A DNA stretch of 64,000 nt from Candidatus Marinacidobacterales bacterium (GTDB taxonomy: Bacteria; Acidobacteriota; Vicinamibacteria; Marinacidobacterales; DATDRI01). The translations under genes and the position numbers were made by a program. Shown in pieces: positions 1 to 64,000 of the stretch. The first letter of the stretch is position 1. The number at the start of each line of letters is the position of its first letter. The notes beneath the pieces were generated by a model that had not been told where the DNA came from, did not search any database, and worked only from the letters and a program-made list of their open reading frames with translations. Location of the stretch: positions 5,280,001-5,344,000 of the forward strand of contig CBDCNP010000002.1 of assembly GCA_965219415.1 (NCBI GenBank), given 5' to 3'.

Positions 1-103
1 ACGATTGTAAAGCCTACGGCCCTGGCCCCGGCGCAAACACAGACACTAAGCTGCTGATTTATGGCCTATTTCAAAAGGGCTGAGTTTTGACACAGGACGG
101 GGT
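1..103 (-). repeat. End of an IS3/IS481-like element or MITE (copy 1 of a ~100-bp repeat), running off the window start
   Basis: Near-identical to 5075-5162 and (inverted) 15771-15873; terminal motif CCCCGTCCTGTGYCAAAACTC; truncates hsdR. Confidence 0.75.
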
Positions 104-214
104 GGCGGCTTCGCCTTCTAGGCTACCCTGTTCCAATGCGGCATCGCAGGGACTGCCGGTCAAGTCGGTGCAGATCAGCCGTTCGAGGCCGCGTTCGCTG
201 GTGTCGGTCGTCAC
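104..214 (-). pseudogene. hsdR: Type I restriction subunit R, N-terminal stub
   Basis: GGAGG RBS then [17 protein letters not shown], a typical HsdR start overlapping the hsdS stop (GTGA); cut at about 103 by the repeat. Confidence 0.7.
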
Positions 215-1652
215 ACCGTGGCCTCCTCCGTGGCGGCGTCGAGGTCGTCGCTGGGTTCTTCCTCGCCGTCCAATCAAGGCATCAGTCTCGTCGCGCGGCT
301 CGGGCTCCTCGGCCTTGTCTGGTAGCCGCGCTGCAGCCTCCCGCACGTCGAGCTTACCCGTGACCACGTCGGCGATCAGGCGGGTGCGATATTCGCGAAG
401 AAGGGCTATCTCAACCTCCGCGCGTTCCACCGCACGATCACTATTCGCCGTGGACTCATCCAAGAAGCGCAGTAGAAGCTCTTGTTCAGAAAGCGGAGGA
501 AGGGGCACTGGCAGGTCAGCGTATCTGTTAGCTCCGATGTTTTGGATCGTGGCAATGATGAATGTGGCATCCTTCCACATGGTGAACCCCGCGCTTTGAG
601 TGAACGCGAAGAAGAAGGCCGGGTGAAGGATCGAACGATTGGGCTGTGCTCGGATCAGGTAGCCAGCATGACACGCAACCCCGGCCTCCTTTTCTACCAA
701 AAACGCCTTGCCCACAGTCGCCCCGCTTCGTGCGAGTAGAACGTCGCCTGGTTCCACAAGATAGTCCTTCGCTGTTTGCGGCGGGAGGGAACGGAACGTA
801 TCTTTCCGCAGCGTCCCGTTCTTCGAGAAGTCAGTTATCCGCAGGTAACGGGGCCACGCCGGGTTGGTATGTTCTGCAGCAGTGTTGGCACCATAAGTCA
901 GCTTCCCCTTGATCAGATAACGAAGCCGTCTCACCTGCCAGTGCTCCGGCACCTCTCCCAGCCACTCCACGCCGGAGGGCTTGTAGGCCGGGTAGGGCAG
1001 GCTGGTGCGGAACGTCGATCTGGCCGGTGACGGCTTGGTGGATGATGGCCTGCTTCTGCTCCTCCAGCAGCGTGATCAGCTTCTGCTTGGCGCGGATGTA
1101 GCGCCGGATGCGGCGATCCGCATGGTCGAGGTAGCGGGCGATGGCGGATTGTTCGGTGCGGGAGGGGTAGGGCAAGAGCGATCGAGAGAGCTTCTCGTAG
1201 TCGATGTTCTGCCCCTGACGGATACCGGTCACGGAGAGGGATAGGTTCTCGATGTAGGGCTTCGACTTGAATACATGGGTTAGATATGCGTGGTTGTCCT
1301 GTTCAACTGGATAGAGGATTGTGTAGGCGGGGCTGATAATCCCCTGCTCTCGCGCATATTCGATACCACCCTGGAAAGACCGAAGGCTGATGACGAAGTC
1401 ACTGACGCGCACCAGCTTGAGCAGGTGTAGATCCTTCAGAGCAAGCACCGTGCGGTTCTCGTATTGCTCCTTGCGAACGACACCTTTCGTTTGAGTCGCC
1501 GCGAGCAAGGGTTCATCGGGGAATCCCTTCTCACTTCGTTCGCGCAGAAGCGTCTTCGTCCGCCGGAACTCCCAGTGCTCCGGCACCTCCCCCAGCCACG
1601 GTACCCCAGAGTCCTTCATCGCGGGATAAGGCTTGAGGTAGGCGATCATCAC
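211..1652 (-). CDS. hsdS: Type I R-M specificity subunit S (frameshifts near 1007 and 270)
   Basis: Two WLGEVPEHW repeats, two TRDs, [21 protein letters not shown] and [18 protein letters not shown] conserved regions. Confidence 0.9.
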
Positions 1653-2376
1653 AGTGCCTGGAACCCAGTCTTGATCTTCTGCGCCATGAGCTTGCGGCGC
1701 TCTTCCAGGAAGTCATCGTAGGCGGGTATCTCGCCGTCGAGCAGCGACTCCGGCAGACAATGGACGCGCAAGTTCGCACGTAGGTCGTCCGCACTGGTAA
1801 TTCCGCCGTACTTCTTCTTGCCGCCGTTGCACTGGTCGGCGACCTCGCGGAAGTACTGCTCGGGCTGCTTGTCCTTGATGGCGATATTGATCTCGCTTTG
1901 GGCGAGCACGAAGTTGGCAATCTGGTTGTAGCGTCTACGCGGGAGGCCCTGCTCCTTCAGATACTGCTTCGGATAGACGTGATGCCGGTCGCTCCGGTTC
2001 ATCAGCAGATCGCGAACAGTGATGTCGCGCGAGAGGAACCCCTTGTCGCCCAGCTTCACCTGGGCGGCCTGATACGCCAGGAAGTACGGACTGTTAGACG
2101 ATGACGTATCCATGAGCTGGGGGAGCATCCCGGTCCAGAAACTTGCGGGTAGCTCATTCCCGATTATCGAGTCGGCGTAGGGAGCTAGGCCTCGTGCCTC
2201 GATCTGGCGGATGTCAGTGTCGAAGGCGGTTTCGGGGCTTCCGGCGTAGCGGCCCCGCAGGATTGCCATCGCATACCAACGTCGTACGAGCCGCTCCAGG
2301 TCCGCCGCCGGCATCTTTTCGGCTCGGCCGCGCAAGTAGATGATGTAGGAGAAGTTGACCGCATTACGCCCCCCGA
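1649..2376 (-). pseudogene. GmrSD-like (DUF262/DUF1524) endonuclease, C-terminal part, truncated by IS1
   Basis: DRHHVYPK...[18 protein letters not shown]-like motif and [14 protein letters not shown]-terminus; frame runs into the IS1 IR at 2377. Confidence 0.7.
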
Positions 2377-3577
2377 GGTGCTTCCGCCATCAAGTGTTGC
2401 TACGCGGCTGCGGGCAGTGGTACAGGTGTGGAAGAGACCGGGTTGCGCGCCCTAGTGAGCAGGAAAACCTCGATCCGCAACCACAAAGGAATCGTCGTCG
2501 CCAAGAAGATGTCTCGAAAGGTGAGCCGTCGCGTGGTCAGACCGGCTTGCATAGCCGGAGTTCGGATCTCACGTCCGAACTTCAGAGCTCCGTGCGGTCG
2601 GACGAAGTTGTAATAGCAACGGAGCAACTCCAGGTGCTCATCGAGCCTCTCCGTCGAGCGAGCGTGGGAAAGCGTTCGTCTCGAAAGGTATGCCGAGCTT
2701 TGCCGGATGGTCAGATTCAACCGCTCGATGAACGACGTGTTCAATGTCGAGGAGTCCTCGGAGTTATTGAGCGCGTCTTCGAATCGCCACGCGGCTCCGT
2801 GCAGCACTCTGCGTTCGACCTTGATGATACGATCGTTCCTGCGCGTCTTGAGGACCTGGCCGTAGAGACACGCTGGCCCGAAGAAGCGACGGATGACCTT
2901 CTGGTAGAATTCGAATCCATCCGTGACGATCAAGGGAAGACGCTCGAAATTCATCCGCCTCGAAAGGTCGCGAAACAGAGCGTGAGTGTTCCGGTAGCTT
3001 CGCCTTCCCGTCACCGTCGATGGCCAGAGCCGAGACCAGACCTCGATCGTAACGAAGACCCAACTCGGCGTCTTCTTGTTGCCCGCGAACGTGCGAATCT
3101 CGTCGGCTTGAAGCTCTTCGGCAGCGAAGCCGGCGATCCTTCTGTGATTGAATCGACGACACACTTGGGCTGCCTTCTCGAGCCAGCGGGCGACGGTGTT
3201 CCAGGCAATCCCTTTGATCCGGGAAATCGCAGCAATGCTGACAACCTCGACTCTGAGGAGCGATGACCCCATCGAAAGTAGCTCTTCGATGTTGGAGACG
3301 GTAGTAGGGCGTGCCTTTCGTCGAAGAGAACGTCTTTCCGCACTCGCCGCACCGGTATCGACGGCGTTTCCCGGACCTCGTTCTGTAGAATCCGTTGTGA
3401 ATAATGCTTCTGGAACCGACTTTTCCATACGACGGACATACGGGATTGAGACATCTGCGATTCTTCACTTTGGCTCGGCCCTGACGATGAGAGAACTGTG
3501 TCTTCAGAATTCTGGTTCAAACTCTAGCACGCGAACGGGTTACGCGGCAGCCACCAACACTTCATGGCGGAAGCACC
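2377..3577 (-). mobile_element. IS1-family element (copy A)
   Basis: IRs GGTGCTTCCGCCATCAAGTGTTG (2377-2399) and CAACACTTCATGGCGGAAGCACC (3555-3577); no target duplication; different genes truncated on each side. Confidence 0.9.
2400..3468 (-). CDS. IS1-family transposase (1-nt insertion near 3257)
   Basis: N-terminal Zn ribbon CLNPVC...CGEC, HTH, DDE core QADE / VTDG / SFIERLNLTIR, RTPAMQAGL; copy at 17200 lacks the extra base. Confidence 0.9.
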
Positions 3578-4090
3578 GTGCGCTTGCTCCACCGCCTGCG
3601 GCACCGCGCGTGCCCACTTCACGTAGGCGCGCATCCGATCGGTAAGGGACGCGTAGGGCCGGGTGAGATAGACGTCGGGTGACAGACCCGGACCAAGCAA
3701 CCCGAAGCCGATGTAAAAATCCGGATTTTTCCATGGAGATTCGGCGCGTTCGATCCAGAAGAGGCTGAGATCGATGGCGGCGAGAAGATTCTCGCGCTCG
3801 AAACGCTGTTCTTCATTCAACGATTTCATGTCGAAACGTTCGCACTCATCACGCGCAGCGTGAAGCCGTTCGATCTCCGAACGCAGGCCCGCTTCGCTCC
3901 AGTCGGGCAGCCTCCCATCGAAATCATGGCGACCCGCCTGAACGGCAAAAGGTGGATTTGCCTCGAAGTACTCTTCCAGCGTGCGGTCGGTGAATGCATC
4001 CCACTTGGCGCCAGAATCAGGCAAACCCGGATTGCCGCAAGCGGCAAGGCCGAGAATCAAGAAAGACATTGTGATACGTTGCTGGCGCAC
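3578..4090 (-). pseudogene. DUF885-family lipoprotein, N-terminal part truncated by IS1
   Basis: Lipobox LAAC; YFEANPPFAVQAGRHDFDGRLPDWS motif. Confidence 0.75.
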
Positions 4091-4180
4091 GGGACTCTTT
4101 CCTTTTTCGACAAGCGCGAAGCTTGGCACATCAAGGCTGACGAAAGGACGCGCGCCACTCAACCAAGCTTCGGTTCCACG

Positions 4181-4660
4181 CTATTCGAGCCGTTCGGCAA
4201 CAAACCAGTTGCCCGTGACGAAGGTAAGCGTCAACTTGTCCCCGTCAAGCGCGTACGTTCCGGTCTCCGGCTCGCCTGTCGGGGGTTGCTGAATTGGGGA
4301 AGCCTTGTCACCGGGACGGATGGCGCTGGCGAGCATCACCTTGTACGTCACTTTGTTCCCTGGCCCCATGGTGTACGTTCCCACGTCGACAGTCAGATCC
4401 GCCAACTCACGTTCTTCGAGCTGGAAGCTCACGTTGATAGAAAAGTACTTCTCCGTAAATATAAGAAGCCCCTTGGCCGGGTAGTCTTCGCCCTGGAAAT
4501 GGTATGTCTTCATGCTCCAGACGCCGAGGAGGTCGTTCCCAGATCCCTGAGCTCCGCTCTCGGGCATTCCGAAACATGGCAAGGTAAAGCTGGCCCACAG
4601 AGTGATGACCAGTGTCGTCTTGACAAGTCGCCTCATCGTGCATTCACTGCCGCGATCCAT
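4181..4660 (-). CDS. Secreted lipocalin-like beta-barrel hypothetical protein
   Basis: Signal peptide; LLGVWSM, GTYT and GTYALDGDKLTLT motifs. Confidence 0.6.
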   Translation of the reverse strand: MDRGSECTMRRLVKTTLVITLWASFTLPCFGMPESGAQGSGNDLLGVWSMKTYHFQGEDYPAKGLLIFTEKYFSINVSFQLEERELADLTVDVGTYTMGPGNKVTYKVMLASAIRPGDKASPIQQPPTGEPETGTYALDGDKLTLTFVTGNWFVAERLE

Positions 4661-4884
4661 GTCCACTCCTTTCGATTAAGCTAGATAACACCCTCCCTGA
4701 ACAAGAGTCAAAATCGTCTCGTGTGCCCGAGGAGATTGTAAGTATTGGTGAAATGACGCTAAGACTTTACGGTGCATTAAATTACAGCCAAAATAGCGCT
4801 CACGACCTTCGCTGCGCGCTAAATGGAGCGTAAGCGCCTTTTTTGCAAAGGGATGCGTACACATCACCAACAGCAAACAGCGCA

Positions 4885-4979
4885 AGCACCCACGGCGCAG
4901 AGCAACCTCGGGGGGATGTACGACCAGGGCCTCGGCGTGCCACCGGATGCTGCCGAAGCGGTCGCGTGGTACCGCCGCG
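4885..4979 (+). pseudogene. Single Sel1-like repeat remnant
   Basis: AQSNLGGMYDQGLGVPPDAAEAVAWYRRA; cut at 4980. Confidence 0.7.
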
Positions 4980-5162
4980 CCTGTGCCTTCTATTTATTCA
5001 TCCGCGCGCCCCGAACTTGATCGGTCTCCGGTCTCCCGGGAGCATGTCTGCATGATCTCGCCGTTTGTTCGCGCTCGGCCCTTGGCACGGCCGCAAACAC
5101 AGACACTAAGTTGCTGATTTATGGGCTATTTCAAAAGGGCCGAGTTTTGGCACAGGACGGGG
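4980..5162 (-). mobile_element. Putative ~180-bp MITE derived from an IS3/IS481-like element
   Basis: Right part is the ~100-bp repeat; left boundary CCTGTGCCTTCTATTTATTCATC resembles the opposite end and interrupts the Sel1 frame. Confidence 0.5.
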
Positions 5163-5184
5163 ACCACCCGCGTGCCCCGTCCGG

Positions 5185-5733
5185 CTATTGGCTGACAGGG
5201 CTCATGAAGCCGCCGCTCACGGCGATCAGCACGAGCATGACACCCCACCCGGCCACGCACACCACCACCGCACGCCATGTCGTCGTGAAATCAAGCGCCT
5301 GCCGCACCGCCAGCACCATCGCGACGAGCATCCAGATCGGCACCGCCAGCAGAAACAGGTCGCCGAGCAGCCCTGGCAAGATGCCAAGCACGCGCAGCAC
5401 GCCTGGGGCCGCCGCGAACCCGGTGGTCCGGAGCAACTCCCCCACATCGGCGCGCGTCTGGGGCTGCGCGAAGACCTTGGTGCCGAGGACGTAGATCAGG
5501 ACGGCCCAGATGAGCCAGCCGAGCAGCGCCCCCAGGGTGCCGACGATGAGGTCCGCGCCCTGGCCCCCCGCCAGGCCGATACCGCCGGCCACGCTCGAGA
5601 GGACAACCACACCCATCGCCTGCGCGGTGGCTCTCGGATCCGCCTCGACCTCCTCGTAGATGTTTGGTTTCAGACGGGCAGCGCCAACGACGCGTTCAGC
5701 GAAGGTATGCATACGCCTGCAAGAGTGTGCCAT
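5185..5733 (-). CDS. YIP1-family membrane protein
   Basis: YEEVEADP..T.QA and LLRTTGFAAAPG motifs, AVRQALDF, about 5 TM segments. Confidence 0.8.
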   Translation of the reverse strand: MAHSCRRMHTFAERVVGAARLKPNIYEEVEADPRATAQAMGVVVLSSVAGGIGLAGGQGADLIVGTLGALLGWLIWAVLIYVLGTKVFAQPQTRADVGELLRTTGFAAAPGVLRVLGILPGLLGDLFLLAVPIWMLVAMVLAVRQALDFTTTWRAVVVCVAGWGVMLVLIAVSGGFMSPVSQ

Positions 5734-5981
5734 GCCTCGTTGTAATCCGCAAAAAAGAAGATCGGCCAGAAGCAGCCGACCATAGCAAGTCTAAAGCGCG
5801 CAATCAACGCTGGATGGACTTTTTGCGGAGCACAACCGGCACTGGTGACCTGACTCCCATTGCCGAAGTGAAGCAAGGTCAATCCAGAGTGGAGGGGAGC
5901 CGTGAACTCCAGGCCTAGCTATGATTCCGAAACGCCCTGGCGCGTGGGTCTTGAGTGCGTTTGTATTTTTGGACACGACGC

Positions 5982-6011
5982 GCGTAGCAACACTTGATGG
6001 CGGAAGGCACC
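5982..6011 (+). repeat. Isolated IS1 right IR remnant
   Basis: GCGTAGCAACACTTGATGGCGGAAGGCACC, the reverse complement of the copy-A end with 1 extra G. Confidence 0.8.
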
Positions 6012-6125
6012 AAACGGGGAGAAACAGATAGGCCGCGCCTACGGAGCACCGCGCCAGCCCTCGACCCTACCGGGGTTGCTACGTTTCTACCATCGGGAAG
6101 CCGCATGAGTATTTTGACCTCACGG
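6012..6125 (+). pseudogene. 3' remnant of an integrase-core (IS3/IS481-like) transposase plus IR
   Basis: GLLRFYHREAA-stop followed by GAGTATTTTGACCTCACGG; similar to the C-terminus at 16003. Confidence 0.6.
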
Positions 6126-6439
6126 CCGTACGTTCGCCACCTCGACTGGAGACGTGACGCTGACTGAGCGGGGTTCTGAATGGCCCCACAAGCGCGGCGC
6201 TACCACCCCGTCGTGTCCAAGAACACGAACGAGCTCAAGACCCGCGCTCACGATGACGCCACAGACCCGGGAGTAGAAAACGGCGCGTCTGTGAATCGGT
6301 GCGTCACCTGCTGACTCGGCTGCCCATCGGCACCGCGAGGTGCTTCCGCCATCAAGTGATGGAATGGACTCCTCCACTGACATAGACGGCATCGATGTGC
6401 CAAAGTCAGTCGAATACGCATCGAAAAGGAGGAGTCCGA

Positions 6440-7471
6440 ATGAAAGATACGACAATCGCTGTGGATCTTGCAAAGAACGTCTTCGAGATTGCCATCTCGG
6501 GAGAAGCGGGGAAGGTGTCCAAGCAACTCCGTGTGAGTCGACCCAAATTGGTGTCGTTCTTTGCCAAACAGAGCGCTGCCACCGTGCTTCTCGAAGCCTG
6601 CGGCTCGGCTCACTTCTGGGCAAGGACGTTCCGAAGGTTGGGACACGACGTCGTCCTGCTCCCACCTCACCTCGTGAGGCCGTATCGACGCGGGAGCAAG
6701 AACGACCGCGCCGACACGAAGGCGTTGCTCGAGGCCTACAGGAACGAGGAGCTTCTTCCCGTACCCATCAAGTCCGTGCACCAGCACACCCTCGCTGCGC
6801 TCCATCGCCTGCGCTCAGGATGGCTCTCCACACGGACCGCACGCATCAATGCCGTACGCGGGCTCCTGCGCGAACTCGGATTCATCATCCCAAAGGGCGC
6901 TCACTTCGTCGTGCCCGCCCTCTTCGAACTCGTCGAAGACGCTGATTCTGATTTGCCCGACGTGCTCCGTTCGCATCTCCGTGATGCCTGCTCCGAGATT
7001 CGAGAACTCAAGGACAAGTGCGCTAGCATCGAGCACGAGCTCAAGGCGCTCACCAAGCAGCTTCCTGAAGTCCAACGACTTCTCGCCATTCCCGGCATCG
7101 GACTTCTGGCCGCGACCGCCATCGTGGGCTTCGTCGGCGATCTTCGCCGCTTCCCATCGGGGCGCCGCTTCTCGAGCTACCTCGGCCTAGTTCCCAAGGA
7201 AAACTCCAGTGGCGACATTCGCCGCCTCGGACGCATCACCAAGCGTGGCGACTCCTACCTCCGTATGCTCCTCACCCAGGGCGGGCGCGCCGTGCTCCGC
7301 GCGGCGAACGTCAGCAAGAGCCCGCCCGACAAGCTCCGCGCCTGGGCTCGGAAGGTCCACCGCTCGCGGGGACACAACAAGGCCGTGATTGCTGTCGCCA
7401 ACAAACTCGCCCGGATCGTCTGGGCCGTCTCCACCCGCGAGAGTGAATTCCAGTCGCCGGTGGCCGCTTAG
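6440..7471 (+). CDS. IS110-family transposase/recombinase
   Basis: AGGAGG RBS; DEDD motifs AVDLAK, LLEACG, KNDRAD; GLVPKENSSG serine loop; GRITKRGDSYLR. Confidence 0.95.
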   Translation: MKDTTIAVDLAKNVFEIAISGEAGKVSKQLRVSRPKLVSFFAKQSAATVLLEACGSAHFWARTFRRLGHDVVLLPPHLVRPYRRGSKNDRADTKALLEAYRNEELLPVPIKSVHQHTLAALHRLRSGWLSTRTARINAVRGLLRELGFIIPKGAHFVVPALFELVEDADSDLPDVLRSHLRDACSEIRELKDKCASIEHELKALTKQLPEVQRLLAIPGIGLLAATAIVGFVGDLRRFPSGRRFSSYLGLVPKENSSGDIRRLGRITKRGDSYLRMLLTQGGRAVLRAANVSKSPPDKLRAWARKVHRSRGHNKAVIAVANKLARIVWAVSTRESEFQSPVAA

Positions 7472-7516
7472 ATTTAGAGGCTCCACTTTCGTGTTTTCCT
7501 TTTTCCCTTCCAAAAG

Positions 7517-7698
7517 AGGCTGCGACGATACCCATCCAACTGATGGCGTACCGGTCGGACCGGCGCGGGGTCAAGCCAATAGCAACACTGGCCCTAAGAG
7601 GTCGTTCAAAGTGATTGGCTCCTCGCGCGCGGATTTTCCATCATGGCCCGGAGCACCCAAGACGCTCCTCACTGAGGCCGAAGATACGTTTGCAGTCT
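7517..7698 (+). ncRNA. Predicted bridge RNA/seekRNA of the IS1111-type element
   Basis: Closing stem AGGCTGCGA/TTGCAGTCT; target loop closed by AGCCAAT/ATTGGCT containing TAGCAACACT and AAGTG; donor loop containing TTCCATCAT and AGATA. Confidence 0.8.
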
Positions 7699-8462
7699 GA
7701 CCCACTCGTCACGACGCGATGGATGCGCAGCTTCGATGGAAGATTTATTAAGAAAGGGGCGTGACTAGAAAGAAAGGGGCTTGACTAGAGGAGTCCAGAT
7801 ATGTTGCTACACGGCTGCGGGCAGTGGTACAGGTGCGGAAGAGACCGGGTTGCGCGCCCCAGTGAGCAGGAAAACCTCGATCCGCGACCACAAAGGAATC
7901 GTCGTCGCCAAGAAGATGTCTCGAAAGGTGAGCCGTCGCGTGGTCAGACCGGCCTGCATAGCCGGAGTTCGGATCTCACGTCCGAACTTCAGAGCTCCGT
8001 GCGGTCGGACGAAGTTGTAATAGCAACGGAGCAACTCCAGGTGCTCATCGAGCCTCTCCGTCGAGCGAGCGTGGGAAAGCGTTCGTCTCGAAAGGTATGC
8101 CGAGCTTTGCCGGATGGTCAGATTCAACCGCTCGATGAACGACGTGTTCAATGTCGAGGAGTCCTCGGAGTTATTGAGCGCGTCTTCGAATCGCCACGCG
8201 GCTCCGTGCAGCGCTCTCCGTTCGACCTTGATGATACGATTGTTCCTGCGCGTCTTGAGGACCTGGCCGTAGAGACACGCTGGCCCGAAGAAGCGACGGA
8301 TGACCTTCTGGTAGAATTCGAATCCATCCGTGACGATCAAGGGAAGATGCCCGAAATTCATCCGCCTCGAAAGGTCGCGAAACAAAGCGTGAGTGTTCCG
8401 GTAGCTTCGCCTTCCCGTCACCGTTGATGGCCAGAGCCGAGACCAGACCTCGATCGTAACGA

Positions 8463-9548
8463 GCAGCCTTTAACCAAGACATGGTGGGAGCGAAGCTCAG
8501 CCTAGGTCCACGCTCGGCGATACTGGGCCAGACCCCCTTCTCCCTACGGAGTTTTGTGAACGACGTCGCGGTGAGTGTTTTCGAGACGGTGCGCAAGGGC
8601 AATACGGCTTTCCCGTTCACGCGCGGCGATACGGACGAAGGGGCCTTCCTGCGGCCGATGGTTGCGACGCTTGGCACTCGCGAGCCTTTTTGGGCGATGG
8701 TGGTCCCGGCTTTCGGCAATACCGATCACTTGGTCTTTAACGATGGACGGGTTGGAGTCCCAGCGGTGTCCCTAGACAACTGGCCGGATCCGTATATCCA
8801 TTCCAGTGACGACGATCTTTGGCAAGTCGACCCGACTCAACTCGAGAGAAACGCCTTCGTCGTGGCCGCGACGGCTTACACCGTCGCTTCGTTGGGAGAG
8901 CCCCACGTCGACCGCCTCGCGGTCTTGCTGCAGGGAGGGGCGCAGACAAGGCTAGGACGAGACGGGGCGTCGGCGCTGGCGCGTCTCGTAGACGACTCGG
9001 CCGGATCCATTTCCTCTCGGTACAAGGATGCCGAGATGCTCCTCTCGGTGTCCACCGCTCGAGAGATCGCTACCATCGATTCCGCGCTGGTCCTGGTTTC
9101 CCCCGGCGGTGCCGGTGAGAGGCTGTTGAAGCAAGTCCGGGCACGGGTGAGCAACCTCGGTCGGACGCTTCAAGAAGACGTGGGTGCGTTCTACGAGGAG
9201 CGAACCGGCCAAGCTCCCAGGAGCGAGCGTTCCCCCCATGAAAAGGCGGCGGCCGAGAGAGTGCCGGAAAGGACGATGTCCCTAGCGGAGAGTTTGGAAA
9301 AAATGATGCGGAGAGGAGGCCCGGGTGCTGACATCGAAGGGTTGCATCGTCTTTATCAAACCGAGGTGCGCAACCTGGTTGATGGAAAACGGACCGTGCT
9401 CGATATCTACCGAACGGTGAGGGCGGCCTCACTCTCGGCCGGCGAGTGGTACTACAGTCCGGTCGAGCTCGACGATGTGGTCGCGGTGCTCGAAGCTTCC
9501 GAGAAGGCGGGCGCTATCCGCTTTAGAGGCGGTGATAGTAATCAGTAA
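8463..9548 (+). pseudogene. M28-family peptidase, C-terminal half (N-half at 17614-18552)
   Basis: AAFNQDMVGA, GNTDH.VF, WPDPYIHSSDD motifs; begins at the IS1 junction. Confidence 0.8.
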
Positions 9549-9602
9549 GCAGTAGTCAGTGATCAGTACTGATAACTGATTACGGTTCAATGAACACTGA
9601 TT
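9538..9602. repeat. Low-complexity palindromic ATCAGT/ACTGAT repeat tract
   Basis: GTAATCAGT...CAGT repeats...ACTGATTAC between convergent genes. Confidence 0.55.
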
Positions 9603-9675
9603 TCCTCGTATAGACGGAGGGGTCCACCTGAAGGTCTCTCTCAGGGGACTTGCAGAGACTCGGTTGGATTAGTCT

Positions 9676-9981
9676 CTATTCTTCGGACGTGCTCGAAGCA
9701 CTCGCCGCAGGGCCGCTCTTTGAGCGGTTCTTTTCAGATTTGGCTGTTTTAGAAGTGCTGTCGGAGTCAGAGTTTTCGTTCTTACTCGATGAAGGCTGGC
9801 CTTTGCGGGCGTAATCGGTGACGTACCACCCGGTCCCTTTGAATTGAATTGCAGGGGAGGATAAGAGCCGTTCGACCTTACCTTCGCACTTCACGCACGA
9901 CGTGAGCGGCGAGTCGGCCACCTTCTGTAGCATTTCGAAACGGTGGCTACAACTTTGGCACTCGTATTCATAAAGAGGCAC
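9676..9981 (-). CDS. FmdB-family zinc-ribbon protein
   Basis: PLYEYECQSC..FE..Q...CVKC...FKGTGWYVTDY. Confidence 0.9.
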   Translation of the reverse strand: MPLYEYECQSCSHRFEMLQKVADSPLTSCVKCEGKVERLLSSPAIQFKGTGWYVTDYARKGQPSSSKNENSDSDSTSKTAKSEKNRSKSGPAASASSTSEE

Positions 9982-10122
9982 AAAAATAACTATACCACTT
10001 GGGGGCGGATCGGTCAACCTCTTGAACCGTAAGGTGTTATGAAGAGGTGCCTTAGCCTGGCGCCCGCGCGGCGTCAACCGATCGTGGAAAACACGCTAAA
10101 CTCTAGCCGTGAGGGACCTTAC

Positions 10123-10614
10123 CTACCAGGTGCCGAGCAGTCGTCGCACCACGACCAGCTCACCCAGGTGGTAAGCATTGTGATCGGCCAACACCAATAT
10201 CTCCCGCAAGACAGTTTGCCCGTCTCCATGCGGGATGGGATCGTAGAGGTCGGTCGCTGGGTTCTGGATGAATTCTCGAAACGCTTCGAGATCCGCCTGA
10301 AAGAGGCCGACGCTTTTCTCCCAAGACCCCGGCTCCGGTGGCGACGCGTCTTCCGGCCAGTAGCCGGCAGGGAAATTGGGGGACGCGTGTTTGGGATTCC
10401 GACTGAACTCCGAAATGTCCCACTGCGCGATCCGCAGATGCTCCAAGATCTCCCAGGGAGTGTGCGATGCTCCTTGCGGTTTTTCTCCCTGACGCTCCAA
10501 AGGAAGGTCGGAGACGGCAGTGTCGAAATCCACATGCGCCTGTTTCCCGGCGAGGAGCTTGACGAGGTGTTCTCGAAGCATCCGGTCTTCACTTGAAGGG
10601 CTCATCCGTTCCAC
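10123..10614 (-). CDS. DinB-family protein
   Basis: HTPWEILEHLRIAQWDI and ADHNAYHLGE motifs. Confidence 0.9.
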   Translation of the reverse strand: MERMSPSSEDRMLREHLVKLLAGKQAHVDFDTAVSDLPLERQGEKPQGASHTPWEILEHLRIAQWDISEFSRNPKHASPNFPAGYWPEDASPPEPGSWEKSVGLFQADLEAFREFIQNPATDLYDPIPHGDGQTVLREILVLADHNAYHLGELVVVRRLLGTW

Positions 10615-10635
10615 CTCCCTGACATTTCACCAATC

Positions 10636-11247
10636 TTACGAGAGTTCGACTCGCCCTTTGACTGTGTCGAGAGTCGCATGGAGCCCTTCGGTGTCACCCT
10701 CTCGGACATCGACGCCCAATCGAAATGTGGCGAGAAACGCCCTTACGTTTTCGGGACGACGAGCTTCGATCTCCAGCCGAACCAAATTACACCCTTTGGG
10801 CGCATCTTGGCCAGGATGAACCATACCTTCCCATTCGATGAATCCTGGAACATGAGGAAGCAAACCCCGACCCTCGATAGTTGCGAAACTCCAGCGGAGC
10901 ACCGTTCCGTTCGGCTTGCGGCGGGACTCGGTAACCTTGGTGATCGGATAACCGTGTTCCTTGCCTCGCACGACGAGCTCTTCCATGTCATCGACACGGG
11001 CGACCCAGCTAATGAGGCAGGCCTCGTGAAGCTCCGTTAGTCGGGCCGCCAGATCGGAAACGTTTTCTTGTTCGGGATCGGGTGCAATGATTTCCAAATA
11101 ACGACTCTCCCCGAGGGAGAGAAGAGCGTTCCGGGTTCCGAGGCCGGGATGGCTTCCTCCGGGGGCCGCCCGAACTCCGGTCCGCTCCGCGATCTCTTCG
11201 ATCCCGCGCTCGAGGTCATGGGTTCCCCAAATAAGATGGTCTAGCAC
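10636..11247 (-). CDS. VOC/glyoxalase-like protein
   Basis: LDHL, GGSHPGLGTRNAL, YLEIIAPDP, FIEW motifs. Confidence 0.9.
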   Translation of the reverse strand: MLDHLIWGTHDLERGIEEIAERTGVRAAPGGSHPGLGTRNALLSLGESRYLEIIAPDPEQENVSDLAARLTELHEACLISWVARVDDMEELVVRGKEHGYPITKVTESRRKPNGTVLRWSFATIEGRGLLPHVPGFIEWEGMVHPGQDAPKGCNLVRLEIEARRPENVRAFLATFRLGVDVREGDTEGLHATLDTVKGRVELS

Positions 11248-11305
11248 AAGGTTATGTTAGCCGGATCGGCCTCGGTCTTCAGATTAGTGCGCGCGGGGCC
11301 CCACC

Positions 11306-11410
11306 GCCGCCTGGCTAGCTATAGATTGGCACCAACCTATTTTGGCGGCAAGCGGGAACTGAGTGCCCGCCTGGCTAGCTTGTGTCAAAGCAACCACCTA
11401 CTTTGGCGGC
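11306..11410. repeat. Two tandem ~60-bp hairpin repeats with variable loops
   Basis: CCGCCTGGCTAGCT at 11307 and 11367; ACCTAYTTTGGCGGC at 11335 and 11396. Confidence 0.7.
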
Positions 11411-11468
11411 CGACACGGCTGGCATGGGTTCATGCCTGCGCTCGGGCCTCACGGGCCACTATTACATT

Positions 11469-12534
11469 CTAACTTCGCGTCGCCGCGTTGTCTCGGGCTC
11501 GCCTTGCAAGCGTCGTACCCACCAGCGCGCCCACCGCGCCCGCCAGGAAGCCGGCCGGAACATCGATCCCGTGATGGTAGCGAGTGTACACGCAGGCGAG
11601 ACTCATACCTGCGGCAAAAAAGCCAAGCACGAAAGAGGCGCGCCGATGAAACGGCGCCAAGCCGAAGACCATTCCCCAACTGGCCGCAACGTGCGAACTG
11701 GGGAAGCAACCGCCCGAAACCGCGCCTCGTTCGATGATCCATTCGATAATCGGCGTAAAAGCGATGCCCTCGAACGGCTTGAGCCCCGCCATCAATTCTG
11801 GGTTCTCCCAGGGCCCCCCGGGCGGGAAGCCAGGGATACCAGATGAAACAAAGAAAAAAGGCAAGCATCATGGAAGTGATGGCGCCTTCGAACCCAGGAC
11901 CGGGCTCACCTTTTGTGCCTTTGGGCCCGAACCACGCGACCGTCACGCCGCCGATGAGAATCAAGTAATACGAAAAGTAAAAGCCGTACAGGATCTCATC
12001 CTGGGGTAGCCCGACCCAGCCCGACATCAGGAGCGCGGGCAGGTCGCCGAACAGCCACTGGTCCGCCGCATAGAGCTTCGGCTCGAACCAGTAAGGCGAC
12101 CCGGGGGCGATCGCGTTGACCGTCTGCTGGACTTCCTCGAAGTAGAGCACGACCAGGAGCAACGGATAGCTGTATCGGAGGAACCGGGCGCCTCCGCGAA
12201 CCATCTTCCGCCATATCGGCTCACTCGGTGGTGCCAGCTCCCAACGCGCCCCGCGCGGGGGAAGAATGAAGACCACGAACACCACCAGAGCGTGCAGTGC
12301 GAGAATGGGTAAGGGGTCGGCGATGTTGTTATAGCAAGCAAGGACGAGCAAGGCGGTCACCACCGTGTAGAGAATGACCGCGCCGTTCAACGCCGTCCAT
12401 GGTTGAATTCCTTTCCATCGAGTCTGCACGGATTCGTCGATCCTCGAAACTTCGGAGTCTACTATAGCGAAACCGCTCTGGGCTCTTTCACGCGCCAGGC
12501 GGTTCGTTTGTTGCGGCAAAGGCAGATCCTTCAT
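11469..12534 (-). CDS. PAP2/AUR1-like membrane phosphatase or phosphotransferase (frameshift near 11820)
   Basis: FYFSYY, P..GP, CFPSSHVA, RYHHGIDVPAG motifs. Confidence 0.85.
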
Positions 12535-12708
12535 CACAACCTCCCCGACCCCGGGTCTTGAACCTACCGGGGCGCGAATGTCTTCGAATATCCGGGCGGA
12601 TAGAGTCCTATCCGTTCGGATAGCGTCGTTAGTCAATCCGGTGAAACTTGAGCCGCGCTAAACGCTGGCCTGTTCGTCCGGCGACGAACTACGTTGCAAG
12701 CGCTATGC

Positions 12709-13795
12709 TGCCTTGGTGCACAATTCGCGATCTCGGTTCACAATTGTCCTGTACTCGCGGATACGAGGTTCCCCATGAGCATTTTCAAACGCACTCAGCG
12801 GAAGTATGTGAAGAAGGCCTATCGCGTGAGGAATTGGCGTGAATATGAGGCGGGTCTACGCAACCGCGGGAGCCTGACCGTCTGGATCTCGCTCACCGCC
12901 GGCAAGCTTGTGAACTGGGACGCGCCCCGGCCAAGGAGGAGGAAACCGGGCCGTCAACGCAAATACTCGAACCACGCCATCGAGACGGCTGTCACCCTGG
13001 GCATGGTGTTTCATCTGTCATCTAGGCAGAGCGAGGGATTGCTGCGGTCGTTGTTCGCTCTGATGAAGCTAGACAATGATGTGCCCGATCACACCACGAT
13101 CTCGAGGCGCAAGCCGAAGCTGGGTAAGGTCCCCTTCTACCCAGTCAAGCAGAAGACGCCGTTGCACATCTTGTTCGACAGCAGCGGTCTCGCTGTCCAC
13201 GCCGGCCAGCTGCGCAGAGCACAAAAGAGCAGGGACTATCGCAAGCTCCATCTGTGTGTCGACGAGCAGAGTGGCGAAGTCGTCGCCGGCGAGCTGACGA
13301 GCAAAAGAGCCCGCGATTCATCGCGGGTTGCATCGCTTGTCGGACAGATCGACAGTCCCATCTCATCGGCCAGAGCTGACACCGCATACGACGCCGGCGG
13401 CGTCTATGAGGCAATCGAGAATCACAGCGCTCATCGCTCGCCGAGGGTGCTGATACCGCCGCGCAAGGGCGCCCTGCTCGCATCGGGGCCGGCGAGCAGC
13501 CGACAGCGCAATCGCAACATTGCAGCACAAGCTCGGCTCGGCAAACGAAAGTGGCACACAGAATCGGGCTACAGCAAACGGAACAAAGTCGAGACAACGT
13601 TCCATCGCTACAAGGCTATCGTGGGCTCAGCGATGCGAGCGAGAGGGTTGGCGGCACAGAGAGGTGAGGCAAGGATCGGGTGCAAGATTCTCAACACCAT
13701 GACGGCGCTCGGGATGCCTGATAGCGAGATGATCGGATGATGGGAGTCGGAGCCAAGCGAGCTCTCGGCCTCTATCGGAGTTGTGCACCAAGGCA
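12709..13795 (+). mobile_element. IS5 family (IS903-like) element
   Basis: IRs GCCTTGGTGCACAA / TTGTGCACCAAGGC; no target duplication; adjacent ABC gene truncated. Confidence 0.88.
12775..13740 (+). CDS. IS5-family transposase
   Basis: NWREYEAGLRNRGSLTVW, PDHTTISRR, DSSG, ADTAYD, GYSKRNKVETTF motifs. Confidence 0.92.
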   Translation: MSIFKRTQRKYVKKAYRVRNWREYEAGLRNRGSLTVWISLTAGKLVNWDAPRPRRRKPGRQRKYSNHAIETAVTLGMVFHLSSRQSEGLLRSLFALMKLDNDVPDHTTISRRKPKLGKVPFYPVKQKTPLHILFDSSGLAVHAGQLRRAQKSRDYRKLHLCVDEQSGEVVAGELTSKRARDSSRVASLVGQIDSPISSARADTAYDAGGVYEAIENHSAHRSPRVLIPPRKGALLASGPASSRQRNRNIAAQARLGKRKWHTESGYSKRNKVETTFHRYKAIVGSAMRARGLAAQRGEARIGCKILNTMTALGMPDSEMIG

Positions 13796-13968
13796 GGTCG
13801 AGGCCACCAATTAGGTTGAGCAAAGTGCTCTTTCCCGAGCCCGAAGCCCCATCAACGCCAGGAACTCGCCATCCGGGATATTCAGGTCGAGCCCCTCCAG
13901 CACGTGGATCTCCTCCGAGCCACGGCGGAAGTATTTCGTGACTCCTTTGACTTCAACTAGATTCCCAT
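13796..13968 (-). pseudogene. ABC transporter ATP-binding protein, N-terminal stub
   Basis: MGNLVEVKGVTKYFRRGSEEIHVLEGLDL...GEFLALMG, disrupted Walker A, cut by IS5. Confidence 0.8.
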
Positions 13969-13977
13969 TGCTTGCAC

Positions 13978-15192
13978 TCATCGACTGCGCTCCTCTACCC
14001 GTTCTCCATCTGCCAGTTCGTCTGGTCCTTCTACCACCACGCTCTCTCCGGGCGAGATCCCGGAAAGAACCAGCGCTTCCCCGTCTTCAATCGTTCCCAG
14101 CCTCACCGCGCGTCGCTCGACCTGTCCATCACGAACGACGAAGACCACGTCTCGACCTTCGTCGCGGCTAACGGCTCCCTTCGGAATCCTGACCGCGCTG
14201 CCACCGGCTTGCTCCGCTTCGTCGCCCTGGAATGCCACCTTGACTCCCATGTCCGGAAGAACGCGCGGATCGAGCTCGTCAAACCCAATGCGCACTCGCA
14301 CGGTCGCGCGATCGCGATCGGCGGTCGGGACGATGGCGATGACGTGACTCGGAATGCGCCAGGTTGGGTAAGCGTCGAGCGTAGCTTCGACCGTTTGCCC
14401 CGCTTGAACACGATTGATGTAGCTCTCGTTGACGTCGACCTCGATCTCGAGTGAACTCATGTCGACAACGGTCCCGATCCCGGTCCGGGTGAACCCTCCG
14501 CCGGCCGAGACCGGAGAGATCATCTCGCCCGGCTGTGCATTTTTGGTGGTGACGACGCCGTCGAAGGGCGCGCGGATGATCGTATCTTCCAGCTGTTGAT
14601 TCCACACCGCAATGCGTCTCTCCGCGACCGTTTCTTCTTCGCCCTGTCTCGCCATGCGCGCCTCGATGACGTCGACGCTGGCCTGCACCCGATCGAGCTC
14701 CGCTTGACTGACCACCGAATCCGCGACGAGCGCCTTGGTCCGATCGAGATTCAGATTCGCTTCGGCGAGCCGGACTTTCGTTTCCTCGAGTGCGGTTTTG
14801 ACCGCTACCAGCTCCGCGCGAGCCAGCCGAAAGCTGGCATCGACGTTGGTGGTGTCGAGACGCGCCAGGACTTGGCCTTCCTCGACGACCATGCCTTCTT
14901 CGATCAGCACCTCGAGAACCTTGGCCGTCACTTTGGAGGAAACGGTTGCCCGCCGACGCGCCGTCACATAACCGGATGCGTTCAGCACCGTCTGGCCCTC
15001 GCCGAGCTGAACTTCCTGTGCCAGCGCGGTAATCACTTCCGCTCCCATCGCCCGCGTCATCCACCATACGAGGGCCGCGACGACGAGGAACGCGCCGAAG
15101 AGCGCGAACCAAAGCCAGGATCGCGATAGATCTTCTACAATCGAAGAACGATCGATTCGCAAATCGTCAAGCGAGGATTTTCTCTCGGTCAT
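13978..15192 (-). CDS. Efflux periplasmic adaptor (MFP) subunit of a MacAB-like exporter
   Basis: LNASGYVTARR, IRAPFDG, EVDVNESYI, LPDMGVKV motifs; N-terminal TM. Confidence 0.9.
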   Translation of the reverse strand: MTERKSSLDDLRIDRSSIVEDLSRSWLWFALFGAFLVVAALVWWMTRAMGAEVITALAQEVQLGEGQTVLNASGYVTARRRATVSSKVTAKVLEVLIEEGMVVEEGQVLARLDTTNVDASFRLARAELVAVKTALEETKVRLAEANLNLDRTKALVADSVVSQAELDRVQASVDVIEARMARQGEEETVAERRIAVWNQQLEDTIIRAPFDGVVTTKNAQPGEMISPVSAGGGFTRTGIGTVVDMSSLEIEVDVNESYINRVQAGQTVEATLDAYPTWRIPSHVIAIVPTADRDRATVRVRIGFDELDPRVLPDMGVKVAFQGDEAEQAGGSAVRIPKGAVSRDEGRDVVFVVRDGQVERRAVRLGTIEDGEALVLSGISPGESVVVEGPDELADGERVEERSR

Positions 15193-15319
15193 GGCGGGCA
15201 CCGTCCAATCTTTCATCATAGCGATTCGCCAGAATGGGCGCCAGGAACGAATACCGGCGACTTCTGCCAAGAGTTTCCGGCCAAGCGCCTTACCCTTTAC
15301 CGCGAGACGACGTCGCTCG

Positions 15320-15770
15320 TCGTAGGCTGCTATCGCCTACTTGCTCGAAGAGAACAGAGTCCTCAAGGCTCGGCTTTGCGGGAGGAAGCTTCGTCTCACA
15401 GAAGTTCTGCGAGTTCGTGGTGGAATGGCGAAGTCGAATCCGAGGTGGGGGTATACACGCATTCGCGGCGCCTCTCGAATCTCGGCGATACCGTAGCCAG
15501 GAGCACCATCGCCAATATTCTGCGGGAACATGGCATCGAGCCCGCGCCGGATAGAGGTGAGCGGACGCCGTGGCGCACGTTTCTCGCCGCCCATTGGGGA
15601 ACCGTTGCTGCGACTGACTTCTTCACCATTGAGATCGCCACGGTCCGCAGGCTTGTGACCTACCATGTGCTCGTCGTCATCGAGCTGTCTTCGCGAAAAG
15701 TACACATTGCTGGAATCACTCCCCGGCCGGACGGCGCGTTCATGATGCAGGTCGGTCGGAATCTCACCAA
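15320..15770 (+). pseudogene. Integrase-core (IS3/IS481-like) transposase remnant
   Basis: AYLLEENRVLK, ILREHGIEPAP, WRTFLAAHW, ATDFFT motifs; cut by the repeat at 15771. Confidence 0.85.
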
Positions 15771-15873
15771 CCCCGTCCTGTGCCAAAACTCGGCCCTTTT
15801 GAAATAGGCCATAAATCAGCAACTTAGTGTCTGTGTTTGCGACCGGGCCAAGGGCCGTGGGCTTTACAATCGT
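15771..15873 (+). repeat. ~100-bp IS-end repeat (copy 3)
   Basis: Reverse complement of 1-103; contains IHF-like AATCAGCAACTTA. Confidence 0.8.
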
Positions 15874-16002
15874 CTTGGGCGGGCGGGTCGTCACCATGCA
15901 GATGATCACCTAGTCGAGAGCGAATATCGAAGCGTGTGCCTGAAGCTGTTTCCACGCTACGCTGGTCGAGCGCACCGAGGGGCTACCGTCGCCGGCGACC
16001 AT

Positions 16003-16787
16003 CTACGCGGCACGGCAGTAGTAGTTGAGAATGCCCCCAAGTCGCTCTCGCGACACGATGGGGCCAGCGTGTCATTCGCGCTTGCCGGCAGAGGTGTGAG
16101 GAGCTCGTTGCCGAGACCTTGGTGGTTCCGTTCTGTGTGATAGTGCACTACGTATTCGGTTACCGCTGTGCGCAGGTGTCGCTCACTGAGAGGTACGAAG
16201 CGGTCGAGACACTCTCGACGTATGGAGAGAACGAATCTTTCCGCATATGCGTTCAGATTCGAACTATTCGCGGGAAGGCGAAGGGGCTTCACGCCTGATT
16301 GTTCGGCGCGATCTTGTGGCCCAGGTTGGCCATAGCTCCTTGGATTCGAGCGTAGCCCCAAGACGGGCTCGACTTGGCCATGCGCACGACCAACTCCTCG
16401 ATTTCCGACGAGATGGGCGGACGCCCCGTTTGACGACGAGGGTACGTCCATTTCCTCGCGATGAGCTCACGGTGCCATCGGAGAAGCGTATCCGGGGTGA
16501 CCAGAGTTGCCACTTCCCCGAGGAGTTTCCGTCCAAGCTCTTTCCCCTTGGCCGCAAGCCGTCGACGCTGCTCGTCGCTCAAGCGCAACCGCTGACCGAG
16601 CTGCGCCTTCAAAACACGGTTCTCCTCCTGCAGATACTCAAGGATCTTCTGCTGCTCCTGGTTCAGCCAACCGGCCAGGAGCGAGACCAGGAAGATTTGT
16701 GGCGAGACAAATGGGCTCATCGCAAGCATCGTAGCCGAAGTCACTTACGGCTGCGAAAGATGACCGGCTGAGTTTTTGCACCATAAG
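16003..16787 (-). mobile_element. Internally deleted integrase-core IS3/IS481-like element
   Basis: [29 protein letters not shown] joined to [25 protein letters not shown]; end motif CTTATGGTGCAAAAACTC. Confidence 0.8.
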
Positions 16788-17090
16788 AGGTCAGCCATTT
16801 GCTCCGGGCCGTGCAACAACGCCTTCCGTAGGCCCTTTCAGGCCGTGTTTAGCGACGCGGAAGGTTACTCCGCCTTTACTTCATTTCCACACCTTTTGAG
16901 GGTAGCTCTTGCAACAACATCTGCGGGTACCCTACGCCATACAATTAGATTTTCTGGAGGCGCAGGAGCTGTTAGTAGTGTTACCTGCAAGCGTGCTCCC
17001 TCGTCACTAAATGCAATGCCTTTTCGCCATAATGCCTTTGGCTCGCGAGCGGCTCGACTCGGACCCTTCATGTTGGCCCGTACAGCGACC

Positions 17091-17613
17091 GGTGCTTCCG
17101 CAATTAAGTGCTGGCGGCCAACCCCTAACCCGTCTGCGTGCTAGAGTTAGAGCCAGAATTCTGAAGACACAGTTCTCTCATCGTCAGGGCCGAGCCGAAG
17201 TGAAGAATCGCAGATGTCTCAATCCCGCATGTCCGTCGTATGGAAAAGTCGGTTCCAGAAGTATTATTCACAACGGATTCTACAGAACAAGGTCCGGGAA
17301 ACGCCGTCGATACCGGTGCGGCGAGTGCGGAAAGACGTTCTCTTCGACGAAAGGCACGCCCTACTACCGTCTCCAACATCGAAGAGCTACTTTCGATGGG
17401 GTCATCGCTCTCAGAGTCGAGGGTGTCAGCATTTCCTCGATTTTCCGGATCAAAGGGATTGCCTGGAACACCGTCGCCCGCTGGCTCGAGAAGGCAGCCC
17501 AAGTGTGTCGTCGATTCAATCACAGAAGGATCGCTGGCTTCGCTGCCAAAGAGCTTCAAGCCGACGAGATTAGCACGTCCGCGGGCAACAAGAAGACGCC
17601 GAGTTGGGTCTTC
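17091..17613 (+). mobile_element. IS1 copy B, 5' half (inverted)
   Basis: IR GGTGCTTCCGCAATTAAGTG; transposase N-terminus from 17200 ends at SWVF, exactly where the 6339-8462 half begins. Confidence 0.9.
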
Positions 17614-18552
17614 CAACATGCGCTCGGCGGCATCCGGGTTTTCGGCAAAATACTGGTAGGGCGCGCGGATCTCGTCCACCCACCAGAAACGAATGTCTCT
17701 TCGCGGACGAGGGAGCTTCCCTTCCTCGATCAAACGAGCGAGGCTACGGCCGATCTCGAGAAGACTGGCTCAACCCGAACGATTGTCGTTGGCCGAAGGT
17801 TTTTCTTCCTGGAGGTGCGCGACCAAGACAACTGCTGGTTGGCTCGGGTCGGTCCCTCGAATCCAACCTTCGACGATTCCTTTGGTCGACTCGCCGAATT
17901 CGGCATCGATGTTGACCTTCACCTCGATCGGTTCATCGGCCCGATCGAGCTTTTCGCGTAGTCTCTCGCCCTCACGCTCCGTGAGAATCCAGGCGAATGT
18001 GCTTGGGCTCTTGGTTTCTGGTGCTTGCTCAGAGATCCCGCGCCAGGGCATTTGGTCGGGATAGGCTCGACGTCGACTGCCGTAGCTGATGACGCCCGCC
18101 GCTCCCCGCTCCCAAACCGCCATACGGTGCACCGTACCCGGTTCTCCGGAAGCGAAAACAACCTTGTCCTTCACCTCTTGGCCTTCGTAGTCGGAATCCT
18201 TCATCCCCTCGCCGACATCCACCAGCGCAGCGGTCACTTCGGTCGAATGAGAATTGACCGCGACACGCAACGGCGTCTCGCGCACGTCACCGAGATTCAG
18301 CTCGAAGGGAGACAAGATACGAGCTTCACCGCTGCGGATGGTCCATCCTCTCGTAGGTTTGTTCAACGAGAGTGTTTCGACATCTTGGAGCCCAACCTCT
18401 TCCGCCGTGGCCGCTACCCACTTCGCGGAAAGACGAAACCAGACACGGAAGCCATAAAGCAGTTTAGCGGCATGATTCGACCGGATTACATAGATGTACA
18501 TCGTCTCCCGCTGTACCGCACCCAGAGAGGGGTTCAACACCGCTGTCCGCAT
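17614..18552 (-). pseudogene. M28-family peptidase, N-terminal half with PA domain; in-frame TGA at 17770-17772
   Basis: VDVGEG..DYEG, GAAGVISY, LVAHLQE..SANDNRSG*ASLLEIGR, RDIRFWWVDEI. Confidence 0.8.
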
Positions 18553-18700
18553 GGCGCGCCGCCCGATTCGTCGGGGGGGGAGCGGACGGCAGCGGGTGCA
18601 ACCATGGTGAGCTCGACTGAGCGTCTCGACGCGTCGTACCAGTTTAGTTGGGGGAGTCGCTCATTGGAGGTCGCCAAACTCCGTTAACGGAGGCTTCCGG

Positions 18701-19633
18701 ATGGCAAGAACCAGGAAGGATTTGATGAGTGTAGTTGGCATTGCGAAGGACGTGTCCCTCGAGCAGGTGCCGACGAGTGAGCGTCCAAAGAAAAGCTCGG
18801 GGGGTAGATCCGCTTCCTTCCGTCGAGCTCCTGCGTGGCAGGTGGTGGCGCTGATCAGCATGTCGTTTCTCCTCCTCATAACCATCGGGGTGGCGTTCTA
18901 CGCGTTTCATCGGGTCGGCGAGCTGAATCAAGAACTTGGGCTGAGCGTGCATCGAGTAGAGCAAAAGCTTCAGAGTCTCGATGCCGGCATCAGCTTCGAT
19001 TCCAAAAGACAGCAACTCTTGATCGGGATCCGTGATGAAATCATGAAGGCCAACCCGAGAGTCAGTCTCAATCAGGCCTACGAGTACTCGCGGCTCATAC
19101 TGCAGGCATCCGACAAATATCCCGCCGTGGACCCGCTCATTTTTCTCGCGGTGGAGATAGTCGAAAGCGGTTACAACCCATCGGCCACCAGCCACGCGAA
19201 CGCCAAGGGTCTCTATCAGATATGGCCTTCCACCGGACGGATGCTGGCCCGAACGCTCAACTGGGAGTACTCCGACAAAATGCTGTACGACCCGGAGAAG
19301 AACACGGAGATGGCCGCTCTCTATTTGGACATACTTTTCACCGCTTACAACGATGAACGGATGGTGCTCGCCGAGTACAACGGTGGACCACTCAACGCCG
19401 GGTATCTTCGCGCCGGCAGCAGTCGAGCGGCGGCGGAGACACGGGACTATGTCATGAAAGTCGGGGATGTCTACGATCGCCTCCAAAACAAGTTCGAACG
19501 AGGCATCGACGTCCGCCTCGAGCCCATGCACCGTGACGGAGAGCGGGATGGGAAACTACTCGGTCGGCAGAGCCAAACGGCCAAGAAGAGCTATCGCGAA
19601 GTCGCGGACGCTGCGGCGTCGGGAATGCGATAG
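18701..19633 (+). CDS. Membrane-anchored lytic transglycosylase (SLT domain)
   Basis: VESGYNP, AKGLYQI, LAEYNGGP, ETRDYV motifs; TM plus coiled coil. Confidence 0.88.
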   Translation: MARTRKDLMSVVGIAKDVSLEQVPTSERPKKSSGGRSASFRRAPAWQVVALISMSFLLLITIGVAFYAFHRVGELNQELGLSVHRVEQKLQSLDAGISFDSKRQQLLIGIRDEIMKANPRVSLNQAYEYSRLILQASDKYPAVDPLIFLAVEIVESGYNPSATSHANAKGLYQIWPSTGRMLARTLNWEYSDKMLYDPEKNTEMAALYLDILFTAYNDERMVLAEYNGGPLNAGYLRAGSSRAAAETRDYVMKVGDVYDRLQNKFERGIDVRLEPMHRDGERDGKLLGRQSQTAKKSYREVADAAASGMR

Positions 19634-19663
19634 CTGGTTCGTACTGGAGCCCGACGACTGGAT

Positions 19664-19691
19664 GAGGGGGGCCGCAAGGCCCCCTTTTTTT
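19664..19691 (+). terminator. Rho-independent terminator
   Basis: GGGGGCC-GCAA-GGCCCCC followed by T7. Confidence 0.85.
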
Positions 19692-19717
19692 GTCTTGTTG
19701 CTGCCGGGTCTAGGCAC

Positions 19718-20782
19718 TTAGCACACCCCGTCGGTTCGCAAGCCTTCGACTTCGCTCGGAATGACGCCGATCTCCTCGAGCAGGATCAGGGTATGCTCTC
19801 CCAGCTCCGGAGCGGGTTCCCCGGAGTCGGCGGGCCGGGCAAAGGGTACCGCTAACTCGGGATCGAACATCCGCCGGTGCGAAACCTGCGGGTGAGATAG
19901 GGCTTCCCCCGGGTTTCGAACCAGCTCCACACAGGCATCCCTGCCCTCGAAGACCGCTTGCCATTCCGCCGCGTCCTTTCCGGCCACAACCTCCGCGACT
20001 TCTTGCCGTGCCGTCGGGTCACCGATGCGGTTCGACCAAGTCCGGCCTCTGGATGCCTTCACAGAAAACCCCCCCAAACTTCGGCTCGAACGCACCCACG
20101 GACAACCACCGCCCATCGCGGGTTTCATAAAGGCCATAGTTCGGAAAGCGATCGGAAAGTACCTCGCCGATCGGAGACATCGCGAGAGCCAGCAGGGAGA
20201 CGACGCCGTCCACCATGGCGAGGTCGATATAGCTGCCCTTGCCGCTGGTAGCCGACTTGTGAAGACCGGCGACCAAGGCGAGCGCCCCATAGAGACCGCC
20301 CCCAGCGAGGTCGGCGAACTGAATCCGCGGAACCTCTTCCCGCAGTGCTCCCGCCACCGCCATGTAGTTGATGTCGTGCCCAGCCCTGCTCCGGTAAGGA
20401 CCGTGCTGACCGTAGCCAGTAATCGAGAGGTAAACGAGTCGAGGGTTTTTTTTCGTCAGAGTCTCAAAGCCCAGCCCCAAACGCTCCATGACTCCTGGGC
20501 GGAAGCCCTCTATCAAGGCGTCCGAACGCTCCGCGAGGCGAAGCAGGAGGCTTCGCCCTCGATCCGACTTGAGGTTTGGCGTCAGACTCTTCTTGCCGCG
20601 ATTAAGTCGTCGGAACGCAATTTCATCCAGACCGCGCAGAGGATCCCCCGCCTCCGGGTTCTTCGACCTTGATGACCTCTGCGCCGAACTCCGACGCCAA
20701 CAGGCTGCAAAACGGACCGGGCGCGTAACGACTCAAGTCGAGGACGCGGGTGCCGCGAAGAAGTGACCGCATCTGTCGTCAC
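19718..20782 (-). CDS. CaiB/BaiF family CoA-transferase (several frameshifts)
   Basis: RVLDLSRYAPGPFC, EGFRPGVMERLGLG, GHDINY, ADLAGG, APELGEHT motifs spread over frames. Confidence 0.85.
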
Positions 20783-22092
20783 TCCGTCTCCACGACCATA
20801 CTGAAACCCAAGCCACCCGCCGCACATACTTCAATGAGTCCGAACCGTTTGCGCCGTCGCCTGAGCTCGTTTAGAAGACTCAGCGTGATACGTGCTCCGG
20901 TCGCCGCGAAGGGATGACCAATCGCAATCGAGCCCCCTGTCACATTGAGCCGATCCAAGTCCACCTGTCCCAATGGTTCCGATCGCCCCAACCTATCTCG
21001 AGCGAACGTTGCCGACTCGAAGGCTTGGAGCACGGAAAGAACTTGCGCGGCGAATGCCTCGTGAAGATCGATGAGGTCCATGTCGCCAAGGGTGAGTCCG
21101 GCCCTTCGGAGCGCGGTCGGAGTGCTCAAGGCAGGACCGATGAGTAGCTGATCGAAGGGATCGACTCCACAGAATGCGTAGGACCGAATGTAACCGAGGG
21201 GGCGGTAGCCTAGGGCCTTGGCCTTCTCTTCGGACATGAGCAGCATAGCCGCCGCACCGTCGGTCAGTGGGCTGGAGTTGCCAGCGGTGAGGCTTCCATA
21301 GCGGCGATCGAACACGGGGCGGAGAGAACCGAGCGCTTCCAAAGAAGTATCTCGGCGGATACCGTCGTCTTCTCCCAACGACTTCGTGTATCGCGGAGGG
21401 ACATAGGCGCGGACGATCTCCTCGGGAAGTCTTCCGTCATCGGTCGCGGCGGCGGCGAGCCGGTGACTCCGCAAAGCAAACTCGTCCTGCGCTTCGCGAG
21501 AGATCCCATTCTCCTTCGCCATTTTCTCGGCCGACTGTCCCATGGTCAATCCAGTGGAGAGCTCGGCGATGGCTGGGGCGACCGGTGCGAGATCCTTCAG
21601 TCGCAGTCGCGAGAATCCCTTCAGCCGTCCGGCGAGCGTTTTCGCTTTGCGCGCCGCGAGGAGGGCGCGGGTCAAGGGTTTGGATACCAGGATCGGCACG
21701 TTCGAGAGCGATTCGGCTCCTCCCACGATCACGGTATCCGCCTGTCCCGATGCGATCGCCTCCGCCGCACCTACGATCGCTTGGTTCGAGGAAGCACACG
21801 CGCGCGACACGCTGTAGGCTTCGATAGTCGGTGGAAGCCCGACCCCAAGGACCACTTCGCGCGCCAAGTTGGTAGCCTTGACATCGGGCACCACCGTGCC
21901 AAGAACCACCTGATCGATCTCCCGGGGGTCGATTGCGCTTCTTTGAACGAGCTCCGCAGTGACCAATCGGCCAAGCTCCAGCGCCGATAGGTCGGCCAGC
22001 ATTCCCCCCGCTCTTGCGAAGGGCGTTCGACAGCCCGCAACGAAAGCCACCCTTCGCCGCTTGTTCAGACTGGCTCCGGTGTTCGCGCTCAC
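20779..22092 (-). CDS. fadI: Acetyl-CoA C-acyltransferase (thiolase)
   Basis: RACASS catalytic Cys, HEAFAAQ, GGSIAIGHPFAATG, CAAGGLG. Confidence 0.9.
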   Translation of the reverse strand: MSANTGASLNKRRRVAFVAGCRTPFARAGGMLADLSALELGRLVTAELVQRSAIDPREIDQVVLGTVVPDVKATNLAREVVLGVGLPPTIEAYSVSRACASSNQAIVGAAEAIASGQADTVIVGGAESLSNVPILVSKPLTRALLAARKAKTLAGRLKGFSRLRLKDLAPVAPAIAELSTGLTMGQSAEKMAKENGISREAQDEFALRSHRLAAAATDDGRLPEEIVRAYVPPRYTKSLGEDDGIRRDTSLEALGSLRPVFDRRYGSLTAGNSSPLTDGAAAMLLMSEEKAKALGYRPLGYIRSYAFCGVDPFDQLLIGPALSTPTALRRAGLTLGDMDLIDLHEAFAAQVLSVLQAFESATFARDRLGRSEPLGQVDLDRLNVTGGSIAIGHPFAATGARITLSLLNELRRRRKRFGLIEVCAAGGLGFSMVVETE

Positions 22093-22359
22093 GTGTAGAA
22101 GTCTCTCACAACCAACCTGCCTTCGCTCGTCAATTTGGGGACGACAAGACGAGCTTCGGCGAGGCGGGGCCTCGGTTCGCGCGCTATTATGGGATCGGCA
22201 GGCTGGGCGGGACGCTGGCTGACCGATCGGTAGGTGGCCTCGGCAGGGGTCAGGACGATTTGCCGTGGCTGGGCCCCTTGTGGTACGCTCTCACCTCAGG
22301 GTCTTTTGTCGCCCCGGCGACTCACCCAAAGCTCCCAAAGTACAGGTTAAAGGAGAGAT

Positions 22360-23277
22360 TTGATGATCAAGTGGTTAGCAGTGGCGATCATGGTCCTGCT
22401 GGCCGGCGGAGCGGTGGCACAGCAGCTCCCACCCGGTCACAAGGAGTTTAAGGAAGGCCAAGCGGCCATCAAAAAGAACGACATGGCTGGCGCGATCGTC
22501 GCCTTCGAGAAAGCACTGGCGGCGGATCCAGATATTTTCGCCAGTCACTACTTCTTGGGCTTCGCCTACCAGAGCAAGAAGAATTACCCCAAGACCGCCG
22601 AGCACTTTACGGCGTATCTCGACAAGGTGGGGGACAATTCCGAGGCCGCCGAGCAGATCGGTCATGCCACCCGCCAGGGCGGGCTTGCTTGGGCACGCAC
22701 CAAGAACTCCGCGAAGAGCATCCCTTATTTGGAGAAGGCTGCGGCCGCCAAGCCCAACGACAGAGAGGTTCACTACTACCTCGGCATGACGTTGATCAGA
22801 AACGGCCAGGAGGGCAAAGCCGAGCAGCACTTTTCGAAAGTGATCCAGCTCGATCCCAGCCTGCCGCGCCCGTACTATTTCGTCGGCCGAGTTGCCTTCA
22901 ATGCGGAGAAGTGGAGTGAGGCGCGACGGCTCCTCAGCAAGTATTTGGAGTTGAAGCCGGACGATAACTTTGCGGCCGACGCTCACTTCATGCTTGGCCA
23001 GATGGCGGTCAGGCAGGCCGAGGGCGCAGCAGATGCGGCCGCCCAAAACAACGCAGCGAAGATGCACCTCACCAAGTTCCTAGAGTTGAAACCCAACGCA
23101 CCACAAGCACCACAGGCTCACTACATCCTTGGGAGCCTCGCCGCCCAGAGCGAAGACACCGCGACGGCCACCGCCCACTTCCAGAAGTATCTCCAGTTGC
23201 AGCCGTCAGGCGCGCAGGCCGACGAGGTCAAGCAGTTCTTAGCGGATCTGAGCGAGGGTGAAGAAGAGGGTAGCTAG
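22360..23277 (+). CDS. Secreted TPR-repeat protein
   Basis: Signal peptide and about 7 TPR motifs. Confidence 0.85.
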   Translation: MMIKWLAVAIMVLLAGGAVAQQLPPGHKEFKEGQAAIKKNDMAGAIVAFEKALAADPDIFASHYFLGFAYQSKKNYPKTAEHFTAYLDKVGDNSEAAEQIGHATRQGGLAWARTKNSAKSIPYLEKAAAAKPNDREVHYYLGMTLIRNGQEGKAEQHFSKVIQLDPSLPRPYYFVGRVAFNAEKWSEARRLLSKYLELKPDDNFAADAHFMLGQMAVRQAEGAADAAAQNNAAKMHLTKFLELKPNAPQAPQAHYILGSLAAQSEDTATATAHFQKYLQLQPSGAQADEVKQFLADLSEGEEEGS

Positions 23278-23307
23278 CGACAGTTCTGCAAGGGTTTTTT
23301 TCTTCGC

Positions 23308-23363
23308 GAGGCCCGGTGATCTCCCTAAAAGCCTCTTCCTAAGAGAAGACCGCCGGGCCTTTT
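23308..23363. terminator. Terminator-like hairpin between convergent genes
   Basis: AGGCCCGG...CCGGGCCT followed by TTTT. Confidence 0.55.
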
Positions 23364-23378
23364 GCTATTGGGATCGGT

Positions 23379-23888
23379 TCAGGAAATCGAACGGGTGACC
23401 GGAAACTCGCTGCGCTCCGCTTCGGCCTTGAGCCGCTCCCGCTCCCGGAGCACAAGGGGGGTCAGAGGCGGCTCCTCCAGCTCGAGCCTCTGGCGCTCGA
23501 CGTTCCAGAGCTCCCCTAGCTGAGCGTGCAGCCAGCTGAGCTCTTCGAGGGAGTACCGAGTGTCCGTGGATTCATAGCGCTGGATCCAATGGCTCTCATC
23601 CTCGCACACGACGGTAAACCACAACCAGTCTACGCGTTCGTTGGAGCGGCGCGATTCTTCAAAGCCCTGGAGGACGGCATCCACGAGGCCACCGTTACCC
23701 AAGAGCCCGTTTCGCGAGGCGATGTAACCAACGCCCCTAATCAAGTAGAGAAGACACCAGCGGATTTCAGGAGTCAACGACTCCGGGTCGGCAAGCATGC
23801 GAGGAACGAGGTTGTACGCCACTCCCTCCTCTTCATTGAGGAGAAGGCGATACAGCTCCTCTCGAATTTGAAACTTCTGACCCGACAT
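23379..23888 (-). CDS. Hypothetical protein
   Basis: 169-aa ATG ORF with coding-like composition; no motif recognised. Confidence 0.6.
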   Translation of the reverse strand: MSGQKFQIREELYRLLLNEEEGVAYNLVPRMLADPESLTPEIRWCLLYLIRGVGYIASRNGLLGNGGLVDAVLQGFEESRRSNERVDWLWFTVVCEDESHWIQRYESTDTRYSLEELSWLHAQLGELWNVERQRLELEEPPLTPLVLRERERLKAEAERSEFPVTRSIS

Positions 23889-23999
23889 CGTCTTATCAAT
23901 TGAGAACCTACGGGCGCCGACGAGAAACGGCAGCTACCGTCCTCGCGAAGCCCGTCACCTCTAGGATACCAGGAAGAAAGCTCTTACGCAGTTTTTTTC

Positions 24000-25862
24000 T
24001 CAACGCGCGTAGCCGAGAGCACGTAGTTTGTCAAGCTGGTCGGGGGTAAGCTCTACCGCAGGTGGGGGGGCGCCGCTTTCGCGCCGCTCGCTCGCCCGAG
24101 CAAGGAAGGATTCAACTTGCTGTAGGGCCCGCTCTACCCAGCTCGGCTCGCCGGACACCAGATCGTCTCGTTCTCGAGGGTCCTTCGCCAGATCGTAGAG
24201 CTCGACCGACGCTTCCAAGCCATCGTCGCCGCGGGTGACGATGAGCTTCTTGCCGTTGGCCCCTTGCCTCCAGGCCAATTTGTGGGAATCGTCTACGGTG
24301 TGCTGGGTTTCGGCCCATACACCTCCACCAGGGGCAACAGAGCCAGGGGGGCCGGCGGGCGACTTCTCAGAGCCCCGAATGAGGCCCAAGAGGCTTCGTC
24401 CTTGGAATCCGGCTGCCGCCGGGGACCCCAGATCGTCCAGAATCGTCGGCGCCACGTCGACCAGGCTGACTTGCTGAGAGACGCGACGACCCGCTCCTTC
24501 GCTCCCGGGCAGCTTCATCAGTAACGGAATACGCAAGACTTCTTCGTACAACGTCTTCTGGTGCTCCCAACCTCCATGTTCGAGGAACTCCTCCCCGTGG
24601 TCCGAAGTAACCACCACCAAAGACTTGTCGTATATCCCCACTTCTTTCATCACTCGGAACAACCGCCCCAATTGCCGGTCCGCGTACAGGATCTCGCCGT
24701 CATAAAGCGCCAAGATGTGCCGGAGATCCCGTGGATCGATCGAGTCCGCCGTCTCCTCCTTGAACTCCCACCAAACGCCGCTGGCCACGCCCGCATAGTC
24801 TGGGTCGAACGTCCTATCGAAGGGGGGCGGTGGGTCGTAGTGCCAATGGGGATCGTAGTAGTGGAGAAAGAGAAAGAAGTCACGGTCGCCCCTCTCTCTC
24901 AAGAAAGAGATGGCGCGCTCGGTAACCGGCTCCGCTCGCGCGTCGTAGCGATACCAGTGACCGTCGAAGCCGTGGCCGAAACCGTATTGCTTCGATAGAT
25001 AGAGGTGTGTCACCACCGCCTGCGTGAAAAACCCGTTTTGTTGCAGAAGACGCGGGAGACTCGACACATCATCGGGCACCCCTCGATGGAGGTCCACTGC
25101 ACCGTGGGAGGAGGGATATAGGGAGGTCAAGAGGGAGGCGTGCGCGGGAAGCGTCCAGGGAGCCGTGGTCACGGCGTCTTCGAAAACGACTCCCTCGTTG
25201 GCAAGCGCCTCGAGAGTCGGGGTGGTCCTCCGCCCATAACCGTAGACGCTGACATGATCCCGGCGCAAAGTATCTATTGATACGACGATGACTCCCCTGC
25301 CCTCCCGATAGCGTGCCCGATCGTGAAGGATCGGGTCCGCGAAGAGCGCCGCAAAACCAAGTGCTCCTATCGCATCTCCAGTTGCGTCCGCGCCGGCCTT
25401 TCCACCCTCGAAGCTCAACCAGATCTCTTTCCCCGCAAAAGGTCGGAGGTCGACCGATTGGTCGATCCACTGATCGCTTCGCGCGGTATGGATCTCCCGC
25501 TGGAAAACAACGCTAGACGGGCTCTCGACGCCGGCCTTCACCACGAAGCGAGCCTTGCCGCCGGCAACTCCCTCGTCTATTTTCTTCCGCTTGATGCCAA
25601 TGGCGAAGGTAAGCAAGGGGCGGGGCGGAAGCTTGACGCGAAACCGAACCTCGGAAGGAGTCGGTGCCGTGAGGCAAGGCCTCGAGTCTTCACCCAGACT
25701 CACCGGAGAAGAAATCGCCGGCTCAGAAGAATTGGAAAAAACCACGTACGTTTGTTCGAGAAGAGAAACCGGTGGCTCGGATGGCACCTTCCGACTGCAG
25801 GCCGGGAGCGCCGTCACGGTTAGGACGATGGAGAGGAAGCGAAGCATTCCGGCGCCAGACAT
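24000..25862 (-). CDS. Sulfatase-family lipoprotein (Thr-type) with N-terminal beta domain
   Basis: SIDTLRRDH, TAPWTLPAHASL, HYYDPH, TSDHGEEF, LRALGY. Confidence 0.9.
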   Translation of the reverse strand: MSGAGMLRFLSIVLTVTALPACSRKVPSEPPVSLLEQTYVVFSNSSEPAISSPVSLGEDSRPCLTAPTPSEVRFRVKLPPRPLLTFAIGIKRKKIDEGVAGGKARFVVKAGVESPSSVVFQREIHTARSDQWIDQSVDLRPFAGKEIWLSFEGGKAGADATGDAIGALGFAALFADPILHDRARYREGRGVIVVSIDTLRRDHVSVYGYGRRTTPTLEALANEGVVFEDAVTTAPWTLPAHASLLTSLYPSSHGAVDLHRGVPDDVSSLPRLLQQNGFFTQAVVTHLYLSKQYGFGHGFDGHWYRYDARAEPVTERAISFLRERGDRDFFLFLHYYDPHWHYDPPPPFDRTFDPDYAGVASGVWWEFKEETADSIDPRDLRHILALYDGEILYADRQLGRLFRVMKEVGIYDKSLVVVTSDHGEEFLEHGGWEHQKTLYEEVLRIPLLMKLPGSEGAGRRVSQQVSLVDVAPTILDDLGSPAAAGFQGRSLLGLIRGSEKSPAGPPGSVAPGGGVWAETQHTVDDSHKLAWRQGANGKKLIVTRGDDGLEASVELYDLAKDPRERDDLVSGEPSWVERALQQVESFLARASERRESGAPPPAVELTPDQLDKLRALGYAR

Positions 25863-25872
25863 CGAGCTCCGC

Positions 25873-26268
25873 CTACGATGAACGCCGATTCTCTGGTGTC
25901 TCTTCGCGAAAACTGAACCCGCAAGCCTCCCACGGATTCACGATGTTTCGGTCCCGTATGTCTCTCTCATCGATTGGAAACGTCGTGCAGTTCTTCGGGC
26001 GACCCTTGTAGATCCCACATAAAGGAATGCGGCTTGCCCAATTCAATAGGGGGCACGGAAACATTACGTTGCAGCACGCGCCGGTACGATGGCAATTACC
26101 GACCCGTCGCGCGAGACTCTCTTCAACGTAGCGGGGTCTGAAATTTACCAGATACAAACGCCGCATCTTGCCCCAAAGGAGAATGCCGCGTTCTCTCCAC
26201 CTCAGCGACCGAAGCCTCTGTCGACCTCGCTGTTGGTAGACGCCCGCACCTTCGAAGAGTACCTGCAT
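25873..26268 (-). CDS. Small Cys-rich putative Fe-S/Zn protein
   Basis: GNCHRTGACC...CP...CGIY..RPKNCTTFP. Confidence 0.7.
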   Translation of the reverse strand: MQVLFEGAGVYQQRGRQRLRSLRWRERGILLWGKMRRLYLVNFRPRYVEESLARRVGNCHRTGACCNVMFPCPLLNWASRIPLCGIYKGRPKNCTTFPIDERDIRDRNIVNPWEACGFSFREETPENRRSS

Positions 26269-26335
26269 GGAGGGGGAATCTTAGGCTAGCCCGCCCGCGG
26301 CCGTCAACCACGGAGCGTGCTCTATCAGGAAAACC

Positions 26336-26929
26336 TTATCGCTGTCGCTTCAGCAAGGCTTCGGTCCCGGAGCCCCAGTTGAAGAGGCACCCCAGCGTGT
26401 CCATGATCGGGGCATCGATCTTTTCGACATTTTGAGCGGCGACGACCTGAATCTTCCCGATCCCCGGAGCCGCAGCAAATGGCACGAACATGGTCAAGTT
26501 ACCGTCCGCGTGCTCCTCCACGATGTAGGCTAACGTCCGCGCCCCCGGGCCCACGGAAAGAAGCGCGGGCTGGAGCTGTCCCGGAACATCCCCACCCGAC
26601 AACCTTCGAGAAAAGCTCCGCAGCAACGCGTACGGGGCGAAGCGCATGAGAATCTTGTTCTCGAACGACCGCCCGAAACGGCTGCCGACTGGGGACTGGT
26701 CGATCACCCCCACAAGCAAGGAGACCACGATCAGCACACCGGCTGCTGTGAAGCGATGGACCCATACGTCGGGGAAGGCGCTCGCGGGCAAGAGGTCCGC
26801 GATCGGTGTGGTCAGACCCATCAAGATGTCAAACAGCCCGCCGATCAGGAGGTAGGACAGAATCAGCGGCAGCAGGAGCAGGAAGCCGTCCATGAAACGC
26901 CTGCCCAAGAAACTCAACACGTCTTTCAC
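26336..26929 (-). CDS. DUF502-family membrane protein
   Basis: GFLLLLP, FVPFAAAPGIG motifs, 2 TM. Confidence 0.8.
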   Translation of the reverse strand: MKDVLSFLGRRFMDGFLLLLPLILSYLLIGGLFDILMGLTTPIADLLPASAFPDVWVHRFTAAGVLIVVSLLVGVIDQSPVGSRFGRSFENKILMRFAPYALLRSFSRRLSGGDVPGQLQPALLSVGPGARTLAYIVEEHADGNLTMFVPFAAAPGIGKIQVVAAQNVEKIDAPIMDTLGCLFNWGSGTEALLKRQR

Positions 26930-26951
26930 GTCGGTCTAGTCCTTTCTGGAT

Positions 26952-27503
26952 TTAGGACGCGGACGCCCTCGGGAAGACGGCCGTAGCGCCATGATGGAAC
27001 AGGGTCCGCACTTTGTCCCAGAACTCCCCGCCGAGGACGAAAAAGCTGACCAAGTACATTGCATCGCCCACCACGCCGAGCACCACGCGGTTCGCCTCGT
27101 AGCCGGGGATGAAGTGGGCAACGTAGGGAATCAACCAGCCGAATAGGAGCGGAAGTAGGAACATGAGGAGGCCGATGCGATAGCGCGTGCGGCTCACCCT
27201 CTCCGGCGGGGCGTATCGCCGGAGGATCCCAAAGAGGAGCCGCTTGAGGTGCTCGAAGCCAGACTTGCCGAGGATCGCAACCGCCGCGAGGGAGAAGAGC
27301 TCCGGGATGCCGACGGCAAGAATGACCGACAAAGTGGTCTTCCAGGCGCTCGGGAGGCTCGACGTCGCGACGAGGGGGATGAGGGCCGGACAGCCCAGCC
27401 CGATGAGGAAGAGAGCAGCGCCCAATCGGAAACGCCGAGCGGCGCGTCCGTGGGGCTCGGTGTTGGCGTCGCTCGCCGCATCCCTAGACCTTTGGCCGGT
27501 CAT
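26952..27503 (-). CDS. Transporter-suffix-domain membrane protein
   Basis: AVAILGKSGF, VSRTRYRIG, SFFVLGGEFWDKVR. Confidence 0.8.
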   Translation of the reverse strand: MTGQRSRDAASDANTEPHGRAARRFRLGAALFLIGLGCPALIPLVATSSLPSAWKTTLSVILAVGIPELFSLAAVAILGKSGFEHLKRLLFGILRRYAPPERVSRTRYRIGLLMFLLPLLFGWLIPYVAHFIPGYEANRVVLGVVGDAMYLVSFFVLGGEFWDKVRTLFHHGATAVFPRASAS

Positions 27504-27510
27504 GGTGTCA

Positions 27511-27646
27511 TCACTGTTCGAAGCTATGGTAGGCGACGATGCGCCATTGGCCGTTCTCTCGATTCCAAAGCAGCTCCAGAATGGCCCCCCTCTTCTTTGA
27601 AGCGGAAGAGAGCGCCGTAGTACTCTGCGGCCTGCGGTCTCTCTTG
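27511..27646 (-). pseudogene. Diverged duplicate of the last ~45 codons of the 29237 gene
   Basis: YYGALFRFKEEG..ILELLWNRENGQWRIVAYHSFEQ* versus YYGVLFRFKEEGAAILGLLWNRENGQWRIVAYRAFEQ*. Confidence 0.85.
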
Positions 27647-27682
27647 TGATCCCCTGTCGTGTCCCGGCCTCTTTCGTTGGCG

Positions 27683-28245
27683 TCAAAAGCGAACGCTCGC
27701 GATCAAGTGTGGTAGCCGCACACCGATTCCGGCCCCTACCAACCAATCAGGGACGTTCTCGACCAAACCCAGTCCAGCGCGCACGTCCAGTTGAAAACTC
27801 GGTCCTACGAGGTACGTGATGCCCGCCTGCGCAGAGTGACGGTCCGTTCGCGCGTCGCTGAGCGCGAAGGCCCCGAAGAGCTCGGCGAACCAGCCGGCCC
27901 CGTCCGCTACGGGCCCACTGAGCATCAACGTGTAGGGCAGGTCGACGACGGTTCTCTCCCGGCCTTCTTTCTCGAGCCGGATGAAACTCGGCCCGACGTT
28001 GTAGGTCAGGCTCAGAAGGGCCAACGTCCTCGAGAAGAGCAGCAGGAGCTTTGGATTCACGAAATCGTCGGTGAACTCCGCATCCCCGACAGGAAAGCTC
28101 AGGTCACCGAGGAGCGACACCGCGGGCCGACGGCCTTGCTCGTCCACCAGAGCCCACTTCGCGCCGATGCTCACATCGTTAAAACCGTCTTCCCTGCGGC
28201 GCACCTCTGGCGAGCCCTCGTTCTTGAAGCTGAATCCGGTCATCG
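27683..28245 (-). pseudogene. C-terminal part of a MetA-pathway/transporter-type outer-membrane barrel, fused in frame to the channel remnant
   Basis: GFNDVSIGAKW, SFPVG, QLDVRAGLGL...GIGVRL. Confidence 0.7.
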
Positions 28246-29025
28246 GAAAGACCCACCTTGCCGCGCGGTCGATGCGAAGAGCGAGTTTGTCGCGATCCGC
28301 CTTCGTCAGGACCGCCGTGGCGACCGCCTCTGCGAAGGCGAAGAAAACCATCGCAAGCGATGCAAACAGAAAGACATCCATCCGGGTCAGGTAGGGCAGC
28401 CTCGGCAGGATCGCGTTCAGACTGAACAAAAAGGCGATGAGAGTCAGGATCGAGGTTGCAGCCAGACCCATTTGGACCCCGGCCATGTCAGGGTCGATCC
28501 AGAAGACGGCCCAGGACATCAAGACGATAAAGGTGAGCGGGACGATCACTCGAAAGACGTAGTATCCGAGCTTCCGTCTCACGTGAAAGCGATAGTCAAA
28601 CTGTGCGAATTGCTCCGCCCCCCCGGTGGCGCTCGTCCCCTCGGTCCGGAAGACACCGAATTCCCGAGTCTCCTCGACGATCGACCAGCCGGAGACTGCC
28701 ATGGTCTCCGCGTGAACGGGCGTCGTCTGGTCAACGACAAGGTTCAACTGTTCCGGCCCGTATTCGGTGGAGACGAAGGTCAAGGGCAGATGTTGTATGT
28801 CGCGGGGAACTCACGGAGGTCGAACGGGGAGCGGAGTGTTCCCTGTACGCGATGGATGAACTCCACGTTACCGTCGTCGTCCGTGACGAGACGCGGCGGG
28901 GCCTGGTAAGCGGTGTCCCTTCGATTGAACAGGACGATCTGCGGAGTCCAGATGGCCTCCGGTGAGAAGCGGCAGTTCTCTCTTCCGGATGCCCGCACAC
29001 TGGCCGCCAGGCGCGGATCGGTCGA
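28246..29025 (-). pseudogene. Prokaryotic pentameric ligand-gated ion channel (ELIC/GLIC-like), N-truncated, frameshift near 28800
   Basis: DPRL, IWTPQI, FDLREFP Pro-loop, RRKLGYY..IVP, MSWAVFWI, TSILTLIAF, LPRLPYLT.MD, RWVFP. Confidence 0.85.
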
Positions 29026-29236
29026 GGAGGTGAGTGCTGTGAAAAAAGCGAAGGCTGGCCCCGTGCCGCGGGATCGCTATGCAGCCCCGGGATTGTGAAC
29101 CACCGCTTCGGATCCTTCTCCTCCTCGGGTGCCGCCGACAGGTCCGCGGCTACATAAAACGACAGCATCAACATGAGCAACGTTCTCAACGTCAGCATGT
29201 CTTGTTCACTTCCTGAAGGTGAGGGGTAAATCGTAA

Positions 29237-32126
29237 CTACTGCTCGAAGGCACGGTAGGCGACGATGCGCCACTGACCGTTCTCGCGATTCCACAGCAAG
29301 CCCAGAATGGCCGCACCCTCTTCTTTGAAGCGGAAGAGAACACCGTAATAGTCGGCGAGTTCGGGTCTCTCTTGACCGCAGAGGTACGGCTCGGCATCCT
29401 CCCGCGCCATTCTGTCGAGAGCGAAATCGCCAGAGTAGGGGTGCTCTTCGAGGATTATTGTGGGATCCCAGGGCTCCACGGCATCCACGGCCTCGGTCAA
29501 ATTGTCCCGATCGCCCATCTCCTTGGCCGAGTGCTCCATGATCTCGCGGAGGTGCTCGCGAGCGCCGCGCGCGTCCAGAGCTTCCTTGTCGACATCATCA
29601 TCCACATTGAGACAAGCCAACGCTTGGTCGGAGAGAAAATCGACCGCTTCGCCGTATTGCCCGCGCACCAGCCAGTCGCTCAGAAACTTCTGAACCGCAT
29701 CGTGGATCTCGGGGATTTGGGCGTTGCCCGGACGATTCGGTGGGGTAGGCGTTGGAGGCTCGGGTCTTTCGGTTGCGTAGAGATCCCGGGCGCTCCTTTC
29801 TCCCTCGGGCAACCTGCCGAAGCGCTCTGCCCACCACGCGTGGAGGCCACTCCAGCGCACCGAGTGCCGTTTGTGGTTGTCTCCTTGTCGTACGTCGGAA
29901 TTGGCTGACGTGAGGTGCCCGTTGAACAGGGCCTGTGGCGACTTGCTGGAACGGTAGTCCACGTCGATGTCCGCTTTCTTCTTGTCTTCGGAGATCGAGA
30001 ACTGGATGGTGGGCTCCTTGCCGGCCTGACGGAATGAATATGGGTATCCGACATGGTAGACGGTGTTCAAGTGGCCGAGGCCGAACTCCTGAGAATTCTC
30101 GAGCGTCTCTCTCGTCCCTGGCTCCAAATAGACATAGAGGCGGAACTGTTGGTCCCCTTCTCGACCGTAGTATTGACCCGCGACGCGCTCGAGGCTCTTG
30201 ACGAGATCGAGCGCCGTTCCGAGCGAGTCCCCTTGTTCGTCCGTTAGCTGGGAGTTCATCAGCGCATGAGTCACCGCGTCATAAGTCGTGCGTTCCGATA
30301 TGGTGAGGGAATCGAAATATTGCTGGGGAGTATAGTTCTTGCCAGTACTCTCGTTGTAGAGATCGGTGTAGGGCCCGAAGAGTGACTTCTGTTTCTCTTG
30401 TAGGTCAGTGTAGCGGCTCCTTCCGGTGTCGACGTCTCTGGCGGGATCGGCGATCACCTTACCGGGCCAGCTGTAGTCAATCCCGACGACGCGGAGCGTT
30501 TGTCGCTCCCGGCGCAAGAAGACCGCGACTTTCATGTTGTTCGCGGTCCTCCGCACCGATCCGGGCCGCAAAGTAGGAACCCGGTTCGCCGTTCATCACC
30601 TTCGACGGTATCTTGAAGCCCGTCAGTCCACTCAACCTGTCGAGCACACCGGTTTCATTATTCAACTCCAGCCATCGGACGTTGTAGGCGCGATCTAATA
30701 CGAAACTCTCTTGGAGCTCCCGATCGTCGTATCTGAGCTCGCCGTTCTCTATCCGGAAGTTGTCCAGCGGAAGGACCTTCCCGAAATAGGTCCTCAGAAT
30801 GCGGTTGCGACGGGCGATGAGGCTCTTGGCAATCCACGCTTCCGCCCGCGGGTCGCTATACTGCCCCGGTACTCACCAGAGCCTCGATGTCTTCGTTCGT
30901 TAGAGCCGCGACTTTTCTGGCTGCCCAAAACGTGTCGTCGGGCAGCCGGTTGGCAAAAGGAGCCATCTCGTAGTTGGGCTCCCACTTTTCTGGGTCGAAG
31001 GTCTCGTAGTCGAAGCGCCCCACCGACCTCAAACCTGGGTAATTGGCTCGCATCCACCGGGGTGTGTAAATACCCATGCCGACGATATTCTTGGCCGTGC
31101 GGCCGCCGTCGTAGAAAGGGTCGTTGCCTTCGCGGGCAATCTTGCGCCGCGAGCCTGCGCTTCCCAGCGTTGCCGTGAAGTCGATGAGGTAATGACGGAT
31201 ATGCGGTGTCCCCCCCTCCTCGACGAGCACATCCAGCGTGTTCATCGCCCGCATTTGGACGTGATTGAGCCATGCGCAGAAGACGTAGAGCCCCCGGAGA
31301 TCCCGGCGATGCTCATGGGGGACGATGTCATTGGGGTCGTCGCTGCGGGCTCCGAAGATCTGGTAAGGCCCCAATAGACCCTTCCAACGAGAGGGAGCCC
31401 TAGTCGCCACCGCGCGGTAGCCTCTCTTTGGATCTCGGGCGGCCGCCTCGAGGAAGTTATCGAATATTCTCTTCGGTTAGATCCCGGACGTCACCCATGC
31501 TGGTGATGTCTTCGCCGGCCTCCGAGGCTACGAGTTGTGCTCGATCGAAGTATACAATGTAGTTTTCGGGCACGTAGTACCCGAGGGCATAGAAAGCCCG
31601 CGAACTCACCATGTTCGCCCCGGGGGCCATTTCTAGAAAGCCCACGGGATCGAACCGCAAGAGATATAGCTCGTTCTCCGCGTCACGGATGAGAATCCCC
31701 GGTCGGAGGCCGTGAGATTTGACGACCGACGCTTGCCACTTTCCATCCCTAGAAGGAGGGTCGTTGTCGCCCGGACCACGAAGTAGTTTTTCTTTCGTCA
31801 AGCGTGTCGGCGTGACGATTCACGTACCAGGGGCTGTCGGGAACCTCCCCCAACGTATTGACGCCACCCGCGGGTATCACCCCGACCTCGGGATGCCGCT
31901 CTCCGGGATTGCCGAAGATGTTGTTGACGAACTCCATGATCTCGCTGAGGTCTCGGAATCCGGGATCGTAAGTGGCAACGGGAGCCGGCTCTTTCTCCAG
32001 TGGATCGTCGGGGTAGAACTTTTGTGCGGTTGCCGGCGTTGTCAAAACAACCAGCAGGAGGGCACACGATACGATAGTCCAAATTGTTGGGTTACAGGAG
32101 CCCAGAGTTCTCTTCCGCATGTTCAT
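29237..32126 (-). CDS. Large secreted protein with kinase-fold-like N-terminal region and a C-terminal extension (4 or more frameshifts)
   Basis: Signal peptide, FYPDDPL, VNTLGEVPDSPW, HEHRRDLRGL..WLNH...N, YLIDF; consecutive ORFs join by 1-nt shifts. Confidence 0.7.
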
Positions 32127-32130
32127 CGCC

Positions 32131-33361
32131 TTACTGCCCGAAGGGTCTTAGCTTGAAGATGTCGCTGAAGGTCCACATGAAGCGCACCCTTTCGTTTCCG
32201 TATGCGAAATCGATGCGCATGACCACCGAGTTCTGCACCCGGACGCGAAAACCAATGCCGCCGCTATACCTCATGTCGCTGAAATCGACATCCGACCTCT
32301 CGTGCGCAACGGTGCCGGCGTCCGCAAAGAGGGCGACGTCGAGTGCGGAAAAGGCGTACCAGCGGTGCTCCACGTTCACAATGAGGTAATTGTTATCGTA
32401 GTATCGATAACGAGCGAAGCTCCGTAGATCGTCGTTGCCTCCGAGCTTGGGCTGTCCATAAAAGGGAACCAGCTGTCCCTCGTCGGCATAGGACAGCATC
32501 ACTTTCGCCCGGATCGCGAGGACCCGCGTCTTGTTGAAGTACGGAATGTACTGTTGGAACTCGAACTCGGGCTGCGAGAAGCTGAACTTGTCCAGGCCGC
32601 GATCGGAGTACTTGCGGAATCGAGCCGCGTAGAAACCTCCGCTCCTCGGCCCCCCAGGATGGTCCCGGTAGTCGTGTAAAACGAAGCCTGCGAAGTGCAT
32701 GTACCACGTGTTCTCACCCGAGGCCGGGAGGATTGAAGACCTCTTCGGTCGAGGGCGTGTTCCTTCCGGTTCCGGTGGCCACGTCTAGAAATCCTCCGTC
32801 AATGCCGAGCCGGAAGTTGTTGAACAGCTCATAAGCCGCGTTACCCGCGAAGGCGAGCGTATCGAACGAGTAGCTCGTGCGGTCGTCTTGACTCGAGTCG
32901 ATGCCCTCACCGTAGTAGTCCATTTGCGGCGAGCTCTCGAACTTCGAGTAGAGCGTTATATACCCTCTCTCGCTCCTGAGCTTCGGGAAATCGAGCTCCG
33001 CATCGAGCATCCACGCGTTTTGGAGGGTACCGCGGGCGGTGAACCGGTACGCGAGCCGATCGTTCCAGATGTCACGACGACGATAGCCTATTCCGAACGC
33101 CGCACCCTGGCCGGATCGCATCCCTCCCAACACGATCTGGAAACCGTTCGCCCCCTTGCCGTCTGAATCATCCAGGAGCCCTCGTTCCACGAAACCGTTG
33201 ACGATATCCACCATCGGAGACTTACGTTCCGGCCATAGCCGCGCGATTTTCTCGCGTCGTGCCAGGTCGATCTCCTCGGCACGCGTCTTCGCTTGCGCGT
33301 AAAGTGAAGCCGCACCTAGCGTTAACTGTAGCAGCACGACCCCAAAGATTGTGCGTTTCAT
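32131..33361 (-). CDS. Omp85 (BamA/TamA-like) outer-membrane barrel (frameshift near 32715)
   Basis: LGGNDDLRSF lid-loop motif, FADAGTV, GGIGFR, RIDFAYG; signal peptide. Confidence 0.85.
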
Positions 33362-33477
33362 CTATTTTAGGTCCCCATCTTGCCGGCGCGGCTCCTTTTT
33401 TTGTTAGCTTATTGAAAGTAAATCATTCCGAATCATACTGATACCATAAACAGCGCCGTTCATTCGATCGCCAACAT

Positions 33478-34310
33478 CTAGAAGACGAGCTCGACTAAAC
33501 CGCGCAAGTCGTAAACCGTCCCTTTCGTGGGCCGCACGACGTTCTTGAAAAGCTGCAGACCCAGATTCATCTGCAACGAGCCCCGTTGAAAGCGCCGCTG
33601 CGCCCCTCCCCCCAATGGGAGATACACCTTCTCGCCCGAGGGTTTGTTCCAATACACGGACACACCATAGGCATGTAGAGCAGATCCCATCTATCCGTGA
33701 GCTTGTACACGAAGAAGGGCTTGATCATCAGCATGTTGACGTCTTTGCGGGCCGAGTCTCCTGCGAACGACCAGACCTGAAGGGCAATGGCGCCCGCGAA
33801 GACCCTCCCGCTCTCGTATTCGTAGTCGAAGCTGGGACCGATCGACCACTTGCCGCTTCCCAGGGTGTCATCCGATGCCGTTGGAAGCTGCGCCGCTACG
33901 CCTGGGGCAAAATGGTGCTTTCCGTGGTGTGGGCTTTTCTTCGAAAACCAAAAGGCCGTGAGAAGATCGTTGATGCCGTTGGCGGCCTCCATTCCAGGCG
34001 TGGGATTTCCCGGCGGTTGGCCCGGAATCGCACGCGGGTAGGCGTTGACTTCGAAATAGCTGATGTTCTTGATTTCGAGGTTCCCCAAGCTCAAGTAACT
34101 CTCGAACTCGAGACCGAGGGTGTCGGCGTCGTCGCCTTCGTCTTTCAGAAAGCTACGAAACAGCCACGTTCGTTGCGAGCCCAGCCGAAACCCGTTGGAG
34201 CCCGACTCTCGTTCCTCGCTTTCGGCCTCCTGAGCCCAGGCAGCGGGATCGACGCTCGATAGCACGAGCGCAACGAGCGCAATCATTGATGCTTTTTGCC
34301 ATGTGCACTG
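33478..34310 (-). CDS. Transporter/neuromedin-U-like outer-membrane barrel (frameshift near 33670)
   Basis: GINDL, QLPTASDDTLGSGKWSIGP, QVWSFAGD, C-terminal Phe. Confidence 0.75.
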
Positions 34311-34417
34311 CACGTCGTTCAGCTCCTCAGAAAGCGAAGTTGTAGCCGGTCGATCTCTCGGCTCGTGTCCCTCGCCCGCCGACAAAAGGCAGGCGAGGGC
34401 CCGAGCTCTTCGTCAAA

Positions 34418-35993
34418 TCAATTGTTCGGCCTCGCAATAGTCTCCAACTCCTGCAATCGCTTCATCGCATCCATCGTCTTTAGGGTCTGGTAGTTGATCC
34501 CCGCGGCGTTCAGGCTGCTGCCCTCTTGGAACGGATAGTCTGGAATCGTCACCAAGAACTCCTTAATCACTTGCTGCACCGGTACGAAGATCTACATGTT
34601 GTCGGCGTACCACCGCAAGTAACCCATGTCGCCTTCGAACATCGCCTGCTCGTACGGATCGGCGCGTAGGTTCACGATGGCCGGCCAGCCGGTCACCTCG
34701 CGGACGGCAGTGGCGATGTTGCCCTTCTGCATCGCGAAATGGATCTTCCAGTTCTCGAAACGGACCGCGTTCAGCTCGCCACCCTGGCTGAAGTAGATGA
34801 TCGATTTACGGGGTCCTTTGTTCACCTCACCCTTGAAGAACGGTAGGAAATTGTATCCGTCGAGGTGCACTCGGAAGTTCTTATCGCCGACCTGATGGCC
34901 CTCTTTCAGCTTTTCCTTGACGTTCGGCGCACCCGCCGCCGCTAGAAGCGTCGGCATCCAGTCTTCCTGCGACATGATGTCGTTGTAGACGGTTCCTGGT
35001 TTGATCGTACCCGGCCAGCGCACCACCGCGGGAACGCGAAAACCACCCTCCCAGGTCGTCCCCCTTCTCACCGTGGAACGGTGTCGTTCCGCCATCCGGC
35101 CAACTGAAGGTTTCGGCACCGTTGTCGGTGCTGTAGATGACGATGGTGTTATCGGCGATGTCGAGATCATCAAGCTTCTTGAGCGCCCGGCCGACCATGT
35201 CGTCGTGCTCCACCATACCGTCCGGATAAAGTCCGATCCCAGTGCGGCCCACCGACGATTCTCTGAGTCGAGTCCACACGTGCATGCGGGTCGCGTTATA
35301 CCAAACGAAGAATGGCTTCCCCTGCTCGTGTGCCCGGTCGATGAAATCCATTGCCGCACCATGGAACTCCTCGTCTACCGTTTCCATCCGTTCGCGGGTG
35401 AGCGGGCCGGTATCCTCGATACGCCCGTCGGCGTAGGCATGGATCACGCCACGGGGACCGAACTTCTTCCGAAACTCCGGATCCCTAGGGTAGTAGTAGG
35501 TCTCCGGCTCTTCCTCGGCGTTCAAGTGATAGAGGTTGCCGAAGAACTCATCGAAACCGTGCGCGGTCGGCAATTGGCTGTCGCGATCGCCGAGATGGTT
35601 CTTGCCGAACTGTCCGCTGGTGTAGCCCTGCGGTTTAAGCAGTTCGGCGATGGTCGGGGCCCAGTCTGGCATACCGTGGGGTGAGCCCGGCATGCCAATG
35701 GTGAGGAGACCGGTCCGGAAAGGATGCTCGCCCAGGATGAAAGAAGCCCGGCCGGCGGTGCAGCTTTGCTGAGCGTAGAAGTCGGTGAACAATGCACCTT
35801 CCTTGGCGATGCGATCGATGTTGGGCGTCTGGTATCCCATGACGCCGAGGTTGTAGGCGTTGATGTTGGACCAGCCGATGTCGTCCCCCCAGATGACGAG
35901 GATGTTGGGTTTGTCCTGGGCGAAGACGGGCGTCGCTACGAAACTCGCGAGAACCATCAACGTAAGACCAAGAACATATTGCTTGTCTTTCAT
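34418..35993 (-). pseudogene. Arylsulfatase (Cys/FGly type); frameshift near 35060 and TAG at 34592
   Basis: WGDDIG, SCTAGRA (CxxxR), GKNHLGD, TDNG, NLRADPYE motifs. Confidence 0.9.
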
Positions 35994-36104
35994 GGAAACT
36001 CCTTTCGAAATCGAGTTATTCGTAAACACGCTATCCAGTTACAACGAAAACGAAGTGGCTGATGTTGTTCATGGTGCGTTACCTCCTTGTACAGAAACTT
36101 GCAA

Positions 36105-36965
36105 CTACATAGGCATCGTGTAGCTGACATTGAAGCGGTAAGAGTTCTTGACCGCGGGTCCCGGATAGCTCTCGTAGATCAAGCTCGTCTGGTATTCCCC
36201 GTAGATGTTCCAGCTCCCCTTCTCTTTGACGATGACCTTGCCGAAACGAACGCCGATCGGAAAGTAGAACTTGTTGGAGTCCCAGTCGTAGAGAGCGACC
36301 ATGTCCCCGTTTCCGATGTACCACCCGCCTCCGAGCTGGAAGTTCAGGATGGTAGCAATTCCGAGAGGATTGGTATCCGACTTGCCCGGCGGAAGCGCTG
36401 TGGGGTCGATACCCCGCCACGTCTGGGTGAAGAGCAAGCCGTAGTACCAGGGACCGCTGCTGTTGACCGCCGCCGCGGCGAACCCGTGGCCCCACTCGTC
36501 ACGGGCGACATCCTTATTGCCTGGCAAGGTGACGAGCGGGCCGATACCCGTCCGTCCCGAACCCCAGTCGAAAGCGCTGGGAATGATGAGCGCGAAAATC
36601 TCGGTATTGCCGAGGCCCGACTGCCCTTGAGCGTTCTCGTAGTGGCGCAGCGTCAGCCGGGGAAGGATCGTGAAATCCTTGAGAGGTACCGGCGCCATGA
36701 TGCGCGCCTGGATGTAGTCCGTCGAGCCAACGGGCCGCGTCTCACCGTTGTCCAAAGTGTCCTGGTGGTAATCGGGCATCACCTGGTAGGCGAACTGAAA
36801 GCTCCACTGCGTCGCCGTAGAGTCGAGGGCCTTACTCAGCGCGCTCTCTAGATCTTCCGAGCCGCCATCCGCCGACTGGCTCTCCTGGGCGATGCCGGGC
36901 GTGATCATCACAATGACCAGCAGGCTGGATACAGCTAGCGCGATGAGTTGTCGCTTGCCATTCAT
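36105..36965 (-). CDS. Transporter/neuromedin-U-like outer-membrane barrel
   Basis: Signal peptide; SGLGN, GIGP..TLP, FPIGVRFGKV; alternating beta strands. Confidence 0.7.
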   Translation of the reverse strand: MNGKRQLIALAVSSLLVIVMITPGIAQESQSADGGSEDLESALSKALDSTATQWSFQFAYQVMPDYHQDTLDNGETRPVGSTDYIQARIMAPVPLKDFTILPRLTLRHYENAQGQSGLGNTEIFALIIPSAFDWGSGRTGIGPLVTLPGNKDVARDEWGHGFAAAAVNSSGPWYYGLLFTQTWRGIDPTALPPGKSDTNPLGIATILNFQLGGGWYIGNGDMVALYDWDSNKFYFPIGVRFGKVIVKEKGSWNIYGEYQTSLIYESYPGPAVKNSYRFNVSYTMPM

Positions 36966-37006
36966 GGCTCCGATTTCCTCCTGTTTCCTTTTACAAACAT
37001 TTTTCT

Positions 37007-37922
37007 CTATAGGCCCCATGTGTACTGATAGGCCACGAGGACCGAGTTGAAGTCGGCTCCAACGCGCGTCGTCACGCCACTCGCGAATGCGAGCTTCAAC
37101 GTGTTGCGGGGCGCCACCGGAAACGAAAATGTAAGCCCGAGCCGGGTGTTCTTTTGGAAATTGTTGCGGAGCACGCCGTCAATTTTCCGTCTCTCCCCCA
37201 TAGGCGAGGCCGAAATTGAAGGACAGCCAAACGCGAGGTCTCAGAATGCGGACGACGTGACCCTTGACGAACAGGATCGGGTTTTGTTTCACGTTTCTAC
37301 CGCCGAAGAAGTCGTCGTTCTCGGTGAAGAACCACACGCCGTTCGCCGCTTCGAAATACCACTTTTCGAACTTCCGCGAGACCGCGACTTCCGGAAGTAA
37401 GGACCAACGGTTGGTCCCGAGATTGATGAGCCGTTCAGCGTCGTATTGTCCGAGAGGTACGGCCACCTGTAGGCTGGCACCGACGATAGTCCCTTGTTTG
37501 AACTTCGCGAAGTCCGCCGCCTCCATCGCCGGCGAGCCCACGAAATTCACCGCGAAACGAATCCGTGGGTCAGCGAAGCCGGAGACGTCGCGCGTGCGAA
37601 ATACACCCGCGTCGAAACCTTCCCAATGCCCCGTGGAGATAGGCGTCAGGACATCGACTTTGGCAAGGCGCCCTGCCAGGTTGAAGGTCCTCAGGTAGGC
37701 AAGGAGCATGACGTGGAGATCCGCCTCCACGTCCTCGATGGGAAGCGCGACGTGTCGAACAAGACGTTTCCCTGCGAGAAACCGTAGGCGAGGGCGAAAG
37801 CGTTCAGCCCTACCGGGGCGTTTCTGTACAGACGTGGTTCGAGCTCCTGGGCAAATGGCGCGGAAGTCGGAATCATCATTGCCATTCCCAGTACTTCCAA
37901 GAGGTCGCAGTGCGCTTCGCAC
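37007..37922 (-). CDS. Transporter (MetA-pathway-like) outer-membrane barrel (frameshifted)
   Basis: AQELEPRLYRNAPVG, SGFADPR, PLGQYD..LINLGTNRW, YQYTW. Confidence 0.8.
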
Positions 37923-37926
37923 GAAA

Positions 37927-38292
37927 TCAATGCTCCCACTCCGTCGAGCTCCCCGATGCGGGATCCGAGGGGCACTCGACGAACCGCACCTCTTCGAGCT
38001 GGCCCAGCACCTGAGCGGCTCCTTTGATGGCGTGGTACGTCTGGGAGCCCAGGAATTGGCTCAGCGCCTCTCGGCTGTGCCAATCGCCCATCCAGCAAAT
38101 GAGGCTGTCGTCGCTCAGATCCTGCAGGATCAATCGGCGAAACGGCTTCAACGGTGCCTCCGCGACGAAGGAGCTGAGGGCCTGGATCACCTCCTGACGT
38201 TTGTTGGACGGTACTCGCACCATCAGCCTCAGTGTCCATAGCGATTCGCTCAATTCGTCTTTCCCGTCAGGCTCGAACTTGGTCCCAGCCAC
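37927..38292 (-). CDS. Antibiotic-biosynthesis-monooxygenase-like small protein
   Basis: Ferredoxin-like alpha/beta pattern (W.SREAL..FL.S..Y); first gene after the sigma-54 promoter. Confidence 0.6.
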   Translation of the reverse strand: MAGTKFEPDGKDELSESLWTLRLMVRVPSNKRQEVIQALSSFVAEAPLKPFRRLILQDLSDDSLICWMGDWHSREALSQFLGSQTYHAIKGAAQVLGQLEEVRFVECPSDPASGSSTEWEH

Positions 38293-38305
38293 CCCTGGGC
38301 CTATC

Positions 38306-38320
38306 GCACAATCCCTGCCA
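38306..38320 (-). promoter_or_regulatory. Sigma-54 -24/-12 promoter
   Basis: TGGCAGGGATTGTGC (GG-N10-GC) on the minus strand. Confidence 0.7.
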
Positions 38321-38419
38321 GCTCCGGACTCCTGGCCGATGTTTCTCCAATTGATTGATGTGGAACGGGTTAACGGTTTGATCTAGGCGAGCGACCCAAG
38401 CGAGGCGAACCGTCCTAAT

Positions 38420-38454
38420 CCACGGTATGTTGTGGGGGCCACGAAATGTTGTGG
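38420..38454. promoter_or_regulatory. Tandem upstream activator sites
   Basis: CCACGGTATGTTGTGG and CCACGAAATGTTGTGG, two CCAC-N8-GTGG palindromes 100-135 bp upstream of the promoter. Confidence 0.7.
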
Positions 38455-39756
38455 GGAAGGTAGCCGACCGCTAAGCCGGCTTAGGCGGTCGTTCGATCCT
38501 GAGTTTTCGCATCCGGAAGCGCAATGTGTTGGGATGAAGCCCAAGAAGCTCGGCCGCTCCTTTCTGGCCTTCGATGCGCCAGCCGCTGATCTCCAATACA
38601 CTACTGATGTACTCTCGCTCGACCCTTTCGAGACTCCCCCGGTACGTGGCAGCGGTGGCACCGTCTTCGGCAGCAACGGCACTCGGCGTTAGCCGCTCGG
38701 CCAGATGAAGCGTGTTGTCACGCGTCGTGATGACCGCGCGCTCGATGACGTTTTCCAGCTCCCTCACGTTGCCGGGCCAGTCATAGCGCATGAGCTCGTC
38801 CATCACCGGCTGGGGGATTTGATCGATCTGCTTACCCTGCGTGCGGGCGAATCGCCGAACGAACGCGTTCACGAGCGGCGGGATATCATCCGTTCGCTGA
38901 CGCAGAGTCGGGACGGTAATCGGATAGACGTGCAGGCGATAAAAGAGATCTTCACGGAAGCGACCCGCATCGACTTCCTCCTTCAAGTTACGATTGGTGG
39001 CCGCCAGCACGCGGACGTCCACCTTGATGGTCGCTTCGCCCCCGACTCGCTCGAGCTCACCTTCCTCTAGGACTCTCAAGAGCTTGCCTTGAAGATCGAG
39101 CGGCAGTTCCCCGATCTCGTCGAGAAAGAGCGTGCCACCGCTGGCCAGCTCGAAACGTCCCTTGCGCAACCTCATCGCTCCGGTAAAGGCTCCGCGCTCG
39201 GGCCCGAAGAGCTCCGCCTCGATCAGATTTGCGGGAAGGGCGGCACAGTTGACCTTGACCAGCGGACGCTGGCGGAGGGCCGTGTTCGTGAATCGCTCTT
39301 GCCACGAGCTCCTTACCCACACCGGTCTCACCCTCGATCAATACGGTGGTGTCCAGTGGTGCCACTTCTTCGATTTTCTGGAGCACATACTGGCTCCCTT
39401 CGCTCTCTCCCACGATGGTGTCGAAGTGTCCAATGGTCGTTATCTCGTTCTTAAGGTAGATAACTTCTTCTTCCAATCTCCGCTTCAGGGCCTCGACTTC
39501 GGTGAGCGCTTTCTGCACGTCGTTCAACGCCCGGTCCCTGGCCGCTTCGGCTCTGCGGCGCTCCGTGACGTCCGCCCCGATGCTCAACGTGCCGGTGATC
39601 TCACCGCTTGGCGCTCTAAGAAGCACACTTCTCCAGATGACCAGACGCTCATCGCCACCCTTGGTGATCAGCGATGCTTCCTGGAGGCGTCGCACCCGGC
39701 CCTCGAGAGCCTCTTCGAAAGCGAGCCGCAGCTCTTTCTCCCGGGCCGGTAATAAC

Positions 39757-41216
39757 GGGGATGTCCCGGCCGCTGTTGAATTTGGTCGGGTAGCGGCGGC
39801 ACCTGTGAATACTCTTAGGCAGCAAACTCATCGCTGTCAAGAGATTTCTGTTTGCTTCTAAGCGCGTGAACGAGAGCGCCCATATGGCGATAGCCTTTGA
39901 TACGCCGGAACTTTTTCTGCGCGGTGACGACGCCAAGAGCGGTCCATCGGCGAACCATGGAAGGACTCTTCCAACGCTTGAGGTTTCTCGATACTCTGCG
40001 AATGGTTCCGTTGAGATTCTCAATGGCGTTCGTCGTGGCAAGAGACTGGCGAAGTAAGGCGGGCAGCGCGAGCTTCACGACCGTGAGTGTCTCTTCCATC
40101 CCTTCACGAAGGCTTCCGGCAGCTTCGTCGTAGCCGTTTCGCTCGAGCCACGACACCAATGCCTGAAGTCGCTTGCGCGCCTTGTCGGCACTCTTGCACT
40201 TGTAGGCTTCCTTCATCGTCTGGAGTACGTAGGCGTGACGAGACTTGGGAAGGTACGAGCGAAGATTCCGGAGTTTATGGATCTGGCACCTTTGGATGAC
40301 CGCGAGGTCCCCCAAAACGTCGACGAGTGCCTTGCGGATGCCTTTGCCTCCGTCCACTACGCAGAGAATCGACTCATCGACGCGCAAGCCCCGCTCGAGA
40401 AGGTCCTGCAACATCGCGGTGCACACCCGAGAGTTCTCCGTCGAGCCCAGCCATATACCCAGGGGCACCTTCGTTCCATCTATTGTGATACCTAGAGTTA
40501 CGACGACGGTCTGTCCGGCCACCTCAAGGCCATCCAGCATCAGTGCCGCAAGCTCGAACTCCTCTAGCCGCCGAGACAGGTATTCCTCGAGCTTCTTAGT
40601 CGTCTGGCTCACGAGGTGACGGCTGGCGGCACTCTTACTCGTGCCACGAGACTTCAACTTGGCCGCGGGTTTGTTCAGACTCGATTCGTAATTTCGGGTC
40701 GATACCCCCACCAAGATCTGATTCAACACTCGCTCTGGAAGCGGGTCTTCTTCGCGGAAGGCTTCGAAGTGTGGAAGCGACGCCTCCTCGCCCGACTTCG
40801 AGCGAACTCGAGGTCGCGACACTTGGATGCGACGACCACCGAAGCTCAGCTCTCCGTTCGTGCTCCCCCAGTGGTTATGAGTTCGCTCCTTCTCGTGCTT
40901 GCCCTTGAGCCCCGCGATCTCCTCGGCGTCCTCTCTGAGCAGTAGGTGCAGAGCTGTCAGTCCTTGCTCGTACACCCATTCCGTCAGTTCCGCCTTCGTG
41001 GCCGCGATCCCAGCTATCATCGGTAGCAGTATCTGACCGACTTGGCCAACTACCTTGCCCGTAGGCGAGTGCGTTTGCTTTCTTACTGGCTTCTTTGATT
41101 TCCTAGGCATTGGTGGCTCCTTGTCCCCCTCTGGAGACGGTTGTTTGGCAGACCTATTCTTAGGCCGGCCAAGGAGCCGCCGCTACCCCAAATTCAACAT
41201 CCGGCGGGACATCCCC
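39757..41216 (-). mobile_element. IS256-family element
   Basis: IRs GGGGATGTCCCG...TGTTGAATTTGG / CCAAATTCAACA...CGGGACATCCCC; 8-bp target duplication GTAATAAC. Confidence 0.95.
39815..41110 (-). CDS. IS256-family transposase
   Basis: [27 protein letters not shown] motifs. Confidence 0.95.
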
Positions 41217-43282
41217 GTAATAACTCCCCGATCGGCTTACCGATGAGCTCTTCAGCCGAAAATCCGCTAACGTCTGTGAAGAACGGGTTGACGTAATCGA
41301 TTCGCCCCTCGCGGTTCACGCCCGCGACCAGCATCTCCACGTTTTCGAGGAGCGAACCCCAACGACGTTCGTTGGCCTTCACCTCCGCCAGCCACCAGCG
41401 TCGATGCTCGTGCCACGTCGCCTGCCAACTGGTAACTCATGGCCAAGGCGACCGCGAGATAGCCGAATGTATAGAGATACGGGATCTCTACTAACCCCAA
41501 GTCGACTACGATGCCGGTCACCAGCAACAAAACAAGGTAAAGGAGAAGGAGAAGGCTCCCGCCTAAAAACCAAGCGCTCCGGTGCTCCCTTCGACGCGAA
41601 AGCCGCAGCGTGCCATCTACCGTGAGTGCGATGACGCCGACGAACGCGATATCCGTAAGAACTCTCCGCAGGCTGGTCGTTCCCACCGCGGTTACGAAGG
41701 ACTCACCCCAGGGAAGGACCACCTCTCGCAAACCCGTCATCTCTTGGTAGAGGAAACCGTACGGTAAGAGGGCATTAGCCACCGCGGCGAAGAGGAAGAC
41801 GGCGACCAAGCTCAGAGCTGGCCGGCGCCGGGCAGGCCAACCCCCGGTATAGACCACGATGAATCCAATCAGCGCCATGAGCCAAATGGTATTGAAACCG
41901 TTGGACCATCTGAAGGCCGCATTGAAGGTTTCTACCGTCGTGGCCTGGTAGAAAAACGCCTCGGCGACGGCGTTTGCCGCGGCGCCAAACGCGGTGAAGG
42001 TAAACAGGAGGTGTACCTTGGGTCCAGGCTGTCGCGCGTAGATGAAGCCCGTGGGACAAGCCAACGGTCACCAGGGCGGCCGCGGCGACGAACTGAGCGA
42101 TGATGAGTGGACCCATTGATGTCAGCCAATCACAGAACGTACCGTGTTCTCAAATCCCCCCTCATGAATACTTGACGAGGAGTCTTTTTACACTTTCCGC
42201 CCGGTCGGTGGTACCCGGAAAAATACGGGTTTTCAGTCGAGACCTCCGATGAGGCCGCCAAGGCGTTGAAAATAATAAAGTTAGAGGAGGAAATGTCGGT
42301 CCCGCTTGTTGCGTCAATGATCCGCAGGCCAAAAGGGAGACTTGCACTCATGCCCTTGGACACCTTATAGAGCGACTATGCTGCAGACCCGATTTCTCCC
42401 AAGCCTAGGCCTCCTCGTTTCGTTAGCCACCACAGGAAGCGCTTTTGCTCAGTCAACAAAAGAGCCGCAGACTTTCCTGAAGACGCACGCCGGTTTTTCC
42501 GAGGAAGATCTCCGAGCGATCGAGCAAGGGAGCGTGATCGTGAAAACGGTCCGCACCCCCTCGAAGGAAGAAGTCACCATCGTGGGGGCCGCTCTTTTCA
42601 AAGCTTCCACCGCATTCTTCCTAAGGATGTACCGGGATATCGAGCGCTTCGAAAGCGGGTTGGGGCCCTTGAAGAAGTTGAGCGATCCGCCCCAAGCAGA
42701 AGATTTCGCGCCCTTGACCTTGCCCGACAAAGATTTGAAGGACTTGGCCAAATGTCGCGTCGGCGATTGTGATCTCAAACTCGGAGAGGAGTCTATCGCG
42801 CGTTTTCAGACGGAGGTGAACTGGTCGAGCCCGCAGGCGCACCAGCAAGCGATGGCTCTGGTTCGCGAGCTCGGGTTGCGGTTCGCCCGCGCCTACAGCG
42901 AGGGGGGCAATCAGGCGTTGGGAGTCGACCGCGACAAGAAAAAACCGACCTTTATTCAGGAAGAATTCGAGGGACTACTCGAAAACTCACCGTACGTTCT
43001 GAACTACATCCCGGAGCTTCACGAGTATCTCCTCGAATACCCCAAGGCGGAGCTTACGGGATCCACCGACGACTTTCTTTATTGGGCTCTCAACGATTTC
43101 GGATTGGAACCGGTACTGAGGCTCAGCCATGTAACTATCTACCAGCCCGAGTCAGGGGACAATGCCTCGGCCGTAATTTCCTCGAAGCAGCTATATTTCA
43201 GCCGGTACTTCCACACTGGGCTCGATCTCCGCTTCCTCGTCCAGAACGACGACGATCCGAGCGACGAAAGCTTCTATTTAGT

Positions 43283-44666
43283 GGATCTACGCGGATTCGT
43301 GTGGGTTGAAAACTGCATTTCTGGGTAATGGCGGAAGGAAAGCCGCCACGATCTTCAGCTTGAGATATTCCTCGTCGCGATAGCCGTAGGCGCGTCGTTG
43401 CAGAACACGGATTTTGTTGTTGACCCCTTCAACTAGGCCGAGACTGACTTTGTTCTCCGGATGACAGTAGGAGGCGATACCGTCCCAATGGGACTCAATC
43501 ATACCGGCGAACTTCTGGTACGGATGCAGGCGTTGCCATTTGAGGCTGTCTTTCCAACGAGTGAAAAAGGCGCGAGCGCCGCGTTCGGTGCGGTAACCCC
43601 AGAGTTGCCCGAAGGCCTCCTTCAAAATATAGGCGGTGTTCAGGCGCCGGTTGGCCTGGAGCAACTTTTTGAGTGCGCGGCGACCGTCTAGGCTCAGGTT
43701 CTCCCGCCGGGAAAGCAAAGTGTAACGCTGCCCCTTGATGTACGACCGGTCCTTGCCGCTGAGGCGTTTGTACTCACCGCGCCGGACCTCATCGAGGGCC
43801 TTTGACAGATGACGCATGATATGAAACTTGTCGAAGATGATCCGCGCATTAGGCGCGTTGTGAATCACCGAGTTCCGGAAGGGCTTCCACATATCCATGG
43901 CGGCCAGCTTGATACGGGCGCTTTTCTTTCCGCCCGGCGCCTTGAAGAACAAATCGATGTCGGTTTCTTTGCGACCCTCACCGCCCACCCAGATGGGACG
44001 CGCCCGCTCCAGGTCGCTGACAATGACGCGATAGTTATGTCCCTTGCGGATGGAGATCTCATCGACACCGATGGCCCGAGGCGCCGGTAGCCCCGCCCGG
44101 TCGACCTGCTCTTGCATGTAGAGCGTATCCAGAGCCTTCACCGTACCGTGGTGCAGACGTTCCATCTCGGCCACCGCCTTGTTCGGCATATCCCGGCACA
44201 GCTTGCCCACATGCGTCGCAAAACGCTGGGTGTAGCGCGAGTTGTTCGCCAGCCAGTCTAGGTGTTCTACATGCACACCGCCGCACCCAGAACAGTTGAC
44301 GCGCCAACGCTCGTATTCCAGATAGATCCGCCAGCCTGCCAACGACAGGTCGCGGACCCGGCACACTTGCTTGTCATAGCGCCCCCGGCACCGTTGCCCA
44401 CAGTAAGAGCACACAGCTGTTTTTTTCGCCTCTTGAGCTGGATGACGCGGGCGTATCGGTCACCGAATAGACCCTTCAATCCGGCACCAACCACGAAACC
44501 TGGCAGCGCAAACAGCGAGCGGATCGACTGGGAATTTTTCACTCGGTTAGCCTATCCTAAAAATGGACCACTTTTCAGCACCTGATGAAGTACTCGATAC
44601 CTTTTCCACACAATGAGTTACACTGTTTTTCCGTCAGAACTTACCCACACGAATCCGCGTAAACCC
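43283..44666 (-). mobile_element. ISL3-family element
   Basis: IRs GGATCTACGCGGATTCGTGTGGGT / ACCCACACGAATCCGCGTAAACCC; AT-rich duplication TATTTAGT / TATTTAAGT. Confidence 0.92.
43287..44542 (-). CDS. ISL3 transposase, likely -1 programmed frameshift at A7C (44419-44426)
   Basis: Zn finger CSYCG...CSGCG, GVDE, MDMW, FDKFH, EGVNNKI; short upstream ORF ends RRKK at the slippery site. Confidence 0.9.
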
Positions 44667-44994
44667 TATTTAAGTTACGGTGAGTCGTTTCCGCTCGGGT
44701 GAGCTCGGCGGATTCTTCGGGGGGCTGATTCGCAAGGCGGCCGAAGAAGGGGCGAGCGAAGGACTCCGGCAATACATTGAGGTTAGCAAGACCGCGATCG
44801 AATCGTACTACCGGGATCGCTAATCTCGTTCCCCGCGTCAGGCCGCAACTCATCGCCTAGAACAGCAGCTCAAGCCCCCAAAGGCAACAGCTCATGAGCT
44901 AAAGCCGCAACTCATGAGGAACCAGCACCCGACCAGCGAAGAGGGTGTCTCGTTATCGGTGGGCGGTAGCTCGTTTGCTGGATCGGAGGCTTCC

Positions 44995-45216
44995 TCAGTC
45001 CTTTCCCGCGACCGGGGAAACGATGTCACCGACGATCCGCCCGGTGCCACGAGCGGACCCTAGCCATTTGCGCTTTTCCCTTTTCACCGCGGCCGGAACC
45101 ACCTGAGCGATGGGCTCTCCCCTCCTCGTGATAAGGATCGGCTTTCCGGTTCGTTGAACTTTCTCTAGCAGCTCATGGCAACTTGCCTTGAATGTCGAGA
45201 TATTCACTGTTTCCAT
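44995..45216 (-). CDS. Phd/YefM-type antitoxin (orphan)
   Basis: ISTFKASC..LLEKV..TG.PILITRRGEPIAQVVP; no toxin ORF downstream. Confidence 0.85.
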   Translation of the reverse strand: METVNISTFKASCHELLEKVQRTGKPILITRRGEPIAQVVPAAVKREKRKWLGSARGTGRIVGDIVSPVAGKD

Positions 45217-45247
45217 GAAAAATTGTCCCGATGTTAGCTGGTGCTCA

Positions 45248-48200
45248 CTAGGGAGTCGTAGCTGCGACCCGGTTCCGTCGCTCGACGCGGCGGGTCTGGT
45301 ACCGCTCGCGGTCACGGCGGTGGGCTTCCGTATCAGGAAAACCTTCACCCGGACTGTAGGGGTAGGCCGTCATATCGTGAAACGGAAGAGGTTCAACCGT
45401 ATCCGAAAAGGCGGAGTTGAGATCCATATCCTTTCCAAAGCCATCGGCGAACACCAGGAACGTTCGTGTCCAGCCATCCGGCAATGAAGGAAGGCGGTCG
45501 GCTTGGAAAAAAAGGGTGAGCTCATCGCCGTTCTTGGTGATGACGTAACGATCGTCGATGTCATGCACCAGCTCCCGTACGTCACCATATCGGGTATAAC
45601 CGCCCTCGTGTGCGTCCCAAACCTCGGTCGCAGAGATTCGAGAGTAATCATAGATGTACGGTGCTCGGCCGTCCGGATTGATGGAGGCTGGAAAGCCACG
45701 GAAACCAAGCTCGGCACGATCCGGGGCAAGCTCGGTGACTTGAAGATCGATGTCGGGGGCAACGGTCGCCACCAGGATCTGATCCCAATAGATCTTCTGG
45801 CTGGTGCTGATGCGCACGCGGCGATGTCCTGCGTCGACGATGCCACGTAGATCGACCAGCATGGTCTTGGGAAGACCGGCCGGGAATCCCATCTGTTCGA
45901 TCGCCATGCGAAAGTCGCCTTCCCCGTCCTCCACCTCGAGATACGGGGTCCTCACCGTAGCCCCAGCCTGCCAGGCAGCGAGGTTCGAGCTCGAATCGGT
46001 GTAATCGATCCACCCATAAAGAAGCAGCACCGCCTCTTCCCCGTCGTCGATCTCACCGAGATCCAGCGTCAGGGAATGCGGCTCGGCATAGCCCTTGAAT
46101 GGCAACGTCGTGAGCTCACTGGGATAGAGTCGATCCTTCTCGGCGATCAGATGCGTCACGTCGTTGCCTCGGTGATCGACCGCCTCGATCGGAGGGCGCG
46201 CATCCCGAACCGGATAGAGTTGCGGCTTGGGATAGGGTGGTGCCGGTAAGAGGCGCTCATTGGGAAAGACGTCGACCTCAGCGGGATGATCTACCGCGAC
46301 CAATGACGCTTTGTCATAGCCGAGCACTTCTTCGAGCTGGTTGATCCAGCGGAGCTCATACGCTCCATCCCTCGGTTCGGGCGGAAAGTGCTCGAGCTTG
46401 ATGTACTCATCCGTATCGGGATAGTTGTACTTTCCTGGAGCGTGGAGATAACCGACGGCGGCCCCGCCGAGAAAGTCGGTCACGAAACGAATCTTTTCGC
46501 CATCCCATGTGTAGAGGATCGGACAGGAAGTCCCTTTGCGATTGAGCTCTTCGTAGGTCACGGTCTGGCCGCCTTCGACATCCATCTCGATCTGCTTCAC
46601 ACCACCCGGCCAGAGAAAACGAATGTAATCGGCGGCTTTTTGTGACCCCAGCCCGAAATGAAGGGGCAGATCGTTCTGAGACATGTAGCCGGAGATCGAG
46701 CGGACCTCCCGGCGGACGCGCGCCGAGCCCGCTTTCAGTTCGATTTTGGTTCCGAGGCCATCCTTGTTGCTTCGGAGCCCTTGCGCGATGACGTCGATCC
46801 ACCCTCCCGAGTTGCCGCCATCGTTTCGGAAGAACAACAGCCGACCGCGATTGGTACCGACCACCGCGTCGAGATCGCCATCGCCATCAACGTCCGCGAC
46901 AGCCAGCGCTCGGCCCGCACCAACATTCCCCCTCGGCGTTGCGAGAACGCCGGCCCGCCTATAACCGGAGCGCGAGTTTTCATAGAAGGCGCCGACCGCC
47001 CCGGCCTCGTTCGTCACCAAGAGCAAGTCCAAATCGGCATCGTTGTCGGCGTCCAGGAAGGTTGTGCCGAACCGACCGCCCGGGACTCCGGCTGCCAACA
47101 GACCGGGCGACACCACATCGGGGGTGAAACCGCTCTGCGCGGGCCCACGTAGAAGTAAGTTCAAGGCGGAGCCCTCGGCGGTGAAAAACAAATCGAAATC
47201 GCCGTTTCGATCTATATCGGCGGAATCTATGCCCCGCATCCTTCCGGAGGTTTCGATGCCCCAAGCGCCGGCGCTCTCGGTAAAGGTTCCGACCCGATCG
47301 TTCGAGAAGGCCTGCACCGGTTGGCCATCGTTCACCACCAGGAAATCGATGTCTCGGTCATCGTCCAAATCGGAGAAGACCGAGCCCAAACTTCGGGACG
47401 GTCCGCCCGCGGTGCGACTCGCCGAACCGATCTCCGTGAACGTGCCGTTGCCATTGTTTCGATAGAGACGATTCGGAGCGCCCACTAGGTCTTGTGGCAC
47501 GCGTAGCGCCCCACTCTCGGGATGAGCTTCGGGATCGACATAGTTCGAAACATAAAGGTCCAGATCGCCGTCGTGATCGACATCGGTGAAGGTTGCACTT
47601 ACCGAAACGTCACTGCCACCCACGTCCGCGTCTGATTTTGCGAATTGTCCCGCGCCGTCGTTGAGGAACAGCGCATTCGATCCCGAACCAACGAGATAAA
47701 CATCGGCATCGCCGTCGCCATCGACGTCTCCGACTGTCACGCCGAAAAACTTACCGTTTTCCGGGATTCCCGCCGCACCCTTGCGAAACCGACCACCCTC
47801 GTTGACGAAGACGAGTGCTCCACCGTCTCGAACGAAGATCAGGTCCGGGTCTCCGTCGGCATCGAGATCACGAAAGGCCAGCCCGCTGCCCAAGTGAGGC
47901 AGGAGCCGGCTCTCGATGAAATCCAATCCGAACCTCGAAGCGACGACGGAATCGGGCCAAGCGGGAGGTGATGGCAAGGCCGGTAGGCCGAGCCCGGCTT
48001 CTTGGGTCGCTTCCACCCAGCGGACCGCGGGCTCCACGGTCGCCTCGGGTCGCGCTTCCTGAAGCGGTGGTGATGACTCTTCGATGGCTTCAGCGTAGGG
48101 TCCGAGCTCGGTGTACTGGAGCCCGGCCGATGCGGCCTCGGCGGGAAAACTTTCCTTGAGGTTGCGGAAGATCCCCAACTCTTTTCGGCCCTCATCCGTT

Positions 48201-48754
48201 CTCCCTTGACGAATAAGAACGTTTCCCAAACTGAAGTGGGCCGATTCATTGTTGGGTTGAAGCTCGAGGGTCTTTCTGAGGGTCGCCTCCGCGTCCTCCA
48301 AACGTCCCAGGTTGGCGTAGAGGGTACCCAAGTAGTAAATCGTCATCGCGTCCGTAGGGTCTTGCGCTGCCACCTTTTCGAAGGCGGTCACCGCTTCTTC
48401 CGTGTTTCCCATGAGTTTGAAGATGAGCCCGAGGTTATAGAGAACGTACGGATTGTCGGGACCGAGGGCCTTCGCTGTCTCGAACGCCGCTTGCGCACTA
48501 TCGAAGTCGCGTTGGTTGAAATAGGCGATCCCCAGATTCACCTGGCCGGCTAGCGAATCCGGCTCTAGGGCGACGACCGCTTCGAACTCAGCTGCCGCCT
48601 CCTCGAATCGAAATTGCTCTAGAAGTGCGACGCCCCGGTTGGCGTGAACCTGCGCATTATCCGAGGTTTCCTGCTCTGATGGAAAGCCCCGCAGAGAAAC
48701 TCCAAAGATCAAGACAAGCAAATAGATACCGACGGCTAGATTCGTTGTTTTCAT
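45248..48754 (-). CDS. TPR + FG-GAP (VCBS) + ASPIC/UnbV (CRTAC1-like) secreted protein
   Basis: Signal peptide, about 5 TPRs, multiple DxDxDGDxD repeats, SNKDGLG, LHFGLG, SCPILY, GFGKDMD. Confidence 0.9.
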   Translation of the reverse strand: MKTTNLAVGIYLLVLIFGVSLRGFPSEQETSDNAQVHANRGVALLEQFRFEEAAAEFEAVVALEPDSLAGQVNLGIAYFNQRDFDSAQAAFETAKALGPDNPYVLYNLGLIFKLMGNTEEAVTAFEKVAAQDPTDAMTIYYLGTLYANLGRLEDAEATLRKTLELQPNNESAHFSLGNVLIRQGRTDEGRKELGIFRNLKESFPAEAASAGLQYTELGPYAEAIEESSPPLQEARPEATVEPAVRWVEATQEAGLGLPALPSPPAWPDSVVASRFGLDFIESRLLPHLGSGLAFRDLDADGDPDLIFVRDGGALVFVNEGGRFRKGAAGIPENGKFFGVTVGDVDGDGDADVYLVGSGSNALFLNDGAGQFAKSDADVGGSDVSVSATFTDVDHDGDLDLYVSNYVDPEAHPESGALRVPQDLVGAPNRLYRNNGNGTFTEIGSASRTAGGPSRSLGSVFSDLDDDRDIDFLVVNDGQPVQAFSNDRVGTFTESAGAWGIETSGRMRGIDSADIDRNGDFDLFFTAEGSALNLLLRGPAQSGFTPDVVSPGLLAAGVPGGRFGTTFLDADNDADLDLLLVTNEAGAVGAFYENSRSGYRRAGVLATPRGNVGAGRALAVADVDGDGDLDAVVGTNRGRLLFFRNDGGNSGGWIDVIAQGLRSNKDGLGTKIELKAGSARVRREVRSISGYMSQNDLPLHFGLGSQKAADYIRFLWPGGVKQIEMDVEGGQTVTYEELNRKGTSCPILYTWDGEKIRFVTDFLGGAAVGYLHAPGKYNYPDTDEYIKLEHFPPEPRDGAYELRWINQLEEVLGYDKASLVAVDHPAEVDVFPNERLLPAPPYPKPQLYPVRDARPPIEAVDHRGNDVTHLIAEKDRLYPSELTTLPFKGYAEPHSLTLDLGEIDDGEEAVLLLYGWIDYTDSSSNLAAWQAGATVRTPYLEVEDGEGDFRMAIEQMGFPAGLPKTMLVDLRGIVDAGHRRVRISTSQKIYWDQILVATVAPDIDLQVTELAPDRAELGFRGFPASINPDGRAPYIYDYSRISATEVWDAHEGGYTRYGDVRELVHDIDDRYVITKNGDELTLFFQADRLPSLPDGWTRTFLVFADGFGKDMDLNSAFSDTVEPLPFHDMTAYPYSPGEGFPDTEAHRRDRERYQTRRVERRNRVAATTP

Positions 48755-48870
48755 CGCGACCCGATTATGAACACGCGGTCGAGAGGGTGTCAATGTCGGG
48801 AAGTGCGCGTGCTATAATTTCGTCCACCCCGGCTTTAACAAGCCGGGCTTTTCATTGATAGGGCCAAGCC

Positions 48871-50826
48871 ATGCAACAAGTCCAAAGCCTCACCAAGGGC
48901 TTCGCCGGTCAAATCCTCTTCGACAACGTCACCTGGAGCGTTTCGGAAGGCGACCGAGTGGGTCTCACCGGTCCCAACGGCTCCGGGAAGACCACACTGC
49001 TTCGCATCCTGGCGGGGACGGAGACCCCCGACAAGGGCGACGTCACGGCGCCGCGAGGAACGAGAGTCGGCTTCCTTCCACAGGACGGGCTCAGTCATAG
49101 CGGCCGGACACTCAGAGAAGAAGCGACGTCTGTGTTCGCCGAGGTTTTGGCGCTCCGGGATGAGCAGCGGGAGCTCGAGGAAGCGATGGGCCGGCTGGAT
49201 CCCGAACATAGCGACTACCGGGCGGTGCTCAAGCGATATGGGGAATGCCAAGAAGAGTGGGATCGGCAGGAGGGATTCGGCATCGAAGGACGCGTCGAGG
49301 AAGTCCTCCGCGGGCTGGGGTTTCAAGGTACGGAGCTCAAAGCGCCTACCGAGACGTTCAGCGGCGGCTGGCAGATGCGTATCGCCCTAGCCAAGCTGCT
49401 TCTCTCTCGCCCCGATATTCTGTTGCTCGACGAGCCCACCAATCACCTCGATCTCGAGGCAAGAAACTGGCTGGAGGAATTCCTCGCGGTCTACCCGCAT
49501 GCGGTGGTCCTCGTCTCCCACGACCGCTTTTTCCTCGATCAGGTCGTCACCCGCATCACCGAGATCGATCGGCGCCGACTCCAAGACTACCCGGGCACCT
49601 ACTCCAATTTTCTCGAGGTTCGGGAAAAGGCGATCGCCGAGCTCCGGGCCCGTGCTCGTCACCAACAAGAGGAGATGGAGCGCATCCAGCGATTCATCGA
49701 CCGCTTTCGCGCCAAAGCCAGCAAGGCCAAGCAGGTGCAAAGTCGAGTGAAGATGCTCGAGAAGATCGAACGGATCGAAGTCCCTCCGGAGAGGAAGCTC
49801 ATGAAGCTGCGACTGCCGCAGCCGGAAAGGAGCGGCCGGGTCGTTCTCGAACTGAAGGCGGTCACCAAGAAATATGGTGAGAAGCGAGTGTTCGACGGTG
49901 TCGATCTACTGGTGGAGCGCGGAGAGCGGGTAGCCTTGGTGGGCCCGAACGGTGCCGGCAAGTCCACTCTTATTCGCCTCCTGGCCGGCGTGGAGCCGCC
50001 GAACTCCGGCAAGCTCAAACCGGGTCACAAAGTAAGCCGAGGCTACTTCAGCCAAGAACGGGCCTTCGACCTCGACCAAGACAAGACCGTTCTTGCTAAT
50101 CTGATGGCAGTCGCGCCGGTCGAACTCGTTCCCCGGCTCCGCAGCATCCTGGGGGCGTTTCTCTTCAGGGACGACGATGTGGACAAGAAAGCCAAGGTGC
50201 TTTCCGGCGGCGAGAAGAGCCGGCTCGCGCTCGCCAAAATGTTGCTGCACCCCGCGAACGTGCTCTTGCTAGATGAGCCCACCAACCATCTCGATCTCGA
50301 CTCCAAGGAAGTGCTGCTCAACGCACTCAAAGGATGCACCGGAACTCTCATCTTCGTCTCTCACGACCGCTACTTTATCGACGAGCTGGCCACCAAAGTG
50401 GCCGAAATCGGAAACGGAACGGTCCAGCTGCACTGGGGGAACTACGAGGATTTCGTGCGCGCCACCGCACCCCCGGACGCCGAGGAAGTCCCCAAGGAAG
50501 TCCCTCGGGAGGTCCCGAAGGAAATAAAAGCCATCTCGAAGAAACCTTCGCGACCGACCTCTACCAAGGAAGCCATGGCCGCAGCGCGTAACGGGAAATC
50601 CAACCGAGCGCGGGAACGGCGCAAGAAAGTTCAGAAGCTCGAGGACGGGATCGCCGAGCTCGAGACCGCGATAGCCAGCCTTGAGGGGAGGATGGCGGTC
50701 CCTGGCTTCTACGACGACGCAGGCGCCGCGGCTGGCGTGGTCGCCACACACGAAAGCCTCAAAGTGGAGTTGGATCGGCTCTATAAGGAGTGGGAGAGCC
50801 TTACTGCAGAGACCGAGCGACGTTAA
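48871..50826 (+). CDS. ABC-F family ATPase
   Basis: Two Walker A motifs, FSGGW and LSGGE signatures, two LLDEPTNHLD, C-terminal coiled coil. Confidence 0.95.
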   Translation: MQQVQSLTKGFAGQILFDNVTWSVSEGDRVGLTGPNGSGKTTLLRILAGTETPDKGDVTAPRGTRVGFLPQDGLSHSGRTLREEATSVFAEVLALRDEQRELEEAMGRLDPEHSDYRAVLKRYGECQEEWDRQEGFGIEGRVEEVLRGLGFQGTELKAPTETFSGGWQMRIALAKLLLSRPDILLLDEPTNHLDLEARNWLEEFLAVYPHAVVLVSHDRFFLDQVVTRITEIDRRRLQDYPGTYSNFLEVREKAIAELRARARHQQEEMERIQRFIDRFRAKASKAKQVQSRVKMLEKIERIEVPPERKLMKLRLPQPERSGRVVLELKAVTKKYGEKRVFDGVDLLVERGERVALVGPNGAGKSTLIRLLAGVEPPNSGKLKPGHKVSRGYFSQERAFDLDQDKTVLANLMAVAPVELVPRLRSILGAFLFRDDDVDKKAKVLSGGEKSRLALAKMLLHPANVLLLDEPTNHLDLDSKEVLLNALKGCTGTLIFVSHDRYFIDELATKVAEIGNGTVQLHWGNYEDFVRATAPPDAEEVPKEVPREVPKEIKAISKKPSRPTSTKEAMAAARNGKSNRARERRKKVQKLEDGIAELETAIASLEGRMAVPGFYDDAGAAAGVVATHESLKVELDRLYKEWESLTAETERR

Positions 50827-50863
50827 TGTCAGGGATGACCGGGACGCGAACCGTACTTAGTAG

Positions 50864-51310
50864 CTAGTAGTCGCCGATTTCGAGCTCGCTGATGGCGTCC
50901 TTGGCGAGGGCATCCACTCTTTCGTTCTCCGGATGTCCATCGTGACCTCGGACCCATTCCCACGTCAGCCGGTGTTTCTCTCCGAGATCCCAAAGCATTT
51001 GCCATAGGTCCCGGTTTTTCACCGGTGAACCGCTTGCCGTCTTCCATCCCTTTCGTCGCCAGGCGTGAATCCAGCGCGTCATGCCTAAGGCAACGTATTG
51101 GGAGTCGGTGACGACTCGCACCTGGGAAGGCTGTGGCAGAGATTCCAAGGCGCGGATGACCGCCAAGAGCTCCATGCGATTGTTGGTCGTTTCGGCCTCT
51201 GCACCATGGAGCTCGCGCCGCTCGCTATTTTCGTCGACGATGGCCGCCCAGCCGCCGGGACCTGGATTGCCTTGGCAGGCGCCGTCGGTGAAAACCGTTA
51301 CCTCTTTCAT
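50864..51310 (-). CDS. rnhA: Ribonuclease HI
   Basis: TDGACQGNPGPGG, TTNNRMEL, TDSQY, WVRGHDGHPENERVD. Confidence 0.97.
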   Translation of the reverse strand: MKEVTVFTDGACQGNPGPGGWAAIVDENSERRELHGAEAETTNNRMELLAVIRALESLPQPSQVRVVTDSQYVALGMTRWIHAWRRKGWKTASGSPVKNRDLWQMLWDLGEKHRLTWEWVRGHDGHPENERVDALAKDAISELEIGDY

Positions 51311-51395
51311 GCTGGGAGCCGGCCCATCATACCGGACAGATGATGCTTCGGGGGAATTGGGAAAGGAGAGAAGGTCCTCTTCTACTCCTCTCCCT

Positions 51396-51450
51396 TCCGC
51401 CTTCGCGGAAGCTTCAGCGGACCCGCCGAAGTCCTTAGGACGGAGGCGGG
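51396..51450. repeat. REP-like palindromic element
   Basis: CCGCCTTCGCGGAAGCTTCAGCGG followed by CCGCCGAAGTCCTTAGGACGGAGGCGG. Confidence 0.55.
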
Positions 51451-51524
51451 CAGGGAGAGCATGGCGTCAGTCGATGCCGTGCCGCTATCAAGGGAGCCAG
51501 ACGCGACGCCGGGTGAGGGTGGTC

Positions 51525-51623
51525 AAGAAAAGCTGGGGAGCCGGAGGGGAAGGCCGGTATCCGTGAGGGGTTCCTATGACCGGATCCGGGTGCCGATTTT
51601 CACTTCAATCCCCCGACTCCCAC
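51525..51623 (-). ncRNA. Candidate sigma-54-dependent small RNA (~100 nt)
   Basis: 5' GGGAGUCGG pairs with 3' CCGGCUCCC followed by a U-rich tail; inner CCGGU/ACCGG stem; no ORF; starts 12 nt after the promoter. Confidence 0.55.
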
Positions 51624-51633
51624 CGCTTAGCAA

Positions 51634-51650
51634 TACAAGGCGTGTGCCAA
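51634..51650 (-). promoter_or_regulatory. Sigma-54-like promoter
   Basis: TTGGCACACGCCTTGTA: perfect -24 box TGGCAC-N5, -12 TTGT variant; AT-rich tract upstream. Confidence 0.6.
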
Positions 51651-51732
51651 TCTCCCCTAAATGATGTAACCCATTTAAAATTAATGGCTTGAATGGAAAT
51701 CGCTTCTTCCTGGCCTTCGAAGAGGGCAAGAA

Positions 51733-54300
51733 TTACATAGCAGAAAGGACTACAAAGCACCCGAGCCGACGGGGATCGTCTCCCGTCCCCTCTCGACGCG
51801 GGACGAAGCTTCCCCGCGAGCGAACCGTGATCTCGTAGACCCACCGGTTTCCTGAAGGTCCGCGGAACTCTCGCGGCCGACGCAGCGGTAGCACAACCGT
51901 CTCGCGAGTGGAGGGTCCGAGTGCTTTGTCCAAAGGATCGGCACCCCGTTGCCGGATCTGCACTCGGTTCTCACTCGGCGTATTCGTGAGGGCGAGTTGA
52001 ATCCGATCGATTGGATGTTCGGCTTGCACGAAAAACCTGGTCTCTTCGCCACCTGGAACCCAAACACCTCGGTTCTCGAACCCGTAGCGGCCCTCCGTCC
52101 AGAACCTGGCCGTTTGTTCCGCGCCGCGAATCGCGTGGGTGTCGTTGAACACCGGGCCGGTCTTGGTTGTGACGTTCGATGGGAGGTGTTCCAAAATTCC
52201 AGCCATGATCACCAGAGCTCCAAGCGCGCAGGCAGCCCCGAGTGTCACTCTCCATGGAAAAAGCACCGCATCGCGATCGCGCTGGAGGTCTTCTTGCTCG
52301 ACGCGAGGCGAGAGCGTGTAAACCAGGAGCACCAACAGGACGACCAATGCACCGAGCTTGTAGAAGTGGGCGGGACCCGATCCCACCAATCCCTCGCTCA
52401 AGAAGGTAGGCAAGTATTGATAGGGATCGCTGAAGAGCGTCCGGTCGAGTAGTAGCTTGGTGAGATGACTAGCAACAATGTCCTTCTGAAAAACGATCGT
52501 AAAGGACAGGGTCGCGGCAAAAAGCACCGCGGCCACGCCGGCGAGGAGACCATCGGAAGAACTTCTTCGCAGCACGAAGACTAGGGGCAGCGCGGCCAAC
52601 GGAGTCACACCAAGAATGTAGCGGGCCACCGAGCTCACCGCCCCGGGCCAGTGAGGAAAGGAAGCTATCACGAAAACATAGGACAAGACCACCACCGCCA
52701 GATAGAAACGGATCTCGCGGTGGCGGAATGCCAGTCGCCCCAACCCGGCGAGAGCGAGGGCATGAATGGGCGCGTAGATGAAAAGTCCATTCTCTCTATC
52801 GAGGAAAAGCCCCAGAAAACCCGAGAGCACGTTGCCCGGCTCGAAAGACGTTCGCCCCACCGCCCGGAAGGTCGCATCGGGAAGAATGCTTCCTGTCAAC
52901 GCATGGTTGTAGATGGTGATCGACAGCGCCGACACGATGAGCGGCACGAAGAGAAGCCCCAAACGGACGATGCGCTGCGAGCGGCTCGGCGCCGTGCCGA
53001 GAATCCGCCAGGCGATGAAAACGCCCATGATCGCGGCGGTGAGGGAGTACTTTTGGTGAAGCCAAGGCAGGAAGGCGAGCGCCATCGCACCGAACAACAA
53101 CCCACTCCCGCTCGGTGCCAGTTCGATGAAAAGCTTTCGAAACGCATAGAGCAAGAGAAGTGCAGCGGGAAGCTCTGGATAAATTTGGTACGAGTAAAGC
53201 AGAAGCGGGGGGGATACCGCGAGGGCGAAGGCGGTAACGAAGGCCGCACCCCAACCCACGTCCACCTCGCGCGCCACTCGGAAGATCTCCAAAACCAACA
53301 AAGAGCCGAGGAAGCCCCAAAAGAGGATGGCCGCGACCTGACGGTCCCATCCCAGCCATCGGTTCAACGAGCGATCCAGTAAGTAGGGCGGCACTAAGAG
53401 GAGCCCCGGCCCAGGGGCGTTGATGTAATAGATCCCTCCGTCCGGGCTTCGAAACATCGAACGATTGGCCCGGGTCGCGACGACTTCTCCCACTTTTCCA
53501 TGGCTGGCGGAGCCGACGAACGCTCCCCCCAGCTCGAACGTTTCGCCCACCCATCGCGAAGTGATCCCGGGAAGCCGTGATAGGAATCCGGGGAAACTTG
53601 CCCTCTCGGCGGCCCCCTCCGCTTTCGCGATGTCCAAAGTTCCCGACTGAGAGACCGCCGCCGCCATGCGGAGGTACTTGAACATGTTCCCTTGACCTTC
53701 GCCGTCCTTCCATAGCCAGGACGGAGTGGCCAATGCAAAGATCGTCATCGCGAGGATCATGATCGCGGCACCACCGAGCCGCCAACGACGGAGGTGTCGT
53801 TCGGTCACGGCGAGGAAGGAGAGCGCCGGCCTAGGATCGGCGATACGCCAGATCGTAATGGCAAGAGACAAAGCCAGGAGAGTCCATGTCAGCACGGAGG
53901 CGAAGGAGCCCTCGTAGCCAAGCGTCAAGATGAAGTTCAGACCGTGTGGGAACTGTGGCGATAGAGCGAGGGACAGACAAGAAACGAGTGTTAGACCGAC
54001 CGGGATCAAAAGAGGTGCCATCGAGCGACCGATCCAGGTTAGCAGTTCATCCATCGGTCGCTCGGAAAGCCAGGCGAGAAGAAACGAGATCGCCAACCAG
54101 AGGCAGAGCCCGAAACTCATCACCGTCACGACTTCGGAGACGGCCTCTCCAGCGCGTAGATTCCTGGCCGCCGCGGTGAGGAACGATTCGCCGGTCTGCT
54201 GTCGGAGGAAAACCCGGATGAACCCGTCCAGATAACGGGAGAACCCGAGCGCCGCGAAGACGGTAGCGGTTGTGAGTATTGCCCTGAGATAGCCGGTCAT
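51733..54300 (-). CDS. Polytopic membrane protein, GT-C-like glycosyltransferase
   Basis: Many TMs; SPPLLLYSYQIYPE, LPWLHQKY, GLFLDRENGLFIYAP, RY motifs. Confidence 0.65.
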   Translation of the reverse strand: MTGYLRAILTTATVFAALGFSRYLDGFIRVFLRQQTGESFLTAAARNLRAGEAVSEVVTVMSFGLCLWLAISFLLAWLSERPMDELLTWIGRSMAPLLIPVGLTLVSCLSLALSPQFPHGLNFILTLGYEGSFASVLTWTLLALSLAITIWRIADPRPALSFLAVTERHLRRWRLGGAAIMILAMTIFALATPSWLWKDGEGQGNMFKYLRMAAAVSQSGTLDIAKAEGAAERASFPGFLSRLPGITSRWVGETFELGGAFVGSASHGKVGEVVATRANRSMFRSPDGGIYYINAPGPGLLLVPPYLLDRSLNRWLGWDRQVAAILFWGFLGSLLVLEIFRVAREVDVGWGAAFVTAFALAVSPPLLLYSYQIYPELPAALLLLYAFRKLFIELAPSGSGLLFGAMALAFLPWLHQKYSLTAAIMGVFIAWRILGTAPSRSQRIVRLGLLFVPLIVSALSITIYNHALTGSILPDATFRAVGRTSFEPGNVLSGFLGLFLDRENGLFIYAPIHALALAGLGRLAFRHREIRFYLAVVVLSYVFVIASFPHWPGAVSSVARYILGVTPLAALPLVFVLRRSSSDGLLAGVAAVLFAATLSFTIVFQKDIVASHLTKLLLDRTLFSDPYQYLPTFLSEGLVGSGPAHFYKLGALVVLLVLLVYTLSPRVEQEDLQRDRDAVLFPWRVTLGAACALGALVIMAGILEHLPSNVTTKTGPVFNDTHAIRGAEQTARFWTEGRYGFENRGVWVPGGEETRFFVQAEHPIDRIQLALTNTPSENRVQIRQRGADPLDKALGPSTRETVVLPLRRPREFRGPSGNRWVYEITVRSRGSFVPRREGTGDDPRRLGCFVVLSAM

Positions 54301-54359
54301 GCTTTAGGAGCGGCGATTATACCCGGGACCTCGACGAGTATGGTATCGTCACCGAAAAC

Positions 54360-54770
54360 ATGGCAGAGCCTTTCTACCAAGGCGGACTCCGTTTCGACTG
54401 CCAGCAGTGCCACAACTGCTGTCGGGGCGCGCAGGCCGGCGGCGTCTACCCCAGCCGACCGGAGGTCAAGCGCATCGCAAGCTGGCTCAAACTTTCACTC
54501 AGCAAGTTTCGAAACAAATACATGCTCAAGAATCTCGACGGAGCACCGAGCCTGCGGATCCGTCGGAACGGAGACTGCATTTTTTGGGATGGCGGTTGCA
54601 CGGTCTACTCAGTCCGTCCACGGCAATGCCGTACTTTCCCATTCTGGCCGGAAAACATCGACTCGCGAGAGAGTTGGAACGCCGTGAAGGAAACGTGCCA
54701 CGGTGCCGGAAAAGGAAAGCTGTACCACCTCGAAGAGATCCGCTCGGTGCTGCACGGCCGGGCGACGTAG
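54360..54770 (+). CDS. YkgJ-family Fe-S/Zn cluster protein
   Basis: FDCQQCHNCC, CIFW..GCTVY..RPRQCRTFPFWPE. Confidence 0.9.
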   Translation: MAEPFYQGGLRFDCQQCHNCCRGAQAGGVYPSRPEVKRIASWLKLSLSKFRNKYMLKNLDGAPSLRIRRNGDCIFWDGGCTVYSVRPRQCRTFPFWPENIDSRESWNAVKETCHGAGKGKLYHLEEIRSVLHGRAT

Positions 54771-54885
54771 TCGGCTGGCAGCGACCCCCTCACCCGCCGT
54801 CTGGCCACCTTGTTCGTTGACACAGCGTGTTTTGACGGCCACAGTCCCCCAAGGGGGCGAGGGAATAAAGGAACAAGAGCTTCGA

Positions 54886-56610
54886 TTAACGCAGTGACTC
54901 GAGCCGGACCGGCTCGCTCAAATCATAAATAACCGGATAGAGCAGATCCTCGCGCCGGTAGGTCACGCCTTGGGCATCGAGGCGCCGACCGATACGCCCT
55001 GCCATGCGGAAGCTGCGGGGGATGAGAGCGACGTCCTCCGCATTCGCTATCTCATCCCGATATGGGGAATAGCGTTCGGTCTGCTCGGGACCGAGCTCCG
55101 AGGTCATCAACAATCTGCCATGAGAGAGAAAAATGTATTTATAGGAGACATAGAAATCGGTATAGGCGTACCGCACCCCGAGCTCCTCGAGCTCCCGAAC
55201 GAACTCACGATTCAAGGCGTCACTCTCGAGAGCACGCACGCCGTAGAGCCCGCTGCCATAGATATTGACCGCCAGAAGCACTCCCGCGGCTAGCCCAGCC
55301 GCCAGCCGAGAGCGTCGGCCCAGCTGTGCCAGACCTGCCAGAGAAGACGCCAGGAAAATGGGAATTACCGAAAATAGAAAAATGAGATAGCGCGGCTCTT
55401 TGGTAAGCCAACCGAACGTACTCTGTGCGAAGACCGCTACGACCAGCATCGCAAAGACGACGAGCATGCTCTCGGCGGTCAACCGTAGCCGAGTCAATTC
55501 GCGCAAACGATCACGCTTCTGGATGATGAATCCGCAAAACGCAGCGGGAAAGATCAGCATCAGAACGACTCGCAATACGGATCCCAAAACTGGTTGTTCG
55601 GTCGGAAAATCCATCGGCCACCAGCCCGTCAGCACCGGAAGCGATTCGACGGCGACCGCGTGGACCTGGGTCGCCGTTCGAACGATGCGTTCGGCAAGAG
55701 TAGACTCGTCGTGCGTCCACCAGCGGTAGCTTTGTCCGTAGCGCGTGAGGTTCCAGAGAAAGAGAGGGAGGTTGCCCAGAAGGAAACCGGCCAGAAACAG
55801 CGCCAGGCGCCCGAGGCTTTTGCGAGTCCAATCCGCGGCAATCAAGACGATCAAAGCAACCAGCAGGTAGTAAGTGGAAAGGATGTGGGCCCACAAGGCG
55901 AGACCTCCCAGGACACCCATCCAAAACGCGCGCCTCGCTCTGTCTTCGGGATCCCCAAGAAGGCGCGCACCGACAGCCAAGAGCGCCGTGCCAAAAAAGA
56001 GCACCTCGACGTAGCTGCCGTCCGCCTTCACACTCCACGCGGTCAGGAATCCGGGAGACAAGATCGCATACACCGCCGCGATGGCCGACTCACTCCGGCT
56101 CAACACGGTACGCGCAAGGGCATAGAGCGCGACGGCGAATCCGGCATAAAGAAGAATGCCCGCCGCGGTCAAGCTCACCACCGGTTCTCCGCTCAGCACC
56201 GTGAGGAACGCCGTAGCATGTGCCTTTAGGCTTCCGTCGTAGGATTCGGCATAGCTGAACACCGGGTGGTGTTTCCCCTCGAGGATGTGCAGGGCCATCA
56301 CGCCATGGACCGCGGCATCCGAGCTAGGAATCCCGTAGGCTCCGACGAGTAGCGGAATGCGAGTGATCAAGGTCAGTACGAAGAACAACACCGCGAGGCG
56401 ATTGTCCGCCCTCTCTTTGAAGAGCTTGGGGGAACCGTTCTGGCGCACGAGGAGCCCGAGTGCGATCACGAAAGCAACGGCTGGGATAGCAGGAGACCGC
56501 AGGAACGCAGGTAGGAAGGAAAGGCTTTCTTTGACGCCGGTATCGAACCAGAAGAGGCAAAAGAGCACATAGGACGCGATTGCGACGGCGAAGGCTCCCC
56601 GCATCCCCAT
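54886..56610 (-). CDS. ArnT/PMT-like (GT39/GT83) membrane glycosyltransferase
   Basis: SSDAAVHGVMA..I..G..PVF, GLALW.H, GNLP...WN, PRYL; many TMs. Confidence 0.75.
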   Translation of the reverse strand: MGMRGAFAVAIASYVLFCLFWFDTGVKESLSFLPAFLRSPAIPAVAFVIALGLLVRQNGSPKLFKERADNRLAVLFFVLTLITRIPLLVGAYGIPSSDAAVHGVMALHILEGKHHPVFSYAESYDGSLKAHATAFLTVLSGEPVVSLTAAGILLYAGFAVALYALARTVLSRSESAIAAVYAILSPGFLTAWSVKADGSYVEVLFFGTALLAVGARLLGDPEDRARRAFWMGVLGGLALWAHILSTYYLLVALIVLIAADWTRKSLGRLALFLAGFLLGNLPLFLWNLTRYGQSYRWWTHDESTLAERIVRTATQVHAVAVESLPVLTGWWPMDFPTEQPVLGSVLRVVLMLIFPAAFCGFIIQKRDRLRELTRLRLTAESMLVVFAMLVVAVFAQSTFGWLTKEPRYLIFLFSVIPIFLASSLAGLAQLGRRSRLAAGLAAGVLLAVNIYGSGLYGVRALESDALNREFVRELEELGVRYAYTDFYVSYKYIFLSHGRLLMTSELGPEQTERYSPYRDEIANAEDVALIPRSFRMAGRIGRRLDAQGVTYRREDLLYPVIYDLSEPVRLESLR

Positions 56611-56669
56611 TTTCGATCCTTCCAACATTATTATCTAATAGAGCTCTAATTACCGGAGGAGGTGCGCGG

Positions 56670-57200
56670 GTGGCCTGGATTCGTATGATTCGAGAGAGTG
56701 AAGCGAATGGAGAGCTCGCGGATATGTATCGACGCTACGGTGGACCCTCGGGACAGGTAGACAACATTCTCAAGATCCACAGCCTCAACCCGCCGTCGCT
56801 CGAAGGGCATTTCAAGCTGTACGCTCATCTCATGCGCGGCCCCTCCGGGCTCACGCGCGTCGAGAGAGAGATGATCGCCGTCGCGGTATCTAAAGAAAAC
56901 GCGTGTCACTATTGAATCGAGCACCACGCGAGGGGTCTCCTCCGATTGAGTCGTGATCAGGAACTGGTAGACGCCTTGAAGCAAGATCCTCGCAGCGCGC
57001 CCCTCGAGGCCCGGCAGCGGGCGATCGTCGACTACGCCCTCAAGTTGACGCGAGAGCCGTGGAACGTCAGGCAAGAGGACTTGGAGGCTATGCGAAAAGC
57101 TGGTTTAGAAGACGCCGACGTCTTGGACGCGTGCCAGGTCGCTTGCTACTACGCGTACGTGAATCGGCTAGCGCAGGGGCTTGGCGTCGAGCTCGAGTGA
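56670..57200 (+). CDS. AhpD/CMD-like peroxidase-related selenoprotein (Sec at TGA 56913-56915)
   Basis: GGAGG RBS + GTG; EREMIAVAVS..NACHY-TGA-IEHH continues in frame to YYAYVNRLAQGLG; SECIS-like hairpin follows. Confidence 0.88.
56916..56947 (+). promoter_or_regulatory. Bacterial SECIS-like element
   Basis: GAGG-GGTCT-CCTC hairpin with the loop starting 19 nt after UGA; outer ATCG/CGAT pairing. Confidence 0.7.
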
Positions 57201-57213
57201 ATCCCGGTTCCTC

Positions 57214-58248
57214 CTAAGCCACACAAACGTAATCACGACCGTCCACGAAACCGGCCTCTCCGAGCTGGGCGCGGATCTCCTCACGCGCCGAGACAAACCG
57301 AGCCCCCGCCCGACGACTCAATGCGCCCACCGCGACGAGAAGGAACGTCCCCCGAAGGGTATCGACCTCGGTCGCGGCGATGACCTCCGCGTCGTGGATG
57401 CGTTTGCCAATCTTGCGCGGATCGACTTCCACGAAGTAACTGATTTCGACTCCTCGGCTGGCCAGCCTGCGTGCCCAACCCTTGCCGACTGGGCCGGCGC
57501 CCCAGATTGCGACCGGAGCCCGTTCGGCGAGAAAATTTTCCACGAGATAGTGTTCTTTTAATGAAAGGAAGCTCTCCTCACTGAAGCGGGGATCTACGCG
57601 GCTCGCTCTCTCGCTCCAATCTCTCCATAGGAGCAGCCTCTCGGGAGTCTTCCCGAACTGCACCTTCGCTCTCGACATCCTCATCCATAGGTCGTAGTCC
57701 TCCGGCCAACCGGATTCCCTATAACCACCCGCGCGCTCGAGGGATTCCCGACGCATCATCACCGAGGGATGAGGCAGAGGACTCTCTACGAAGAGATCCC
57801 GCAGAATTTCGTCGTGTGTTAGAAGCCCGTTCACCCAACGTTCGTAGCGCAAGAGCCCATCGGACAACCCCTCGCGGGGGAACATGCGAACGCGCGAAGC
57901 GACGACCCCAACATCGGGATGAGCCCGGAGGAACTGCGCCTGCACGGCAAGCCGCTCCGGTCGGCAAATGTCGTCGGCATCCATGCGGGCTAGGAGAGGC
58001 GCTCTCGCTTTTCGGCTGGCGGTGAGAAGCGCCGTTGCAATACCGCGATGGCCTTGCGTGAAGACTCGAACTCTTTCGTCGGACTCCGCAACCTGGGAAA
58101 GAAGTCGTGGCGTGTCGTCCTCGGAGCCATCATCGACGGCGATGATCTCGAATCGATCGAGACTCTGACAGAAGAGGCTCGCAAAACACTCCGAAAGGTA
58201 GACCGCGGCATTGAAGCACGGAAGGAGGATGCTGACTTCAGGAGTCAT
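57214..58248 (-). CDS. Glycosyltransferase family 2
   Basis: VSILLPCFN, VDDGSED, RMDADD, HPSV, EDYDLW. Confidence 0.92.
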   Translation of the reverse strand: MTPEVSILLPCFNAAVYLSECFASLFCQSLDRFEIIAVDDGSEDDTPRLLSQVAESDERVRVFTQGHRGIATALLTASRKARAPLLARMDADDICRPERLAVQAQFLRAHPDVGVVASRVRMFPREGLSDGLLRYERWVNGLLTHDEILRDLFVESPLPHPSVMMRRESLERAGGYRESGWPEDYDLWMRMSRAKVQFGKTPERLLLWRDWSERASRVDPRFSEESFLSLKEHYLVENFLAERAPVAIWGAGPVGKGWARRLASRGVEISYFVEVDPRKIGKRIHDAEVIAATEVDTLRGTFLLVAVGALSRRAGARFVSAREEIRAQLGEAGFVDGRDYVCVA

Positions 58249-58273
58249 GTTCGCTCGGGTTATGATAGCCCCT

Positions 58274-59182
58274 ATGGAAATCCCCTTCATTCAAGCCGAC
58301 GTCTTCACCGATCGTGCTTTTGCAGGGAATCCGCTCGCCATCATCCCCGACGGCTCGGGGCTTTCCACGGAACAAATGCAAGCCATCGCCCAGGAGATGA
58401 ACCTCTCCGAGACCACTTTTATTTTGCCCTCCGAGGATCCGTCGGCCACCTTCCGCCTTCGAATCTTCACGCCGGCTAAGGAGCTCCCGCTGGCCGGGCA
58501 TCCCGTGGTGGGGGCTTGCTTCATCCTGGCCCAGAAGGGTCGGTTCCCTCTCGAGGAAGGCACCAACCGAATCTTTCAAGAGTGTGGCGCCGGCGTCCTC
58601 CCCGTCGACATCCATGTCCGGGAGGGCAAAGTCGCTCGAGTCTATATGACGCAGGCGACGCCTCAGTTCTTCAGGAGCACTACCAGCCGCCAGCTGTTGG
58701 CCGCCGCGGTTGGCCTGGACGAGGATCGACTGCTCCCCGATGGGCTCCCCGCCGAGGTCGTGTCGACCGCCGTTCCTCAGCTCATGGTCCCCGCGCAAGG
58801 CCTCAAAGACCTCGAAGCCATCGAGCTCGACCTCGTCGCCATGCGAAAGATCTTCCGGGCCATGGAGACCGACTGCTTCATGATCTTCACTCGGCAAACC
58901 GCGCAACCCAACTCCACCGTCCATGCCCGCATGTTCGCCCCCGAGCTCGGTGTGCCTGAGGATCCCGCGACGGGAAGTGCGGCGGGCGCTCTAGGCGCGT
59001 ACTTGGTTCGGCATGGTGTACTGACCGCCAATCCTACCGCGCACCTGATCATCGAGCAGGGCTACGAGATGGGGCGCCCGAGCACGATCTACGTGGAGGT
59101 CGATGGGACCGACAACGCCCCAACCGAGGTGAGGGTGGGTGGCACGGCTGTCGAGGTCGCGGAGGGAACGATCAAGATCTAG
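58274..59182 (+). CDS. PhzF-family isomerase
   Basis: DVF...GNPLA, MNLSETTF, ELPLAGHP, EDPATGSA, EQGYEMGRPS. Confidence 0.93.
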   Translation: MEIPFIQADVFTDRAFAGNPLAIIPDGSGLSTEQMQAIAQEMNLSETTFILPSEDPSATFRLRIFTPAKELPLAGHPVVGACFILAQKGRFPLEEGTNRIFQECGAGVLPVDIHVREGKVARVYMTQATPQFFRSTTSRQLLAAAVGLDEDRLLPDGLPAEVVSTAVPQLMVPAQGLKDLEAIELDLVAMRKIFRAMETDCFMIFTRQTAQPNSTVHARMFAPELGVPEDPATGSAAGALGAYLVRHGVLTANPTAHLIIEQGYEMGRPSTIYVEVDGTDNAPTEVRVGGTAVEVAEGTIKI

Positions 59183-59238
59183 ACGAACGGCCCAGCATCG
59201 AGCGTTTTGAGGAGTGAGCACAAAATAGGAGAAACCAA

Positions 59239-60925
59239 ATGAAGGAGAGTATCGCGGCTATTCTCACGTCGATCGCCATAGTCTCTTTCGGATGTTCGGA
59301 CACGCCATCCGCTCCGAAAGTTTCGGACCGCGAGCTCGAAAAAGCCATCGAGCTCGTAAAGGCGCGAGACTTCGCGGGCGCGGTGGTCATCCTCAACGAA
59401 GTGACGAAAAACCAACCGGATAACGCCAGAGCGTGGTCACTCCTAGGAATGGCCCTCCACTCGATGGGATTCCTCGACCGGGCATTGCCCGCCTACCTCA
59501 AGGCAACCGAGTTTCCCGAGACCGCGCCGGGATGCCATGTACAACACAGCGTGCGCCTACGCTCTGAACGGTGACAAGGACAAGGCCTTCGAATGGTTGG
59601 GGAAGGCGCAGGAGACAGGACGGGTCGACATGACCAAGATCGAGATCGACCCTAATCTCAAGAGCCTTCGAGAAGACTCTCGTTTCAAAGAACTGCTCCC
59701 CAAGCCGGAAGATTTCCACGACCCGTTCGTCGAGGACACCCGCATCCTCAATGAGTGGGTCGGCGAGGGCAAGGGTGGCGCCTTCGGCTGGATGGCTCGA
59801 AACATCGGCGATGGCGACGGCGATGGCGTGAACGACGTCACCACTTCTGCACCCAACTTGGAAGTGGACGGAGCAAGATCGGGACGCGTATACGTCTACT
59901 CGGGTCGCAGCGGAGAGCTCATTTGGACTCAATCGGGCAAGCCCGGCGATCAGCTTGGGTTGGGCATCGAAGCCGCCGGAGACACCAATGCCGACGGTGT
60001 TCCGGACGTCATCGCCGGCGCTCCCGGTGCGGGCGAGACTTACGTCTTTTCGGGAAAGGATGGCAGCTTGCTGCTCACGCTCGCCGCCGAAGTGAAGGGC
60101 GATACGTTTGGCCGCAAGGTCTCGGACCTGGGAGACCTAAACGGTGACGGCTACGATGATGTCATCGTGGGTGCGCCGGGCAGCGACATAGGCGCGGTAG
60201 ATGCAGGCCGAGCATACGTATTTTCTGGGAAGGACGGAGCGCTTCTACTGACCCTGACGGGTGAAGAAGAGGGGGATGGATTCGGCAGCTCTGCCGCTGG
60301 ACTCTTCGACAGCGACCACGAGCTCATCGTCATAGGCGCACCGAACGCTGGTCCCGAGAACAAGGGGCGTGCATACGTCTACTCCGGCGCCTCCGGTGAA
60401 ATCGATTTTGTGATCGACGCCGAGGAGACCGGGTCGCAACTCGGAGGCATGTTTGTTTCCGTCGTGGGCGATGTGAACGCCGATGGTGTGGCAGACATCT
60501 ATGCCTCGGACTGGTCCGACAACGCACTCGGGGCTCAAACCGGGCGCATTTACGTTCACTCCGGTGCGAACGGCGAGCGCCTGCTGACTCTTACCGGTGA
60601 AGTGGCGGGAGACGGGTTCGGCATTGGCCCCGCCGATGCGGGCGATGTCGATAAGGACGGGCACGACGACCTCATCGTCGGTGCCTGGCAACATAGCAGT
60701 GCCGCGCCCGCCGGCGGCAAGGTCTATCTTCACTCCGGCAAAGACGGCTCACTCATGCGAACCTTCACCAGCAGGGTTCAGGGAGAGACCTTGGGCTTCG
60801 ACGCCACCGGCATGGGTGACGTGGATGGCGATGATAGGATCGATTTTTTGGTGACGTCCGCCTGGAGCGCTATCGGAGGCGCTCGCACCGGCCGGATGTT
60901 CATCCTTTCCGGTGAAACCCCCTGA
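59239..60925 (+). CDS. TPR + FG-GAP (integrin-alpha-like) lipoprotein (frameshift near 59535)
   Basis: Lipobox SFGC, TPRs, about 7 GDxNxDG..D....GAP / G..Y.YSG repeats. Confidence 0.85.
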
Positions 60926-60935
60926 CGTCAGCTGG

Positions 60936-62792
60936 CTACCAGGCGATCCCGTAGTCCTCGCCGTGGTGGCTCGATCCACCCCACATGGTTCCGTGCTCCC
61001 AATCGAAGAATATCGCATTGATGGGACCCGACGTCCGCGGCTCAAAGTCCAGGTCGTAGCCCATCTTCTCGAGCTCGGCGCGCACCCAAGGGGACACGGA
61101 GTCATTCAAGGTCAGCCTCCCGGGTTCAGATTCGTGTGCCCCGAAGGAGCTCTGCATCTGAAAGCTCGTGATGTTTGAAGCTTCGGCCGCCTCCTGCACG
61201 TTCATTCCGAACTCCACCATGTTCAGAAAGAACTGCAACAGATTCTGATCCTGCGTATCGCCCCCCTGTACCGCGAACGAGAGGAACGGTTTCCCTTCCT
61301 TGAGCGCTAGGCTCGGCGTCAGGGTCGCTCGTGGCCTTTTCCCGGGCTCGAGCACATTGAAGGGATTCTTTGCCTCGTCGAGAACAAAGCTCTGCATCCT
61401 CTGGCTCATGCCGATACCGGTCTTGCCGGCGATGGCGGCTGGAATCCATCCACCGCTAGGGGTCACCGATACCACCCATCCCTCCTCATCGGCGGCTTGG
61501 ATGGAGGTCGTGCCGGCATAGAAACCCTCTTCGAAGGAACGCGTGTCGGTCGCCGCCGTTACCGGCTGCTCGGTTCCCCACGTGTCCAGGTAATGAAGGA
61601 AGGGGTTTTGTCCCGCTTGAAAGGGATACGGATCTCCCGGTTTGACATTGGGATCGTTTTTCTCCCAATTGATTTGTTTCAGCCTCGCTTTGGCGTACTC
61701 CTTGGAGAGAAGACCCGCAACCGGTTCCTCTGGAGGAAAGTACGGGTCGCCATAATAGAAATCGCGATCGGCGAACACCAAATTCATCACTTGGTAAAGC
61801 GTATGGATGTATCGACTGGAGTTGTAGCCCATCGACTTCACGTCGATGTTCTCGACAAGGTTGAGCGCCTGTAACAGTACGGGTCCCTGAACCCACGTCG
61901 TCAGCTTGTAGACGTCGACCCCTTTGTAAGACGTCTTGACGGGTTCTTCGAGATAAACCTTCCAGTTGGCCAAATCTTCCAAAGTGTGGAGCCCGCCCTG
62001 CTCTTGCGAACCCCGGACGAACTCTTGGGCGATGTCGCCCTTGTAGAATCGATCGTAGGCGGCGTATATGGCCTCTTTGCGGTTCTTACCCGCAGCCAGT
62101 GCTTGATGCTCCGCTTCCACGAGCTTCCGAAGCGTTGCTGCGAGATCGGCTTGCCGAAATGTCTCCCCCGGACGAGGGGCTTCATGCTCGTCACCCAAGT
62201 GGGGCAAGAGAACGTCCCGCGAGTACGGCCACTGCTTGATCCTCTCTTTCTCCTCCTCGATGCTCGCCGACCGCGCTTCCTCGATGGGATAGCCGTCGGC
62301 CAGCTGAATGGCGGGCTCCAAGACGTCCTCGAGACTCAAACGACCGTACTCGGCCAACATGACCAACAGGCCACCCGGTGTTCCTGGAGTGACGGCGGCA
62401 AGCGGGCCGTACTCGGGAGGGTAAGGCATACCCTTCTCGCGAAAAAACTCGGCGGTGGCGCCCGTGGGAGCTACGCCCAAGGCGTTGATGCCATGAACCC
62501 TTTTGCTGTGCGGATCGTAGATGAGGGCTTGCGTTTCCCCGCCCCAGCTTAGTGAATCGAACATCGTGCTAGTGGCGGCTAGCATCGTGCAAGCAGCATC
62601 GACCGCATTGCCACCCCTTTGGAACGTCATCGCGCCGGCGGTGGCCGCCAAAGGCTTGCCGGTAATCGCCATCCAGTGCTTCCCGTGAAGCACCGGTTTC
62701 GCGGTCTCCTCAGAGCCGGCCGCCGCTGAGATCACCAGCAGGCCCGCGGCCATCACGGCAAGCGTCGCCTTTTCTATTTTTTGTGGATGCAT
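60936..62792 (-). CDS. ggt: Gamma-glutamyltransferase family protein
   Basis: GGNAVDAA, FYKGDIA, nucleophile GTTS, PGKRPRATLTP, GGDTQDQ. Confidence 0.92.
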   Translation of the reverse strand: MHPQKIEKATLAVMAAGLLVISAAAGSEETAKPVLHGKHWMAITGKPLAATAGAMTFQRGGNAVDAACTMLAATSTMFDSLSWGGETQALIYDPHSKRVHGINALGVAPTGATAEFFREKGMPYPPEYGPLAAVTPGTPGGLLVMLAEYGRLSLEDVLEPAIQLADGYPIEEARSASIEEEKERIKQWPYSRDVLLPHLGDEHEAPRPGETFRQADLAATLRKLVEAEHQALAAGKNRKEAIYAAYDRFYKGDIAQEFVRGSQEQGGLHTLEDLANWKVYLEEPVKTSYKGVDVYKLTTWVQGPVLLQALNLVENIDVKSMGYNSSRYIHTLYQVMNLVFADRDFYYGDPYFPPEEPVAGLLSKEYAKARLKQINWEKNDPNVKPGDPYPFQAGQNPFLHYLDTWGTEQPVTAATDTRSFEEGFYAGTTSIQAADEEGWVVSVTPSGGWIPAAIAGKTGIGMSQRMQSFVLDEAKNPFNVLEPGKRPRATLTPSLALKEGKPFLSFAVQGGDTQDQNLLQFFLNMVEFGMNVQEAAEASNITSFQMQSSFGAHESEPGRLTLNDSVSPWVRAELEKMGYDLDFEPRTSGPINAIFFDWEHGTMWGGSSHHGEDYGIAW

Positions 62793-62998
62793 CTCCCCTC
62801 CTTCCAAAGGACCAAACGCATTGTATCCTGCTCGCCTCTCGACGGCTACACACCTCGAAAGGCCCGCAGCAGCAGCATTTGCGAAGTGGACCCCGATCAT
62901 CTAATCTGGGCGCACAGGGGGGAGCTGCTCCTTGTTTGGATCGGCGTGGGTGGACCGCCGATCGCGTCACGCCGGAGAGTTTACGAGAGCAAGCCCCT

Positions 62999-64000
62999 AT
63001 GGAAACAGAAAACAGGCCAGTCACACCGTCTACAATCGATACCGGCGGCGAAGCGGCCGATAGGTCCGGCTGGACGCGATCGCGCTCCTGGCTGATCCCC
63101 GGGGGACTCCTAGTCCTATGCTTGGTGACCGCGGCTTTTTTCTTTCTGGCCGCTAAACACAAGTACACCGCCACGACCGGAACCACCAATGAGCCGGAGG
63201 CCTTTCAAGGCGGGGTCTTCCGTTTTCCAATCTCTCGACCGGTTCAAACGCTCGATCCAGCGAGGGCGACGAGTGGCAGCGAGATCATGCTGATCCAACA
63301 AATCTACGAAGGCCTCACCGCGTTCGACCAGCATCTGAACATCGTGCCCGCGCTCGCTCGTTATTGGGATATCTCACCGGACGGCAAAACCTATACCTTC
63401 GAGCTCCACCCGGAAGCCCGTTTTCATAACGGTGAGCCGATCACCGCCGAGGATTGTGTCTTCTCTTTCGAGCGACTGCTCACGCCAGGCCTGGACGAGA
63501 CGAACTATCATTACTTCACGCGCATCGTCGGCGCGCAGGACTTTCGAGAAGGCAAAGCGAAAACGGTGGCCGGGCTTCGCGTCATCGACGAGCGCGCGTT
63601 TCAGATCCGTTTCACCACCCCCTTCGTCCCCGCCCTCTCCGTTCTCAGCATGTTACAGCTCGAAGATCTTGCCGAAGAAAGAAGTCCTGAAGAGAGGCGA
63701 GAACTTCTTCAAGGAGCCGATTGGAGCAGGGCCCTTCCGATTCTCGCGCTGGACGAGTCGGGAAGAGGATCCGGCCATACCGGTCATCAAGGGAGTTCCA
63801 CAAGGGATTCGGCTGGACGCGAATCCTCACTATATTGGAGGGCGTCCTCATCTAAATGCCGTCGTCTTCCGCGCCATCGTGAACGCGCGGGACGCAAAGG
63901 AAGAAAAGCCCCTCAACGAGCTCGTCGATTGCATCGAAGCACCGATCGACCGCTACTACGACTGGGTTCGGGTAGAAACCGACAAGCTGCTGGAGCTCAA
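62999..64000 (+). CDS. ABC transporter family-5 solute-binding protein (frameshifted, runs off the window)
   Basis: QIYEGL...PALA..W.ISPDGKTYTFEL...FHNGEPITAED, PIGAGPFR. Confidence 0.8.
   Translation, partial: METENRPVTPSTIDTGGEAADRSGWTRSRSWLIPGGLLVLCLVTAAFFFLAAKHKYTATTGTTNEPEAFQGGVFRFPISRPVQTLDPARATSGSEIMLIQQIYEGLTAFDQHLNIVPALARYWDISPDGKTYTFELHPEARFHNGEPITAEDCVFSFERLLTPGLDETNYHYFTRIVGAQDFREGKAKTVAGLRVIDERAFQIRFTTPFVPALSVLSMLQLEDLAEERSPEERRELLQGADWSRALPILALDESGRGSGHTGHQGSSTRDSAGRESSLYWRASSSKCRRLPRHRERAGRKGRKAPQRARRLHRSTDRPLLRLGSGRNRQAAGAQ

What the first reader, a model, noticed from the sequence alone, without database searches (positions are those of the whole stretch)
6339..7810. IS110 bridge-RNA element programmed to insert into an IS1 terminal repeat, with both guide loops readable
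Seen: the IS1111-type element splits the IS1 end CATCAAG-TG-TTGCTAC at a TG core. Its downstream ncRNA has a loop closed by AGCCAAT/ATTGGCT. This loop contains TAGCAACACT (7580-7589, a 10-nt match to the bottom strand of the target) and AAGTG (7609-7613, top strand). A second loop contains TTCCATCAT (7636-7644) and AGATA (7682-7686), matching the two strands of the predicted circle junction CCAGATA-TG-ATGGAA. Known: IS110/IS1111 recombinases use bridge/seekRNAs, and IS4321/IS5075 target Tn21-family IRs. Inference: this is a natural hyper-parasite of IS1 and a ready-made new recombinase/guide/target set.
Basis: partly seen in the sequence, partly recalled or inferred. Interest (0 to 1): 0.88.

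Follow-up and report, generated by a model that had tools for sequence, protein, structure and literature searches.

The report
RNA-guided IS that targets IS1-family ends
This is a small jumping gene of the known IS110/IS1111 type whose own guide RNA directs it into one end of another jumping gene (an IS1-family element), so it is a clear new example of a known mechanism and not a new one.

Summary

- **The element.** Window 6359-7803 is a 1445-bp IS1111-group element. It has a 343-aa DEDD transposase, 9-bp subterminal inverted repeats and a 332-bp 3' non-coding region.
- **Copies and target.** The genome holds about 30 full copies, 16 of them identical. 30 of 32 right ends abut TTGCTA. All 33 left ends follow the outer 20 bp of an IS1-family terminal repeat, always in the same orientation. 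Only 1 of 323 sister repeat tips that lack TTGCTA is occupied.
- **The RNA.** A conserved fold (7517-7700) carries two internal loops. The first matches both strands of the target and the second matches the joined element ends.
- **Covariation.** In relatives with 41-94% transposase identity the scaffold is kept. The right-target guide matches its own flank (8 of 8 letters scored) in all six elements compared; the other three guides track their own DNA less sharply. One relative, on a Salmonella plasmid, sits in the IS903 terminal repeat.
- **Verdict.** RNA-guided targeting is well supported but inferred; no transcript, circle or activity was shown. The mechanism and "parasite of a mobile element" behaviour are already known (IS4321/IS5075, IS1111/QMITE2).

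The parts
6339..6358 (+). Outer 20 bp of the terminal inverted repeat of the host IS1-family element (left half of the target; the TG core is 6357-6358).
   Evidence: The same 20-mer (at most 1 mismatch) precedes all 30 full copies and all 33 left junctions. The DNA to its left is different in 32 of 33 cases.
6359..7803 (+). IS1111-group (IS110 family) insertion sequence, 1445 bp when one TG core is counted with it.
   Evidence: About 30 full copies in the genome, of which 16 are 100% identical and 8 differ at one base. An empty/filled paralogue pair defines the borders.
6359..6374 (+). Left end: 7-nt extension ATGGAAT (6359-6365) plus the left subterminal inverted repeat GGACTCCTC (6366-6374).
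   Evidence: Read. GGACTCCTC is the reverse complement of 7788-7796.
6440..7471 (+). DEDD transposase/recombinase, 343 aa, carrying the motif GLVPKENSSG.
   Evidence: NF033542 'IS110 family RNA-guided transposase' scores 302.9 bits against a cut-off of 140. Pfam PF01548 and PF02371 both match. Distant PDB matches to the ISCro4 and IS621 transposases. 45.9% identity to an ISPa25-family transposase.
7517..7700 (+). Predicted bridge/seekRNA: an outer stem (7517-7523 with 7692-7698) encloses the target-binding and donor-binding loops.
   Evidence: Fold z-score -2.5. Consensus fold of 5 lineages. On 17 distinct sequences 92.7% of cells are paired, against at most 48% when partners are slid, and 12 pairs change on both sides. 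No Rfam family matched. Model R1 hits the ISPa25 non-coding region at 70.5 bits.
7574..7620 (+). Target-binding loop. The stem AGCCAAU/AUUGGCU encloses the 5' guide UAGCAACACU (7580-7589, complementary to the top strand AGTG|TTGCTA), the hairpin 7590-7603, and the 3' guide within GUUCAAAGUG (7604-7613, same sense as AAG-TG).
   Evidence: The 5' guide matches its own flank in all 6 elements compared (8 letters on the diagonal, 2-6 off it).
7634..7688 (+). Donor-binding loop. The 5' guide UUCCAUCAU (7636-7644) is complementary to A-TG-ATGGAA of the joined ends. The hairpin is 7645-7679. The 3' guide is AGAUA(CG) (7682-7688, same sense as the right end AGATA-TG).
   Evidence: The left-end variants ATGGAA, ATGGGA and ATGAGA are met by UUCCAU, UCCCAU and UCUCAU, and the right-end variants by AGAUACG, AUACACG and AUCUAUG.
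7750..7789 (+). 20-bp tandem duplication in the right end (7750-7769 and 7770-7789), each unit with a -35-like GTGACT or TTGACT.
   Evidence: Read. It is absent from 2 copies in this genome and from the relatives.
7788..7803 (+). Right subterminal inverted repeat GAGGAGTCC (7788-7796) plus the extension AGATA and the TG core (7797-7803).
   Evidence: Read. 32 right ends of this form are in the genome.
7804..8462 (+). Rest of the host IS1-family element: the right half of the target TTGCTAC (7804-7810), then element positions 21-679. Its transposase lies on the minus strand and the copy is truncated at 8462.
   Evidence: 98.2% identical to the intact copy at 2377-3577. ORF 7807-8421 (-).
2377..3577 (-). 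Intact 1201-bp reference copy of the host IS1-family element, with an unoccupied target at 2377-2403.
   Evidence: NF033558 (IS1 family) scores 57.6 bits, below its cut-off of 100, and PF03400 scores 20.4 bits, below its cut-off of 24.1. Homologues at 67-96% identity carry PF03400, and nine are named 'IS1 family transposase'.
5984..6011 (-). Unoccupied end of another element with the same repeat. It has one extra C in the outer part, and CATCAAGTGTTGCTAC is intact.

Best explanation
Window 6359-7803 is an active or recently active IS1111-group insertion sequence.

**Proposed mechanism.**
- Its 3' non-coding region encodes a bridge/seekRNA of about 180 nt with two internal loops.
- In the first loop, the 5' strand UAGCAACACU pairs with the top strand of the target (AG-TG-TTGCTA). 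The 3' strand (A)AGUG pairs with the bottom strand left of and across the TG core.
- In the second loop, UUCCAUCAU and AGAUA(CG) pair in the same way with the joined right and left ends of an excised circle (CCAGATA-TG-ATGGAA).
- The DEDD recombinase then exchanges strands at the TG core.

**Consequence.** The element lands 20 bp inside the transposase-distal terminal repeat of an IS1-family element and its roughly 245-bp MITE derivatives, in one orientation. It splits that repeat and probably disables that end.

**What is shown.** Site and orientation specificity, the RNA scaffold, and guide/flank covariation.

**What is inferred.** Transcription of the RNA, the circular intermediate, catalysis, and inactivation of the host element.
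For: **Family.** NF033542 scores 302.9 bits; PF01548 and PF02371 both match. The protein is 343 aa with GLVPKENSSG. There are 9-bp subterminal repeats, and the non-coding stretch is 81 bp upstream against 332 bp downstream. These are the IS1111 traits listed in PMC11187229 (sections read) and PMC11208160 (passages read).

**Specificity.**
- 30 of 32 right ends abut TTGCTA, and 33 of 33 left junctions follow the repeat tip. 32 of those 33 have different outside DNA.
- Among 403 unoccupied tips, 81 are TTGCTA and 322 are other classes (TTGGTGA 141, TTGGCGG 76, and so on). Only 1 non-TTGCTA tip is occupied. The odds ratio is 60 and Fisher p = 2e-17, although the copies are kin and not independent.
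- No reversed insertion appears among the classes.
- An empty/filled pair was found.

**Recency.**
- 16 identical copies and intact reading frames.
- The host flanks carry their own differences, and at least three host element types are hit.

**RNA.** See and the shuffle test.

**Covariation.**
- L047: guide UAACAAUCG with flank G|ATTGTTA.
- G009: CAACUGCG with CG|CAGTTG.
- L069: AAGGAUCG and GUCUUUG with GTCTTTG...CG|ATCCTT.
- L196: UUUAUUCAA and GCUUUGUUG with GCTTTGTT...TG|AATAAA.
- For the right-target guide the matrix diagonal is 8, against 2-6 off the diagonal.

**Insertions outside the repeat in relatives.** These keep only the guide-matched letters: L049 CAAGTG|TTGCT and L050 TCAAGTG|TTGCT.

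**Guide order.** The top-strand complement lies 5' of the bottom-strand match, as reported for IS1111 seekRNAs.
Against: - No transcript was shown. The RNA-library contigs are fragmentary, may be DNA, and come partly from relatives.
- No sigma-70-like promoter was found, and I could read no convincing junction promoter.
- No Rfam family matched.
- The left-target guide is only 5 nt here. It is poorly matched in L047 (3 nt) and its matrix diagonal barely exceeds the off-diagonal values.
- Core letters disagree in places. The DBL 3' guide reads CG where the right end reads TG. The L047 and G009 guides read CG where a junction reads TG.
- In the 94%-identity group the left-end change A>G is met only by wobble pairs, not by a compensating change.
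- L147 and L193 have scaffold matches whose guides do not fit their present flanks.
- One copy sits at TTGGCGG.
Confidence: 0.88

Rival explanations
1. Only the first loop guides DNA (a seekRNA in the narrow sense). Under this reading the matches of the second loop to the element ends are by-products of end and subterminal-repeat conservation, and the ends are recognised by the protein.
For: For ISEc11 an 82-nt seekRNA carrying the two target matches was sufficient for movement (PMC11187229, section read). Left and right ends are nearly the same across the close relatives, so the donor matrices discriminate poorly. In the 94% group the left-end and guide changes give wobble pairs only. RNAalifold pairs parts of the two donor segments with each other.
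Against: In the three distant lineages the donor segments change together with the ends: UCCCAU with ATGGGA, UCUCAU with ATGAGA, AUACACG with ATACA-CG, and AUCUAUG with ATCTA-TG. Durrant et al. report donor complementarity in IS1111 bridge RNAs (passage read). A 9-nt match occurred in 144 of 5000 shuffles.
Confidence: 0.1
2. The copies multiplied mainly as passengers: one early insertion into an IS1-family element was then spread by transposition of the composite, not by about 30 separate RNA-guided insertions.
For: The outer 20 bp of the host repeat stays at the far side, so a composite could in principle still be moved. Two occupied sites share the same outside flank, indicating a segmental duplication (33 junctions, 32 distinct flanks).
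Against: The inserts are identical or differ at one base (24 of 30), while their host elements are of at least three types (1.2-kb IS, about 245-bp MITE, and a third type) and carry their own differences right next to the junction. An empty/filled pair exists. Relatives have insertions outside any repeat at CAAGTG|TTGCT.
Confidence: 0.05
3. The transposase recognises the repeat DNA directly, and the RNA complementarities are coincidental.
For: The target lies in a conserved repeat, so within this one genome any recogniser would give the same pattern. No RNA was detected here.
Against: The right-target guide follows its own flank in all six elements compared. Both matches together arose in 1 of 5000 shuffles. 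The family mechanism has been shown by experiment for ISEc11, ISKpn4, ISPst6, ISPa11 and IS621 (papers read).
Confidence: 0.03

Closest known systems
IS1111-group elements with a 3' seekRNA/bridge RNA (ISEc11, ISKpn4, ISPst6, ISPa11; ISPa25 as the nearest named relative)
   Same: - DEDD transposase of 330-350 aa with GL-P----SG.
- Subterminal inverted repeats and a long downstream non-coding region.
- One fixed site and orientation.
- The top-strand complement lies 5' of the bottom-strand match.
- Model R1 built here matches the ISPa25 non-coding region at 70.5 bits, E = 4e-14.
- The transposase is 45.9% identical to an ISPa25-family protein.
   Different: - A different target: an IS1-family terminal repeat, not attC, REP or a linear site.
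- A different host phylum; relatives are titled Candidatus Marinacidobacterales.
- The subterminal repeat has only 9 perfect bp.
- The right extension is 5 nt plus the core, against the usual 3 nt.
- Nothing has been shown by experiment.
IS4321/IS5075 (target the 38-bp terminal repeats of Tn21-family transposons; Partridge & Hall 2003, seen only as a reference entry and otherwise recalled)
   Same: IS1111-group elements that insert at one position and in one orientation inside the terminal inverted repeat of another transposable element.
   Different: Their host is a Tn3-family transposon in Enterobacteria. Here it is an IS1-family IS plus its MITEs, at much higher copy number (33 occupied of 436 repeat tips).
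IS1111 of Coxiella burnetii inserting into QMITE2 (PMC5896051, passages read)
   Same: An IS1111-family element uses a sequence inside a multicopy MITE as its target: 20 of 21 IS1111 copies lie in QMITE2.
   Different: The QMITE2 target is an internal GTAG palindrome and not the terminal repeat. No autonomous partner IS is targeted.
Unnamed 'IS110 family transposase' element on Salmonella plasmid NZ_MG874043.1 (locus L196)
   Same: - 41.4% identical transposase.
- R1 match at 31.3 bits.
- It splits the IS903 terminal repeat GGCTTTGT-TG-AATAAATCG, with guides UUUAUUCAA and GCUUUGUUG.
- It therefore shows the same strategy against an IS end.
   Different: The host IS is of the IS5 family, in Enterobacteria. 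The left junction core reads TA. I found no paper describing it in the listing, which is a limited search.
IS621 bridge RNA (IS110 group)
   Same: Two internal loops, each with two guide segments flanking a distal hairpin. The core dinucleotide is shared by target and donor. The RNA is about 180 nt.
   Different: In IS621 the RNA lies 5' of the gene and the guide order is reversed (abstract). Its core is CT (recalled), against TG/CG here. Only the C-terminal domain aligns, at E = 9e-8.

Membership tests
IS110 family, IS1111 group | DEDD (RuvC-like) N-terminal domain plus a Transposase_20 C-terminal domain | tested here: met
   PF01548 at 45.9 bits and PF02371 at 85.5 bits. NF033542 at 302.9 bits, above its cut-off of 140.
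IS110 family, IS1111 group | Transposase of 330-350 aa with the motif GL-P----S(T)G | tested here: met
   343 aa, with GLVPKENSSG read in the translation. The criterion comes from PMC11187229 section 6.
IS110 family, IS1111 group | Subterminal inverted repeats (usually 11-13 bp; 7-17 bp in Durrant et al.) | tested here: met
   GGACTCCTC at 6366-6374 pairs with GAGGAGTCC at 7788-7796: 9 perfect bp, about 12 of 15 if extended.
IS110 family, IS1111 group | Terminal extensions of 7 (or 6) nt on the left and 3 nt on the right | tested here: inconclusive
   The left extension is 7 nt (ATGGAAT). The right extension is AGATA plus TG, that is 5 or 7 nt depending on where the core is counted.
IS110 family, IS1111 group | The long non-coding region lies downstream of the transposase gene | tested here: met
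   81 nt upstream (6359-6439) against 332 nt downstream (7472-7803).
IS110 family, IS1111 group | One target sequence, one orientation | tested here: met
   30 of 32 right ends and 33 of 33 left junctions fit the target, with no reversed class.
seekRNA / bridge RNA | [quoted passage not shown] | tested here: met
   7580-7589 is complementary to AGTGTTGCTA. 7609-7613 equals AAGTG. The two overlap at (A)GTG. The order is as described.
seekRNA / bridge RNA | The guides change with the target or donor while the scaffold is kept (natural reprogramming) | tested here: met
   Six elements were compared. The right-target guide diagonal is 8, against 2-6 off the diagonal. The left-target and donor guides are weaker.
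seekRNA / bridge RNA | The RNA is transcribed, binds the transposase and is required for movement | not testable with these tools
   Only contigs of RNA libraries were available. These are fragmentary and are not proof of transcription.
seekRNA / bridge RNA | Circular intermediate with abutted ends | not tested
   No raw reads were on offer, and no joint of that kind appears.
seekRNA / bridge RNA | Match to a curated RNA family model | tested here: not met
   No Rfam 15 family matched 5800-8600 at E <= 1 apart from a chance miRNA hit. I did not establish whether Rfam holds a model for IS1111 bridge RNAs.
IS1 family (the host element) | DDE_Tnp_IS1 transposase | tested here: inconclusive
   The copy at 2400-3428 scores below the cut-offs: NF033558 at 57.6 bits against 100, and PF03400 at 20.4 bits against 24.1. 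Homologues at 67-96% identity carry PF03400, and nine of the 120 listed are named 'IS1 family transposase' by JGI.
IS1 family (the host element) | Terminal inverted repeats bounding a short element | tested here: met
   The 1201-bp copy at 2377-3577 has matching ends GGTGCTTCCGCCAT(C/G)AAGTGTTG.... 436 such tips are in the genome.

The most novel reading that the evidence does not exclude
The element and the IS1-family elements may be locked in an intragenomic arms race. About a quarter of the target-bearing repeat ends (30 of 111) are split by the RNA-guided element. The abundant sister sub-families, whose repeats differ exactly in the guide-matched letters (TTGGTGA, TTGGCGG, TTGGTGG; 1 of 323 occupied), could be escape variants. 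Retargeted relatives (L047, G009) could be counter-moves. On this reading bridge-RNA elements would act as sequence-specific suppressors of other transposons, with natural guide/target co-evolution visible within one bacterial order.
Probability: 0.12. Interest if true: 0.6.

Novelty: new member of a known kind. Interest (0 to 1): 0.38.

Why it matters
The find adds a well-defined natural recombinase, guide RNA, donor and target set from Acidobacteriota, with an unusually rich built-in specificity record:
- 30 hits among 111 cognate sites;
- 1 hit among 323 near-cognate sites that differ only in right-target positions 4-7;
- insertions outside the repeat in relatives that keep just CAAGTG|TTGCT;
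- three naturally retargeted relatives.

This is useful for people who model guide tolerance of IS1111-type bridge systems. It also shows that targeting the ends of other insertion sequences recurs, both here and at IS903. It does not change what is known about the mechanism.

Tried and rejected
- **Rfam scan of 5800-8600.** Nothing relevant matched.
- **Promoter and terminator scan.** No sigma-70-like promoter was found. By eye, the joined ends give TTGACT, 13 nt, then TATGAT, a spacing too short to be called a junction promoter, so I make no such claim.
- **Expression.**
  - Four RNA-labelled runs hold pieces at 90-100% likeness. All are contigs, the cover of 7517-7700 is patchy, and DNA carry-over cannot be excluded. 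This shows neither transcription nor its absence.
  - One contig matched 7550-7570 and 7674-7700 with 99 other letters between. That hints at a relative with other guides, but the letters were not shown.
- **L047 variant.** It is single-copy in its genome, so its target rests on one site.
- **L147, L193, L194, L179, L165.** These have scaffold matches without a fitting flank or without a transposase. I treated them as decayed or rearranged and left them out of the guide/flank matrix. That matrix used 6 elements chosen because both ends could be located.
- looked at 16 loci and at 10, out of the 70 loci returned.
- It scanned L031-L099 and printed 43 right ends. 18 abut TTGCTA and 3 abut TTGCT. 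The rest are tandem or internal junctions or other sites.
- **Literature.**
  - Searches turned up no paper on an IS110-family element that targets an IS1-family or IS903 repeat. These are word searches of an open-access library.
The target tables and logos of PMC11187229 and Supplementary Table 5 of PMC11208160 may list such cases.
Full report
**What is there.**
- The 20-mer GGTGCTTCCGCCATCAAGTG (6339-6358) is followed by ATGGAATGGACTCCTCC...
- At the other side ...GAGGAGTCCAGATATG ends at 7803 and is followed by TTGCTAC (7804-7810).
- Between them lies an ORF of 343 aa (6440-7471). It matches PF01548 and PF02371 and NCBIfam NF033542 'IS110 family RNA-guided transposase' at 302.9 bits, above the cut-off of 140.
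- The element shows the IS1111-group traits described in PMC11187229 (sections read) and PMC11208160 (passages read). These are a 330-350-aa transposase with GL-P----SG (here GLVPKENSSG), subterminal inverted repeats (GGACTCCTC 6366-6374 with GAGGAGTCC 7788-7796) and a long non-coding region downstream (332 nt against 81 nt upstream).
- The right terminal extension (AGATA plus the TG core) is longer than the usual 3 nt.

**The target, and whether it exceeds chance.**
- The window's genome (8.05 Mb, 3 contigs) holds about 30 full-length copies. 16 are identical over all 1445 bp and 8 more differ at one base. The reading frames are intact.
- All 30 have the same left 20-mer, with at most 1 mismatch, and unrelated DNA outside it.
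- A genome-wide count found 436 tips of this repeat (20-mer, at most 2 mismatches). 33 are followed by the element's left end, with 32 different outside flanks, and 403 are unoccupied.
- Of 32 right ends, 28 abut TTGCTAC, 1 TTGCTAA and 1 TTGCTAG. One abuts TTGGCGG and 1 is an internal tandem junction.
- Unoccupied tips continue as TTGCTA in 81 cases. In 322 cases they continue otherwise (TTGGTGA 141, TTGGCGG 76, TTGGTGG 34, TTGGTAA 26, and others).
- About 27% of cognate ends (30 of 111) are therefore occupied, against 1 of 323 near-cognate ends. The odds ratio is 60 and p = 2e-17, although the copies are related and this is not a clean probability.
- No tip is followed by the reverse complement of the right end, so orientation is fixed.
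- A duplicated segment gives an empty and a filled version of the same site.

**The host element.**
- The repeat belongs to a 1201-bp element, with an intact copy at window 2377-3577, and to MITE-like derivatives of about 245 bp with the same ends.
- Its transposase hits the IS1 models only below their cut-offs.
- Homologues at 67-96% identity carry PF03400, and nine of the 120 listed are named 'IS1 family transposase'.
- 'IS1 family' is therefore reasonable, but E. coli IS1 it is not.
- The targeted end is the one next to the 3' end of the host transposase gene. The other end reads ...AAGTGTTGGTGG and is essentially not used.
- The copy interrupted in the window is itself truncated at 8462. 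Its other half lies inverted at 17613-17091.

**The RNA.**
- Folding 7517-7700 gives an outer stem and a first stem (GCGCGGGG.../...CCUCGCGC plus AGCCAAU/AUUGGCU). That stem closes an internal loop with UAGCAACACU on the 5' side, a distal hairpin, and GUUCAAAGUG on the 3' side.
- A second internal loop has UUUUCCAUCAU and GAAGAUACG around a GGCC...GGCC hairpin.
- In the non-coding region without its tip, the 10-nt target match was reached in 38 of 5000 dinucleotide shuffles. The 9-nt match to the joined ends was reached in 144, and both together in 1.
- Rfam has no matching family.

**Comparative test.**
- Relatives were collected by protein and with a covariance model built here.
- The scaffold is conserved and covaries. 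On 17 distinct sequences 92.7% of cells pair, against at most 48% when partners are slid. 12 pairs change on both sides against 3-5 in the slid controls, and 0 of 500 shuffles reach the observed values. That alignment is fitted to the model, which favours the structure.
- The decisive point is that the loop letters change with the flanks:
  - L047 (about 90% nucleotide identity): UAACAAUCG next to ...G|ATTGTTA.
  - G009, two copies (61% protein identity): CAACUGCG and GUCCGGACG next to GTCCAGATG...CG|CAGTTG.
  - L069 (46%): AAGGAUCG and GUCUUUG next to GTCTTTG...CG|ATCCTT.
  - L196, on a Salmonella plasmid (41%): UUUAUUCAA and GCUUUGUUG next to GCTTTGTT...TG|AATAAA.
- In a 6 x 6 matrix the right-target guide matches its own flank with 8 letters and the others with 2-6.
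- The left-target guide is weaker: the diagonal is 5, 5, 3, 5, 7, 8 against 2-5 off the diagonal.
- The donor guides follow the end variants (ATGGAA, ATGGGA, ATGAGA; AGATA, ATACA, ATCTA) in the distant lineages but discriminate little among close ones.
- Insertions outside any repeat in relatives keep only the guide-matched letters, namely CAAGTG|TTGCT in L049 and L050.
- The order, with the top-strand complement 5' of the bottom-strand match, is the one reported for IS1111 seekRNAs.
- The model also hits the non-coding region of an ISPa25-family element at 70.5 bits. The seekRNA paper discusses ISPa25 beside the experimentally studied ISKpn4 and ISPst6.

**Results against the reading, or left unexplained.**
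- No transcript, circle or activity was shown. The RNA-library contigs are patchy and may be DNA.
- No promoter was recognised.
- Core letters are not always matched: the guide reads CG where a junction reads TG in the DBL 3' guide here, and in L047 and G009.
- In the 94% group a left-end change and a guide change give only wobble pairs.
- L147 and L193 have scaffold matches whose guides do not fit their present surroundings.
- One copy in this genome lies at TTGGCGG.

**Comparison with what is known.** The mechanism (RNA-guided DEDD recombination), its placement in the right end of IS1111-group elements and natural retargeting are all published. Insertion into another mobile element also has precedents:
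- IS4321/IS5075 in Tn21-family repeats. I saw this title only as a reference entry; the details are recalled.
- IS1111 in QMITE2 of Coxiella.
- An unnamed IS1111-type element that splits the IS903 terminal repeat on a Salmonella plasmid. I checked it against an uninterrupted IS903B end.

My word searches found no paper on an IS1-family or IS903 repeat as target.

**Verdict.**
- This is a new member of a known kind. Its value is a natural specificity data set: cognate against near-cognate repeat tips, off-repeat sites, and retargeted relatives.
- My confidence that it is an IS1111-type element guided by its own RNA into the IS1-family repeat is 0.88, and I score interest at 0.38.
- The boldest reading still open is an arms race between the IS1-family sub-families and the RNA-guided element (probability about 0.12).

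Noticed in passing
window 7802-8462 and 17091-17613: The host IS1-family copy is split. Positions 19-679 lie at 7802-8462, and positions 678-1201 lie about 9 kb away in inverted orientation (94.8% identity). This suggests an inversion or recombination between IS copies.
   Followed up: partly
L196 (NZ_MG874043.1), locus positions about 1115-2500: An unnamed IS1111-type element on a Salmonella plasmid splits the IS903 terminal repeat GGCTTTGT-TG-AATAAATCG. It carries matching guides UUUAUUCAA and GCUUUGUUG. An uninterrupted IS903B end was checked in L197.
   Followed up: yes
G000:C3:3315125-3316853; L031, L039, L040, L044-L046, L056: There are tandem partial copies. Right ends are joined to internal points of another copy, for example to ATTGCTGTCGCC (window 7388, after ...GTG, a look-alike of the target) or to the start of the RNA module at GGCTGCGACG (window 7518). 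A 2026 preprint reports such tandem non-coding units as common in IS110 loci.
   Followed up: partly
window 7750-7789: A 20-bp tandem duplication in the right end doubles a -35-like GTGACT/TTGACT. It is present in most copies in this genome but absent from 2 of them and from the relatives.
   Followed up: no
genomes G002, G003 versus G035, G017, G019: The two same-genus genomes searched have no transposase match; G002 has one 5'-truncated RNA/right-end remnant at a TTGCTAC site. Genomes of another family in the same order carry copies at 93-98% protein identity in the same repeat. This pattern suggests horizontal spread or recent expansion.
   Followed up: partly
window 7550-7700, run X18 record 14: A contig from a marine-sediment RNA library matches both flanks of the guide region, with 99 different letters between. 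It may be a relative with other guides. The letters were not shown.
   Followed up: no
G000:C3 left flanks at 4353104, 5075522, 5113834, 5599450 and 5122618: Several IS1-family/MITE ends sit next to the same outside sequence (...GTGCCAAAACTCGGCCCTTTTGAAATAGACC). The host elements therefore seem to be nested in yet another repeat family.
   Followed up: no
window 2400-3468 (-): The intact-looking IS1-family copy has its zinc-finger N-terminus (ORF 2764-3468) and its catalytic part (ORF 2400-3428) in different frames, whereas homologues are single 355-aa proteins. This may be a frameshift, either programmed or a defect.
   Followed up: no
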